A stretch of DNA of 63,951 nucleotides, counting the filler. It is 14 parts of 14 records of this genome, joined end to end, with 100 filler letters (N's around TTAATTAATTAA, not from the genome) between each part and the next. Parts side by side here need not be neighbours in the genome. Positions count along the whole stretch, not along the records: positions 60,510 to 63,951 come from SRR7504441_20034; 13 more parts are not named here. One strand, given 5' to 3'. The translations under genes were made by a program, and so were the position numbers. Under the pieces are notes generated by a model. That model did not search any database, was not told the origin of the DNA, and was given only the letters and a program-made list of their open reading frames with translations. This document shows, piece by piece, positions 1-63,951 of the stretch. The stretch's first letter is position 1. The number at the start of each line of letters is the position of its first letter.

Positions 1-860
1 GCGAGAGGGCGCTGCTGCTCTCGATGAGTCCCCCCAGTGCGCGCGGGCCGGCGGCTGGGGCGAGCGGGGCCGGCCAGCCAAGGAGGCGCTGGTCGCGCCG
101 GTGTCTGAGTCGAGCATTTTGAGTCGCGAGCTCATGGAGCAACTGGCTGCGGCACTGCCGCGCAAACTGCAGGTGCAGGCGGGGCGGGCGGCCTGCCGAG
201 GCGCGGGGACAGATGAAGGAGATGGCTTTGCTGTTCTCGGCCGAGGCGGACGGGTGCTGAGCCAACGTGAGGCTGTGTTATGATTGTGCCGTGCAGCTAC
301 TCGACGTCGACTTTAATCTCAAAAGCGGACGGGTCGCCCAATTCTCTGATGGTTGTAGAGTCGATGGACGGGTCGGTGTTTGGCGGGTTTGCCGCATCGC
401 CCTGGCACATGGAGCGCGGCTATTATGGCTCCGGGGAGTGCTTTGTGTTTAGAATCAACCGGCCGGGCGACGGTGCGACTCGCTGGCCTTTGGCCGGTGG
501 TCTCGCTGACCGTTGACAGCGCTTGAGCTGTTTGAGTGGAGTTCAGCAGCGAGCGAGGACAAGTTCTTCCTCAGCTGTGCTCTGGACGGGATCGGGTTTG
601 GGAGTGGTGCCTTATGGATGGATGCCCAGCTGCATCGGGGCAGGTCATCGGCTTGTGTGAGTGGAGTGCGAGTGCGGCGGGCTGAGGTGGGTGGCAGGGC
701 ACGTTCAGGAGTCCGCAGCTGAGCGGCGAGGAGGAGTTTGTAGTGGTAAACGGCTGTAAGTGTGTGAACTGACAAAGGCGGGCAGCGCAATTTAGAATTG
801 CACGGGTACCCAGCAGCAAGGGTAAGGCACAAACGAGCAAATAGTGTGACGCTTTTCTGA
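1..860 (+). CDS. TLDc-domain protein (OXR1/NCOA7-like), 5' partial, 5 introns
   Basis: Splicing GT-AG introns 173-212, 254-296, 473-519, 657-697 and 746-785 gives ...LLFSAEADGYSTSTLISK..VFGGFAASPW..YYGSGECFVF..LWMDAQLHRGRSSACGTFRSPQLSGEEEFVVRNLELHG, the TLDc consensus. TGA at 858-860. Confidence 0.85.
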
Positions 861-1155
861 GTGTTGCCTGCCGTGGCGACGGACTAATAGTTGGAGGTTG
901 GTTCTGTTTCAAAGTTACTCGAAGTAGGCACACTTAAACACCTTAATTAAGTACTGTCAAATCTAGCGGGCCGGCTTGCAATCCTCAACTTAAAGTGTGA
1001 TTACATATTAGTGCTTATAAACAGTATATTATTTGATTTGAAACTATCATAACCAACCGAACTGAACATCTTGTTGAATAGGTTATATACAATCTAAAGA
1101 CCAAGTATACCGAGGCTGAAAGGCCATCGAGTGGGGCACCGACACTACTACGACA

Positions 1156-4100
1156 CTACTGCCGCCCGAATGATGACATCATTCTAGCTTGCTCCGCCTG
1201 CACCACAACATTGAGTCAGAGCCTGAAGCATGTGCCTGATGCACACTCACCTCAAACTGTTCCATAGCCTCGTCCTCATCCGAGTCGTGCGCAAATTTGG
1301 ATTTCTTAGGCTGCCCCAAGCCAGGTCAGCCTCCTGTGCACTCGTGTGCATCTACCTTGTCGTCCTCTAATGTGTCTTCTTTCACCCCAAACGTGTAACC
1401 CCTGGGGCTCCCCTGAGGGCTCCCTCTAGGAGATTCCCTTGATACCACGGGCTCCGGCTCCGGATCTTGCTGCCGCTCTGTAGACCTTCGGCGGGCTCTG
1501 GCTCTGGCTCCAGTTTCAGCTCTGGCGGTGGCCCTAGCTCTGGGTGAGGGTTCGGGCTTCTTCGGTTCTGGTCGGGGCTCCGGCTCTGGCTCGATCGCAG
1601 CAAACTGGTCCCGGAGCTGATCCGACCGGGTTGGCTCTGGCTCTGGCTCTGGCTCGGGCTCTGGCTCAGGCTCGGGTGTCGGCTCGGGCTCGGGCGTTGG
1701 TTGTGGCATTTGTGGGGTTGGCTGCTTCAGCTTCATTTGCAGCCTTGTCTCAGGCTCCGGGGATTTGTAAGTCAATTCGGGATACATATCATCAATCTTT
1801 GTCCTGCCTTGAGCCAGCACTAGCCCCTGCCCTTCGAAGTCGAACCCTTCAGCATCGCCCAGATACTCAAAGCAGCAAATGTCGCCCTTAGGATTGGACA
1901 TGGGCAGCCATCCGAGCCCAGACTTGCACTTGATGAAAATGGCTTCGGGACCTGCAGTGGGTCCAGTTGCTCTCTCATGGGCTCTAAGCGGTCTCACCAT
2001 GCCGAATTGCGGTCGCAATCACACACTGGGGTCTATTGGGGCCAACACCGTCCTGATTCTGCCCCAGGGGTAAGTTTAAGGCTTTCCAACCGAAGACCTT
2101 GTCTTTGAAGTTGTTGGTAAAGCGATAAGCCACTCCTGCAGCAGAATTGGTAAAGACCAATCTATTCATCTGTGTACCTGGTGGAGAGATCTTGCACTGA
2201 AATACCCTCTCACCAAACTGGACAGACTGGTTGTTTGGTGGGGCCTCGGCTGCTGGGTTGGTTCCAGCGACCAGCATCAGTGAGCTGCTGTCGATATCCT
2301 TGAGCTTGCCACGGTGCTGGAACAGCTGCGTGCCACGGGTTGGATTGTACAAGGGGAGCCAGCCATTGCCCGACTTGCACTGAATGAAGATCACCTCAGG
2401 TCCTGCGAAGTTGGTCAGGCTGCAAATCGCCGTGAAGGCACCTTGGTGAATTGCTGTGGCAATGACACACTCTGGGGCTTTGGGCCCACACACCGAGGTG
2501 TTCTTATCTCGCATGAGTGGTGAGTTCCTGTAGCCCACACCTGTAGCTTGCACCAGGCATACATACACTCGCTCCTCGAACTGCACCAAGCCAATTACAG
2601 ATCGCTTGCCGGTTCACTATGCGCGCACCTCGTCATTTGCATACTCCTCAATGGGAGTGGGGGAGGGTGAGGCACTCAGGAGCGAGGTTGGCGTGTCAGG
2701 AACTGGAGGGGTACTGGTAGGAACAGGAGAGGTGCTGGCCGGCACAGGAGAAGTGCTCAGAGAGGGCTCCGGCTCCCGGCGTGGCACTCTTGGGCTCTCA
2801 GTGCGCGGCTGGCTTAGGCTGTTTAGCCTGCGCCTCGCACGTTCTCCTGCTTCTTTGGCTGCCCTAGCTCTCGGGCTCAGATCATCATCTGACTTGTCTT
2901 CCACTCGCTTCTTGGCGACCAGCTCGTCTGCGGTTGCCTTCTGCTTGGCTGAAATCTCAGCATCGGAAGCCATCCTCTTTGCTTCATGCCCTGCCTCAAC
3001 AACCTTCGGCTTTGCTGCAATTTGAGTCTCGGCGGCTGCCTGCTTTGATTCAAGTTCCTCTTGAGCATCGAACTCTTCCTCTGCTGCCTTGCGCTTTGCT
3101 GCTTGGTTTGCTGCTGCAGCCTTTCGCTTTGCCACCAGCAGCGCCTCTGATGCCCTCTTCGCTTCAAGCTCTGCTTGGACCTCCTGCTGCTTAGCTGCAA
3201 GGTCAGCCGCGGCTTTGTTCAAAGCTGTCAGCATCCTTGTATGCTCGTGCGCTCGCTGTCCCTCAGTCGCATGCTCCTCATCAGCGTTCTGGCTCGGGCT
3301 CCGTGACTTTAGCTCTTCATTGGCCCTGTTCTGGGCCACTGCAGCCTCAGCACAGGTTTCAACCGGCGAAGCACGTGCATCTGAGGCAGACAATACTCTC
3401 ATTGAATTCTGCAGTTGCGTATCTAGTTCCCTCATTGCACCGAGAATCTCTTCACGGTCCTGATCAGACGGATTGTCTGTAATCGCGAGGGATAATTGCT
3501 CGTAGCTCTCCATTGCCTGACGAGCCTCCAACTGGTCCAGATCCATCTGTTGGCCTCTACTGACTGGTTCCAAGCTCTCTGCAGGCCTCTGCTCCTTCCT
3601 CGGACTCGCTATCCGCTCGATCTGGGATTCCATTCGTTCCTGCTCAGCTTGCATGTGCGACATACCCGCCCTTTGCGAGAGCGACACTGCTGAATTGGCT
3701 TTCCCAGGCTGGCGTGCCTCCGTCGGCTGAGGAGCGCGCGCAACTCGCCTGGCTCCCAGCGACTTTTCAACTCTCCTCTGTTCAGCACGTATGGCTGCTC
3801 GTATCTCATCCAGTTCATCCTCAGGCTCGAGCGTCGGCGACCACCGATCAGTGTGTATCACACTGGGTTCAGGGCTGACAGTACCTGGCACACCTACCCA
3901 GTGCTTGCTTTGCAAAGATCGCTGCATGCCTCGGCTGGGAGATGTCGGCTGTCGGACGCTCACACGTGAGGGCAGTTGAGCTCTGTTGCTGCCTTGAGAT
4001 GCCACCACCTGCTCCATCCTCCGCATCTCAGCTCGCTGATACGGATCCTCATCTTCGTGACGATCCCACCTACTCGGGCGTGATCCCACCTTGGGTGCCT

Positions 4101-5557
4101 CCTTGGCTCTGCTCAGACGCTCCGCCTCCTGGCGAGTCTCAGCTGCAGCGGCATCCCAACGCTCGGCCTCTCTCTGAGCCTCTCTTTGCTTCTGCGCGTA
4201 CTCGTGTTCTCTTCGGGCTGCCTGCTCCCTCCAGGCTGCCTGCTCCCTCCTCGCCTCCTGCTCCCTCCTGGCAGTCTGCTCTTGCGCAAACTCCTCCTCT
4301 GCAACCCTCACAAAGCTCCTCCTCTCGCCAGCCTCCGCACCAGGCCGAGCCTGCGCTTTGAACCGTGCTGATTCGGACCGAGCTTCTCCCCGGCCGCTGA
4401 CAGAGCCGTATCCCTTGTCCTGAGGCGCTCGGCTGGAGGGCGCAATGTTGTGCGCAGCAAGCATGTCATCCTGCGCGGCCTTCCGTTGCGTCATCAGCTC
4501 GTCCCGCCGGCTGGGCGACGCGCTGCGGGCCGCCCGAACAGCCGCTTGCTCGGCAGCAGCGGCCTTCTGCCGGTTGAGCATCTCGTCCTCGGCGGCCTTT
4601 CGTTGGACTGCAAACTCCGCCTTCTTGGCCTGCTCCGCTCGATACTCGGCCCGCGATGCTTCCTGAGCCAGCCGCGCGACCATTTCAGCCTGCCCCTCGG
4701 CTCGCCGGCAGGCCAGGCACTGCGCACCTCCTCCGCCGCCGCCCTGGGGGTCTGAGTGTAGAGCACCCGCTCGCCCCCGACCTGCCGCCTTTGGTCCGCT
4801 CCACGGAAGGCCGCCTGGATCTGTGTGGTTGCACTGGTGGCCTGCCTCAGCGGCTCGCCCGTCTGATCAGCTTCAGTCTGCTCGGCCCGCAGCTCAGCCG
4901 TCCCGATCGGCGCCTTCACGGCTGAAGCATCACCCGCCTGCACCTGGTCTGGCTGCGGGCTCGGCTCGACGTGATCCATTCCGAGCGGAGGGCTTCGGTC
5001 GCGCTCGGCCGCCCGCATGTCGGCGATATCCCGATAGGCCGCCATCGCCGACTTGGATGGCGAGCCTGCCGGCGCGGGCCGCGTTTTGGGCATCACGTCT
5101 ACCCACGAGCAATAGTCCCCGGCCAGTATCGGGGCACCAGTGGGACCAGGACCTGCGGCCGGGCGCGGCGCGGCTGATGCGCCCGTACTGAGTGGGGCGG
5201 CCGGGCGGGAAGCCAGCGGGGACGGCGGGCGTCCCCCGAGAGACGGCGGCATCTGGGTGCGAGGGGAGCGAAGCAGGTCCGACCGATGATAGCTCACCCC
5301 ATTGATCAGCAGCCGGTCGGGGGATCGGGCCCGCGGGGTCCGGGGCGGGCTGCGGTCGCGCGGTCGGACCTGACGCAGTCGGTCGGCCCGGGCGGGTGCG
5401 GAGGGCACACCTCAATGACCGCAGCGGTCGGGTTCCCGGAGCGGAGCTGATTGGTGAGACGCAGCCGCCAGTCGGAGTCCGGGGCAGCAGGGCCGGGGAC
5501 GACCTGGCGCGAGGAAGAGTACCGCTCGGTGGCCAGCTGACGGCCCTCCCTCCTCAT
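1156..5557 (-). CDS. Large multi-exon protein: Pro/Arg-rich N-terminus, IQ-like motif, long coiled coil, two copies of an SH3-like ~110-aa repeat, (PE)n tract
   Basis: ORFs 4494-5408, 2617-4683, 1984-2589 and 1326-2018 join through short GT-AG introns. IQ-like ATTQIQAAFRG. Repeated GV[GA]YR...GP..P.CVIATAI..GPE.IFI.CKSG.GWLP. Confidence 0.6.
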
Positions 5558-5834
5558 TTCAGAGAGGGGCCGCGATGCGAGGGAGAGATTCCGTCCCGAA
5601 GCTTTTTTCACAACGGCGCGACTCGCGCTTGAATTTTATTTCACTGACTGTCGTGCTTGTGCAGCCTTAGTTGCCGGTTTGCCCGAAAAGCGTTCCACAT
5701 TCAAAAGCGCACAAAAATCATTCCGGCAGATGCTTAACGGTGTGTTTGTAGAACCGTGTATTGTAACGAAGTTACATACGTACATGCATTGATGCTTCAA
5801 TCAGAAAGAGCGTGTTAGGACTTAGGAGCCCGCG

Positions 5835-7496
5835 TCAGCGGGCAGCTCGGGCCGCCACTACTTCGTGTCTAGTCTTCTTATCCTCCAGATGCAGCAGCCG
5901 CTCGAGTTCCCGCGCAGCTTCCTTTGAGCTCGGCCTAGCTTCTTCGCTCGGCACAAGGCAACTGCAGGCCAGCTTGTGCATGATGCTAGCCGCATTCAGA
6001 TCCCACGCGCCTGCCTGCGAGTCCAACACCTTCAGCAGATTCGCCCGCCCGTGAAACTTCTCAGCCGTTCTGAGCAAGCCGCCCGGTGGGACTGGCCCTC
6101 GCGCGTCCGGCAGCCTGCCGAGCAACAGCTCGAGCAGCACCACTCCTAGCGAGTAGATGTCGGTCTGACTGGACAGCTGGGCCCCATCGGCTAGGCTCGG
6201 GTCCATCCAAGGCGAATCAAACATCCTTTTGAGTCTGAAAACCTGTGTCAGCTGAGCCGGGCCTCCGCACAGCGCCGAGAGGTAATGCTCGCCCAGATAA
6301 CACTGGCTGCATCCGGCCTCGAGCATCACATTGGACGACTGCAGCACCCCATGCACCATCCCGGCTGCATGCAGCTGCTCGAGAGCCGCCGCCGCCGTGT
6401 ATGCGACCTTCACCCGCGAGCGCCAATCGAGCGCCATCTCGCCGGTGCTCAGGTTGTCGGCCAGCCGCTGGTGAAGCGATCCGTCCGGCATGTAGCGGTG
6501 CACCACGCAGCACTGGTTCCTTGCTGTGGCTAGCCCGAGTACAGGGAAGCACGAGGGAGCATCGAGCTGCCCGAGTGCCTGAACTATTTGCATCGGATCG
6601 GTACTGATGAATCCGAACAGCGGGCTCCTGTGGTCGAATAGTTTGAGCATCGCCACTGTCTGGCCCACATAAACAAGGTGGTCCGAGCTCCAATCGCCCC
6701 GGCCCAGGCATGACTGCTCGTCGAAACCGGACGCAGCCCACGCCAGCTCGTGCCACGAGTACAAGACCACCGGCCGGGCGGCCATCCGGTACAGGCTCAG
6801 CTCCTTCTGAGTCTTGTCCAGCTCGGCCCGCATTACCTCCAGCCACACCTCCAGATCTTTACTCACTTCCCTCTCCTCGTCCATCTCCACCATCGGCTGC
6901 GGGCGCACCCTGCCTGGCGACGCCAACGCCAGCCCGGACGGCCCGAGCTGCACCCCCGCCCCACGGCACTGCTGTCGGAGCAGGTCCCGCTTGCTCAGCA
7001 CGCTGCTCGCCTCGGCGGCCGCTTGTTTGAGCTCGAGCCCTCGCTGCTGGCAGCTGTGCCGCCGTACTTTACCATCCATCCGGGTCTGCTTCAGCCTGGC
7101 AGCGCACTCCTTCCGGCTGGCCCGCTCCCGCCGGGCGACCGCAACGGCGATTTTGAGCAGGTCGGTTGGTGAGAGCTCGGAGGAAAGAAGCCCGAGGTCT
7201 AGCGGCGGCTCCGGCTCCGGCTCGGGCTGACTATTGATGAACGCAGCGGCGGCGTCGGCCATCTCGTACCGGTCGATGACCCCGTCCATGTTGGCGTCCA
7301 CCCGGCTGGACTTCCAGTTTTGGGTCAGGAAGTCGTAGAAGGCGTCGTACTCACTGCCGGCGAGGTAGGTGCCGAGCTCTGACCGGGTCAATTCGCCGTT
7401 GCGCACCCAGCGGTCGGCCAGTTCGAACACCCCGTCCACCAGCTCGACCGTACCTTCCGGGTGCTGCGCCGTGATCAGTTCGTGCAGCCCGGCCAT
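5835..7496 (-). CDS. EF-hand pair + coiled coil + RLK/Pelle(IRAK)-like pseudokinase
   Basis: EF loops DRWVRNGELTRSE and DANMDGVIDRYE. Kinase shows YSWHELAWAASGFDEQSCLGRG, LDWRSRVKVA, WMDPS and DIYSLGVVLLELLLGR. HRD reads HGV and DFG is absent. Confidence 0.75.
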   Translation of the reverse strand: MAGLHELITAQHPEGTVELVDGVFELADRWVRNGELTRSELGTYLAGSEYDAFYDFLTQNWKSSRVDANMDGVIDRYEMADAAAAFINSQPEPEPEPPLDLGLLSSELSPTDLLKIAVAVARRERASRKECAARLKQTRMDGKVRRHSCQQRGLELKQAAAEASSVLSKRDLLRQQCRGAGVQLGPSGLALASPGRVRPQPMVEMDEEREVSKDLEVWLEVMRAELDKTQKELSLYRMAARPVVLYSWHELAWAASGFDEQSCLGRGDWSSDHLVYVGQTVAMLKLFDHRSPLFGFISTDPMQIVQALGQLDAPSCFPVLGLATARNQCCVVHRYMPDGSLHQRLADNLSTGEMALDWRSRVKVAYTAAAALEQLHAAGMVHGVLQSSNVMLEAGCSQCYLGEHYLSALCGGPAQLTQVFRLKRMFDSPWMDPSLADGAQLSSQTDIYSLGVVLLELLLGRLPDARGPVPPGGLLRTAEKFHGRANLLKVLDSQAGAWDLNAASIMHKLACSCLVPSEEARPSSKEAARELERLLHLEDKKTRHEVVAARAAR

Positions 7497-7929
7497 CCGC
7501 ACTGGCGCAGACAGCAAAGGAGGCGGTGCGCAACCGTTTCGGTTCGTTTGGCTGAAGGGTGCAAGCGGGGCAGGCCTGATGGCTCTTGTGTGCACGCCAA
7601 TCTTGAGATTCAAGCCATTTTAATACGTAATAAACAGCCAGCCCATTAGATAGGCTAGACCCGCCCCCGAAACAAGGATCGCATCATTCAAAGAGCCAAA
7701 TAAAAGCGCACCCGCGCGACGTGACCCGCGATAACATTGTGAATTTTCGTTGGACTGGCATGGAGAGTGGAGACTACTGAGGAGGGGGTCGAAAGCGAGT
7801 CATTGCCCGGTACAAATTATGGGCTCAAGCCTGTCGAGCCTAGGTAGTCATCGGTAGGCTCAACTTGCCCTCCGGAAATAATTCGAATACCGGAATCATA
7901 AAAATATCATTGAGCACGGGCACTGCCCA

Positions 7930-8502
7930 TTAGGCCAGCTGGCTCGCGAGAGCCTGCCGGTCCCAGTAGGCCTTGGCGGCCGCTATCTGGCCGCCGTCGT
8001 CCAACTCGAACACCATGAACAACGGATAGCTCACCCTGCCGCCGCTCTTGCTCCGCAACGACATGCTAAAGTGCGCGGCCACACTTCCTGGTCCGCAGCC
8101 GAACCCGCTGGTGCACACCATCATCGGCCGGCGCACCCACATTACTTTGCTCCACTTGTCCATGATCGCCGGCCGGCCTCGGTACACCCGACTGGCCCCG
8201 CCGCCCACAGGGTCCTCCAGCAGCGCCTGCTCGGCCCACAGCCCAGCCAGCGCGTTCTCGTCCCCGTGTGTCACCGCCCAGGCGTAGCGCTGCCCTCCAA
8301 CAGTCAGCCGGGCCGGGGTCGGGGCCGTGCCTCTGGCAGGCTCTCCGGCCGGGCGTCTGACGGCGAGGCCGCGGCCCGTTCGAGGTCTCGCTGGGCGGAG
8401 CGGTCGGCTGGGTCGGGCCGGGGGGCGCACCTGCAGGCTGGTCGGGAGCTCCGGGTGCCCGCGCTCGTTCCATATCTTCCGTGCCAGGTCACCCGCCGGC
8501 AT
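7930..8502 (-). CDS. SnoaL/NTF2-like domain protein, 2 introns
   Basis: RYAWAVTHGDENALAGLWAEQALLEDPVGG..YRGRPAI..VFELDDGGQIAAAKAYWD. Introns 8391-8430 (GT-AG) and 8290-8330 (GC-AG). Confidence 0.75.
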   Translation of the reverse strand: MPAGDLARKIWNERGHPELPTSLQVRPPARPSRPLRPARPRTGRGLAVRRPAGEPARGTAPTPARLTVGGQRYAWAVTHGDENALAGLWAEQALLEDPVGGGASRVYRGRPAIMDKWSKVMWVRRPMMVCTSGFGCGPGSVAAHFSMSLRSKSGGRVSYPLFMVFELDDGGQIAAAKAYWDRQALASQLA

Positions 8503-8618
8503 CTCAACCTCGCACTGCCGTGTCCCAGTGCACCCCTGCCAAGCGATAACGGACTTACCAGGCACCTCGCCTCACAAGGTGGTCGGCAAAAAAGTTGGAG
8601 TTGCTTCATATTTAGACC

Positions 8619-8756
8619 ATGGACGGTGGGCCGGCGGCCGGCGGCGCCTGACGGCCGGGGCAGGGACAATGGTGGCCGTGAAGCAGCAGGACATGAGCAA
8701 GGAGATGCTCGACTACGTGACCGGCGTGGCCCAGGTCCCGCCCCCGCCCCCCCCCC
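8619..8756 (+). CDS. Dynein light chain (LC8-type), 3' partial
   Basis: After one short intron: MDGTMVAVKQQDMSKEMLDYVTGVAQ, resembling the LC8 N-terminus (VIKNADMSEEMQ). Cut by the contig end. Confidence 0.5.
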
Positions 8757-8856
8757 NNNNNNNNNNNNNNNNNNNNNNNNNNNNNNNNNNNNNNNNNNNN
8801 TTAATTAATTAANNNNNNNNNNNNNNNNNNNNNNNNNNNNNNNNNNNNNNNNNNNN
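8757..8856. other. Artificial contig linker (N44-TTAATTAATTAA-N44), first of 13
   Basis: Identical 100-nt linkers also at 14652-14751, 19488-19587, 23692-23791, 27002-27101, 32813-32912, 35919-36018, 39100-39199, 43384-43483, 47537-47636, 51990-52089, 56131-56230 and 60410-60509. The 12-mer puts stops in all six frames. Confidence 0.98.
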
Positions 8857-8866
8857 TGTCTTCCAG

Positions 8867-11800
8867 GTCATCAATGTTGTTCAAGGCGAAGGTTTGCTCA
8901 AGCACCACCCAAGTTCTGTACAGGATGCGCCCAAAACTAAGTACATGACCTGCATCCAGCTCTCAGATATCCCAGAGGCTCGGATCACAAGTCCAGCCTT
9001 CCTCACTCTGCTGTTTTCAATGCTCGTAACTCCGAGCGAGGCTCATCGACACGAAGTGCTGTATGATGCACTGCTGCCTTGGCTCTCAGGTCAGACTTTG
9101 ATCGAGGCACTCGACAATACAGCAGCCGCTGGTAATCGCGCTAATCACTGGACTGTGGATGCTGGGCCGCCTGATGAGGTGAAGTTGCAGCAGTCGCATT
9201 CATTATCTGAAGCAAGACCAAATTTGCTTGTATGGAGCAAGACCGAGTTTGCTTGGAGGACACCTGCGCGGGGCGGCAGCGCGACCTCTGGCTGGCGTGT
9301 GACATTCGAAGCTGTGCGAACGATTTTGAGTTCATGGGACGTGTCCGTTGATCAGCTAAAGCAGCTTTCATTGGCAATGCGCGTTGAGCTGTTGGATAAA
9401 GCAAGTGAGGATCTCGCGATTGTAATCAATCCTCGCCTAGCACTGCCACAATCTTCGCGTCTCATGGCGTTGTTGGCCTCTCTTCCGCTCTTGAATAATC
9501 AGATGGAACCAGTGTCGGCGTTTGGATTGTCGGGAAAGACTATTGGACTTTTCTTTAGCGGCCACTGGTGTCCCCCATCTCGTGATTTCACACCCAGGTT
9601 ACCCAGTCCCTTGTTAATATTGTCCCTGATCCTGAGTATCGCAGGTTGGTCGAGCTTTACAATCTGCTCAAGACGTCCACAGAGCAGTGGGAGCAATGCC
9701 ATAAGACCTCGATAGAACTGATAGAAGCACTGAAAGCTCATGAGGAAAGTGGGACATCAAGGAGCGAAGAGGCCAAGGCGCTTGACATCGAGTTGCAAGT
9801 GTGTCAAGAGAAGCAAACCAGTCTCACATATAAGCCATGGGAGATCGTGTTCGTTTCGTCGGACAATTCACCAGAGGAGTTCCGAGAGTATTTCAGTTCC
9901 ATGCCGTGGCTCGCTGTGGATTATGATCGAGATTCAGAGCGAAAGCTGAGTAAGTATAAGTGCCTTATGTATATAATGACTTCTGAAGACTAACAACCCA
10001 CTCAGGTGGGGAGCTATCCACTGAGTTTGGTGTCAACTCCATACCTACATTGATAATCATTGCCCCAGATGGCCATGTCATCACCACATCTGGAAGGGAG
10101 GCGGCTCAAAACGACCCAGAGGGCAAGATGTTTCCATGGGGCTCAAAAGGTTCTGGTTCAAATGACCAGTCTGGCACTGGTGGTTCAATTGACGACAGCC
10201 AACGGTACATGATAGAGTTGGGATGCAGTCAACTTGCCAGAGATGCCGCCAAAGGAGCAAAACGAGGTCGTATCGATGAAAGTTTGTTGAATTCGACGCG
10301 AATGCTACTGAATACGGTCTGCTTGCATCGGGACGCCATTCTGAGTCCGGTGCAGGTGACCGATCAGCTAGAGCAAGTAGAGAGTGTAAAACTAAAACCA
10401 GTTGCAGCTGAGGGTAACGATGACAACAACGACGGTGAGAACAGCCTTCGAGTTGACGCTGCTACGCAAATATTTGATAAGTTCCCACTTTCTGTGGGTG
10501 AAGGTCCGTGCTACTGATATGTACATGAGTTGATTGTTGTGCCTTTTGACAGATCGTTACTGTGGCCGGAAGATCGAAGTGGCAGACACTCCCTCAATCG
10601 ATCTGCTCGTGGCTCGCCCAAGCCACCATATGAGTAGCCCACAGAGAGCACTCGGCCTACTCATTCGAACAGAAGTGACGTGCAGAGCACTTCTGGCTCG
10701 AGATCACGCAGGCACTGTAGCGTCTCGACTGCCTTCACAACACGAAGCCCTGCAATGCATAGCTAATTTATTCATTGAACTAATGCCAGTACCCGTTCCT
10801 GTGAACAAGACAGATGTGCCTTGCATGTGGAGAGACGAAGCTTTACCGCCAGCCATCCAGCTACAATTACTCAAGAATCTTTGGTCAATCATACACATTT
10901 ATGCAGAGCTTTGGCATCGATGGAATGGCGGGTCCATCCCAAGGAGCAAGGTGGCTGAGCGCGCAGTGGTTGCCATGGTAGCTCTGTCTTGCTTTGATGC
11001 TGTGTTGCGGCGAGACCAAGGCGAAAGCACGTTAGGTGTCACGCGATTGATTGCAGCCACTCATTCAGCAGGCGGGTATTCGATATCAACCGAGGTTGGT
11101 GCCAAGGGCGAGACAATCGAGCAGGCCGTCAGACATTTGGAAATGGACCGTCCAGAGGTGTGCACCGCGAGAGACCTCAGCCTGGCTTATTTGACATCTG
11201 TCAAGGATGCCTGCCGCGATTCAAAGACCAACGAGCCTAGATGTTTGCTCGATCTCAAGTACAACACATTCACAGGCTTCTTTGAGTTCGATGAAGCTGA
11301 CAACAACTGCAAGTTTGTGAAAAAGCTGGTAGACTATGCTGGATTTCCGCTCAAGCCGCCGCGGTGCGAACCTCGTGCCACCACAGAATTTCAGGCAGCA
11401 GGGCACTGGTTCTGTTACTGCGATAATCCCAAGGCTGAGCCGTTTGGTCAGTTAAACGAGAAGCACCCAGAGTTTGTGCTCCTGAGGAATATGGCCGTCA
11501 TGTTTAAGTTTTTGGTAACAATGGATACCTTGCATGATCAGATGCTCAGAAAGGCCCATGATATGGATGAGCGTGAAAAGGCAAAATATGAGTTAGTGTT
11601 GGACCGTGACCGTCAGAGGCCCAAGCCAGTGTCTACCGGCCTTGCCGTTGAATCGCCGACTCTTGGGCTGTTTGCTCTGGACCCAAGGCCCTCCAAGACA
11701 ATAATCGACATGCAATTCTCTTTCGGGGAAATTGCCATGGTGTGGGGAGTGGGACCCATTTTCAGGCAACCTGAAACTGAATTTTGCCAGATCCAATCGT

Positions 11801-14651
11801 CAACTGGTGGTTTGCCTTTGGAGGAAGACATCATCCACGCTCCATTACTCCCTACATTCCATGATACACTCTCCTCAGAGGAATCTGAGCAATTGTTTTC
11901 ATTTTTCACCACCAGTTATCTTCGGATTCCATTGGTTGTGAATTTCTTCGCGGAGCGCGATCGTGTCGTATTTCTGTTCCATGAGGATTTACAAGAACTT
12001 CTTTGTACAGCTTTGTTTGAGTCTGGGTCTTGGGCGCCAGGAGATCGTCCATGTGACTTAGAGCAGATTCCAGGGCGCACTCGATATTTTTTGGATGATG
12101 AGAACGATCTGAATCTGTTCGGCACCTGCCATGGGCTGCTCTTAAACGAACTCTACCATTCACCACAGTCAACTCTGGAACCATTGACAGTGCTACTGAA
12201 TTATGTATTCGAAGTCCGCTCAAGAACAGTGCACTCATCCGATGCTGCGTTTGTCTTTTTCATGATTGAAATTGCTTTGCGAATTGAACGAGTCATCTTG
12301 GAGCTGCTTGCTCGAAATGATCTGCGCTCAGACGTTTGCACGTACCTACAAGGATGCTCACAGTGGGCTGATACCTATTTGCGAGGTGACAATGGGGTGA
12401 TGTCACTGCTCAAAAACTGGATGAATGACGCTGAGATGGAGAAAGCTCTCGACGAGAAGCGTACCGGCAACATCCCAACTCTGACAGTTTTGCATGCTTA
12501 TCGTGCATTGATGTTAGGCAATGCAAAAGCGAGGCTCAATACCAACACAGAGGGCGACCGAGACAATCTGGCGAAGATGCTTGGAAGTGTGGCTTTTGTA
12601 CGAAACTGGCACACCTTTGGACAAATTCTGCGGGTGCATTCAGTATCAGAGGATTCCTTGGACAATGACACTGTGCAACGTGCCGCTTTTGATGCCCTGC
12701 TCGTGTTCCTTGAAGCCAAGGGAGAGGACATCGACCATATCACATTCGAGAGCTGCAAGCAGTACCTTACTGGCGAGACGCTTTGGTTCCTCCGCGGAGA
12801 AGAGCCCATAGTCCGAATACCTCTACCGAGTCTGACCAAAACCTCTCAAGGATTTGCCCCACCGCCTGTCGAAGTCCCCGAATTTGAACTGTTTGACCTT
12901 TCGAGTACTCTACGCGAGCACGTTGTCACCCAGCTCATGCAGCTGGGCAAGAACGACCCCGGAGCATTGGACTCGTTTCTGGCAGCCGTCGTGCGTACAG
13001 CATTAAAGCGACCTGATTTCATTAGCAGCGGGTGGGAGCTTATGACTCTGGGGAAGGGTGACGATCTTGCAACTGCACGATGTCGGGGTGTATGGGAAAA
13101 CCTCGGTATGCGAGTAGACACCCAGTCAATGGAGGTATTATTTCGAAGTCAAGCTCCAAAGCCAGTGCCAGACACGATTGCTGCATATCAGGACTTCGAG
13201 ACTGTGTTTGGCAAAGAAGCACTTCAATGTGCTGACAAGTTTCACCATGAGCACAGGCATTGGTTTGAAATTGTTGGAGACCGAAAGGAAGTGATGGAGT
13301 GGGATGTACCTACATGGTATGATCAAGGCTGTGGCTTTCCGTCGCCGCTTTTCTCGCCTCCTCTAGTGTGTACTGGCGCGTTTTGTAGTATCGATCGGTC
13401 CTCGTCGACACCTGCACCCCAAGATCAATGGGAATGCCCGATTTGCCTGTGGAAAAATCACCTATCACAAGCATGCTGCGAGAATTGCTCGGTGTCGGCC
13501 ACACAGAGGACCGTGAGCTCGTCTGCGTCTCAACCTGACCAAATTTTTGGATTCTCATACAATGGTATACAATACTCTCGACCTTGGCTCTACTATATGA
13601 CAGAAAGCCAAGAACAGCCCCCGCCTCCAATCTCAGAAGCCGAAGCATGGATAAAGAAGCTGCTGACACCTCTGTTGGAAGCAGCCTTTCCAGAAGATCG
13701 ACCAATGGAATTCAAACTCTACATGCCTGCAAAGATTGGAGAACCTCTGGCTCAGAGATGTACTCTCCTTGGTGTTGTCAACGCAGGACAGCCCAATGCA
13801 ACGTTCAAGGAATGCGAGATCCTGAGAAAGACTGGTGTTGTGAATATTTACGACTTGATAAGTCATGGAAGGAGGATGTATCGCTCGCTGGTCTTTTGTT
13901 CCAATTCTCGGCACTCACTTATGGAGGGGCAGCCGGCAATATGGCATGACGCAAGCTGCCCTAGCGCGCTTGCTGCTAGCATCGGCCGATATAACCTTGG
14001 TGCGCCCAATCTACTTGCAGGCTCAAAGTCGCTGGTCATTGCACGCGAAAATACTGAGCTCGGTGGCCGGGAAACCTTTGTTCCGCCTATCCTTTTGAAG
14101 GGCGTGATGCCAGCTGCTTTGCTTGAGGCCTGCCAGTTCTGGCAAGGACAGGATCTCGTCATTCGAGGCGAACCTGTCTGTCCAGACCATGAATTCTACG
14201 ATTATTTGATTGAGATTCGCTCCAACGAACAACAGACCGCCAAAATTGTGCGGCTAGAGAAGGATGACGGCTTTATGGAAATGCAGATCGAAGGAGCATC
14301 GCCCTCGAAATCTGTGCGACGGCAAGCATCGCTAAGCCCTCAACACATTGCAGCTCGAGAAGCAACAAATATTGAGAAGCTCGTGGAACTAGGATATAGC
14401 GAAGCTGCAGCGAAGTATGCTCTTGGAGTTCAAGCGGACCTGGGAACTTCCACTGTTAATCTGGTCAACCATGCTGAGCAATGGTTGCAAAATACATCCA
14501 ACCGCTTGGAGCTCAAAGAAGGGCTAAAACGGCAGCAGGAAACACATGCGCTCATGAGAGCACGGTCCAGAGCTGGTGGCGTGGCTGCGGGCCGAGCACG
14601 TGACATTTGTCGCAGCTCAGTGGAAGAATGGGTCGAGGAAACAATGTCGCT
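8867..14651 (+). CDS. Giant protein fragment with nucleoredoxin-like thioredoxin domain (WCPPS), RanBP2-type zinc finger and UBA-like domain; partial at both ends
   Basis: Four ORFs join through three GT-AG introns. LSGKTIGLFFSGHWCPPSRDFTPRLVELY..WEIVFVSSD..MPWLAV..FGVNSIPTLIIIAPDG..FPW; WECPICLWKNHLSQACCENC; IEKLVELGYSEAAAKYAL. Confidence 0.75.
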
Positions 14652-14751
14652 NNNNNNNNNNNNNNNNNNNNNNNNNNNNNNNNNNNNNNNNNNNNTTAAT
14701 TAATTAANNNNNNNNNNNNNNNNNNNNNNNNNNNNNNNNNNNNNNNNNNNN

Positions 14752-17700
14752 ATCAGATGACTCAATCGTCACTTCATTTGCTGCTGCCAACAATTGACGA
14801 CTACGAAGCGCTAACGTCTGAGCTCGAACAGACATCGTGGGCTCAAGGCTTGATAGCCCCGCACCATCGACCTCGATGCCAGCAATCTGGGTGCTTGGAG
14901 CGTCCATGGCCAGCTTGCCACCAAAGCCGGATCGAATGTGAACACTTGAGGCTGAAAGATCGAATGTCTGTGAAACAACGTTGACATTGCTACCAGCAAC
15001 TGCTAGCTCTGATGACGTAGTCAGTGCAATTCCGGATGGGCTTGTTAGTTGCATTGGCCGAACTGCATCCTGAGCATGAACCATAGTACCATCGAATCGC
15101 AGCGCGTCAAGGCTCACACCACCAAGGCCTTGCAATGACAATGGCCCGCTTGAAGCATGTAACTGCAAAGAGCCAGCGTTCAAATCTATTCCACCTGATC
15201 CAGCTTCGACTGCTAATGGGCTCACAATATGCACTCTGCCCTCGGCAGCAGGATTCAGCAGGATGGCACGTGGTGACACCAGCTGTAGCACTCCATCACT
15301 TTCCATAGTGGTGCCACTTAGCTGCACACCGCCCGCCACAAGGCCACCTTTGGCACGAACTGAGCCACCCATGACAGCTGCTTCGAGCTGCAGATGTTCA
15401 GCTTTTAGTGAAGCGATTCTACTGGCTTCAAGATCAACTGTATGAGCAGAGACGTGAATACTTTCTTGAAGTGGTGACCCAAGTACAAGCTGATGGCTAT
15501 CAGTCCGAAAGTGTACAGGTTTAGTCAGGTCATCGGATTTGAATACAGGGCCATCAAAGTTCCACGAACCTGCTTTCACTGGGCCCTTGAGCGCAATGCC
15601 AGCGTTCCAACCTGTAGCAAAGCTCAGGGTGCTTCCCTCAAACCGTAGCTCCTCTTGACTGCTCAATGAGATCTGGCCACCATGCAGCTGTACGAGGTCA
15701 CTCTCCATATGAAGCTGGCTGTCAGAGTGGAGCTTGAGCCCAGTGGTTGTATCTGAGCTCCTCAAACGGGAGCCGTCTATCGATATGGCATCCATTGCCA
15801 CGCGACCATTCAGCCGCAGTCCACCTTCTTCCTCAAATCCAGTGGCTTGCAACGTCAAGGCACTAGACTCAATGATACTGGCAGAAGGACTGGAAACTGT
15901 AAGGGCGCCACGGATCATCACACCATCTTTTGAATTGAGATTTAAACTCTTCTCTGAGTGAAGCAGCATCGGCTTAATGGAATCACCGGATGCCAACGTA
16001 TTATCCGAAAGCACCATACCTCCAGTACTCAATTCCCCACCCCTGCTGAGTGTAACTGGATTATTCCATCCAGCCATCAGGGAAATTGTGCCTTGGGCTT
16101 CGATGGTTGCATCAGTTTCACCTTGAAGCAATACGCGTTCACCTGCTATCCACAGGTCCCTTGAACTCGCAATTTGCACATCACTGCTCCCGCGTAGCTG
16201 GAAGTGTTTGACCTTATCTTCAGACGAAAGCGTATCACCGTCCACACTAATAGCATCGATTTGCAACGGTCCTTTGATTTTAACATCTTGGTTCAACCCT
16301 GTTGATTCAATGTTGATCTCGGGCGCGGAGAGTGTGAGCAGAGAGTCAGCGGAAAAGTCGATTGTCTTTGATACAAGTGCTATCTCGTTACCATCACCTT
16401 TCCCTTGCATGCTGATCCGATGGGACCGGATCAAAAGGTCTTGTGCTGGGTCTGAGTTCTCGAGCGTTGGGCCATCGATATGCAGAGCTGAAAGCTTGAC
16501 AGCGCTGTCAATCTGAACTTCGCCATCCCAATTTGTTTTGAAATGCATACTCTGTCCAGCATCAAGTGAAAGGTGCTCAGATGTCACAGACACGGAGGGC
16601 GCTGCAAGTTCAACCTGACTGGGGCTTGCAATTCGTACGCCGTGTTGGCTCTCTACAACCAGGTCCTTGACATGATCTGAGCTGTGTATTTGGGTGGAAT
16701 CGAGCTCTAAAGAGTCAATCCTAACGGAGTCTCCTCGAGGTGAAAGTTGAATCGAGCCGGCACCCCAGTGGGTTGTTGCCAAGTCGATCTGAGCGGCAAA
16801 GAGCTGGGTCATGCCCGTCGACCTTGACTCTATTCCGCCAGAGGCCATCAGACCAATCTTGGGTGATCTCAAGGCAATATTAGCCTCAGATCTGAGGGAG
16901 AGACCACGAACGAGATCAGCTGCCTCTACTTGACTTCCTTGCAATGCCAACCCATCTATCTGCACCCTACCACCTTTTAGGCCGAGCGAAATGTCCTCAT
17001 TCAATCCCACAGACAATTCCAGCTTGTTAGCTGAGATTGTCATGGCGTCTGAAGCCTCAAGTGTCAAAGCTTCCCCGGAATGGATTGTTGTGGCTCCTTG
17101 CTTGGATCCAAGATTCATCTGGTACTGTGAACGAACTGTAAACCCTTTAACTTGATCGTTACTGGAGAGGGTGGAGCCATCAAAGAGAACGTTCGATACT
17201 GCGATCCCCAATCCGGCAGACAGCCTCACAGCTCCATTCAAGCCCGCCGAGAGCGTGACCTGGTTCTCAGCTTCGACCACAGCTTCAGAGCTGGCCTCTA
17301 CCTCGACCTTCTCACCATAAACCCCAACTATTCCTTTGCGGGCCTCCATCACCAGGTCTCGATCTGATCGTATTCCAAGGGACTTTGAATTATCCCTAGG
17401 TTTCAATTGAGGACCAGAGGCAATAATCCCGCTCATCCTGACGTCTCCTCCCATAGCATCGAGTGCAACATCTCCATTCCAGCCAGTAGCCACCTTCATT
17501 TCGTTGGTAGCTGTCACCTCAAGTCTGTCATACGCTTCAAGCTCGACATCCTTTGCTTGTAAAGTTATAGGCATCGGGTTATTCATTGAACCTGCTGACA
17601 TCACGATGCCAGCTTCACTCCGTTTTGTCAGCCCTTTGATGGAGTCCAAACTCTCTACTCGCTGACCTCCAAACTCCAGCGCGTCACCAAGGGCTACAGT

Positions 17701-19487
17701 TCCTCCTTTGAGTTTCATCTGCACGTCCTGGTTCAAGCCTGGCATGAGTGCAATATCTCTCTCAGCATTGATTGATGTTGCAGCAGCGTCCAACTCAATT
17801 GAGGACCTACTCAGTAGCTGTGTTGTGCCAACTGATGAGAAGTGCAACATGCGCTTGGCATGGAAATTGTACCCATGTAAAGCATCAGAGGATGTCACTC
17901 CTGAAGGATCGAGTTCCACACCAGGAAGTTGAACCGAGCCTGCAAAAAGCACAAATCACTTAGCCGGCATGTAAGGCAACTCACCCCCACGAAGCTTGAA
18001 CTCGACAGGCTGATTTAGCCCAGGGGAGAGCACAATCTCGGGGCTCGAAATGTCGATCGATTCTTTTCCTCGGAGTTTTACACTTGAGGCCGACACGGCA
18101 ATATCTCTGTCATTAGGGACTGCGATGCTGAAATCACCAGCGGTTGCAACTCGGAAAGTCTCCTTCATGTCATCACAGATCAACTGCGAACCTTTGATTG
18201 AAATACACCCAAGCCGAAAGTCTGCCCCTCTCTGAAGATCAATGTCGATCCCATAGCCATGAGCTGGCTGGAATGTCATGCGGCCATCTGATTTAAAAGT
18301 CACATCCTCGTTTGCCTCAATCGAGTGTGAGCGGCCTCCAGCTATCATCATAAGGGTTGCAGTGTTGTCTGCAGCAGATTCGATAGTGAGGGAAGTCTCA
18401 TCGCCCGCAAGAATTAGATTGGTCGGATCTGTAGAGTTACCAGCTTGCAAAATGACCAGAGCCTCTTCCTGGCCTGAGCTGTCGCCTCGAATGATTCTCA
18501 AATCGTCGTGAGAGGTATGCCGCAAGGTGAATGATGAGTTTCCATCTGAGAGAACGACTGATGACTCTTGACCAGAAGATGCTCTGAGCTGCAGCCTGGC
18601 TTCCCACGCCTGCTCAGTGCAGCTTGCAGAGTCTGCGCACGCTTTGATCTTATCTCCAGATGACCAGGCAGAATCAGCAACAACCAGGTCATCTGTGCCA
18701 ATTGTCACCACAGGAACCGGAATTGTACCGCTGAAAAACTCGAGATCGTTGTCTGAGTGAACCAACGAAAACAGAGACGAACTACCCGCCCGAAGATCAA
18801 TTCGAGACGTCTTGCCTTCGTCAGCATGCAGCGTCAGCACAGAGCCGTCTTCGTCATGCCCTGAATCGATTGTCATAACAGGCTGTCCAAGCTGTGCAAA
18901 ATAAAACCTTCCTGACTCAGCACTGTGTCCGATTGATGTAGCATTCACGGCTGGGCCAAATACAATTTCTGAGGCACCCCCTTCCGCAGACTCAATGACA
19001 AGAGCTGTGCTGGCTGTAGCGTCTGTTGGTCTCAGCACAAGAGACGAGTTTCCATTATTTGTATCGATTTCGATAACAGCATCTTGTGTACCGTCCTTGT
19101 GTATCTGAAAGCGGTCTTCGACACCATCTCCAGCCGACGAGAGAGTAAATGTCGAGAATCCGCTGATCAGCTTCAATTTTGGCGTTTGGTCAGTCGCAGA
19201 AATGGACAACACGGTGTTGGAAGCCTGCATCGGATCAGGGTTGCGAAGTGTGAGGCTAGTATCTGTATCTGGGGTTGCATCGAGCGAGAGTGCAGCACGC
19301 ATCTCATCATTCCAAACGAAGTCAAGTGTGTGCTCAGCAGAGTGTACAATGGAATATTGATCTTCTCCCGTCACCAAAGATAATCGAGCATCTTCCTCGG
19401 AATAGAGTTCCAATGCCGCATGTGGCTTCTCTGCAGCATGAAAATTGAAGACAGTAATGTCATCCATTGAGGATAGCTTCAAGAGGA
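14752..19487 (-). CDS. Very long beta-strand repeat protein (tail-fibre/triple-beta-helix-like), partial at both ends
   Basis: The 508-aa and 1082-aa ORFs join through a 45-nt GT-AG intron (17940-17984), restoring KLRGGSVQL, which matches the repeat consensus LKGGxVx[LI]. About 14 repeats of ~75-85 aa. Confidence 0.75.
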
Positions 19488-19587
19488 NNNNNNNNNNNNN
19501 NNNNNNNNNNNNNNNNNNNNNNNNNNNNNNNTTAATTAATTAANNNNNNNNNNNNNNNNNNNNNNNNNNNNNNNNNNNNNNNNNNNN

Positions 19588-20047
19588 GTGGGCGAGACAG
19601 TGTCGGCGCTGCTGGCGATGGAGGCGGCAGCCCGGGCTACGGAGCCGGCTGTCAGAGAGGCTCTTGATGAAATAGCAGTCGACGAGACCCGTCACAGCGC
19701 GCTGGCCTGGAAGACTCTGGTGGGCTCATCTGCTGATCATTGGCTGACTAGAGGGGCAGGGCTGGATGCTCAGCAAGGGCGACAAGCAGCTGCGGAAGGC
19801 CGTGGCTGAGATCCTCACCAAGCCGGGCCAGTGGCTCCCTGGGCCACCCAGCACCGATGCCGGCCCGGCCGGTGAGCAGCACGGCCGACTGAGCGGGGAG
19901 ACGATGCGGGCGGTGTCCAAGGAGGCTGTGGAGGTCGTGCTGGGGCCTTGCACCGCCGAGCTGCTCCAGAGGGGCGGCACCTGGCCGACCGGAACAGCGC
20001 GGGCGATGCAGGTCCGCACCGCGCTATTGGAGGCAATACAAATCTAG
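19588..20047 (+). CDS. Ferritin-like domain protein (myxobacterial-type family), 5' partial, 1 intron
   Basis: GETVSALLAMEAAARATEPAVREALDEIAVDETRHSALAWKTL-(intron)-GWML. ExxH di-iron motif in DETRH. Confidence 0.7.
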
Positions 20048-20418
20048 AGGCATGACCATGTACATGTTCAAAATACGAGACACTATCTGAGGCCACTCAT
20101 AGGCCACCCACTAGCACTGAGCGTGCTTGCGCCCTATGTGCAAGCAGCTTGCGCTGAGATTACGACAAAAAAACTCAGACAAGAATTGCCCTTACAATAC
20201 CCTTACAACAAGCCAATCCTAAGATTAAAGTACTCTCATAGGTGAGCAATTGGTACATTGATTTATTCAATTTTGTTTTACATGTACATGTACGATTTTG
20301 GATATGCCGCTCCGCAGGCAGGCTGACGCGCGTAGTCACGGCAGACATGGTAGAGCACTGAGTAGTTGCGGATGACTGTCGATGAAAGACCAACCATCAC
20401 TAAACTATCACAGCTTAA

Positions 20419-23112
20419 TCACAGCTTCCACGCCCGGGGGCGGATACGAACGTTGTAACGCTCTCCGGCTATAGTGCTAAATTGCCAAACTTGAGTCTCC
20501 CGGCCAATGTTCACACGGCGAGCCTTTACAGGAGTGCCACTTTGGGTTTGCACAAAGGCGACATTGGCATCCACGAAGCTGAAATCTCTACCGGCCTCGC
20601 TAAGCACTTCAAACTCAATTACGTCTCCTTGGATATTGCGTGATGCACCCACGACGAAGCCGCCACGAGCACGAAATCCTTTGAAGCTGGCTTCTTCAGC
20701 AGGCGGTAGGCCTGTTGCAACACACCCCAGATTAAGAGCGACCCATGGAACAATTGCTAAGCAGTGCCAGCCACCTGGAAATAGCCTCACAAATCCTTCA
20801 TGAGACTGCAACAATGCCTCACAAACATAAGCGAGTCCACCGAGTGTCTCTAACCCTCCACCGCCCTCTGTATGCCACATATTACCCTCAACCATAGAGT
20901 CACGTATAACTCGCTCAAACGTCCTCATCAACACATCGCCGCCCATTCGGAGCGATGGTATCACCTCATGCCCGTAGAAAACTCGCCCTGCACTCGCGAA
21001 TACTTGAGGAAACCCGTTCATCTGAAGCCAAGCGTCCTTGTACTGCACAGTCTGTCGAGCTATATTCAACTCATCCGGAGTTGAAGAGAACCCTATCACA
21101 TCAGAGCCAGGGAATATGGCGCTCAGCTCCACAGGGTTGCTGCCCGGGGGCTCGGCTCCGGCACCGACCACACCGACGTACACGCGCTGCCAGTGGCATG
21201 GACCACAAACCGACTGCTTGCACCCTACCGGATCGGTGCCATTATTGACCCAGCCGCAGTTACTGGGTGGGCAAAGCCCTTGGACGAGCCTGGAATGGGT
21301 ACAATTGTTATATGTAATGCTCACGTTGGTGGTCGGGAACTGTGGTAAATGCTCTCGGATCTCCTGCCACCGCGTGGCTTGCTCCACAGTGCCATACCCC
21401 TCAGTGGCCATTTCAGACAGGGCATCCAAGTGGTACTTAAGATAAGCCAAAGTGAGCTGGTTGTTGATGTTTTCTATGTTCCATGGCCATCCTCCGAAGC
21501 CATCTGGGACACCGCACATTTCCTGGAAACAGTCATTCAACACCACATATTCTCCGCGCTTGAGTCCTTTTTCTGGAATGCTTTCGTTCAGAAGCACCAA
21601 ATAATCTTCCCAGAATTCGATTGTCTCGGCCACATAGTCAAATAGCATGCTCGCATTCCGAGGCCGAAGAAAGAGAAAGCTGGAGCTAAAGTGTAGAGCT
21701 GCGAACAGACCATTGCTTCTCTGACCATTATCATTCCACCCGCCGCCATCTGCAGGGTTGCCATAAGGCGCGATTCCTGTAGGCAAGTGCAGCCCTCTGC
21801 AATTGAATAACTCACGCGCCCAGATCCGGGCCCATTTGCGATAGTCCAGTAATGGCCGATAGTAGCTTGCAAGTAACTCCTCGTGTCCAGCCTGAAGCGC
21901 GCCGTAGTATGTTGCCTCCGCGTTATAATTCAGATGAATGTCGCCTCCCCAGGCCATACGATCTACAGTAACGAAGGGCCCATACAGTCCCGGTGAGCCG
22001 CTCTCCCCTGAGCCTGCTGCGAGCTGGAGCAAGTATAGCGAGCTGTAGAAGAACCGCTCAGTAAGTGGAGAGTGCGGCAAGTACAACGAAGACTTGTTAT
22101 AGTACTGGCGCCATGCAACAGCATTTTCCTGCCTTGCTAGCGCCACCGACTCCGTGATTGGCATGCGTGACTGAACTAATGTGCTGGTTACCGCAGCAAC
22201 AATGTCGTCGTATTCGATATCACGGTTGTTCCCTACAGCCATAACCAGCAAGAGCTGCTGCCCGCTTTCAAGCACAATGGCGCCACTGGCTCCCGAGCTG
22301 GTTGCACTCGAGTTGATGAAGTCAACAGCATCTCCCCGCGCAGTAAACACCCGCGCGCCCATTGCGACCCGAGTCAGGTTCCTGCCATATTCGCCCAGCC
22401 GCGGCCGGCCCTTGCCATAGCTGCTTTGCCAGTCCTCACCTGCTGCACGCTGTGTAGTCAGTAGGCTGGTAGTGGCACTGCTTGGACCACAGATCAGGTA
22501 CGGATCCGGGCTTTTGAGAGGGCCTGCACGCACTGCAATCCCCAGAGGGATCGAGCCTGGGGCTCCCGGAGCTGCATGATAGACCAGCGAGGTGAATACC
22601 AAGTGCACTCGGCTGCTGGTGACCGGTCGCACAAACGAGGAGCTATCTAAGACGCCCACCCCCGGCTTGGAGAACTCTGTGGTCACTGTGCCATTGGCTA
22701 TGTGCTGTGCTGCGGAGTACGAGGCGTTCTCAAAGATGGGGCAGCTCAAATCTACCCCTCCGGGCACCGCCGGCCCCCACGGTAGAGCGGCGCTGGTCAT
22801 GCCTGCCGTGCGCGCGAAGCTGTTCATCCCGAAGTGAAAGCTGAGCGATTGCGGCTGGCCGCCCACCATCACGGCCAGGTGGCCATTGCCCAGGACGGGC
22901 CCATCCACCACGCTGTCGGCGGGCACTCTGGTGGGCGCCGCCTTCCATGTCCCGATCACTGATTCAACCCCACTGGCTGCCGACTCCGAGCGCGCAGTGA
23001 GCAGCACCAACGCGCACAGCAATGATACACGTAGGCGAGGGCGTGACCATGGATTGGGATGTTTCTCGCTTCTTTCCGGAGGTGCAAGCAACCGCGGCTG
23101 CCGTCGGTGCAT
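20419..23112 (-). CDS. Secreted GH95/GH65-like glycoside hydrolase (alpha-L-fucosidase-like)
   Basis: Hydrophobic N-terminal signal. DGPVLGNGHLAV, WGGDIHLNYNAE and EALLQSHEGFVRLFP..FRARGGFVV motifs. Probable in-frame intron near the 3' end. Confidence 0.75.
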   Translation of the reverse strand: MHRRQPRLLAPPERSEKHPNPWSRPRLRVSLLCALVLLTARSESAASGVESVIGTWKAAPTRVPADSVVDGPVLGNGHLAVMVGGQPQSLSFHFGMNSFARTAGMTSAALPWGPAVPGGVDLSCPIFENASYSAAQHIANGTVTTEFSKPGVGVLDSSSFVRPVTSSRVHLVFTSLVYHAAPGAPGSIPLGIAVRAGPLKSPDPYLICGPSSATTSLLTTQRAAGEDWQSSYGKGRPRLGEYGRNLTRVAMGARVFTARGDAVDFINSSATSSGASGAIVLESGQQLLLVMAVGNNRDIEYDDIVAAVTSTLVQSRMPITESVALARQENAVAWRQYYNKSSLYLPHSPLTERFFYSSLYLLQLAAGSGESGSPGLYGPFVTVDRMAWGGDIHLNYNAEATYYGALQAGHEELLASYYRPLLDYRKWARIWARELFNCRGLHLPTGIAPYGNPADGGGWNDNGQRSNGLFAALHFSSSFLFLRPRNASMLFDYVAETIEFWEDYLVLLNESIPEKGLKRGEYVVLNDCFQEMCGVPDGFGGWPWNIENINNQLTLAYLKYHLDALSEMATEGYGTVEQATRWQEIREHLPQFPTTNVSITYNNCTHSRLVQGLCPPSNCGWVNNGTDPVGCKQSVCGPCHWQRVYVGVVGAGAEPPGSNPVELSAIFPGSDVIGFSSTPDELNIARQTVQYKDAWLQMNGFPQVFASAGRVFYGHEVIPSLRMGGDVLMRTFERVIRDSMVEGNMWHTEGGGGLETLGGLAYVCEALLQSHEGFVRLFPGGWHCLAIVPWVALNLGCVATGLPPAEEASFKGFRARGGFVVGASRNIQGDVIEFEVLSEAGRDFSFVDANVAFVQTQSGTPVKARRVNIGRETQVWQFSTIAGERYNVRIRPRAWKL

Positions 23113-23336
23113 TGCACGAGATCGCCTCTGTGCATCCAACGGACAAACATGGCCGGACGAGGATGATGAAGATGACCACTTGGATCGGGAAAAGAAAAAG
23201 AAAATCAATTAGATAACTGATGTATAACGGACGTATAACGGACGTATTACGGACGTATAACAGTAACTCGGTATTAACTCGGCCGAGTCAGTCGAGTGAA
23301 TCTACGTTATCATTTCATGCTTACGAAACGTTATCA

Positions 23337-23691
23337 TTACAGGCTGCCACTCATCATCTCAACCTTGTGCAGCTCCTTGGGCCGCCGCCGTATCGTGCTC
23401 TGCACCTGTTGGTCGTTGTCCACCTTCACAACAGTCGGGACCAGATCTTCCCCAGTCCGCACTGCATCGTACCCCGCACGCAGCTGCCTTTGCCGCCGCC
23501 GATTGCGTATCGTGACAGCAATCAGCACCGAGGCGGCAAGGCAGGCGAGCAGCCCGCCTGCAAGCACCCAGCCGGACCAGCCCTCCATAGCGTTCAATGT
23601 CTGCATGTTCATCTGTGCAGGGGTCCTCGGGGTGATATGGTAGACCAGCTCCCGCCAGAGGACCAACTTGACTTGACCAGCCAGGTGCATC
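23337..23691 (-). CDS. C-terminal fragment of a single-pass membrane protein
   Basis: Hydrophobic helix WVLAGGLLACLAASVLIAVTI followed by a basic stop-transfer segment RNRRRQRQ. Cut by the contig edge. Confidence 0.4.
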
Positions 23692-23803
23692 NNNNNNNNN
23701 NNNNNNNNNNNNNNNNNNNNNNNNNNNNNNNNNNNTTAATTAATTAANNNNNNNNNNNNNNNNNNNNNNNNNNNNNNNNNNNNNNNNNNNNATATTTAAT
23801 AAT

Positions 23804-26618
23804 TTATGAGGTTCCTATTAAAGGCTGGCTTGACGCTAACTCAGTACTAGTCAAGTATTGCGGTGGAAAAAATACACCCCTTGTTCCACCATGATCGGGC
23901 TCTAGGGCTGGGCTACTCAAACCTAATACGCTAGAGTGAAGTCTTTGGCTTGCTAATGCGATCGCAGCCTGGTCCTCTGCATCTCTTTGGGATGTGATAG
24001 CACGCTCTAGCTGCGACTTAAGATCGGATCCCTCTCTTCTTGTCACTCTCAGCTGGTCTTCCACCTGCCAGGTGCCACAGGTGTTAGTCGGAGCGACCCA
24101 TAGTTCCACAGATTGATTCGCTGGGACAGGTGGATACCTCGTCTAAAGTTTGCTGTAAGTGCTCCTTTGCTTTACGCTCAACATCAAGGTCAGCCTTGTA
24201 TCTCTTCAATTGGACTTGACATACATGAAGTTCTTCAAACACACGCACATGGGCCTCGCGCAGTTGCCTTTGATTCGCGTCACTGCTGCGACACTTGTCC
24301 ACCAAGCTAGAATAATCCTTCTCTACTTTCAGCAGCTTTGCTTGTAAATCATCATTTCTAAAGCTGTCCAGCAGGTTCCTGAATTCCGTGATTTCTCCTG
24401 CAATTTTGGATTGTGCCGTGGTGAAGGTATCTTCCTGGCTGCAAAGGACAGAGACAAGCCTCTGGCGCTCCTGCACAACAGCCATCTCATCCAACACACC
24501 TACCGAGGAAGGACTGAGAGAGGAAAGACCTGGTTTTGTAGTTGCAACTGGCCTACTTTATCTTGTGTCAGGCTCAAGAGAGATCGGGTCGTTTGTGACT
24601 CCGCTTGTAGTCTCTCGACCTCTGCAGTCAAGCTGTCTGCATGCTGCGTACTTGCAGTTAATTTTGCTTGAATTTCACGAAATTCCTCACGAATTGATTC
24701 CTTCTTGTGGGACAGTTCCTGATCAAGTTTGTCAGCAAGACTCTGTGGGCCGTTTGTTAAATCCATAAAGCCCAGACTCCAATCTAAGGGCCTTGCTCTA
24801 CAAGATTGGCAAGCAGGTGCACCTGAATCGTCTTTTGCACCCAAGTGTCATGCTTGTCCTCACATGCTTGAACATGCTTTTTGGTAGCGACGTGCGCAGC
24901 TTTTTCCTGCTCTAATTCTAGCTGCAGAAGCCTTGTTTGCTCTTCCACTACTTGCTTCGTTTGTTGCAACTCCTTCAGCTTCGCTTGTGACACCTCCAAA
25001 GCCTCCCTGTTGTGCGTGTTTTGAGCTTCGTCAATCTCCTTTTCTTGTGACACGTGCGCCATTGCTACCTCGAGCTGTTTCTTGGATGACACAAGCTCTG
25101 AGCACTTGTCCTTCCATTGGTTTGCTTCCTTCTGACACAATATCAGCTTTGCTTCAAGAGTCTCGAGTTGGCCCTGCCGAAATCCAGTTGTTATGTACCA
25201 TAACTGTATCTATGCACCTTATTTTGCTGCACTGATTGCCGAAGAACTTCGTTTTGCTTTAATCTGAGTTTCGTGGCCTCTTCCTCTTTTTTGTGAGTGT
25301 TTAACTCCTGCTTGTGGCGTTCAGATGCACCCTGCAATTCCTGCCCAGTTCACAAACAACAACGTTTAGCACCAGACTAGGAGCACCTCAAGCTTTACCT
25401 GCATGAGCTGATGATTCCGTGCGGTCAGCTGGGCAATTCGCATCTCAGCAGCAGTTTGTTTCCCACGCTCACTTTGGAGAATTTCACTACACTCGTTGCT
25501 CATCTTGACAAGACGCGCATTCTCTAATTCCAGCTTTTCACACACCTGACAGGATAGCAATATCAAACCAATCTCAACCGAAGCAGTGGAGTGATATCTA
25601 CACACACCTCGGCGTGCTCTTTGCGCAGTTTAGTTTCTAAATCGGACACAGCTCTCATTCTCTCATTTGCATCATTGCTCGCTGCTGCTGAATGTTCGTC
25701 CCTCAAGGCCTCCAGTTGCTTTTTGCTAACCTCAGTCATGGCAGAGACCTGCTTTTCCAGCTGAGAGTTCTCTGTCCTCAACGAGTGCTCAATGTCGGTA
25801 TGGTGGGCCCGTTCGTGGATCAGGCGCGTTGCCGCATCGTTTGCAGTTACCTCTGCTCTGGCGTTTGCTTCTGCAGCTCTTGCCTCAGCTTCCATCAGCC
25901 TCGCCTACCAAAAAGTCACACCACCACAGATTCAAATGCCTTCACCTTGAGTCTTTCCATATCTGCAGATAAATTGGCTAGAGCCTGGTTAGCCTCTCGG
26001 GCGTGAGCCTGGCATCACGGATGGGCTGTTGGGCCTATTCAGCACATTACCTCCATCTCAGCGGCCCGATGATCAGCCTGCACAGTAGCAGAGGCCGCCT
26101 CGGCGAGATGGGCATGCAGCTCTTTGAGGTTCAGACCCTGAAAGTCCACACACGTGCTCAATGCCGTTGTCACTCTGGTTGCTGTAGCACCGAGAGAGGA
26201 TCGGCACCATCCGTTGAGCTCGGATTGGCGCTTGTTTGCGGGTGGGCATCTACGCGAGAGGGCGCTCGCTCAGAGACTGAACCGAAAACAGAAGCAACAG
26301 GTCAGCTGAAGAGCAACCCCGTGCAAGCACCTGTCTCGTGCCTTTTGGCATCCACCTTCCGATTTGCAGCTGTTTTCCTTTGCCGAGGCTTTCGTCTCCG
26401 AGGCCGTCTGGACTCTGAGCACAAATCCAGTGTGACTGCCAGTAAGGCCGGCAATCGTTTTACCGCTGATCTCTCGGTAGCCCTCAAGCTGCTGATCTAG
26501 CCCAGATCCATCCGACGACGAAGACAGCTGCCGACACTCAGCTGAGCCGATTGCGGGCGCTGTGACCTGGGCGTCAATGTCCAGCTCTCCGAGCAGCCCG
26601 GAGCCCCCCTGGTCGCAT
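23804..26618 (-). CDS. Multi-exon coiled-coil protein of unknown function
   Basis: Series of E/Q/K/L-rich heptad ORFs (25563-25895, 25366-25605, 24784-25140, 24500-24844, 24084-24497, 23804-24109) separated by short GT-AG introns. Confidence 0.55.
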
Positions 26619-27286
26619 GGTTCAGCCCAGCCACGCTGTGCGCACCCGCTGCTGGCCGCCCTGCGTCACGTAGTCCACTGACCGTCGCCGATTGACTGAG
26701 AGCGTTGATGTATCGCTGTCACTCTCGCTCTGTGCGGGCCACACAGAAGGTGAGAAGCAGCCCGAGGCTGACACGGCGGCGGAGCTCCTAGTAGGCAGGC
26801 ACCAGGCAGAGCCGGCTCTCGTCCACCCGCGGCACCCTCAGCGGCTGTCCCCTGCTGCTCCGGCGCGACCGCGACCGGGCAGCCGCTCCGGCCTGGGGCA
26901 GGCCAGCCGGTGGACCATCAAACAGCGAGAGACTAGGCCGGTCAAAGACGTCTAGCCGGCTGAGTCCGGCGCGATCAAAGCTCATGGCCGCCCGCCGCCT
27001 CNNNNNNNNNNNNNNNNNNNNNNNNNNNNNNNNNNNNNNNNNNNNTTAATTAATTAANNNNNNNNNNNNNNNNNNNNNNNNNNNNNNNNNNNNNNNNNNN
27101 NTGTCGCAGCACCCGTTTCTCTCTTGTCCTGGGTGGTGTTGGGTGAGAAATCTCTCCCCGACGACACTAGGATCCCTCGCTAGATTCCAAGGTGCCCTCG
27201 CCTGGCCAAGCGCTGAATCACACAACTTTGACTGCAGTGGGTGCTCAGCTTGTTCACGGGCCGACACGAGGCGCGAGCTGTGTGAT

Positions 27287-30200
27287 ATGGTTGACGACGA
27301 GGACTGGAAGGCCAGGGCGCTGGCGGCCGAGCAGCTGCTGCAGGCGTACCAGGAGGCCACCGCGCCCTGCCCCGAGCCGCCGAGCTGCGCGGCTGCAGAG
27401 GCCAAAACCTGGCGGGTGGGATACCAGGGCGAGCCGGGCGCCTACTCGGAGGCGTCCTGCAACGAGATGCTGAGCGGGCACGCCTGCGCGATCGGGTTCA
27501 AGTCGTTCGAGGACGTGTTCCAGGCCGTCGAGTCGGGCCGGGTCGACTTCGCGCTGCTGCCCGTGGAGAACTCGCTGGGCGGCTCGATCCACGCCAACTT
27601 CGACCTGATGCTGCGGTACAATCTGCACATCGTGGACGAGCACACCTTCCGGGTGCGGCACTCGCTGATGGCCCGGCACGGCACCCGCAAGCAGGACGTG
27701 CGGAAGGTCATGTCGCACCCGCAGGCGCTGGCCCAGTGCGACGAGTACATTCGCAGAGAAGGCTTCGAGCGCGAAGTGGCATACGACACGGCCGGCTCGG
27801 CCAAAATGCTGGCGGAGGGGCCGGCCGACCAGTACGCTGGAGTGGCAGCGATATGCTCGGCGCACGCGGCCGAGATTTATGGCCTGCAATTGATCGACCA
27901 GGGGATCGAAGACGACAACAACAACATGACTCGCTTCTGGCTGCTGGCCCCGCAGCCGGTGATGCCCACTCGGGCAGGCCCGAGCAAGACCTGCGTGGTC
28001 TTCTCGCCGCTTGAGCGCGAGGGCGGCGAGTCTGGGCTGCTGTTCAAGGCTCTGTCGGTATTTGCGATCAGGGACCTGAATATTTCCAAGTAAGCTCTCC
28101 GCATTCCGGCCGGCTGACTGGGCACAGGATCGAGTCCCGACCGGCGCCCCGGATCATCCTGCAGCAGGCGCTCCGCAACTATAACGGGCAGTGCAGCTGG
28201 GGCAGCTCGCTCGAGGAGCGAGTGTTCCAGTTCCTTTTCTACCTAGATGTGAACGCCGACGTGAGCAGCGTGGCCATGGCCAACGCGCTGCGGCACCTGG
28301 GCGAGATCGCGCCGTTCATTCGAGTGCTTGGCTCGTACACAGTGCGCACAGCAGTGCCCAGGGCACCACCGGGAGCCTCCATTAGTGATGATCTGAGCCT
28401 AATTAGTGAACCGAAGGAATCGCGGCTGACTGTCGCGATCGTGGGGTTCGGAAACTTTGGTCAGTTCCTGGCCAGGCACCTGGTGCAGTTAGGGCAGACG
28501 GTGTACGCCACCGACTTGCTCGACGATTGCAGCCAACAAGCAGCTCTGCTTGGTGTCAGGTCTGGTAGACGCTTGCTCGAGCTGAGCCCGGGGAGCAGGT
28601 ATTTTCACAAGGACCTGCAGGGAATGCTCGAGCTGCCGGTGGATGTGGTGGTATTGAGCGTCAGCGTGCTGTCGTTCGAGACGGTGCTCTCAAAAGAAGC
28701 GCTGCTACAGTTGCTCAAGGGCAAGCTGGTGGTTGATGTTCTCTCTGTCAAGAAGCACGCCAAGGACGTGATGCTCAAGTTGCTTGAGCCCGAGTGCGAC
28801 ATCTTATGCACGCATCCAATGTTCGGGCCCGAATCAGGCAAAACTTCTTGGATTGGACTACCCATGATGTACGAGAAGGTGCGGGCTGCTGCATCTAGTT
28901 TTGATGGGTGCGAAGGTGAGAATCACCGATCATCATCGGGCTGGCCGGTTCCTCTCCTTGTTTGAGGACAAGGGGTGTACAATGGTGCGTAATCAGCTGA
29001 TCTATTTGCTAGGCGAGGGGGCAGGTACCGATGTCATGCGAGAAGCACGATGAGCTAGCAGCGGGCTCTCAGTTTGTGACTCACCTAACCGGACGGGCGC
29101 TCTCAACTCTTGATTTGGCTGGCACCTTGATCGACACCCAGGGTTTCAAGTCGCTGTTGAGCATCATTGACAACACCACAAAGGATTCGTGGGACTTGTT
29201 TTCGGCACTTTACCTGTACAATGACCAGGCTCAGATACAACTAACCAAGCTCATCACGGCTTTCGAACAGACTCGCAACAGGCTTCAAGCAGTTGAATCT
29301 GACCAGCAGCTATATGCAATTTCTAGCAAGATCTGTCAGATGCAGCAATCTGTCACTGCTCAGGTGGGTGGCGAGCCCTGCACACAACTGACGCTTTAGG
29401 CTAGGTCACTGACCGAGCAATGGAGTTGAAGCGACAGGGCGTGGATGTGATATCGCTTTCTGTTGGTGAACCAGACTTTGGCCCACCTGAGGTAGGCAGC
29501 CGCCCCAGTCTTAGGGTTAGGGCAACTGAATTTGTTCTGTCTGCGGTGGTAGAATCTGAGGTGGTGCCGCAGTGTGTAGTTCAAGCCACTGGTGACGCTG
29601 CCAGAAATGGCTACACAAAATACTCAGCAACAGCAGGCACATTCGAGTTGAGAACTAAGATCAGTCAGCATCTGTGTTCAACACGGGGGCTCAGCTACTC
29701 TCCTGAACAAGTCTTACTTTCTGGGGGCGCCAAGCAGTCAATTTACCAGGCCATGATGGTCTGTTGCTCACCTGGAGATGAAGTAATCGTCGTGGCACCC
29801 TATTGGGTGAGCTATGTCGAGCAAGCCAAACTGGCTGGTGCAAATGTTGTTGTGATTCACACCACCGCAGATCAGGATTATCTAGCGACTGCTGAGCAGC
29901 TAGAGAAAGCGCTCACCCAGCAAAGTCGGCTCCTGGTGCTTTGTAATCCATCCAATCCCACAGGCGCTCTTTATAACTTGGAGCAACTCCAATCCATTGC
30001 AGAGGTCAGGACAACTGCCTGACGCTAGCTGAGGCTGAGGTTGCAGGTTGTGTCGAGCCATCCTCGACTGCTCGTGCTTGCTGACGAGATTTACGACGAG
30101 CTGTTGTATGACGGTGACAGTTCAGTGTAGGGAGTGCTCCTGTTGATGCACGTGCCAGGTGCCGAGCATGTGGCCTTTGCGACACTCCCTGGAATGATCG

Positions 30201-30795
30201 ACCGGACTCTTACGATCAACGGCTTCTCAAAAGCGTATGCAATGACTGGTTATAGGTTAGGGTATCTGGCGGGGCCCAAGCCAATCGTAGAGGCCTGTAC
30301 GAAACTGCAAAGTCAACTTTCATCCGGGCCATCGTCGATTGCACAGCACGCTGCCCTTTCTGCACTGAGTGACACCTCACCTGACTTCTTCTCTACCAAC
30401 ATGGAGACGTTCAAAGTTCGGCGGGATTTCGTTCTCGAGCAGCTGTCACAGGTCGCACACACAGGCTTTCTCACTCCGATATTGACACCTGGGCTATCTT
30501 GCAGGTGTCTCCGGCCGTCACATGTGTCAAACCACAGGCTGCATTCTACCTTCTTGTAGATGTTTCTTCTTGTGTCGGGCTTGTCACACCGCAAGGCACC
30601 ATTATCAAAGATTCTGTTGCACTCTGCGTTTTCCTACTGGAGTCTGCCAGAGTAGCGCTAGTTCCTGGCGAGGCATTCGGTTCACCAAAGACTCTCCGCA
30701 TTGCTTTCGCGGTCTCTATGACACTACTAGAAGAAGCCATGTCTCGACTCAAAAGCGCCTTTGCAACATTAAGCATTTCCCGTGCAAATGTATAA
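27287..30795 (+). CDS. Trifunctional fusion: prephenate/arogenate dehydratase + ACT, plant-type arogenate dehydrogenase (TyrA), class-Ib aspartate/prephenate aminotransferase
   Basis: GYQGEPGAYSE, PVENSLGGSI, SHPQALAQC, DTAGSAK, NMTRF and IESRP (PDT-ACT). GFGNFG, DVLSVK, THPMFGPESG and MSCEKHD..AAGSQF (TyrA). GEPDF, GAKQ, CNPSNPTG, DEIY and SKAYAMTGYRLG (PLP aminotransferase). Introns include 28090-28127, 28560-28598, 28879-28915, 28985-29024, 29364-29404 and 29492-29572. Confidence 0.88.
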
Positions 30796-30965
30796 TTGAA
30801 CTATGTACATGTATTAAATCAGTTATAGATTTTTAATGCCGCCTGTGTGTATGTGCGCACAAATGATGTACTGTATTCTGTTTTATAACTAACTGTTGAA
30901 AATAATCTACATACACGTACAAAACCATAACGACAGTTACGCGACCTATACGTAATTAGCCACCA

Positions 30966-32741
30966 CTACCGCCCACTTTGCTGGTGTTGCTGCTGCTGTC
31001 TCTTGCTCAAGGTTTCCATGCCAAATGAGCTGATCGGGTGGGTCACCCGCTGGGGTCCACGCCGCTCGTATACCTGCACCGTGCCGTCGTTGCGCCGGGC
31101 GAAGTCGTCTGCGAGGACCTCGAGCGGCGGCACCCGGCTGTTCACGACCCGCGGTGCGGGGGCAAGCGCCGCCTGGTTGGTCGAGGCCGCCGCCGTGACG
31201 CCGACGACGCGGTCTGACGCATGTGACGGCGGCTGGTACGGCTCGCTGCAGGGCGGCTGCGTGCGCGCTACTGCCTGCCAGAGTTCTGCGACGTATTCCC
31301 CGATGCCCGCCGCACCGGTCAGGCCCGTCGACCGGATTCCCGCGACAGTCACCCAGTTCTGGGTAGGGAACGCCTTGATCTGGTAGTCCCGGTGCTCCGT
31401 GGCGGGGCGCAGGCCGCTGTACGTCCCTAGGACGGACATCCCTCGCACCGCCGGCACCGCCCTCTCTCCGTAGGCCTGCAGCCGGGCGATCGTGGCTGGG
31501 TCCGTCGTCCTGTCCTCCCGGTCTTTCTGCGGCTCGGCGGTCGGGCCGACGATGATGTTCCCGTAGACCGTCTCCCACGCGATGACCCCTTTCGTAAATT
31601 GGGTGGCAACAGGCTCGATGATATGCGCAGGCGGTGCCGGCACGTCTTCTTCTTGCTCCCTGAGATTTTCTTGGTTGGTGCTCTCGCTGCCGCTAATAGG
31701 AGCAGGCCCGAACACTACGAACTGGCCCTTGCGGGGGGTAACGCTGAAGCTGACACTCGTGTCACCACAGCCACTACTGCCGTTTCTGCTCCCCTTTTCG
31801 CCACTCTCTTCCCTGGCGAGCGCGGCGGCACTGGCATCCGATGCCCGTATCCTCTCCACGACGTCGCCGTAGAGCCCGGCGCAATTGATCAAGACCCGAG
31901 CCTCGATGGTTTGCGCGTTGTTGTTGCTGCTGCTGTTGCCTGCTGTTGCCCTGTGCGGGCCGTGCACTAGCAACTCCCCCGGGCGGCTCCGTCCGCTTTG
32001 GTGGGCCGCGCTTCGCCGGGTCACGACCCGCCAGAGCCGAGCTGAGGCGTCGAACGCGGCGCCCACGACCTCCGTGGCAGGGCGGAGCGCAGCGCCGTGC
32101 AAGCGTGCGCTCTCCTCGTATCCGACAGGCACGAGCCAGGGCTCGACAACCGCTTCCCGGGGGCAGAGCACCGCGCCCAGGGCGGCGGGCGAGATTCCGG
32201 GCTCCAGCTCGATCAGCTGGTCCCGGCCCAGCAGCTCGGCCTCCTGGTCCCCCGCCTCCCGGTTCTCCTCAAGCACGGCAGGCAGCTTCTCGAGCTCCTC
32301 CGGCGTCCAGGCGACCACCAGCGACCCACTCTTGCGCACGTGGTCGTAGGACAGCCCGAAGCTGCGGTAAAGCGACGGGTGGCGCTGGATCGACCGCCGG
32401 AGCAACCGACGCTCCAGGCTGCCGGGCGGCGCGTCGTAGCCGGTGCAGCCCAATCCTGAATTCCCGGAGCTAGCCCCGGCTGCGAAGGTGTCCTCGCGCT
32501 CCAGTAGCACCACCGACGCGCCCCGGACCGCAAGTTCCCGCGCGACGGCAAGCCCCACCACGCCACCACCCACCACACCCACATCGTAGACCCCTCCGGC
32601 CGGCCGGCGCTCTAGCGCCGTCGTGTCAGCGGCCCGGCTGGGCTCGGCGGAGGCAGTTGTGCACGATGATGCGAAAGGAAAGAGGCTCACTGCCGCGGCG
32701 CAGCCGCCTCTGGCCGCCGCAAACCGCAGGGCAAACCGCAT
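30966..32741 (-). CDS. FAD-dependent oxidoreductase (GlpA / L-2-hydroxyglutarate oxidase-like), intronless
   Basis: YDVGVVGGGVVG Rossmann motif, GASSGNSG, INCAGLYGD, PRKGQF, GNIIVGPTAE, YSGLRPA, GIRSTGLT. Arg/Ala-rich N-terminus may be a mitochondrial presequence. Confidence 0.8.
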   Translation of the reverse strand: MRFALRFAAARGGCAAAVSLFPFASSCTTASAEPSRAADTTALERRPAGGVYDVGVVGGGVVGLAVARELAVRGASVVLLEREDTFAAGASSGNSGLGCTGYDAPPGSLERRLLRRSIQRHPSLYRSFGLSYDHVRKSGSLVVAWTPEELEKLPAVLEENREAGDQEAELLGRDQLIELEPGISPAALGAVLCPREAVVEPWLVPVGYEESARLHGAALRPATEVVGAAFDASARLWRVVTRRSAAHQSGRSRPGELLVHGPHRATAGNSSSNNNAQTIEARVLINCAGLYGDVVERIRASDASAAALAREESGEKGSRNGSSGCGDTSVSFSVTPRKGQFVVFGPAPISGSESTNQENLREQEEDVPAPPAHIIEPVATQFTKGVIAWETVYGNIIVGPTAEPQKDREDRTTDPATIARLQAYGERAVPAVRGMSVLGTYSGLRPATEHRDYQIKAFPTQNWVTVAGIRSTGLTGAAGIGEYVAELWQAVARTQPPCSEPYQPPSHASDRVVGVTAAASTNQAALAPAPRVVNSRVPPLEVLADDFARRNDGTVQVYERRGPQRVTHPISSFGMETLSKRQQQQHQQSGR

Positions 32742-33024
32742 AGACGGCGGTCAGGTGTTCAGTAAGCCCGAGTACCGGCGATGTGCGACCCGATGTGCCG
32801 GGGACGGCCCGCNNNNNNNNNNNNNNNNNNNNNNNNNNNNNNNNNNNNNNNNNNNNTTAATTAATTAANNNNNNNNNNNNNNNNNNNNNNNNNNNNNNNN
32901 NNNNNNNNNNNNTGCTCCAGGTAGCGGCCATTCTTTGCCGGCTGGCCAATAGTCCGGTCTCGGCGTCTCGGTCCAGGCGAGCTGCCGCTCCCATTCTGAG
33001 TAACGGACAATTGACCTACCCGCC

Positions 33025-34793
33025 ATGGCCCCCCACCGTGAGAGTGGTACGTCGATGGCGTGCGCCAATTGGAGTGTAAAGCTTGAAAGGGGGTTGGGGG
33101 AGCCGCTGTCGTTGGAAGAGCTCGAGAGGCTGGTGCCAAGGCTGGTCAGCTGTGAGCCCGAGGTGGCGATCAGCCAGGTGCGGGATTGGCCGGCGCTGGT
33201 GTCAGCCGGTGCGCAGGTAGGCAATCCAGACCTGCAGGCGAGGCTTCCGATAGGCAGCCTGGTGAGCGAGGTGAACGGCGAGAGCACTGTCGGGCTCGGA
33301 TACGACGAGACGATGGCCCAGATCCAGCAGGCAGCCCAGACTCGCCCGTTGCGGCTCAAATTCGAGTTCGAGCCTACAACTGTGGGCTTGGTGAACCTCT
33401 CTGGAGAGCTGGAGCACTCGTTCGAGTCGCCGGGGCCGCTCAATCTAGGATTCAGCCGTGCGCCGCCCGCTCCCCGGGGGCGGTGACCGGGGGGCAGAAC
33501 GGATTAAACTGCTGAACGACCAGGTTCAGTTGTACACCGACCTGGCGATGCCCAAGCTCGACTGGAAAGAGCGCCGGGTTGGTCCCTGGCTGCCGGCCAG
33601 ACTCACCGCCTGGACAGGACCACCGGCCCCGGCTGCAGATGCTTGAGCAGGCGGTGGCCTCGGCGGCCGCGACTTACACAACCGTGAGGCAAAACAAGCG
33701 CAGCCCCGAGCTCGAAAGAGACATGGCACCCAGCCCCCCGCTGAGCCTGGAGAATTCGGTGGACAAGCCGACGGGCAAGCCGGCCCTCGCACAGGAGGAA
33801 GCGCCAGCTGCGCCGGCTGAGGCTCAGCCCGAAGCGATTCACCCACGGCCAGGTTCGCTCACTTTGGACGGCAGCGAGCTCCCAATACTCGAGCTCAGCC
33901 CAGCTCAAGACGACAGCGCTCGCGACCTGAACCTGGCCACCGCGGATGAACCTGACAGCCCTCAGTCAACTACCTCAGTCAGCTCGAGGGCGCTCTCAGC
34001 TCGCGAGAGGAACTACATGTTGGGCCGGATGGTCGCGATGGAGACTCGCGTGTCTGTGCTCGAGGCCAGGTTGGTCAGCTTGGAGGAGGAGAATGCCAAG
34101 CTCAGGGAGAAGATGGAGCGCAAGTCGGACCAGCCGGCCAGTGGTGGGGCGTTGGGCGGGCTGGGCCAGACTTGGAGCTCGCTGCTGGTTTTGGAAGCGA
34201 GCATCAAGCTTAGAATGAATCCCTTCCAAACACGCAAGTCGGGCGCAATCATACAAAACATGCAGGCGGCGGGCTACAGCGACGCCCAGATCAATGATGT
34301 GTGCCGCGCTCTCTTCTTGGACCAGTCGGAGCAAGACATGCGGCTGGCCTGGAGGGTGTTCGACACGGACAATTCCGGCGTGCTTGAAAGGCAGGAATTC
34401 AGGGCAGCGCTGCCGTTGATGGGCGAGAATGTGCCGGCCGCCGAGATAGACAGGCTGTTCGATACGGCCGACACGAACGGGAGCAACACGATAGAATTTG
34501 ACGAGTTTGTCTTCCTTCTCAAAGCGATGAATCCAACGGTGCGTGGTGCCGTTTCCGGGGCACTGAGCCGACCGCAGGGGTCTGAGACGACTAGCCTGTT
34601 TAGCTTTGGCAACCGCACGGAGGGCGCCCCCGCGGAAGCGCGCAAGGACGGCATTGAGACCGATGGGCCAAGACCAAAGTTCGGCGGGCGCGGCAGGCTG
34701 GAGGAGCTGGAGGACGCAGATCTTTTTTTTGAAGGAGTGGAGGGCGCAGATCAGACGAGCGCGCGCAATGACAAGAGCTATAGCTACTACTAG
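33025..34793 (+). CDS. PDZ-like + coiled-coil + EF-hand pair protein
   Basis: GSLVSEVNGESTVGLGYDETMAQIQQA..RPLRLKF (PDZ-like). DTDNSGVLERQE and DTNGSNTIEFDE EF loops. Short introns link the ORFs. Confidence 0.65.
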
Positions 34794-35118
34794 GCTGTTC
34801 AAGCATCCCACCGGGCACCTCGCAGAGCATGAATTGCTGGTTTTTTCAGTAATGAGTAGTCCGAGGGCTCGGTCGGTGACTGAAGCGCGGGTAAGCTCAA
34901 TACAAGCAACTGTACATATTGCGTATAATTCTTCATGCTTTCGCTCGGGGTCAAGTAGCGTTCGCTCGGGCGTAGCTCGTGAGGCTATAGAAGGGGACGT
35001 AGACCGCCTTGATTTTGGGCTGACGCATCTCATTTCGAGCTAACAAAAATAGTGCGTTTAGTTAGGTACGACGTGGTACTCGCACGAGTACTCGTGTATA
35101 CAGTAGCGTAGCGCGTAG

Positions 35119-35918
35119 TCACAAGCGCGGCCTGATATCACTTGAGCACACTTCATGAGCACTATCCGCAAGTCGGACCGCGTCTTCCGCGCATCCCCAG
35201 TGCAAGGTCATGCCACTGCCGCCGTGACCGTAGCAATGAATGATCCGGGGCACAGTTGCGTCTTGCTCGAGCCGGACTCCTTGCTTCCTCACAGGGCGGA
35301 CTCCACTCCACGCCGTGTCCTGATCCCGCGGCACCCTCGCCAGCGCAGGGCACAGCTGCTCGCACCGCCGGCGGATACGCCCTGCTTCCTCAGCGGGAAT
35401 GCTAGTCGATTCCTGCTCAGTGCCAGCTGGCTCCTGCTCGTGTGTGCCTCCAAGCACCACTGTGCCGGCCTGGTCGCCCCGAGGCAGAACATACGCCAGA
35501 TCGCGCTCCTCGTCCGACAGGTCGACAACGAACCGTTGGAGCCTGACCCCGTGTGCCGCACTCTGTGCTTTGAGTGTGTGTCCCCTCACCGACACCATTG
35601 CGTCTGACCCCTCGCCGGCCAGCCCCGCCGCCGCCAGCCCCGCGCAATTTATCACCACGTCGAACCGCTCCACCAGCAGCGCCTCCAACTCAGCCCGCGA
35701 CCGGACCCGACCGGGGCGGGCCTGCCCGCCTAGGCTTTCGACCTGGTCAGCCAAGTACTTGAGGTAAGCCGGCGAGTCCATCATGAGCGACTCAAAGAAA
35801 ATCCCACGGCCGTACCGCTTACCGGTCCGCGCGCCGAATGAGGCCAGCTCGGACGCGGTCGCGGGACGCAGCGACTTGACAATATCAAACCAGAACGGCC
35901 GGGTCTCCTCCGGCTGGC
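35119..35918 (-). CDS. D-amino-acid/D-aspartate oxidase, 5' partial, C-terminal PTS1-like -PRL
   Basis: DSPAYLKYL, VVINCAGLAA, VRGH, YVLPR..VVLGGT, GVRPVR, IHCYGHGGSGMTLHWGCA. Confidence 0.85.
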
Positions 35919-36249
35919 NNNNNNNNNNNNNNNNNNNNNNNNNNNNNNNNNNNNNNNNNNNNTTAATTAATTAANNNNNNNNNNNNNNNNNNNNNNNNNN
36001 NNNNNNNNNNNNNNNNNNGTTTTAGGTAATCATTAACGTGCAATTCGTTTACAATTCATTATAAAATTTGGGATAGAGAGGTGCAAGATTCTCAGATGGG
36101 GCGGTATGACGAACGGATGAAGCTGCGGGAGTGCTCACAAGGTGGCCGCGAGCCGAATGTAGGCAGCAAAATTTGGCTGATGGGCCCACAACCAGCGATG
36201 CCCTGGCATCGCAGGACTTCCATCTCTTGGCGGGCTAGACTTGCAATCG

Positions 36250-36937
36250 TCAGCCGATCGGCTCAAATAAAAGCAGCTGCGAGTCGTGCTCCGCGATCGC
36301 ATCAGTCTCAAACACACCTCCGGTTGCAGCCGGCAAGTCGCTCCGCAGGTAGAGATCACGAACTCTGTAGCTCTTGCTCGGTTCCATCCCTTCCACGGCC
36401 GCAAAGGCAATCCTGCCCTTGAACTGATCGCCCGCCTGGTTGTTCAGTGCAAGCACCGCCATCGCTCCGCTCGGCTGCGGCTTGGCCCATAGCTGGTAGA
36501 AAATATCGCTCGCATCGTCATGCTGTGGGTTGCCCTGCCTGCGAGCCATGCAGCGCGGCGGAAACACACAAGGCGGGTATTTGCAGCCCGGCTGCTCACG
36601 CCCTGTGGGCACCGAGGGCTTGCCTATCATAGACTGCAGGTTGTTTAGTGTCGAGCTAAAAGTATGTGTCACATCACCCGAGGTCCTGTACAGGTTAAAA
36701 GGACAGTTCACAATTCGCCCGTGCTCGTCCACATCCGGCCCACCACCCCAGTGGCACTGCTCGGTGACCAGGGCCTTGTGGCTGATTGTTCTGCCGCCCG
36801 CCGAAAGCGTTCCAGCTGCGCCAGGAGAGCGGCGGGGTTCGGGCGAGACCATTCCAGCCCGGCTTGAAGTGTGCCCCGATGTTCGGGCTGTCGGCCCGCC
36901 CGGGGGGCACGAGCATGGCCAAGGTCACCAGCATCAC
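36250..36937 (-). pseudogene. Internally deleted, frameshifted GH27 alpha-galactosidase
   Basis: Signal peptide + NGLARTPPLSWRSWNAF jumps out of frame to EQCHW..YRTSGDV, then to C-terminal QLWAKP..YRVRDLY. Nucleophile region (KxD) and the DPDML-type segment are missing. Confidence 0.6.
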
Positions 36938-37158
36938 GCCCCTACAGCCCGGGCTGGACATGAGAGATAACGCCTAATAAACGGCAAGTAACAGGTACTA
37001 GGTACTGCGGCCTAGAATCTTACAGAATACATGCATGTATAGACCCGGTGACATCGGAATCACGGCTGTCGCTGCTCGTAGCAAAGCTACTGCATAATTA
37101 TATGATCGATTGACAATTAATTAACATATTGCGGCTCTTCTTCCCGCTTGCAGGGAGC

Positions 37159-38341
37159 TTATACTGAGTGCCCTAGACTCGGCTCAGCCTCGCTACTCAG
37201 CCCCCAAGGCGGAATAGCGTGCACAGGACTCATCTGGGGCGGTGCTTTGAGCAGCCGGTTATACAAAGGCACCAGATGCGCAGTCACGAGTGCTCGAATC
37301 CTGCCCAGCTGCTCAAGCCCCGGCCGGCTCGCACTGTCACCGCTCCTCCGGCTGCTGCAGCTGGGCAAACAGCGTCTCGGCCAGTCGGACGATCGACACC
37401 AAGAATCTGCTCCCAGTCGTCCCAGGATTGGGTTGGGGCGGCACCTTGGGTAAGGGATCTTTGGCTTGGTCTCTCGAGTTGTTCCCACGGCTAGTTGGAA
37501 CAGATCGTCCCCTCTGAACTTGGGCAACCACGGCGCCGTCGGCTCCGCTTTGTTCTCAATGAGCTGGGCCTGTCCCATTGCTCAGCGCCCGCACCATCTG
37601 GCCACCGACCTGCTGGATGAATCTATAAAAGCCTCGCGCACTCATCTCGTCAGCGTTTGGGAGCTTAAATTGCTCGAATATTCCGGCCAGTGCCGGCGCG
37701 AACCTGCCCGAGCCGCTGCCGGCCGGCCGTTGATGCGAGCTCACTCGGCGAGATTCGATGCCAGCATGGCTTGGAGGTGCGGCGCCGCCTCGTACGGGTG
37801 AGCAGGGCCTGACGCTATGGCGCCTCGGCTGGGCGAAATCATGTTGGGCCCGGGGGTGCCCAGCGGCTGGGCCATGATCCGGGCGGTGACCACCCGGTCC
37901 CGGAGCAACGAGTAAAGCCTGTCGCTCGCACCGGAGGTGGAAGGGTAAAGACGGACCGACAGACGCACCTACCGCCGCAGCTCGCACTGAGCCGGCCGGC
38001 GGGCACCAGCGCAAGGAGCCACTTGTCGTATCCGACCCGCAGGTGCTCCGAATTGGGCTGCCCGAGCAACCGTCTGAAGAAAGCGTCTACGTTCACTGAC
38101 GTGTGCCTCAGCCCCGCGCGCGGCCGCTCATGACACCTTGATCGTCCAGCAGGCCAGCGTCCCAGAGGAAATCGTGGAACCCGACGTTGGTCATCGAGGC
38201 TCGGTACTCGGCGTACCGCGCAAAGACCTGCTGGAGCTTTGGGCGGACGTCAGGGTGCTCCACCACCTCCTGGGCCAGGGGCTCGGCGGGGGAGGGGGCT
38301 GGGGTTTGCCTCGGCCCAGCGGGGGAGGGTGAGCACGTCAT
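37159..38341 (-). CDS. Multi-exon protein with two degenerate EF-hand-like repeats
   Basis: LQQVFARYA..GFHDFLWDAGLL..LVRLSVRLY and LAGIFEQFK..GFYRFIQQAQLI..FLVSIVRLAETLF. Several ~40-nt introns; ends uncertain. Confidence 0.45.
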
Positions 38342-38567
38342 GCTGCGGCGGGCGGTGCGAGTAGCTCTCCTGGTACATCCTGGGTGCACCGACAGGCCGT
38401 GAGGCAACACCCGATGCCTCCTCCCAAGCGCCCTCCCTGCTGCTGGGAAATAAATAACGGCACTTTGGATGACCTCCTCTTCTCTGCAGGCTGGAACAAA
38501 CGTGTACTGTCTCCAGTGCACCATACCGCCAAGCTCAGCCACATAGCCACGGCTGCACAGCCACTCC

Positions 38568-39099
38568 ATGGGGTGTAGCGGCAGCATGCAGCAGGACCAG
38601 GCGGTGGCAGCCGGGCAGTGCCGGCTGCTCATCCAGACTGACGATCCTGCCGACCCTGCCACCACAAGCATGTTTCAACACGCGCATAGCTTCAACCAGG
38701 ACCTGGACAGCTGGGACGTCTCAAGTGTCACTAATATGAGCCGTATGTTTGCTGTCGCTCGTAAGTTTGATCAAACACTGAGCAGCTGGGACGTCTCCAA
38801 TGTCATTGACGCGAGTGGAATGTTCCAAGGTGCTATAAGCTTCGACGGAGACCTGGGCAGTTGGGATGTCTCCAGCGTCACTAACATGAGCTACATGTTT
38901 GCTAGCGCAAGCAGCTTCAATCAGGATATCAGCGGCTGGAATGTGGCCAGGGTCGCGAACTTAAATCGTTGTTTTGCTGATGCGCAGAGCTTTGATCAGG
39001 ACTTGAGCAATTGGGACGTGTCCAGCGTGAGGCACATGCACGCCGTATTTTTCAAAACTGACCTAGGCAGAGAGAGCAGACCCGCATGGTATTCTGTAA
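38568..39099 (+). CDS. DUF285/BspA-type 25-residue repeat protein, 3' end at contig edge
   Basis: Five repeats of F[ND]xDLSSWDVSxVTNMxxMF. Confidence 0.8.
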
Positions 39100-39199
39100 N
39101 NNNNNNNNNNNNNNNNNNNNNNNNNNNNNNNNNNNNNNNNNNNTTAATTAATTAANNNNNNNNNNNNNNNNNNNNNNNNNNNNNNNNNNNNNNNNNNNN

Positions 39200-40113
39200 G
39201 GTCAGTGCGCTGGAGGGTCAGCTGGAGGGTCAGCTGGAGGGAGGCCCGTGTTTAAGTTCGGTGGATGTTCGTGTTAGTACGTTGGAGGCTGAACAGTCTA
39301 AGGAGCGCATCGAGGAGCTCAAGTCTCAGCTTGCAGAATTAAGATCGCAAGTGACTGCTCAGCCTGGTGGTTCTAATGGTAGCGTGCTGTTTGCTGTTGG
39401 CCGTTAATGGGTGGTAAGGTGATGAGGCCTGGCTCAATAAGCGCAAGCAGCTGCTTGAAGAGGCGATTTGGAGGAACGACCAGCGGGCGCTTGCCTTTAA
39501 GATCAAGGAAGAGGAGCTACAGGTGGGCGTTACTCTGCTCAAACTTGAGTTGTGCTTGTTTAGGAGGAGTGGGAGCGGAGCTCAATGAGATCGTCGGCGT
39601 CCACCCGGGCTCGGTAAGCTGCGTGCCTATTCAGGCTGAGTTGGATTAAGGCACTCGATGGATGGGTTCGGTTCCACAGTGTCGAATGGGTTTGGGTCTC
39701 GCACGAGCACCTTGGCCGACTCTAGCACCAGCATGAAGGCATGTGCCTATCCAACCGGCTGCCAACAATTAGTACAGGGGGGTAAACCACCTAGTTTGCA
39801 GCTTTCAGCCATCATGGTAGAAACGAGCAACACGCCGGCGGTGCCCAGCCTTGATGATTCGGGCCTGAGTGGCTCGGGTGATGCAGGGGTCGGGCCAGTC
39901 CGTGCTCAGTGATGATACAACAGTCGTCGGCACACTGACAGAAGGTGGGCTGGTGGGGCTAGTAGGAGTGCTCTGAGCTGGGGCAGGTCTCAACTCTTGG
40001 CTGTTTTCTAGCTCAGAAGACACGGTGCAACTCCAGCATAGCGGACCGCTACTTAATTGCAGCATGGCAAGCCGACATCTAGCTACAACAGACGAAGCTC
40101 CTCGTTCATACTA
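39200..40113 (+). CDS. 3' fragment of a coiled-coil / low-complexity protein
   Basis: KERIEELKSQLAELRSQ and downstream short exons. Exon structure not fully resolved. Confidence 0.3.
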
Positions 40114-40287
40114 ATCTCTATCATTTTACTACGAGTATCAATTAATGCATCTACTTAATAACTATTTGACATTCGTTCCCCTTCATTGATCAACTGTCAT
40201 ATATAGATTTAATCAATCGCGCGACGAAAGAGCTCCATGAGCTAAGTACAGTAGCATGGATCAAAATCGAAAGGTGTTCTCATTTCG

Positions 40288-43158
40288 CTACTCCAACGTT
40301 GTCGACACTCTGAAACTCTCGAGGAACTCGTTTATGTCAACCGTGCCGCTGCACCAACAAGCCTGAGAGTACGCTCGACAGCGGGTCACCTGTTGTCGTG
40401 GTCTAGCACGCGAAACAGCTCCTCTGCGTTCTCGATCCGATCGGAGGCAGGAACTTGCTCATTGAGCCACTCACACCCCTTTATCCACTCATCCATATCT
40501 AACAGCCTGTGCCCACCGTCAGTTGCCCAATGACTCGCTGCTAGCACCCTTCGCCCGACGTATCCCAGTGAACAAACAAGCTCTGGATGGTATGAGAATG
40601 CTTGTACAGATTGGTGGCCAGCGATACCCCGTGATGGACAGAATTCACCTGAAGGACGCTTTATCCACTCGCTACAGGCTCATTGGCTGTAGCGACCTGG
40701 AACTTGTCCAGCCATTCATTGAACTCAAGCCTGCCTCCATCTCGGTCCCATAGCTCATCAGGCGCCATCATTGGCTGCAGCGCGTGCCATGGCAAAGCAA
40801 GATGCTCTCCATCCAGCGAAAGGCCCTCAGACAGGATGGTCTCCCACTCGAGCTTGGTCACTAGTTCACGCGAGCCTTGCTGCGACGAGAACCAGCTGGC
40901 TGACTGCTTCATTTTGAATGCCTCAAACGAATCTTTGATCGACTGCTTGTTTCGTACCACGATGTCGATGACTTTGTCGTTATTCCGGCGTTGAAATGCC
41001 TCAATTCCATCATGCTCTGCCACCAAACTCAGTCATTATCAGGCGCCCGCTGACCGATCTTGAAACGGTTCACATCCAGCTCGAGCCCGTTAGTGGTGCT
41101 GTTCTTCTGCATCACCAAGATTGCGCCTTGGTTGCCGCTCCCCTCGTAGTTCGACGCCGAGAAGACCTGCTTGGATCTAAGGTCAGTCCGGCACGCTGCG
41201 GTACCGTAATGCACAGCTTGGGACTCTCCGGACTGACAGCGAAGCTCTTGATCCCTGCCCGCCGTTGCAATCGGGCTCAACGGCGGCCCACCTTCAAGAC
41301 AAGCCTCGTGTGCACGGATCAGCCAGTCTACCCCGAGTAGGTCCGTCCACTCTTGCACCATTCTGGCGTTGAACTGCACCCCTAGACCTGCCCAGGGCTT
41401 GCATCCGCCCACAGTCTAGCCTCGCACCGCGCTGATAGTTGGGCGCAAACCCGAGCGCGTTCACCGAATCGTCGTCGTAAGGGTCGGACCAAAGCAAGTC
41501 ATTGACCAACTCAGTATTGGCGGCTGCGTCGAATTCTTGGCTGAGCGTGCGCAACTGAGTGACGTAATCCGTGAGCGACTGTTCCGAGGCTCGACCTAAC
41601 TTGTTGGTTGCCGCTTCGAGCTCTTCTGCGGCGGCCAGCGCCTCTTTGCTGCACCGGCGCAGCTCGCCAGCCTCGCTTTCGATCCAAAGCATTCGCTTCC
41701 TTGCCTGGTACCGCAATATCCGGGCTTGCAGCGCCGTGGCCGCCTGCATCTTCGCTCGGGTTTCCGGCGCCAGCAAGTCTAACAAAGCTGTCGGAAGCCC
41801 AGCTCCGAATGAGCAGGGCGGCGCACACTGCGCACCAGTCGTAAAACTCGGGGCGGGCGCAGGGCCGGACCTGGGTAGTTTGTAGCGTGCCTCGCGGCAG
41901 AGCGTTGATCTGATCGAGCCCGGCTACCTCGCCGCTGCAGCGTGGCATCCCGCCGTGGAGTACACACATCACCTAAAAGCCGCTAAGCCAGGCGGCGCCC
42001 GGAGTGTGGTCGCCTGGTCCATGATTGCGACAAGTGGCAGCCACGCAAACGCCTCACAGATGTTTTCGAAGATGGTGGGCGCCCACTGCTTCCAGCCAGC
42101 GCGCACCTGCAGCGCTGCTTCTCGCTGCAAGCCGAGGATCGAGTGACCTGGTCACTAGTAGAATGCCTGGCTTCGCCTGGGTATTCCATACACTCCTGGT
42201 GGAAGCTATACGTCTTGACAGTGAGCAAGTCCTCGTGGTTGCCTCGGATCAGTGTCACTGCGTTCGGGAGAACGGCCTGGAATGCGAGCACGATACACAG
42301 CACCTCCACCCCACATTGGCCTCGGTCCACGAAATCTCCGTCGAATATGTAACGGACTTTCTCGCTCGGTGAGCCTGCTCGCCGGTCAGCTGGCCCATCT
42401 GTATCGTTAACACCTTGCAGCCGGAATATTTCACACAGGTCTGAGACGCTCCCATGCAAGTCACCCACGACTATCAACTTCTCGCCACCTGCGTCATGTT
42501 GGGGTCAGCAGACACATGTGACCAGTTAGGTCTCGCCTTCGATGGGAGGCAGTTTAACTACGTTCTCCTTGGCTTTTAGCACCGGGATGACAGCCTTCAG
42601 CACCACCAGCACACTTTGTGCCGGGATCGCATGCCCTTTCTGGCCACACGCTCAGCCCCCGGGCAGCCAGCAGCCGACCGTCACGCTCTGGACCAGAGAC
42701 TCGACTTGCTCCAGCCCGAACCCCTTGGACAGCCAGCAGCTCTGGCCGCCCGTCTCGGCCAGCACCAGACTCTCCTCCGATATTCGGCTCAGGTCGACCC
42801 GCCGTTTGTCCTCGTCGTTATCGTTCTCAAACAGATGAAGCCGGCGGACCGTGGCCAGCATCTTGGACAGCTGCAGCCTACCCGCCGCTCCCAACCCGCC
42901 CAGCCGGCCCCCGACCGTTGCTTCTCGTCGCGGACGTCCAACTCGTTCCATCTGCCCGGCCCGGTCGGTCCCCAGCCCAGCGCGGGCAGGCCACATCTTC
43001 CAAGCGGTGAGCCTTTCCTGCGAGTGCGCCGGCTCCAGCTGGTTCGCGTGGTCGTTCCCGGTCGTGGAGCGCACCACTCCAGGCTTCACGGTGTGCCGTC
43101 CTGCTGTGGCCTGCACCGTCCGACCCGGTATCTCTTCCTTTGAGTTGCCGCAGCCCAT
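40288..43158 (-). CDS. PPEF/rdgC-type Ser/Thr protein phosphatase with EF-hands
   Basis: MGCGNSK acylation start. Spliced TAWKIWNELD..EKQRLQL, VGDLHG, FDGDFVDRG, IRGNHE, LPLVAIMDQVMCVLHGG, DLLWSDP, IRAHE, FSASNY. C-terminal EF loops (DRDGGRLEFNEW, DHDNSGTVDINEF). Confidence 0.85.
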
Positions 43159-43483
43159 CACCCCGCTGTCTGAGTGCTCGGTGGCTCAGTTGCGACCTGC
43201 CCCGCCACTCGCCACCCCGGCCTTCCGCCCCAGGGAGCCTGCCCTCACTGCTTCTGGCCTCACCCACGCGCCGTTGCAGCCGTTTCAGCTCATCAGGTAT
43301 GGCGTTGCAGCAGAGGACGGCCCGTGTGGCCAATACCGAGCACCGCACGCGGTACCAATGGCCAGGTGAGGCACCCCGTGCCANNNNNNNNNNNNNNNNN
43401 NNNNNNNNNNNNNNNNNNNNNNNNNNNTTAATTAATTAANNNNNNNNNNNNNNNNNNNNNNNNNNNNNNNNNNNNNNNNNNNN

Positions 43484-44068
43484 GCGATCGTCAACAACAT
43501 GATCGAGGCTAGCGACAGCGACTACAACTGCCAGGCGGGCGGGTGCGGGAGCGGGTGGACCGACTGGGACGGGTCGGCCACCGAGAGCATGAGCCGGCAC
43601 CTGATGTTCAAGGGTGCGCTAATGGCGGTTGGGGTGCAGTGTATTCTGCAGCTGATCGTCTGGGTGCCGGCCCAGCTACGCGGGCTCACGCTGCTCTCCT
43701 GGCTGGTGCTGCTCACCCTGCTCGAGTGGGCCGGCTGGCTGGTCCCTTGGGCGGTCGGGGCTGGGCCGTACCAATGGCAGTCTGAGCTCTACCGGCTTGG
43801 CCAGCTGCTCCCGATGCTGCTCGCGATCGGGTGCGTCTGGCCGTACTACCGGTACAACGACACGGTGTACACGCGGGAGGAGCAGCCGGGCGAGGTCCCG
43901 GACGCGGTCAAGGTCAACTACAACGCCAGTGGGATGGGATCGCCCACGGAAGACTTTGCTGTGGCGACCGACGGCCAGCCAGCCAGCCAACCGGTCAGCC
44001 GGACCGGCACCGAGGAGCTCGACGGCCGGACCGATTCGCGCGACTCGGAGTTTATCTTTCGCACCTGA
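43484..44068 (+). CDS. Multi-pass membrane protein, 5' partial
   Basis: Three hydrophobic helices followed by an acidic tail. Confidence 0.5.
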   Translation, partial: AIVNNMIEASDSDYNCQAGGCGSGWTDWDGSATESMSRHLMFKGALMAVGVQCILQLIVWVPAQLRGLTLLSWLVLLTLLEWAGWLVPWAVGAGPYQWQSELYRLGQLLPMLLAIGCVWPYYRYNDTVYTREEQPGEVPDAVKVNYNASGMGSPTEDFAVATDGQPASQPVSRTGTEELDGRTDSRDSEFIFRT

Positions 44069-44195
44069 ATGAATCTCGTTTGAGCCGAAGCACAACAATC
44101 TCGAGCAATCTTGAGAGTCAAATATAACGTGCAACTGTACATAATTATAAAAGAGTTGTAGAGCTTAATTTACAAGCATTCGCGTGCTTTCCGGG

Positions 44196-45383
44196 CTAGC
44201 TGTCTTGGATCAGCCCGAGGGCGTTGAGCTGCTCGTGGGCCGCCGCCCTGGTTTGCTCCCAGTTGTGCTGATCAAGTTGGATCGTCATTCCGGCCAGCCG
44301 ATCAAACTCGTGCTCCACCCGCTCCAGCCGGGCCTCGGCCTGGCCCCTCAGCTGCCGCTCCCTCCCGGCCTCGGCCTCCAGCTCGGCTTCGCGTGAGCCT
44401 GGGTGTGGCGGCGAGCCTTGGTCAGCCCGGCCGAGTATGGCGGTCATGAGGTCCGCCATCCACTGGTCCAAGAGCTCCGGCCGCTCCGCGTCGAACACCA
44501 TCGAGCCGTGCTTGCCCACCGGAGGCTCCACCTGCCCTCCGCTGGCCCCAAACAACCGGTGTGGCTAAAACCTCAAACTCAAACGCGAACGGCCTCGCGT
44601 CGCGCGCCTGCCTGAGGCCCTTGATCTGCGAGAGCGGGATCACCGCCTTGGGCTCGCTGCTCAGCTCGTCGTACAGTTTGAAATCTGGCGGCTCCACCGA
44701 GATCCAGCTGCCCACACACTCAGCCCGGCTCGCCCCGCCCGCACCGCCGGCTCCAGCTGCCGATCATGCCGGCCGCCCGCTTTAGAATGAACCCGCGGGC
44801 GGCCCCGGTCTTGGCCGCCTGGATCCGGGCCTGCTGCTCCACCTGGTTCATCTGCCACTGGATCCTCTCGTTCTCCCAGCCTGCTTTGGCGAGCTCCCAC
44901 TTCTGCAGCAGGTTGGCAAGCCCCGCTCGGACCGCCGCCAGCACCGGGCGGACCGCCGCATCGCACCGCTCCGGCACCGGCGGCAGCACGCACCGGCGGG
45001 CGGTCCGGTCCCCGTGGGTGTCGGCGGCCTCCACCAACTGCTTGAGCCCGCGCACCAACTGCTCAAAAGCGCCCGGCCGCCCCCCATGCTGGGCCGCCCC
45101 GATGTCCGCGTGGTAGGCCTCGCGGTCCTTTAACCGGGCGGCCTGCTCGCTGGCCAGCTCCTGGGTCAGCCGCCGGTTGTCTTGCTTTAGCTCGTCCACG
45201 GCGGTCCTGGCCGCGTTGAGCACCTGGTTGAGTGCGCGGCGCTCCTTATCCAGCACCTGCACGGGCTAGCCAGCGGCCGGGGGCAGGGGGGACCTGGTGG
45301 ATCCGGCGCAGGTGCTGCTCGGTCTGGGCCTTCTCCTCCCGGAGCTGCTCCACCTCCGTCTGGAGCTCCACCTCCGCCAGCAT
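44196..45383 (-). CDS. Coiled-coil + PH-domain protein, 3 introns
   Basis: Spliced RGFILKRAAGMIGSWSRRWISV..LYDELSSEPKAVIPL..FAFE..FDAERPELLDQWMADL is a PH domain. Confidence 0.75.
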
Positions 45384-45409
45384 GACCGTTATGTGACGCT
45401 CCGGACAGC

Positions 45410-46156
45410 ATGGCCGAGGAACCTTTGGAGAAGACCGTGTTCGATTACCTGCGGAGCAACGGGACAGACGGGCTGACCCCAAAGGAGCTGAGGCGGGCGC
45501 TCGAGCGGCAGCTCGGCCTGGCCGAGGGCGAACTCGACGCCAAGAAAGCCGAGATCAAACAGCTGTGTGCGGTGCGGCCGAGGCCTGCCGGTGGCCCAGC
45601 CGGCCGCAGGACTTCATGGCAGAGCAAGCAGCCCAACAGGAGGAGGAGGAGGAGGACGAGGAGAGCGACGACGACGAAGAGGACGAGGAGGAGGCCCCGC
45701 CGCCCAAAAAGGCCAAGAAAGAGCCAAAACCCAAGCCCGAGCCCGCAGAGAAGAAGGAGAAGACCTTCGCTGTGGAGACCGTTGGGTCAGTTGCGCTAGG
45801 GTCGGGCTGAGCTGGGGCAGCGGGGAGGAGGCGCCCAAGCAGCTTGGCAAGGCCCAAAGCAGGCTGATGAAGGGAGGCGACTTCCTGGGCTGCGGGGAGG
45901 CGATCCAAATAAACCTGTTCGGCAACCGGCTGAGCGGCACCCCCCGCCAGTTCAGCTCGGGCGGGTATGGCTGGTACACGGGCGGCAAGATTCCGATCGA
46001 GCTGCAGGGCAAGAAGGCAGGCTGCCGCCGCTGGTGTGGCCAGCCGGTCTGGCAGGTGTGGGCGCAGGTGGGACTAAACGTGACCATACCGGGCTCCAAG
46101 GCAGCCAACGCCGCCGGCCGCCGGCTGAGCCGTGGGCGCAGGAGTGGCGCGCGTGA
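45410..46156 (+). CDS. DEK_C-domain chromatin protein with acidic/basic linker and an uncharacterised C-terminal beta domain
   Basis: LTPKELRRALERQLGLAEGELDAKKAEIKQL (DEK_C). E/D and K-rich linker. PRQFSSGGYGWYTGGKIPIELQGKKVWAQVGLNVTIPGSKEWRA after removing GC-AG introns 46017-46055 and 46101-46141. Confidence 0.65.
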
Positions 46157-46321
46157 GTCGGAGCCGCCATTGTGAGATAAATAATTAAGCAAGCACTCAC
46201 ACAGTCACTTTTACTACAATACTTCACTCTAAGGTCTACACTTGACTGTTGTAGAAGGCGTCGATGGCGCTTTGGCCAGTGCAAGGGTCGAGCCTGCTAC
46301 TGCGCACTACACTCTGCCAGC

Positions 46322-46948
46322 TCAGAGCGCCAGGCTCGCGCGGTTGTCTTCAGCGTTGTTGTTGCAACACCCGTCGTCGTCATCGCTTGGCCTCGTGGCC
46401 GCTTGCTCGGGCTGTTGGTCCGACGGAAGCGCCGAGCCGCTGATGGCTTTGGCGACCATAACGGCTGACCGCTGGTCGGCCTCGTTGACTATCTGATGGG
46501 CTAGTTTGCCCCACTCGGCGCACTGGACGCACCGGTCGCGCTGGCAGTGGCTGCAGCTGATGAAAGACTCCCCGGCCCCGATCGGCCGGCCGCACTCGCC
46601 GCACTGGTACCGGCCGGCCACCGGGGCCTTGAGCTCACCCTGGCTCCCGACCCGGCACCGAGGGCACTGGGGCCGCTGGCCGCCCAGCTGGGAGCCAACA
46701 GCCTGGAGTGCCTGGGCCAGCTGGGCCGACCGGGCCCTCTCGGCCTCCAGGGCCCAGCGCAGCTCGACGTACGCCGACTGGAGCCCGGCCATCTGCTCGG
46801 CCAGACCGCAGCCGCAGCCCCAGCGAGCACGCCGGGGGCTGGCTCGGCGCTGGCCGTCGGCAGGGTGGAGCGGGCGGTACGGGCGGGGCGGGGTGCCTGC
46901 CCGCAGCCCGGAGGACTCGCATCGCGGAGTGCACGGCCCGTCCGACAT
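46322..46948 (-). CDS. Small coiled-coil + Cys-rich zinc-finger protein
   Basis: CPRC..YQCGECGRPI..ISCSHCQRDRCVQC (four CxxC pairs). Start uncertain. Confidence 0.55.
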   Translation of the reverse strand: MSDGPCTPRCESSGLRAGTPPRPYRPLHPADGQRRASPRRARWGCGCGLAEQMAGLQSAYVELRWALEAERARSAQLAQALQAVGSQLGGQRPQCPRCRVGSQGELKAPVAGRYQCGECGRPIGAGESFISCSHCQRDRCVQCAEWGKLAHQIVNEADQRSAVMVAKAISGSALPSDQQPEQAATRPSDDDDGCCNNNAEDNRASLAL

Positions 46949-47053
46949 GCTGCGGCGAGCAGACGCGGACGGTGCGCCGACCGTTCTCTTGCCGCTGCCC
47001 TACCATTGTTCCCAAAATAAAGATTTATCAGCCGCGGGAAAGAGAAAGGCAAC

Positions 47054-47536
47054 AATGGCCGACGAGGCCGCGGTCCGGCAGGAGGCGCCCGCTGGCTCGG
47101 GGCCGGGGCCAGCAGGGGGGCAGCTGGAGCAGATGGGGAAGCGGCCGGAGCTTCCGGCCGGGGCGCGGGCCCAGCTCGAACAGGGGCTGGCCGCCCGATC
47201 GGCGGATGGGTTGCTGATGGGCGGAGTGCACGGGCTGCTCCAGCTCAGCTTTAGCATGGTACAGCCTCCCTGGGGGCGCCGGTCGAGCTGGGGCAGGAGG
47301 AGGCCCAGCTGGAGGCCGAGTTCGCCCGGCCGGACGAGTACGCCGAGCTTTGCCAGATGCTGCACGGTGCGAGCGGTCCGGCCGGGGCGAGCCTGGGGCA
47401 GCCCCGGAGCGCTGGGCGGCCGGGCTCGGGCTGGAGCTGCCGGACGAGGTGGCCGAGTGCCTGTGCTGGCGGCGCGGGGCCCTGGGCTTCATGAAGCTAT
47501 CCACGGTGCGGCGGCGGCGGCGGCGGCGGCGGCGGC
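47054..47536 (+). CDS. Possible RIMOC1/C5orf51-like protein, 3' partial
   Basis: EVAECLCWRRGALGFMK resembles the ECLxWRRGALLYM segment as I recall it. Short introns; cut by the contig end. Confidence 0.35.
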
Positions 47537-47636
47537 NNNNNNNNNNNNNNNNNNNNNNNNNNNNNNNNNNNNNNNNNNNNTTAATTAATTAANNNNNNNN
47601 NNNNNNNNNNNNNNNNNNNNNNNNNNNNNNNNNNNN

Positions 47637-50408
47637 ACAATTCACAATGGCCGACAAGAAGCTCAGCTCCAAAGAATTGCTCTCGGAGGTGCAACGGCTG
47701 ACTGCAGAGGCCGAGGAGGCAGAAATGAAGCTGCTGCCGGTGCAGAGAGAGCTGAAGATACAGCGACAGAGAGCGGAGGATGCCGAGGCAGAGATAGACA
47801 AGATCCTGCTGCAAGCCGACGAGGCAGAGTCCAAGGCCGAAACCGCCCAAGCCCAGATCAAGAAATTTGATGTGGATATCGACCGGGAGCGCCGTCGGGC
47901 CGACAAGGCCGAGAAGGCCGAGAAAGAGGTACGGAGCTGGCTGGATGATGCGGAGAAGGACACGGCAAACTTGCAGGATCGCGCAGAAAAAGCCGAGAAG
48001 GAGTTGGACCGCCAATCCAAGCGCGCGGATGGGGCGGCTAAGCGTGCTGAGGCTGACCTGGTGCGTGCCACCAACGTGGAGAGTGAGTGCGCAGAGCTGA
48101 GGCGGAAGATGCAAGGGTTTGAGAAGGTTGCGGCACAGCAGCAGGCCAAAGCAGAGAAGGCAGAGTCCGATGCGGAGAAGCAAAAGGTCCGGGCGGACAA
48201 GGCCGAGAAGGAAGCAGACAAGCGGCAAGAAAAGCTGCAGAAGGCGGAGAAAGAGCTGAAAAATCAAGAAGAGCTAAAGAAGCAGCTGCAAAATGCTGAG
48301 AGGGAGAACACAAAGGAGCTGGCCCGGGCAGCGGGCACCGAAGTAGAGATCTCAAAGCAGCGTGCCAGGGCCGACGCTGCTGAGAAGGACGCCGCTAAGG
48401 AGCTGAGCAAGTGCGCTGCTCTCGAGAAGCTTGCCCAAAAGGAGCAGGACAGGGCGGATAAAGCAGAGAAACAGCTCACAGAGGAGAAAAATCGTGGGAT
48501 CAAGGTGCAAGAAGATGCTGTAAAAGAGGCAGCCAAACTGAAAGCAAAAGTAGACGAAGCGTCTAAGCAAGCTTCTGATGCAAAATCTAGGGCAGACAAC
48601 GCTGAAAAGGAAGTAGACAAGCAGAAGGAGCGTGCTAGTGCTGCAGAGAAAGAGACGGACAGGGAGCGCTTCATCGCGCAAAACGCCGAGAAATCAAAAG
48701 CACAGCAGATCTCCAGGGCTGAAGACTCTGAGAAGAACGCTGCTGCGCTGGTAGAGAGGGCCGAAGCTGCGGAAAAAGATGCTGCAAAGCTCGAAAAGGA
48801 GAGAAAGGCTCTGGAGACGAAATTGGCCAAACTCAAGAAGGAGCACGAGGACTTGAACAGCCTCAAAGAGGAGATGGTGACAGTGGCTGCCCGTGAGAGT
48901 TCCGAGAAAGCTGCACAAGCAAAGAGCAAGCAGGCTGAGATGAAGAAATTCAAAGCAGCATGCATCGACGGCATTCAGGCAATGGCAAAGGCGGTCAGGA
49001 CTGAGCTCGATGCTCGTGGTGCGGAAGCAGAGAGCAAAGAGTTTATCAAAGGTGAACTTGCAGAGCAGCTGGAATCTGCTAAAGAGGAGAACACGCGGCT
49101 GAATGGCGAGCTGACCAAGACGAAAGATGCACTGAGCGCGTCAGAAACGGCGCACAATGGTGCAAAGGGGGAGCTTAAGAGTTTGAAGAAGCAGCACAAG
49201 AAATTGGACAAGGAGCACGAAAGGCTTGAAGCAGCTTTGTCTGAGGCGGAGACTGAATGCAAGGCCCTCAAGGGCGAGCTGGAGAATCTTCAAGGCATAT
49301 ACGCGGAACTTGGGGCAGAGAAAGATGCGCTGGAAGCTGACGCGGGAAAGTTTTCGGCGGAGGCAGAGGATCTAAGAAGCAAGTTACAGACCTCAGAGGA
49401 CGCTAACAAGGCCCTGGCTAGTGAGCGAGAGAGCCTTGGTTCGAAGCTCAAGGCTCAATCGACAGAGTCTGAGGGTCTCAACGATGAGCTAGAGAGCCTG
49501 CGGGGCAGGTTCGAGGTGTTGGGGGGGGGAGAAGGACGGGCTAACAGCAGAGCTGGAAGCTCGGTCGACAGAGTGCAGCGACCTCAAGAGTATGGTGTCC
49601 AGCTTGCGTTCGGAGCATGCAGGAATAAAAAAGGAGGCCAGGAAGCAGCTCTCTCGAGCTGATACTGCTGAGAAAGTACTAGCCGAGAAAGCTGCTCGAG
49701 TGGAGTCCGCCGAGGAAGAGGCAACAGCTCTCAAGGAGAGAGCGCAAAGCACGCAAAGAGAGAGGGCGGTGCAGCAGCTTCAAATGGAGTTGTTGCTGTC
49801 TGAGGAGCGTGCCAGGGCAGATGCTGCTGAGGAAGAGGTCAGCTGCCTGTTAGTCCCCTCTTGTGCCATTTAACCGGCGTGCTTGGCAGGCTGAAAAGCT
49901 CTCTGCCTTCACCCCACAGTCTATCCGAGAGGCGCAGGACGATGCTGAGCTGGAGGCATTTGTCCATAGTCAGGAGCTCGAAATGCAGCAGGCTATAGCA
50001 GACTCCAATCTCGACCTCGAGAATGGACCAACAGATAGCAACTCGTTGCAGGAGAGGGTCGCGGAACTGGAAGCGGCTCTGGCGCAAGTTGGCGAGCTTC
50101 TGGGCGCAGTGTCTGGCAGAGACATTGGGAAGAAGCTTGTCGCTGCTGAGATCTCTATCATGGATGGGGTTGAGAAAATGCTGAAGGTGGTCAGACTGAG
50201 GATTGAGCGCTCAACAACAGCCTCGGCCGTCAGCCCGGTAGCAATGAGCAAACACAGGAAGTCTGGTCAGATAAAGAGCACCTTGAAGAACGAGAGCCAA
50301 GTGGCGCAAAAGCCTGAGAATGATCAGCCTCGCGTCCCGACTTTCGAGTTAGATAGGGCAAAAGAAGATGAGCATAAGGGACAATCTTGCACCTGCATGA
50401 TTTCGTGA
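47637..50408 (+). CDS. Long coiled-coil protein with RADxAE repeats, apparent +1 frameshift at a G9 run
   Basis: Repeats RADKAE/RAEKAE/RADAAE/RADNAE. Removing one G from 49521-49529 joins the 671-aa ORF to 49592-49873; one intron then joins 49863-50408. Confidence 0.65.
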
Positions 50409-50543
50409 CCTGTTGGCAACGGAATCAAATGTTTGCATGTACGGTAGCACCTATTTCAAAATGATAGTAAAATAATGCACTCAAATGAGTTCGCCTCCGA
50501 TTCAAAAGCTTAGTACTCGTACATGCTCTTATGTTCTTTAGGC

Positions 50544-50584
50544 TTTGGTTAGGCGCCCTTTACCGTAAAGGGCGCCTAACCAAA
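50544..50584. repeat. Perfect 20-bp inverted repeat with 1-nt spacer
   Basis: TTTGGTTAGGCGCCCTTTAC-C-GTAAAGGGCGCCTAACCAAA, intergenic. Confidence 0.9.
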
Positions 50585-50671
50585 CGTGAACCAAAGTGTC
50601 GCCCAGGTTCATCAAATCATTTTTATTTTTTCAGGCTTGATGATGCCCGTTACTTCGGAAGCCCGAAGCCA

Positions 50672-51989
50672 ATGCGGACTACTCTGCTCGTCCTGAGTCT
50701 GCTGGCCACCGGGCTGGCCGCCCCGTTCTCCAGCCCCTCGCCCGCCGCCCCGGCCGGCTTCGACTGCAAGACCCGCGCGCTGGCCCTAGAGTACGCCCAG
50801 TCCATCCAGCCGTTCCGCGGCAAATCCGACTTCGATACTCTCGCCGCCGTCCTCAACGAGCCCGGTGGGCTACCCGGCGGGGCCACCCAGTGCACCAACA
50901 CGAGCTACGACGGTCCGGACAGAGAATACCGCCCGAGCTTTCCGTTGCCGGCCGGGGGCCCAGTCTTCTTCGTTGACCCAGCCGGCGGGAGCGACAGCAA
51001 CCCTGGCGACCTGAGCCGGCCGTTTGGCAGCGTGGCCCGGGCGGTGGCGGCATGGACGGCTGCCAATTCCGACGGGGGTGGCGTGGTGCTCCGGGCGGGC
51101 GTACACTACCTGAACGGCACCATCAGCCTCACCGCGGTCCACTCGGGCCTTACCATCCAAAACTACCAAGGCGAGCAGGCCTGGCTCTCAGGCGCCACGC
51201 CGGTGCCCGCCAACTGGGTCTCGGCGGGCCCGAGCCTGTGGTCCACGGAGGTGCCCCCGCAGGTGGGTGAGATCACAGGGCTGAGGATTAACAAGCAGCG
51301 AGCCGTTCGTGCGCGCTACCCCAACGGTTGCTCCTCCACCAAGCCCTTACCAAGCGGCTATGTGTGCGGCGGTAGCCAGAAGGACGGCCGGGTGGTGGAC
51401 CCGAACGACGGGTTTGGATCGAATCTGATCAACGAGCGCGGCTGGATTCGGCCTGTGGCACCGACTATGAACTCAACGAAGACAATCGAGCCGGACACGC
51501 CGCTCAGGAGCTCCGGGCTCTCTTTCCAAAAGTACATGCTCGGGATCGGAGGCTCGTGCTCACAGTTTGATCCGCCGGCTGGGTACTGGTGCGGGAACGA
51601 CTGCCAAGGCAAGCCATCATGCTATAGCTCTAGCTACATATTAACCCAGCCGAGCCGAGCTGATTGAGCGTGCAGGTGGGGCACCCAAGCCACCCGGGTG
51701 CATCCCTCGCTGGCCGATGGGCTTCAGCTACGACAAGAGCATCTTGCCGAATGCTCCGTCCGGGGGCTACAAGAACGCAGAGAAAATGGTAGTCCAAGCG
51801 TGGCACCCAGGGCACTGGGCCAGCTGGATGTTCTCAACCGCCTCGATGAACGGCTCGCACGTCATGTTCGGCAGAGGCGGTTTCCAGGGGGCACGGGGCG
51901 GTTACGCTGGCAGCCGGCTGGCGGACGCGTTTTTCGTCGAGAATGTGTTTGAGGAACTGGACGCTGACAACGAGTTTTATTTTGATGAG
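50672..51989 (+). CDS. Secreted right-handed beta-helix (pectin-lyase fold, GH141-like) protein, 3' partial
   Basis: Signal peptide MRTTLLVLSLLATGLAA. FFVDPAGGSDSNPGDLSRPF..VVLRAGVHYL..WLSGA, RARYPN, FFVENVFEELDADNEFYFD. Confidence 0.7.
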
Positions 51990-52424
51990 NNNNNNNNNNN
52001 NNNNNNNNNNNNNNNNNNNNNNNNNNNNNNNNNTTAATTAATTAANNNNNNNNNNNNNNNNNNNNNNNNNNNNNNNNNNNNNNNNNNNNAAACAAATCAA
52101 GCAAACGAGAGCGCCGAGCGACCCGACAAAGACGAGCGAAAGAGGGCAGCGAAAACCGCGAAAAATGAGCCTAAACGCGCGGCGAGAGCCGGAACCGAGC
52201 CTAATCCACGGAAGCGACCCAAGCCAGACTCGTACCATTCGTGGGGTTCGGGATAGGTTCGGCACCGAGGTTCGGGAACTGACGTATTTTAAAGCAAGCT
52301 TAAGGTGGAGCGGAGGGTAAAAGATATACTTGGATATCCATTTGAAAAATAAATGTTCTTAATCACTTTAATATTTACCTCAACCTAGGCTTTCACGCAA
52401 CACGACTCCTACTCAGAAGACCAA

Positions 52425-53384
52425 TCAGTTATCTGCGATGTTCCATGCATGCATCGCCTCTTGCTCCACAACCTGCAGCGACTCTTCACTCAAGGCATCC
52501 ACATATATCTTCAGCTCGTGCAGCTCGCCTATGCCGCGCTCGTCCCCAACGTGTCGCTGCATCAGACTGAGTCGATCCACTGAGACCAGCTCCGATTCTG
52601 CGCACGTGATGGTCAGCAACGTCCTCCGATTGGCTGCCAGCGTGGCCCGCACAGCCTTATTTCTGTCGTCACCGGTCCCATCGATCACGCGTCCATTGAT
52701 GGCAATCCTCTGATGACGCCAGACTGGGCCGATTGCGTCCGTATGGTACCCAATGTAATAAACCCATGCGAGAGCTGCAGGGCGGGCGTCAAGCAGATAG
52801 CCAGGAACATTCTGGTCGAACCGAGCTGTGTACACACACAACACAGTGCCCATCTGCATTTGGCGGTTCAGCACATATGGCGTGGCCGGCTTGTCCAGGT
52901 GAATCAGCGGCCGCAGTGCGGTGGCGGTTGCCAGCAGCTCGCTGCTGTCGACATCTACTTGGGCCGCCTCGCACACCCCTGTTTGCTCCCACTGCTGCTC
53001 CGGATCGAGGAGCACGTCCGCGAAGCTAAGCCGGATCCGTCCCGCCAGCAGCTCTCTCCTGGCCCCAGAGAGCTGGTTGTTGTGGTCCGGAAGGAGCGCC
53101 GCCAGGTACTCGGGCGTCAGCACCTGCCCCCGGGCCGCCGCCACCGTCTCCGCCAGTTGGACGATGATTTCTAGGCGTAGACTGGTGCGCTGGTCAATGA
53201 AGACCAGCGTGACCCCGGTTTGTTGTTCGGGAGCCGGTGCTTCTTCCGCAGGGCTGGCCTCGTGCACGAACTCTTCGGAGCACCACTGGTTGCCCTCCGG
53301 CTGGGCGTTGATGGCCCGGATGGCCGCGGTGGAGCCCACGCAGCTGTCCGGGCCCGATCGGCTGTCCGAGTGGGAGCTGCCCAT
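52425..53384 (-). CDS. Intronless protein with a ubiquitin-like domain
   Basis: VTLVFID..LEIIVQLAETVAAARGQV..IRLSFADVLLD..WEQTGVCEAAQVDV follows the Ubl pattern. Confidence 0.45.
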   Translation of the reverse strand: MGSSHSDSRSGPDSCVGSTAAIRAINAQPEGNQWCSEEFVHEASPAEEAPAPEQQTGVTLVFIDQRTSLRLEIIVQLAETVAAARGQVLTPEYLAALLPDHNNQLSGARRELLAGRIRLSFADVLLDPEQQWEQTGVCEAAQVDVDSSELLATATALRPLIHLDKPATPYVLNRQMQMGTVLCVYTARFDQNVPGYLLDARPAALAWVYYIGYHTDAIGPVWRHQRIAINGRVIDGTGDDRNKAVRATLAANRRTLLTITCAESELVSVDRLSLMQRHVGDERGIGELHELKIYVDALSEESLQVVEQEAMHAWNIADN

Positions 53385-53490
53385 GGAATCCCAACGTATG
53401 CACGTTTTTACTGTACTCTAGTACCTGGTACGAGTAAAATTAATAAAAGCCACGTTTTATTCAATAAAAACAAAAACGGCAACTTGTTGG

Positions 53491-53520
53491 TTGGGTTGGG
53501 TTAGGTTAGGGTTAGGGTTA
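53491..53520 (+). repeat. Interstitial degenerate telomeric (TTAGGG-type) repeat
   Basis: TTGGG TTGGG TTAGG TTAGGG TTAGGG TTA. Confidence 0.6.
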
Positions 53521-53949
53521 AACGGCCGATACGGAAAAGAGCCTTGTATTATAACGGGTCTCTAAACTAAATCTTTTCTCGACGTGCGCTAAGAAGATTC
53601 CCACAATGCGATAGGGTAGCATGTTGGGCAGCATGCTAGCAGCATGCACCAGATCCCATTGGAGTACTCTTGCTTAATGAAGAAACTAGGCTACAGTTAT
53701 CTTGCATGTTGTACAGCCTTGAATTCTCTGTTATAGTCATGTACTGCCCGTCTCGAGGCGTTGACATCCCTGGATACGCTTACCAGCTGTGTCCTCATTG
53801 CACCTCAAAACAAGACAGCAATGGCAGTGACGGTGGGTCCAGTGCTGTGCCTCGCGATGAGCTTTACTGAAGTACGTTCAACTTGCTGGCAGGCGCAGTG
53901 CTCGGTGTGGCGAAGTTCCGCAGCTGTTGATACCTGGAGTGCCGCTTGC

Positions 53950-56130
53950 TTACAAACACGTGCTCACACGCTTCGCATGTGAAGGATTTCCTGCCCACAG
54001 CGGCTCAGTCTTGGCTTGCGAATGCAGTGACCTGGCGCTGAGGTGATGACACTGCGGGCATTCTCTGAATTCTGGCGAGTTTTGATCTATTGGAGTTCCA
54101 AACGCTTTGTACCGGTCGCAGGAGTTCAGCTTGCTCTTTTGAGGAGTTCCAGTCACAGTGATTTCAGCTTCATCTGGATTTGACTCGCTGTCAAGGAGAC
54201 ACGGCCACTGATGAACAGAAGGACTGTGTGCGACTTGCTGATCGTTCTCCTGCTCGTTGGCGTTTGAGGATGATGGCGATCCTGAGATCCTCCCATTCAG
54301 CTCTTTCCCCAGCTCTGTCTGCAGTTGCGAGAGTTCAGCCTGCAATTGAGAGAGGTGCTTGATCTGTTCTTGTTCGACAGACGGCTCGCCCTGCGCCAGG
54401 TCCCCGTTTGCTGGCAAACTTTGCTTTTTGGGATGGCTCTGCTTCTCGAATGAGATTGGCCTGGCTTGGTGCGGCGTAAAAAGTGCAGCTTCCGTTCCTT
54501 TCTGATTTGGAGCAGACGTGATGGCGACAGGTTCATCAAGATCATCGAGGTCCTGGAGTACGTTCGTGCTCAAGCTTTGTACGTTTGTGTGAAGGGGTGA
54601 AATCTCATTGGCCAAGTTCTCCAGGTGCGGGTCCCACAGATGAGGGGCTGGGAAAGCAGACGGCTGGCTATTGTGCTCAACTGCCGTCTCTTCAAGGACG
54701 GGAATCTGCTCCCAAGGTGCCAAGGTGTCCCTGCTGCTTACTAGGCATTTTGATGTTGGGATCTGGGGAGATCTCAGGGCATCAAACAATGGATCTTCCC
54801 AGATATCCTCGTATTCGAACGGCTTGAAATGAGCTCCAGGTTGCTCGGTTGCGACGAACCCACAATGATTGTTGGGCGTCAAGGAGTAGTCAATAATGTT
54901 GGGGAGTGGACTGATCTCTTGCATCTTGCTAGTGGTGATCCTGTTCGCAAGTAGTGTTGGGCTAGGAAAGCTGCAACACACACAATCACTCGAGTGCACG
55001 AAAAAAGAGAGGCAGTGACCTGTCATTGTCTCCTGACAGCGACGAATCACAGTCGTCTTCTTCTACCCACATCTCATCACAGGCGGCTTGGCCACAAAAT
55101 TTGTTCAAACTTTGATGCGTTGCGAGTCCTTGGCTAGTCTTGAACCTTTTGTTGCACTGCTCGCACTCATGGGAATGGCAATCAGCTCGCTTTCGGCTTC
55201 CAGCTGACTCGGTTTCGAATATCCGTGCACACTCCTGGGGAGGGTTTCGAGGATAGATTATTGAGGTACCATCCTGCAGTCTCGAGTTCGACTTCAGACC
55301 TTTGTAGCGCGGCTTGTTCAATTCCATCAAAGCTGTCAGATCGAGACCAAGTTTGTCTGCAATCATAATTGGTGTCTCGTCGTCCAATGCACAGTACTCG
55401 TCGACATCATCGAATGCAGTGTACTCAATGAGATTGAAGACCTCATCAACAACTTGCCCTGGAGCATAGCCAGGCTGGTGGTGGTCGCTTCCACTCTGGG
55501 GAACTAGGTGCTTGCCCTCCTTGCCCGAGCCACTGGGAGGAATGCTTTCCGCTGCCAGCACCTCCTGCTGCTCCTTCTCCTTAGTCTCAACATTCCAATC
55601 CTCCTCGCTGTCCTCGTCGTCTGGGCACAACGCAGCAGCAGCCTTGTGCTTTGCAGCCCGCCAGGCGACAGCCTCTGTTCCTCCTGATTGGACTCGAACA
55701 GCCTGATTGTCTTTGTTGTCCTCCTGCTTCAATTCTGCACGCTTCAGAGCCACTGCTAAAGCTGCATCCTCGGGCTTGCGGTAAGAACCAAGGTAGACAC
55801 CTTTAGCACCCTTGGCTTCATAGGTCCCGTTGCCCTTCCTGTACACCCCAGCAAAGCCACTCTTGGATTTGTCAGACAGTTGCAGCTCAACAGCGGGCTT
55901 TGTGTTGCTTTGCGCATGATTTGGATGAGACTCTGCATTTCTCTGACTTCCCTGCTCCAAGATATTGCCAGGCAAAACTTGTTGCAATTGCATCGGGGCG
56001 TTTGATTCTACCAGCTCTGTGGCCTCACAAAGCAGAGAGAGCCCGTTGGGACCTCCAGCACTAGAAACTGGCTTGCTGCTACCACAAGCTGCCACACGTC
56101 CGCTCGATTGCTCACCAACCAGGCTCAGCT
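53950..56130 (-). CDS. Putative transcription factor: AP2-like domain + LysM-like domain + C2H2-like finger; ends uncertain
   Basis: LQLSDKSKSGFAGVY..YEAK..YLGSYRKPEDAALAVA (AP2). ETPIMIADKLGLDLTALMELNK..LQDGTSIIYP (LysM-like). CEQCNKRFKTSQGLATH. 49-nt intron 54971-55019 joins the two ORFs. Confidence 0.7.
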
Positions 56131-56230
56131 NNNNNNNNNNNNNNNNNNNNNNNNNNNNNNNNNNNNNNNNNNNNTTAATTAATTAANNNNNNNNNNNNNN
56201 NNNNNNNNNNNNNNNNNNNNNNNNNNNNNN

Positions 56231-56524
56231 CTCCTCCTCAGACTCATCGTCGGAGTCGTCAGAGTCATCGTCGTCGCCGCTGTCGCTGGACACGGCCTGC
56301 TTCGGCTTCTTCTTCGCCGCCAGCTTCGGGGAACCCTTTTTGGCCTTCACGACGGGTGAGTTCTTCGGGCTGGCCTTCTTAGCCTTCACGACGGGCGAAT
56401 TCTTCGGCGAGGCCTTGGCGGCCTTCTTCGCCTTCTTCTTGGCAGGCTGCACCTCAGCGGGCTCCTCCTCCGACGACTCCTCCACCTTCTTCTTCTTCTT
56501 ACCGACCTTGTCTTTCTTACCCAT
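56231..56524 (-). CDS. Lys-rich/acidic nucleolar-type protein N-terminus (nucleolin-like), 3' partial
   Basis: MGKKDKVGKKKKK.., tandem ASPKNSPVVKAKK repeats with SPK sites, then an S/D/E tract. Confidence 0.5.
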
Positions 56525-56929
56525 CTTCCTGAGAGCAGGGGGGTCAGCACCGTGGGCGGGGGGCAGCTCAGGCGGGCAGTGGGACAGGGGTGGCTCGGGT
56601 GTGCAGCCAGCAGTGCTGGACGCCCAAGCAGCCGGCGGAACTATTCTACAGGCAGCAGAGCACTCGGGCCTGCATGACCTGTATCTTCGCACGACGATAA
56701 CTTTCCCGCCCTGACCCCCCGCACGAGCGAGTGCCCACAAATGCTAGATTGCAGTGACGAAACTGAAGTGCAGCACCCTCGGTTGCATGTAGTAGACTTC
56801 AGGGCCATAACACATAGTCAACAAGACGTTTTTATTCAACAAATATGTACACACGTCAGAATGTGAATTAATGATCTCGACATAAGCTTGGAAAGTACCG
56901 CCATCGATCGTGTCGCTCGGAAGCCGTGC

Positions 56930-59024
56930 TCAGATCTTGATCGGCGGCCAGTACTTGAGCGACGAGCTTATGTTAATGTTGCTCTCGTGCGACCGCTCGT
57001 CGTCGTGGGTCTCGCAGCAAGAGCCCACGACCATCACCACATTCATCAATGCCTTGATCCGGATCGTCTCTCCGGTGCTCGCATTCGACCCGAGGCACGA
57101 GTACTGCAACCCAGAGCACTTGACCTCGCTGAATAACGGCCAGGGCAGCGGAATGTGCGGCGGAGACAGCCCGTACGCCATCAGCTGCTCGTGCAAGTTG
57201 TCACAATCCTGCTGGTGGTGCTTCTCCGCGTCCGATTCTGTGTAGGGCCTGTACGAATACGTTCGGTTGATGTAATTGTTCTGGTCCTCAAACGAGTCCT
57301 CCATCACGTTGAGCATCCGATTGCCCAGGTTTGAGTACAAGTAGTCGCCCGGCACCGGGATGATGCTCTTGTTGGTCCTGCGAGTCCGGTACATGCTCAT
57401 CACTTCGTTCAAGTTCTCGTGGTTGAAGCACCACAAGTTGAGCGCTTGCTCTGGGTAGGTGGTCTTGACAGAGAAGATCATGCCTTTATCGAGCAGCATG
57501 GTCTTGACTCTGGACGAGGTCATCACTCGGGTCATCGCCCGTCTGATGTTGCATATATAAGTCGCCTGCTCCATGTTCACTCGGTCGCACAGCCACGAAG
57601 GGAAGTTGCCCTTGTAGTCCACCTGCGTGATGAACGTCACTGCCGAGGCCTCCTCCGGCCGACTAGGATCGGCCGTGATCCTGAATCCTGTATCGTACTG
57701 CTCCGCACGCACAAAGTCTGGCCGCTCGGGCACTTTAACACTCCGAATCGACCCCGAGATCCCGTAATGCTCTCCAGCCTCCGCATCTCTGCACATTACG
57801 TACAGCGAGAGGAAGTCGCGGTTGTAGTGCAGCGGGGACGGGGTGTAGAACGCGTCGTGCCGCAGCTGGCGCTGATCGTCTATCTGCTCGACTGTGTGCC
57901 CAGCCATGTAAAGCGGGTCCCAGTCCATCCGATTGTTCAGGTTCAACAGGTAATCAGCCACCTGCGAGCCAGCCAGTGAGCATTAGCCTCACGCATTCGG
58001 TTGCCTGGTCGTGCGGTTTTTCTATAAACCCGATCCCCTTGAAATACTTGACTTCGCTCGTCGGGTGGCTCTTCTTGTACACTCTTACCTGCCGAGTCGC
58101 ACAATCAAACACGGACCGGATGCTGCGAGGCCGCACCCCATCTATTTCAGTGATGAACTCCCAGCCACTGAAGAAACCTCGCAGGTGCCCAGTAGATTCG
58201 AGCGCGAACCGCTCCTTCATTGCCTCTGCCTCCCTCATCACACACTGTCGCACTGTCAGTCGCCCGCACGGCTGAATCGCCACCTGGTTGAACACCCTGT
58301 TGATCTGGGCTCTGTCTAGCCCAGCCAGGTGGCAGTCCTCGGTGGCGATCGCCAGCCCAGTCCGCTTCGCCAGTTCCTGCCCGCCCTTGCCCGCGTCTTC
58401 CCCAAACATGTCCCCAGGCTTCGCCGTGCGACTGCCTGCCGCGCCACAAATCAGCCGGCCGATTAATCATCCAGGCGGGCCTGAATTGTCCCCGGTGATC
58501 ACCTCCACGTCGACCTTCCCCGACAGCACAATGTACACCTGCCGGCTGCCATCCGTTGCTGCCACCCTGAGCGCGCACCTCGTCGGCCCAGTCGTCCATT
58601 TTATAGACGTAGCTGCCGCCCTTGATCCGCCGGTAAAACATCCGTTTGAGCAGCTCAGTCAGCTCGTCCTCCAGGTTGATCCCGGCCACTCGCACCCGCT
58701 TCGGGAAGTCGATGTGCTTAAACAGGTGCTGCAGCCGTTCCAGCTCGTACGGCGACCTGCCGTGCCGCTCGGCGCTGCGCGCCGCGACCGAACCTGAAGT
58801 CGGCGCTCTTGCGCAGCACGCGGATCACCTCGGCCCGGTCCTCCCTCGACAGCTCCTGCGGGCCGGGCTCAGGCGGCTGGCCGGCAGTCGCAGCCAGCCT
58901 GCAGCGGGTTGGTGGCTGGGTCGAGCCGTCGAATGTACTTTTTGAGGCCGGCGATGAACCCGCCCGATTGCGTCTCCTGGGTCAGCGCCTCCTCCTCCTC
59001 CTCAAGCTCGTCGTCCAGCCCCAT
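56930..59024 (-). CDS. Cyclic-nucleotide-binding domain + START lipid-transfer domain protein
   Basis: YVYKMDDWADEVYIVLSGKV..PGDMFGE..KRTGLAIATEDCHL (cNMP). GWEFITEIDGVRVYKK..RMDWD..NRDF..FVRAE..QVDYKGNFPSW (START). Confidence 0.8.
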
Positions 59025-59361
59025 CCCGCCCTGCCGCTCACCACTGCACAGCCGTGTGCTGTCAGGCTCAGGGAGCCTGTTCACCCTGTTGCCTTCAGTT
59101 GCCGTTGAGAAGCTCGGGTCAGACTCTCTTGCTGATCGCGCAGTCGGCGCAGATCTAGCGCAGATAGATCTACAGCCACGTCAAATGTGCGTTGCGGAGT
59201 CCGCCCCTCGCTTCATCGCGGACCCGGACGGAGGATGGTCACCCGCCCTGTTCCTGTCCCAGCCAGGTCCATCCCGTCCAGCTCCATGATCTCATTCACA
59301 AGCCTGCAATCAGCTAGCTGGCTGCGATAGCATGTCCGTTGCTCATAGGCAAGATCTGGCC

Positions 59362-60409
59362 ATGCGAGCTCAGGCGTGGCCCGTGTGGCTCGGGCTGCTG
59401 GCCTGGGTGGCGACGGCGCTCCCGGTGTCGGAGGAGCGGCTCAGCCTGGAGGCCACCGCGCTGCTCCAAGCCGACGGTGCCCCGGCCCGCGCCCCGCCGC
59501 TCACCCTGGGACAGCGCGGGCAGAGTTCGGGGGGCCCGACGCCCAGGGGATCGCCGACAACCTCCGGATCAACCGGTGGCGCCAGCGGCTGGCCCAGCTC
59601 AAGGTGCGGCTCGCCCGGCTACGCACCCAGTTGAGCCCGGGCCGATTCCAGGTCCAAGCGCGCGAGGAGAAGCAACGAGTGATCGCGGCCGCGCTGGCGG
59701 TGCCGGACCAGCGGGCCGGGACTCAGCTCGGAGAGGCTGGGCCTGCGCCGGAGGGAAAGGAGTCACACGCTGAGGCTCAGGCGCATAAAAGCGCCGCCAA
59801 GGTGGAGGCTCGGCAGAAGCTGAACGCGGCGCACCCTGCGAAGAACTCCGGGATCAGAGCCAAGCGAGACAAGGCCAAGGCAGAGTCGGCGGCCAAGGCC
59901 AGTCTGAGGCACGGCAAGCCCGAGGCTGCTGAGGCTGCGACGGGTGCCGCAGAGCAACGGGCACGGCACTCAGTAGACCAGGCACGAGCTGCCAGAGCAG
60001 TCAGTAAGGCCTCGCCACCGCCCGGTGGACCTGCACGAAACACAGAGCTAGCGCTCAAAGTCAAAGCAGACGCAGCCCAACAGGCTCAGAAGCGCAAGCA
60101 AGCAGAGCAGAAGAAAGTACATGCTGCATCCCAACCTAAGCAGGAGGAGACGTTGAGGAAGGAGCTTTCACAGCACATGGCAAACTTAAAAGCCCAGGCA
60201 GCGACCTCAAAGAAGCACGCGAAGGATGCGACGGCTGTTGTCGACGCGAAGATTTCAAATCTGCCCGCTGATGAAAAGAAAGTTATTCAGAACAGGGCTG
60301 CTCAGTATGATGCCGTTGCACATGCAGCAAAGAAGAAGGCCGAGCAAGACAAGCAGCGAGTTGAGGCCAGAGAGAAGGCTGACGCACAAAAGAAGGCCGA
60401 GCAAGACAA
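59362..60409 (+). CDS. Secreted Ala/Lys-rich coiled-coil protein, 3' partial
   Basis: Signal peptide MRAQAWPVWLGLLAWVATALP. A short intron links it to the 361-aa ORF. Confidence 0.5.
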
Positions 60410-60509
60410 NNNNNNNNNNNNNNNNNNNNNNNNNNNNNNNNNNNNNNNNNNNNTTAATTAATTAANNNNNNNNNNNNNNNNNNNNNNNNNNNNNNNNNNN
60501 NNNNNNNNN

Positions 60510-60974
60510 CACCCCAGCCGACGGCGCACTTTCAGGTCGGGTGTGTCCTGGACCGGAGTGCTCAACACCAGGACGCGGCCGCGCGGCTCGTCGGTTTGGC
60601 ATAGCAGCTCGACGGCCTTGTGCACCGCCGTGACTAACGGACCGGGCTGGTCGCAAGTCTGGGCGCCGCACGAGGGCAGCTCCGACAGCGGTCCGAGCAC
60701 CTGGCGCCCAAAGCTTGGCAGCCTCCGACCGACGGGCGCACCGCGTCTAGACTCTGCTCTGAGGCCCAGTCGGTGAGCACGGCGGGCGGGCCGGAGCGGG
60801 ACCAGCTGGCCACCAGCGCCAGTGCCGAGCCCGGTGCCTGCTGGGTCGGGTGAGCCGGCGCCCGGGGCGGGGGGCTGCCTGCTCGAAGCTGAGCCGGAAG
60901 TATTCGAGCAGGGCCGGGCGCAGGTGCTGCACCTCGCCCGATCCCTGGTGCAAGACCACCGCTGTCCGCAGCAT
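60510..60974 (-). CDS. vWA-like protein, possibly Integrator subunit 13 (asunder), 3' partial
   Basis: Spliced MLRTAVVLH..EYFRLSFEQAPGSALALVAS..LTDW..AVELLCQTDEPRGRVLVLS, reminiscent of the INTS13 vWA as recalled. GC-AG intron 60838-60878. Confidence 0.35.
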
Positions 60975-61098
60975 CGATCCCGGTGAGTCCTGGAGCCGTT
61001 GATTCCAACGGACAACTTAGCCCGGGCTCACAGTCGGGCATTTGGGCCAGCGGCCCGGGCCAGACCGGGGATCAAGGACTCTCAGACAGCCAGGCTCG

Positions 61099-63951
61099 AT
61101 GGTACCCGGCCGCACTGGCGGTTGAGCTGACCCGAGCTGGGGCGCAGGCACCGAAGCGGAAGCGGGTGGAGCGGATCGACTGCATCTGCGGGGACTGCCA
61201 CGGGCTGGACGAGGACTGCAACCTGTGCCGCGAGATGGCCATGGTCTGCTGCGAGACCTGCCTCTGCTGGCAGCACTGCGGTGCCCACCCCGCCCGGCCT
61301 GTGACCACAGCCGGTGGGCAGCTTGCCTGGGGATGATGACGCTCGCCGAGATCCCTACCGAGTTTTACTGCGAGCGCTGCGGACCGCCCGAGCTGCCCGA
61401 GCTGCCCGAGGACGTCTGGGTGACCCGGTGCCCGCCCTGGCGGACCGGGCTCATCCGCGGGTGCAGCTGCATCTGCGGCGACAGCCACGACAGTACCGCG
61501 GGCTGCGCTATCTGTGCGCCGGCCGAGCCCGCTGGTGCGAAGGCGGTCAGGCGAGTCGGCCGCGACTGCGATGGTGTGCTGCGACGACTGCGGCTGCTGG
61601 AGCCACATGGGTCGGCCCGGGTTTGGTCTGGGCTCAGCTGCTGGCGACAGGGTGTGTGGGGATCCTGACTAAGGAGCAGATCCCGACAGCTGAGTGGTAC
61701 TGTCACCTATGTCTGGATAAGAAGGTAATCGGCGGCTCAGCCCTGCTCAATCGGCGGCTACAGGGCCCGCGAGCTGCCACCGGCCGTGGGCGAGGTCGAG
61801 GACGAGGTCGAGGACGAGGTCGAGGCCGGGGGCGAGGCCGGGGACGAGGACGGGTGGGGGGTCGTGGGCGAGCCAAGTGCGCTCCAGCCAGGCGCAGTAC
61901 GGCTCACCAGGGGCCAGGCCAGCGCCACCGGAGCCTGAGCCCGAACCGGCGGCCCCCAAGCGGGTTTGCCCCCACTGGGCGCCTAGTGGGCTGACCGGCG
62001 AGGCAGAAGGGCCGTGTGAAGCCATGGGATGCCGCCAAGCTCACCCCGAGGATGATAGAGGCGGCCAAGCCGCGATTACAGTTGAGCAGCTCCAGGACCG
62101 CTCAGAGCAAGCACCCGCTGTCGGCCAAGGCAGGCGGCCGGCTGGCGTGCTGCGGCCAGCTGCGAGATTCAGGTGCGAGGAGTGCGCCCGCCGGATAAGC
62201 TCGCCGTCGAAGTGGGCGACCACATCGACGCGCATGACGACTTCTTCCAGTGGTACCCTTCCCGAGGTCGGCCGGCTCCAGGCCGGGCTGAGCGTTGGGC
62301 AGTGCTGAATATGGTCGACGGGTACGCATTCATCAGGTTTGGAGAATACCCTGCCAGGTTCAACACTTGGATTCCGATCAACTGCGGTGGGCCGCCCCCC
62401 GGGCCGCCTCACGCGGGTCGACAGGTCGGATGGCCCCTCTGAACACGTTTACGCAGGGATCGCCCACCGATGCAAAGACTGTGGGCACGACTGCCAATAT
62501 ATCGGTTGGTGCCACTGTGCTGGTGAGTCTGCCTCACAAGAAGGAGAGTGCATGGCACTCATGCCGAGCAGTGGCTACCTCTGAGGACGGCGAGAGCGTG
62601 TGCGTAGAGCTGGATCTAGTCTCGGAGGGCTACCTGTGGTTGGATATAAGGACTGGCAATGTGGGCATCTTTGCAACGGACCAGAAACCCGACAAAGGGT
62701 ATAAAGAGGGCACGGTGTCTGAGGCGGCAGCAAAGGCCAATTTCCACGCTTTTATCATCCGGAACAATCGGTTCGAGGTACCCAATCGATACACCGAGCC
62801 TGCCTTTATCGGGACTGGTGCATACGGGTGCGTGTGCTCAGCCATGGACACGTCTTTAAAAACGAATGTGGCGATTAAGAAAATATTCGACCTTCAGAGT
62901 TTGGACCGCGAGGACCTGCGTCGGACCCTGTCGGAGATCAAGGTGTTGCGGCACCTTCGCGGGCACGAGCACATCATCCACCTTCAGCAGGCATTTCCGC
63001 CTTTCGGGGGAGATACGAGCATGAACGAGCTCTACCTGGTGCTCAAGAGTTTCGAGGACGAGTCGCTCGCATCAGATCTCAAGCGGTACATCAAACAAAA
63101 TAAAATCATCAGCCTCGAGTGCATCCAGAGCTTTGGCCGGCAGCTTTTCTCGGCGCTCACGTATATCCATGGAGCAGGGATTGTCCATCGCGACCTGACT
63201 CCAAGCAACATCCTGGTGGGTCCGAATGGAGTGATCAAGGTGTGCGACTTTGGACTTGCAGCCTCAACGGTCAATCTTGGCCCTGATGGACTGCATACGT
63301 ATGTGGTGATGCGCTGGTATAGGGCACCAGAGTTGCTCTGTGGCCAGGCCCACTACGGGAGTGCTATTGATATATGGTCAGCTGGGTGTGTGCTAGCCGA
63401 GCTTATTGGGCGCAAGCCTGTGTTTCCGGGCAAGACTGCCAAAGACCAATTGAAGATCATCGTCAAGGGATTGGGTAAGCCGCCTCCAGCTGAGGTCGAG
63501 GAGTTCCTACTTGGAAGCAGTCAACCTGAGTTGCTCAAAGAACTGCCTGCCGCCACTGGTAAACCTTGGGAACAGCTAGTACAGGGCCCGGCCACTCCAG
63601 CGCTGGCAGAGCTGCTGGCAGCCACACTGACCATCAACCCTCAAGCACGAGCCTCGGCCAGCCAAGTACTCGAGCAAAGTACGTGGCTTGGAAAGGGTCC
63701 AAAGGTGGCATCGACCGAGCCCAGCCCAGGGCTATACGAGTTTAGTGCGGCGGATACGTCCGTGGAGGAGTTGCACGAGCTGTTGCATGCGGAAGTTACC
63801 AAGGACTTTGCTAGTCCCAGCTCCAATAATTTGGCGAAGCCGACAAGTAGTGAGCCAGAGGTCGCGCAGGAGCCAGCGGCTGGAGCGGAGCCTAAAGCTG
63901 CGGCTAGTGGCAAGGGTAGTGGCAAGGGTAGTGGCAAGGGTAAGGGTAAGA
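61099..63951 (+). CDS. PHD-PHD-(RG)n-Tudor-like-Tudor-like-atypical MAP kinase fusion, 3' partial; kinase absent from the ORF track
   Basis: 11 introns of 36-46 nt (61102-61147, 61281-61321, 61428-61466, 61514-61550, 61611-61650, 61725-61763, 61877-61917, 61964-62006, 62130-62172, 62267-62302, 62387-62424). Last exon from 62425 is open to the window end and encodes FEVPNRY..IGTGAYGCVCSA..VAIKKI..HRDLTPSN..CDFGLA..HTYVVMRWYRAPE..DIWSAGC..FPG. Confidence 0.82.

Follow-up and report, generated by a model that had tools for sequence, protein, structure and literature searches.

The last contig of the window encodes a protein in which a complete MAPK-fold kinase is joined to a pair of PHD fingers and a pair of Tudor-like barrels. 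We put at about 0.55 the probability that the gene and this architecture are real and that the protein is a nuclear, chromatin-docked kinase free of MAP2K control; the gene and its architecture taken alone are very probably real. The window, the whole 63,951-nucleotide stretch of DNA that was analysed, is divided by 13 spacers (N44-TTAATTAATTAA-N44) into 14 contigs, the last of which (60510-63951, 3442 nt) holds the reader-kinase gene on the plus strand. Its host is a marine protist related to Telonema. Along the protein the order is an NLS-like start, PHD1, PHD2, a low-complexity linker whose GR microsatellite is species-specific, barrel 1, a strongly conserved linker, barrel 2 and the kinase. 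No Pfam match came from the ORFs upstream or antisense to it (0/4).

The gene is a single spliced unit of 12 exons and 11 tiny GC-rich introns that encodes at least 803 residues. Removal of the introns (36-46 nt, 64-84% GC, ten GT-AG and one, intron 9, GC-AG) leaves 803 codons uninterrupted by a stop, in a frame that is still open where the contig ends. For 8 of the 11 the length cannot be divided by three. An open frame after splicing is weak evidence alone, because many intron choices keep the frame open: in a blind search three-intron paths did so too, as do 970 combinations of introns in the low-complexity middle. A simple scan found the YTNAY branch motif in only 5 of the 11 introns, and it carries no weight as evidence. 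What fixes the gene model, as judged from alignments, is homology, at 60% identity, to two full-length sequences without introns, one a Telonema subtile transcript (P0121; 433 identities in 724 aligned residues) and the other a 2.4-kb assembled contig (P0122; 437 in 729). Both align with the model end to end and collinearly, with no gaps at the junctions except in the low-complexity linker, and in tblastn searches with the two proteins the matches switch frame in exon order. The sequence-only reading, which had proposed eleven introns of this size in one frame that stays open at the window end, with barrel 2 and the kinase in the same exon, holds in these points.

The proposed start codon (61099-61101) is the whole coding part of exon 1. 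It is followed by intron 1 (61102-61147; 46 nt, GT-AG, with CTGAC 21 nt before its 3' end) and by exon 2 (61148-61280), which encodes APKRKRV, a basic and NLS-like stretch, and then PHD1 as far as WQHC; residues 10-47 of P0121 match 61166-61279 with 58% identity in tblastn. There is no ATG in frame upstream of 61148, and the resulting protein start, M|APKRKR, compares with MKRK or MGKRK in the orthologues, making ATG 61099 a plausible start. Taking out intron 2 (61281-61321; 41 nt) completes the ligand pattern of PHD1, a domain whose second part (ending at 61380) opens exon 3 (61322-61427) ahead of an acidic and proline-containing linker. Intron 3 (61428-61466; 39 nt) has the same donor as intron 2, GTGCCC, and an in-frame length, and its 13 codons are missing in the orthologues. 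PHD2 (61468-61712) is spread over exons 4 to 6 (61467-61513, 61551-61610 and 61651-61724) and is interrupted by introns 4 (61514-61550; 37 nt) and 5 (61611-61650; 40 nt). Intron 6 (61725-61763; 39 nt) is in frame and stop-free, so that the frame does not demand its excision. Exon 7 (61764-61876) contains a GR repeat derived from a 12-nt microsatellite at 61791-61852, and intron 7 behind it (61877-61917; 41 nt) provides a required frame shift, with ambiguous exact borders. Introns 1, 6 and 7 and the RG exon are the least certain parts of the model, because they have no anchor in the orthologues.

From there on, exons 8 and 9 (61918-61963 and 62007-62129), separated by intron 8 (61964-62006; 43 nt), encode a Pro/Glu-rich linker and then a conserved segment up to SAK. 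Intron 9 (62130-62172; 43 nt) interrupts SAK|VRGV, which is unbroken in all homologues. Barrel 1, which resembles Tudor1 of PHF20L1, starts at 62206 and lies in exons 10 and 11 (62173-62266 and 62303-62386), where it is split by intron 10 (62267-62302; 36 nt). Intron 11 (62387-62424; 38 nt, GT-AG, with CTCAC 17 nt before its 3' end) falls within CG|RMAPLNTFT, again unbroken in orthologues. Exon 12 (62425-63951) encodes the conserved inter-barrel linker, barrel 2 (62514-62669), the kinase (62739-63794 from N-extension to C-terminal helix) and a disordered tail (63795-63951), missing in the orthologues, that ends in a 12-nt tandem repeat (63905-63942) at the 3' end of the contig. The stop codon is not in view because the contig stops within this tail; the kinase is complete and only the tail runs off. 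The matches found at 61788-61837 and 63909-63950 come from low-complexity repeats that unrelated contigs also have.

Contigs of related strains from four public runs carry 13 substitutions in the model exons, all of them synonymous: eight in exon 12, one in exon 3 (61377) and four in the barrel 1 region (62190-62205). In the same runs two further substitutions fall in introns and six upstream, and all four indels lie upstream of the ATG. These contigs leave large parts of the window's contig without cover; they contain no splice joint, and none of them bridges 62421-62671, but such absences have no bearing on splicing or contiguity. In the oligo-dT RNA library X7, a 272-nt contig of depth 2 includes, unspliced, all of intron 10 and the greater part of introns 9 and 11, and could be DNA carry-over or retained-intron RNA. 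Two contigs of RNA run X3 match 62899-63173 with one difference each, which establishes presence in a polyA library and falls short of proof of transcription.

One could suspect two genes here, with the PHD/Tudor gene ending before 62425 and a separate kinase starting at the ATG at 62430, given that the frame is open from 62292 and that the contigs of the four runs show no RNA junction for the window's species. We consider this hardly credible. Met 62430 sits inside a conserved G-R-[ML]-A-P-x-x-T-F, where paralogues have Leu, the orthologous sequences continue through the site, and a start there would sever barrel 2 from barrel 1.

The single spliced gene belongs to a small family, found so far in Telonema subtile and environmental sequences. 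Full-length orthologous sequences share the domain order. The barrels and the kinase are common to both subclades of the family, while the PHD pair occurs only in that of the window, and the sister subclade has barrels and kinase without PHD; on these sequences, barrels plus kinase are the older unit. With the two-barrel region as query, a word-based search returned only four proteins; with the PHD pair it returned only three, all of them orthologues. In metagenomes, none of 210 pattern matches was confirmed in a scan with the window protein. A second scan, with alignment A2, confirmed 395 of 598 stretches as relatives; the best eight (L001-L008) are paralogue-type 2-kb contigs with 33-41% identity, the others are ordinary MAPKs, and no genomic orthologue came from the A2 scan. 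The claim that no described protein has this architecture holds for the literature searched (the supplementary tables of the survey 10.1101/2021.11.30.470311 were outside reach), but the architecture is not confined to this contig, since unannotated orthologues are present in public transcriptome sets.

The distribution of introns is uneven: the first 1.3 kb of the gene contains all 11 and the last 1.5 kb none, with the boundary between barrel 1 and barrel 2. Together with a drop in GC along the contig from ~0.70 to ~0.55 and the unbridged interval at 62421-62671, this could point to an assembly chimera or, as had been suggested, to a retrocopied kinase that was picked up downstream of an intron-rich reader gene. 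Both are very improbable. Independent transcripts have the parts in the same order, DNA run X1 contains pieces of both gene halves at similar depth, and the GC of exons 6 (0.53) and 11 (0.50) already matches that of exon 12 (0.56), so that there is no break in exon GC; GC3 falls gradually, and the excess of GC is confined to introns and low-complexity exons. Moreover, the intron boundary is not the point of fusion because barrels and kinase occur without PHD fingers in the sister subclade, placing it within the older unit. Recombination with cDNA can remove 3' introns, and such a loss would explain the intron pattern equally well.

For the N-terminal half of the protein, Pfam and AlphaFold2 results come from orthologues, standing in for the spliced protein of the window. 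Once spliced, both PHD fingers show all eight Cys4-His-Cys3 zinc ligands. These ligands are invariant over the seven PHD copies aligned, which share the pattern C-x-C-G-D-x-H-x5-C-x2-C...AMVCC-x2-C-x2-W-x-H-x2-C...C-x2-C, and each of the two paralogous fingers has an extra invariant His-Cys3 set. The second finger of the orthologues matches Pfam PHD (PF00628) with 26.2-36.0 bits against a cut-off of 24; the first matches only PHD_5, with 19.5 bits, under the cut-off of 27. From six single-exon pieces of the 5' half no credible Pfam match was obtained, the intron-split PHD fingers staying unmatched; HEWD (E 0.096) and TrAA12 (E 0.61), which came up on these exons, were rejected as far under their cut-offs. 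The PHD1 exon had no phmmer match in the PDB at E up to 10, and residues 1-400 of P0121 gave no usable match in the ESM Atlas.

The two barrels differ in how they can be recognised. Compared with the PDB, a profile of the two-barrel module finds PHF20L1 Tudor1 (E 1.7e-9) and PHF20 (E 2.7e-6) for barrel 1, which by this criterion is a sequence homologue of PHF20L1 Tudor1, and for barrel 2 it finds no sequence match to any solved Tudor. In structure, the model of the orthologue module has two five-strand units, and AlphaFold2 predicts five strands, at pLDDT 68-83, for barrel 2 in the window's own sequence, where it covers residues 29-80 of the exon-12 protein. Foldseek matches of the two-barrel model are Royal-family domains and, with those of VIA-align, comprise Tudor, MBT, Agenet and chromo-barrel domains, the top VIA-align match being a Tudor (Z 8.1, rmsd 1.1 over 54 residues); in these models both barrels fold as SH3-like barrels. 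Pfam matches to MBT, Tudor or Agenet are carried by 28 of the 29 non-kinase profile matches scanned. The kinase-linked homologues scanned reach at most 21.1 bits for Agenet (PF05641; P0004), under the cut-off of 27, and 16.6 bits for MBT (PF02820; P0130), under that of 22. Of the five cage positions of PHF20L1, four are conserved in kind in barrel 1 (Y29 as Y, F47 as F, W50 as Y and Y54 as F), as is D23 (D); the fifth, Y24, is an Asp with a Phe adjoining. In PHF20L1, Y24A is reported to reduce binding markedly or to abolish it, and PHF20, with R24, is reported to show no detectable peptide binding.

The two PHD fingers, two Tudor-like barrels and RG tract of the sequence-only reading are all in the protein, barrel 1 being recognised by sequence and fold and barrel 2 by fold. 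The idea of a self-regulation through Tudor binding to the protein's own RG tract did not survive as a conserved mechanism: the tract is encoded by a microsatellite and is missing from all three orthologues (P0121, P0122 and P0008).

It is conceivable, yet doubtful, that instead of chromatin the readers bind RNP granules or non-histone proteins that are methylated, much as in the germ-cell protein STK31/TDRD8, with the RG tract adding RNA binding or a methyl-arginine ligand in this species. Tudor domains also read methyl-arginine, the VIA-align matches include the Tudors of SMN, TDRD and Tudor-SN (Z 6-8), a GR tract is present, and STK31 is described as combining Tudor and kinase domains. However, the top sequence match is the Tudor1 of a methyl-lysine reader, PHF20L1, the orthologues do without the tract, and two PHD fingers with an NLS-like start indicate the nucleus. 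A nuclear location is predicted from the PKRKRV-type start and from the K/R runs between the PHD fingers of the orthologues, compared with the NLS consensus.

The C-terminal half is a complete MAPK-fold kinase. Pfam Pkinase matches 62796-63677 (E 1e-54 in a search with 62430-63950), the best 60 PDB sequence matches are all MAPKs (E 3.4e-60 to 1.4e-53, over residues ~100-456), and Foldseek places ERK2 and MPK4 at TM 0.86-0.91 to the model of the window's own kinase. In a tree built without CDK, DYRK, CLK and RCK rows, the family groups with MAPKs against GSK3 (SH-aLRT 100) and falls outside the group of all 22 reference MAPKs (SH-aLRT 93), with a support of 61 for its own monophyly. The full CMGC/MAPK domain that had been described is thus there as a complete fold, but it is not canonical. 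First, the catalytic-loop Lys is replaced by Thr (HRDLTPSN, 63186-63209, against HRDLKPxN) in the window, P0121, P0122 and P0003: all four subclade-A members have HRD[LI]TP[SA]N, while Lys is kept in 7/7 subclade-B members and 7/7 reference kinases. Second, the activation loop reads H-T-Y (63294-63302) in the window, P0121 and P0122, N-H-Y in P0003, and I-N-Y or I-S-Y in the seven subclade-B members, against T-x-Y in 6/6 reference MAPKs; the loop Tyr is kept in 11/11 family members. The DPSD stretch of ERK2, taken to be the acidic common-docking patch, aligns with G-P-K-V at moderate confidence (posterior 5-6 of 10).

Kinase activity may be low or altered because the catalytic-loop Lys is Thr, and with the activating Thr of TxY missing as well, the kinase could be weak or dead and the protein a reader scaffold. 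We regard this as unlikely: the GTGAYGCV G-loop, VAIK, the HRD Asp, DFG (63246-63254) and APE (63324-63332) are all intact, the exon-12 variants are synonymous throughout, and the 64% identity to the orthologues over 354 columns of the kinase speaks for strong constraint.

In the reading that we favour, that of a chromatin-docked kinase, the protein is predicted to be nuclear, its PHD and Tudor modules are predicted to dock on histone tails or nucleosomes, and the docked kinase would phosphorylate chromatin proteins close by. A MAP2K would not be its switch, given that TxY is without its activating Thr and that the acidic docking patch looks degenerate. The likeliest control would be self-activation on the loop Tyr, because this residue is kept throughout the family; self-activation on Tyr is known for GSK3, DYRK and ERK7. 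More tentatively, a telonemid lineage may have swapped the cascade input of a MAPK for a direct chromatin-state input through PHD-PHD-Tudor-Tudor, such that one polypeptide would read lysine methylation and, without a MAP2K, write phosphorylation on that tail or on one beside it. The loss of cascade input would lie in three changes: that of the Thr in TxY, that of the docking patch and the Lys-to-Thr exchange in the catalytic loop. If true, this would be a built-in methyl/phospho switch.

MAP kinases are almost always single-domain proteins and reach chromatin indirectly, via transcription factors or adaptors. A conserved reader-MAPK fusion would show that a direct coupling of mark reading and phosphorylation has evolved, and would give a compact model of methyl/phospho cross-talk. 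For Telonemia, which branch deeply and have hardly been studied, the gene is a lineage-specific innovation. The gene also brings a gene-structure record for a telonemid genome, with very GC-rich introns of 36-46 nt, one of them GC-AG, and testable oddities in the catalytic-loop Lys-to-Thr change and the extra His-Cys3 set of both PHD fingers.

Among known systems, UHRF1 TTD-PHD, SGF29 and the plant proteins AGDP1/ADCP1 read methylated H3 tails with Royal-family barrels in tandem and are fold matches to the two-barrel model. The likeness is at the level of fold only (11-17% identity, rmsd 10-12 Å over the barrel pair), and none of them has a kinase. The animal protein STK31/TDRD8 is described as having a Tudor domain and a Ser/Thr kinase domain; its kinase is not known to be a MAPK, and it is not known to have a PHD finger. 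PHF20L1 and PHF20 share with barrel 1 the KWYPSR and F..W..R[YF][DN].WI motifs and, with the whole protein, the combination of tandem barrels and PHD; PHF20L1 Tudor2 has no detectable sequence relation to barrel 2, and the window protein reverses the order (PHD first) and has two PHD fingers and a kinase. With ERK2, Arabidopsis MPK6, p38, ERK3/4, NLK and ERK7 the protein has the full MAPK fold in common (34-36% identity to ERK2, PDB sequence matches to E 3e-60), and atypical MAPKs are likewise without an intact TxY, according to the classification in PMC11011113. It differs from MAPKs in adding ~400 N-terminal residues of reader domains.

We searched a collection of 5.8 billion proteins with the last exon of the gene (62430-63950; Pfam Pkinase E 1e-54). 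The best matches, P0001, P0002 and P0008 (61% identity), already paired PHD fingers with a kinase, and their clusters contained full-length members: P0121, a 750-aa Trinity transcript of Telonema subtile, and P0122, a protein of 768 aa from a 2.4-kb assembled contig. The sequence-only reading had proposed a check of EukProt for a PHD, Tudor and MAPK architecture, and P0121, which comes from that database, carries it over its full length. The gene model aligns end to end with both orthologues (433/724 aligned residues identical for P0121, 437/729 for P0122), and its exon junctions are free of gaps, the low-complexity linker excepted. In tblastn, the orthologues match the contig in frames 3, 2, 2, 3, 1, 1, 2 and 1 in exon order, with a 12-residue gap precisely at intron 10.

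The window of 63,951 bases consists of 14 contigs (3.0-8.8 kb, GC 0.50-0.68) and 13 spacers of 44 N, TTAATTAATTAA and 44 N (8757-8856, 14652-14751 and so on to 60410-60509), and 'genes' on either side of a spacer are unlinked neighbours. Since it is a set of joined contigs and not one locus, chimerism and truncation had to be weighed for the 3442-nt contig carrying the gene (60510-63951). GC does drop along this contig, yet a comparison of single exons shows no break (0.53 in exon 6, 0.50 in exon 11, 0.56 in exon 12); the surplus is located in introns and low-complexity exons, and GC3 shows a gradual decrease, from 0.93 to about 0.6. The same order of parts is found in independent transcripts, and the DNA run X1 contains pieces of both gene halves at similar depth. 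No record among the contigs of four runs, whose cover is patchy, spans 62421-62671, a result that is neutral on chimerism. That the parts belong to two genes, or that the assembly is at fault, is an unlikely explanation. At the other end, contig and window stop within a 12-nt tandem repeat coding for GKGS repeats (63905-63951), which probably explains the assembly stop, and the gene's stop codon is unseen.

The eleven-intron frame claimed from sequence does hold, with 803 codons free of stops and collinear with the orthologues. In a blind search from the ATG at 61099, only three arbitrary GT-AG excisions sufficed to reach the kinase frame, and the frame through the low-complexity middle stays open with any of 970 sets of two or three candidate introns. 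Open frames are cheap in such GC-rich sequence, so that one uninterrupted frame is by itself weak proof, and it is what the exons encode that fixes the model. Two paralogous Cys4-His-Cys3 fingers, for example, become whole once 61281-61321, 61428-61466, 61514-61550 and 61611-61650 are removed. Intron length is 36-46 nt, with a GC content of 64-84%, above that of the flanking exons; 8 of the 11 have lengths not divisible by three. Because SAK|VRGV is unbroken in every homologue, we corrected the junction of intron 9 (62130-62172), which is GC-AG while the other ten are GT-AG. The orthologues give no anchor for intron 1 (exon 1 being the ATG only), the in-frame intron 6, or intron 7 with the RG exon, and these are the weak points of the model.

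Contigs from two DNA runs and two RNA-library runs were compared with that of the gene. All 13 substitutions in model exons (exons 3, 10 and 12) were synonymous in the model's frame, which places both gene halves under purifying selection in that frame. Two further substitutions lay in introns and six upstream, and the four indels were all upstream of the ATG. No splice joints were seen among these patchily covering contigs. Against the model stands one contig of 272 nt (7 differences, depth 2) from an oligo-dT RNA library. It covers 62149-62420 without splicing, through all of intron 10 and the greater part of introns 9 and 11, and may represent DNA carry-over or retained-intron RNA.

The PHD fingers of the window lie at 61181-61380 and 61468-61712. 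We aligned seven finger copies (two each from the window, P0121 and P0122, and one from the shorter orthologue P0008), and all have the eight canonical ligands. Beyond these, a His-x5-Cys-x2-Cys set and the leading Cys of AMVCC are invariant in 7/7 copies, four extra residues that could form a possible third zinc site. Profile scores come from the orthologues, as the window's fingers are split by introns: the second finger scores 26.2-36.0 bits with Pfam PHD (cut-off 24), and the first has a sub-threshold PHD_5 match only. The RG tract (61791-61852) is a 12-nt microsatellite and is missing in P0121, P0122 and P0008, whose linkers are Lys/Pro-rich at that place. Self-regulation by Tudor barrels that bind the methylated RG tract of the same protein, as had been suggested, is therefore not a conserved mechanism, and might operate in the window's species.

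Pfam finds Agenet or MBT matches in the two barrels of the homologues, all of them sub-threshold. Alignment A1 covered the region between PHDs and kinase in six homologues, together with the window's own barrel 2, and a profile run exhaustively against 1.84 billion representatives found 886 proteins with an E of at most 1e-3. Among the 33 scanned with Pfam, out of 150 matches listed, four were kinases of the gene's own family, and 28 of the other 29 had MBT, Tudor-knot, Agenet, Tudor_4, SAWADEE or chromo-barrel matches, with UBA, RING, OTU, ankyrin or PHD-like partner domains. In protist proteins (P0129-P0264), domains of the barrel-1 type form a widespread repeat, also found with FYVE/TIR and DNA-methylase partners; one such protein comes from Leptophrys vorax. 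Against PDB sequences, the barrel profile matched the first Tudor of PHF20L1 (E 1.7e-9) and of PHF20 (2.7e-6), with which barrel 1 has KWYPSR and F..W..RY.EWI motifs in common; barrel 2 had no sequence match to solved Tudors in this profile comparison. The orthologue module, modelled with AlphaFold2, showed two five-strand units (mean pLDDT 58.9, barrel 1 70-89). The Foldseek list for this model is of the Royal family (Tudor, MBT, tandem Tudor, tandem Agenet and SGF29 structures), and VIA-align ranked Tudor domains first (rmsd 1.1 over 54 residues), at a Z of 8.1 that the program itself rates as middling. Barrel 2, as modelled from exon 12 of the window itself, has five strands (pLDDT 68-83); its aromatic residues are few. 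The linker between the barrels (62430-62513) is the most conserved non-kinase stretch, above the barrels themselves, with the motif R-[ML]-A-P-x-x-T-F-[TS]-x-G ... G-T-T-A-[ND]-[IV].

According to a 2026 paper (PMC13285377), the PHF20L1 Tudor1 cage is formed by Y24, Y29, F47, W50 and Y54, plus D23, and Y24A markedly reduces or abolishes binding. In the HMMER alignment to these reported positions, barrel 1 has D at D23 and Y, F, Y and F at Y29, F47, W50 and Y54, while the Y24 position is an Asp with an adjoining Phe. Given the effect of Y24A, methyl-lysine reading is a plausible but not assured candidate function for barrel 1.

The kinase (62739-63794) had been described as a full MAPK domain, which is right as to fold. 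All of its 60 best PDB sequence matches are MAPKs, led by MPK6 (3.4e-60) with p38-beta and ERK2 next, and they reach from the N-extension to the C-terminal helix; the model of the window's own sequence superposes on ERK2 and MPK4 with TM 0.86-0.91 (mean pLDDT 74.8, core 85-93). G-loop, VAIK, HRD, DFG and APE motifs were all found. The domain is nevertheless non-canonical. Its activation loop reads H-T-Y where 6/6 reference MAPKs have T-x-Y, and relatives have N-H-Y, I-N-Y or I-S-Y, so that the Tyr alone is conserved (11/11 family members). The catalytic loop (63186-63209) is HRDLTPSN, with Thr replacing the near-universal Lys of HRDLKPxN in all four subclade-A sequences (window, P0121, P0122 and P0003); the Lys is kept in 7/7 members of the sister subclade B and 7/7 reference kinases. 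A less probable reading is that the kinase is a weakened scaffold. The ERK2 DPSD stretch aligns, with moderate confidence, to G-P-K-V. TxY and a three-tier cascade define the conventional MAPKs and are lacking in the atypical ones, according to PMC11011113.

In a tree of 36 rows (11 family rows and 25 named matches chosen from 120 listed, without CDK, DYRK or CLK rows), the family clusters with the MAPKs and apart from GSK3 (SH-aLRT 100) and falls outside the group of 22 reference MAPKs (93). It splits into subclade A (support 99) and the seven rows of subclade B (98), and family monophyly has a support of only 61. Telonema subtile represents both subclades, with P0121 and P0130. PHD fingers are present in all four window-type sequences with a covered N-terminus (window, P0121, P0122/P0002 and P0008, the last too short to enter the tree; the P0003 sequence is truncated within barrel 1), and were not found in the 95-145 residues ahead of the barrels in subclade-B P0004, P0127 and P0132. 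Barrels and kinase thus represent the older unit, and the PHD pair was added at the 5' end. This speaks against the kinase being a captured retrocopy, an idea raised by the intron-free last exon: barrels and kinase occur without PHD in subclade B, and the intron-rich/intron-free boundary falls between barrel 1 and barrel 2, inside a unit older than the PHD addition. Loss of 3' introns would be the simpler reading; metagenome scans found no genomic orthologue for an intron comparison.

Taken as a PHD/Tudor-MAPK protein, the product could be imported into the nucleus, as its PKRKRV-like start suggests. The PHD pair and the PHF20L1-like barrel would dock it on histone tails or nucleosomes, where the kinase would act on nearby proteins; less probably, the readers would bind non-histone or RNP proteins instead. 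MAP2K input seems unlikely, given the lack of the activating Thr and an apparently degenerate docking patch, and the invariant loop Tyr would suggest self-activation. Such self-activation is known for GSK3, DYRK and ERK7.

Public transcriptome sets contain the orthologues in unannotated form, which means that databases already include the sequence family. The architecture does appear undescribed, as the sequence-only reading had held: we found no description of a PHD/Tudor-MAPK protein in literature searches on reader/kinase domain architectures, kinomes and Telonema/Telonemia, and the main text of a pan-eukaryote chromatin survey (10.1101/2021.11.30.470311) contains neither 'kinase' nor 'Telonem'. 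Among known proteins, STK31/TDRD8 is reported to join Tudor and kinase.
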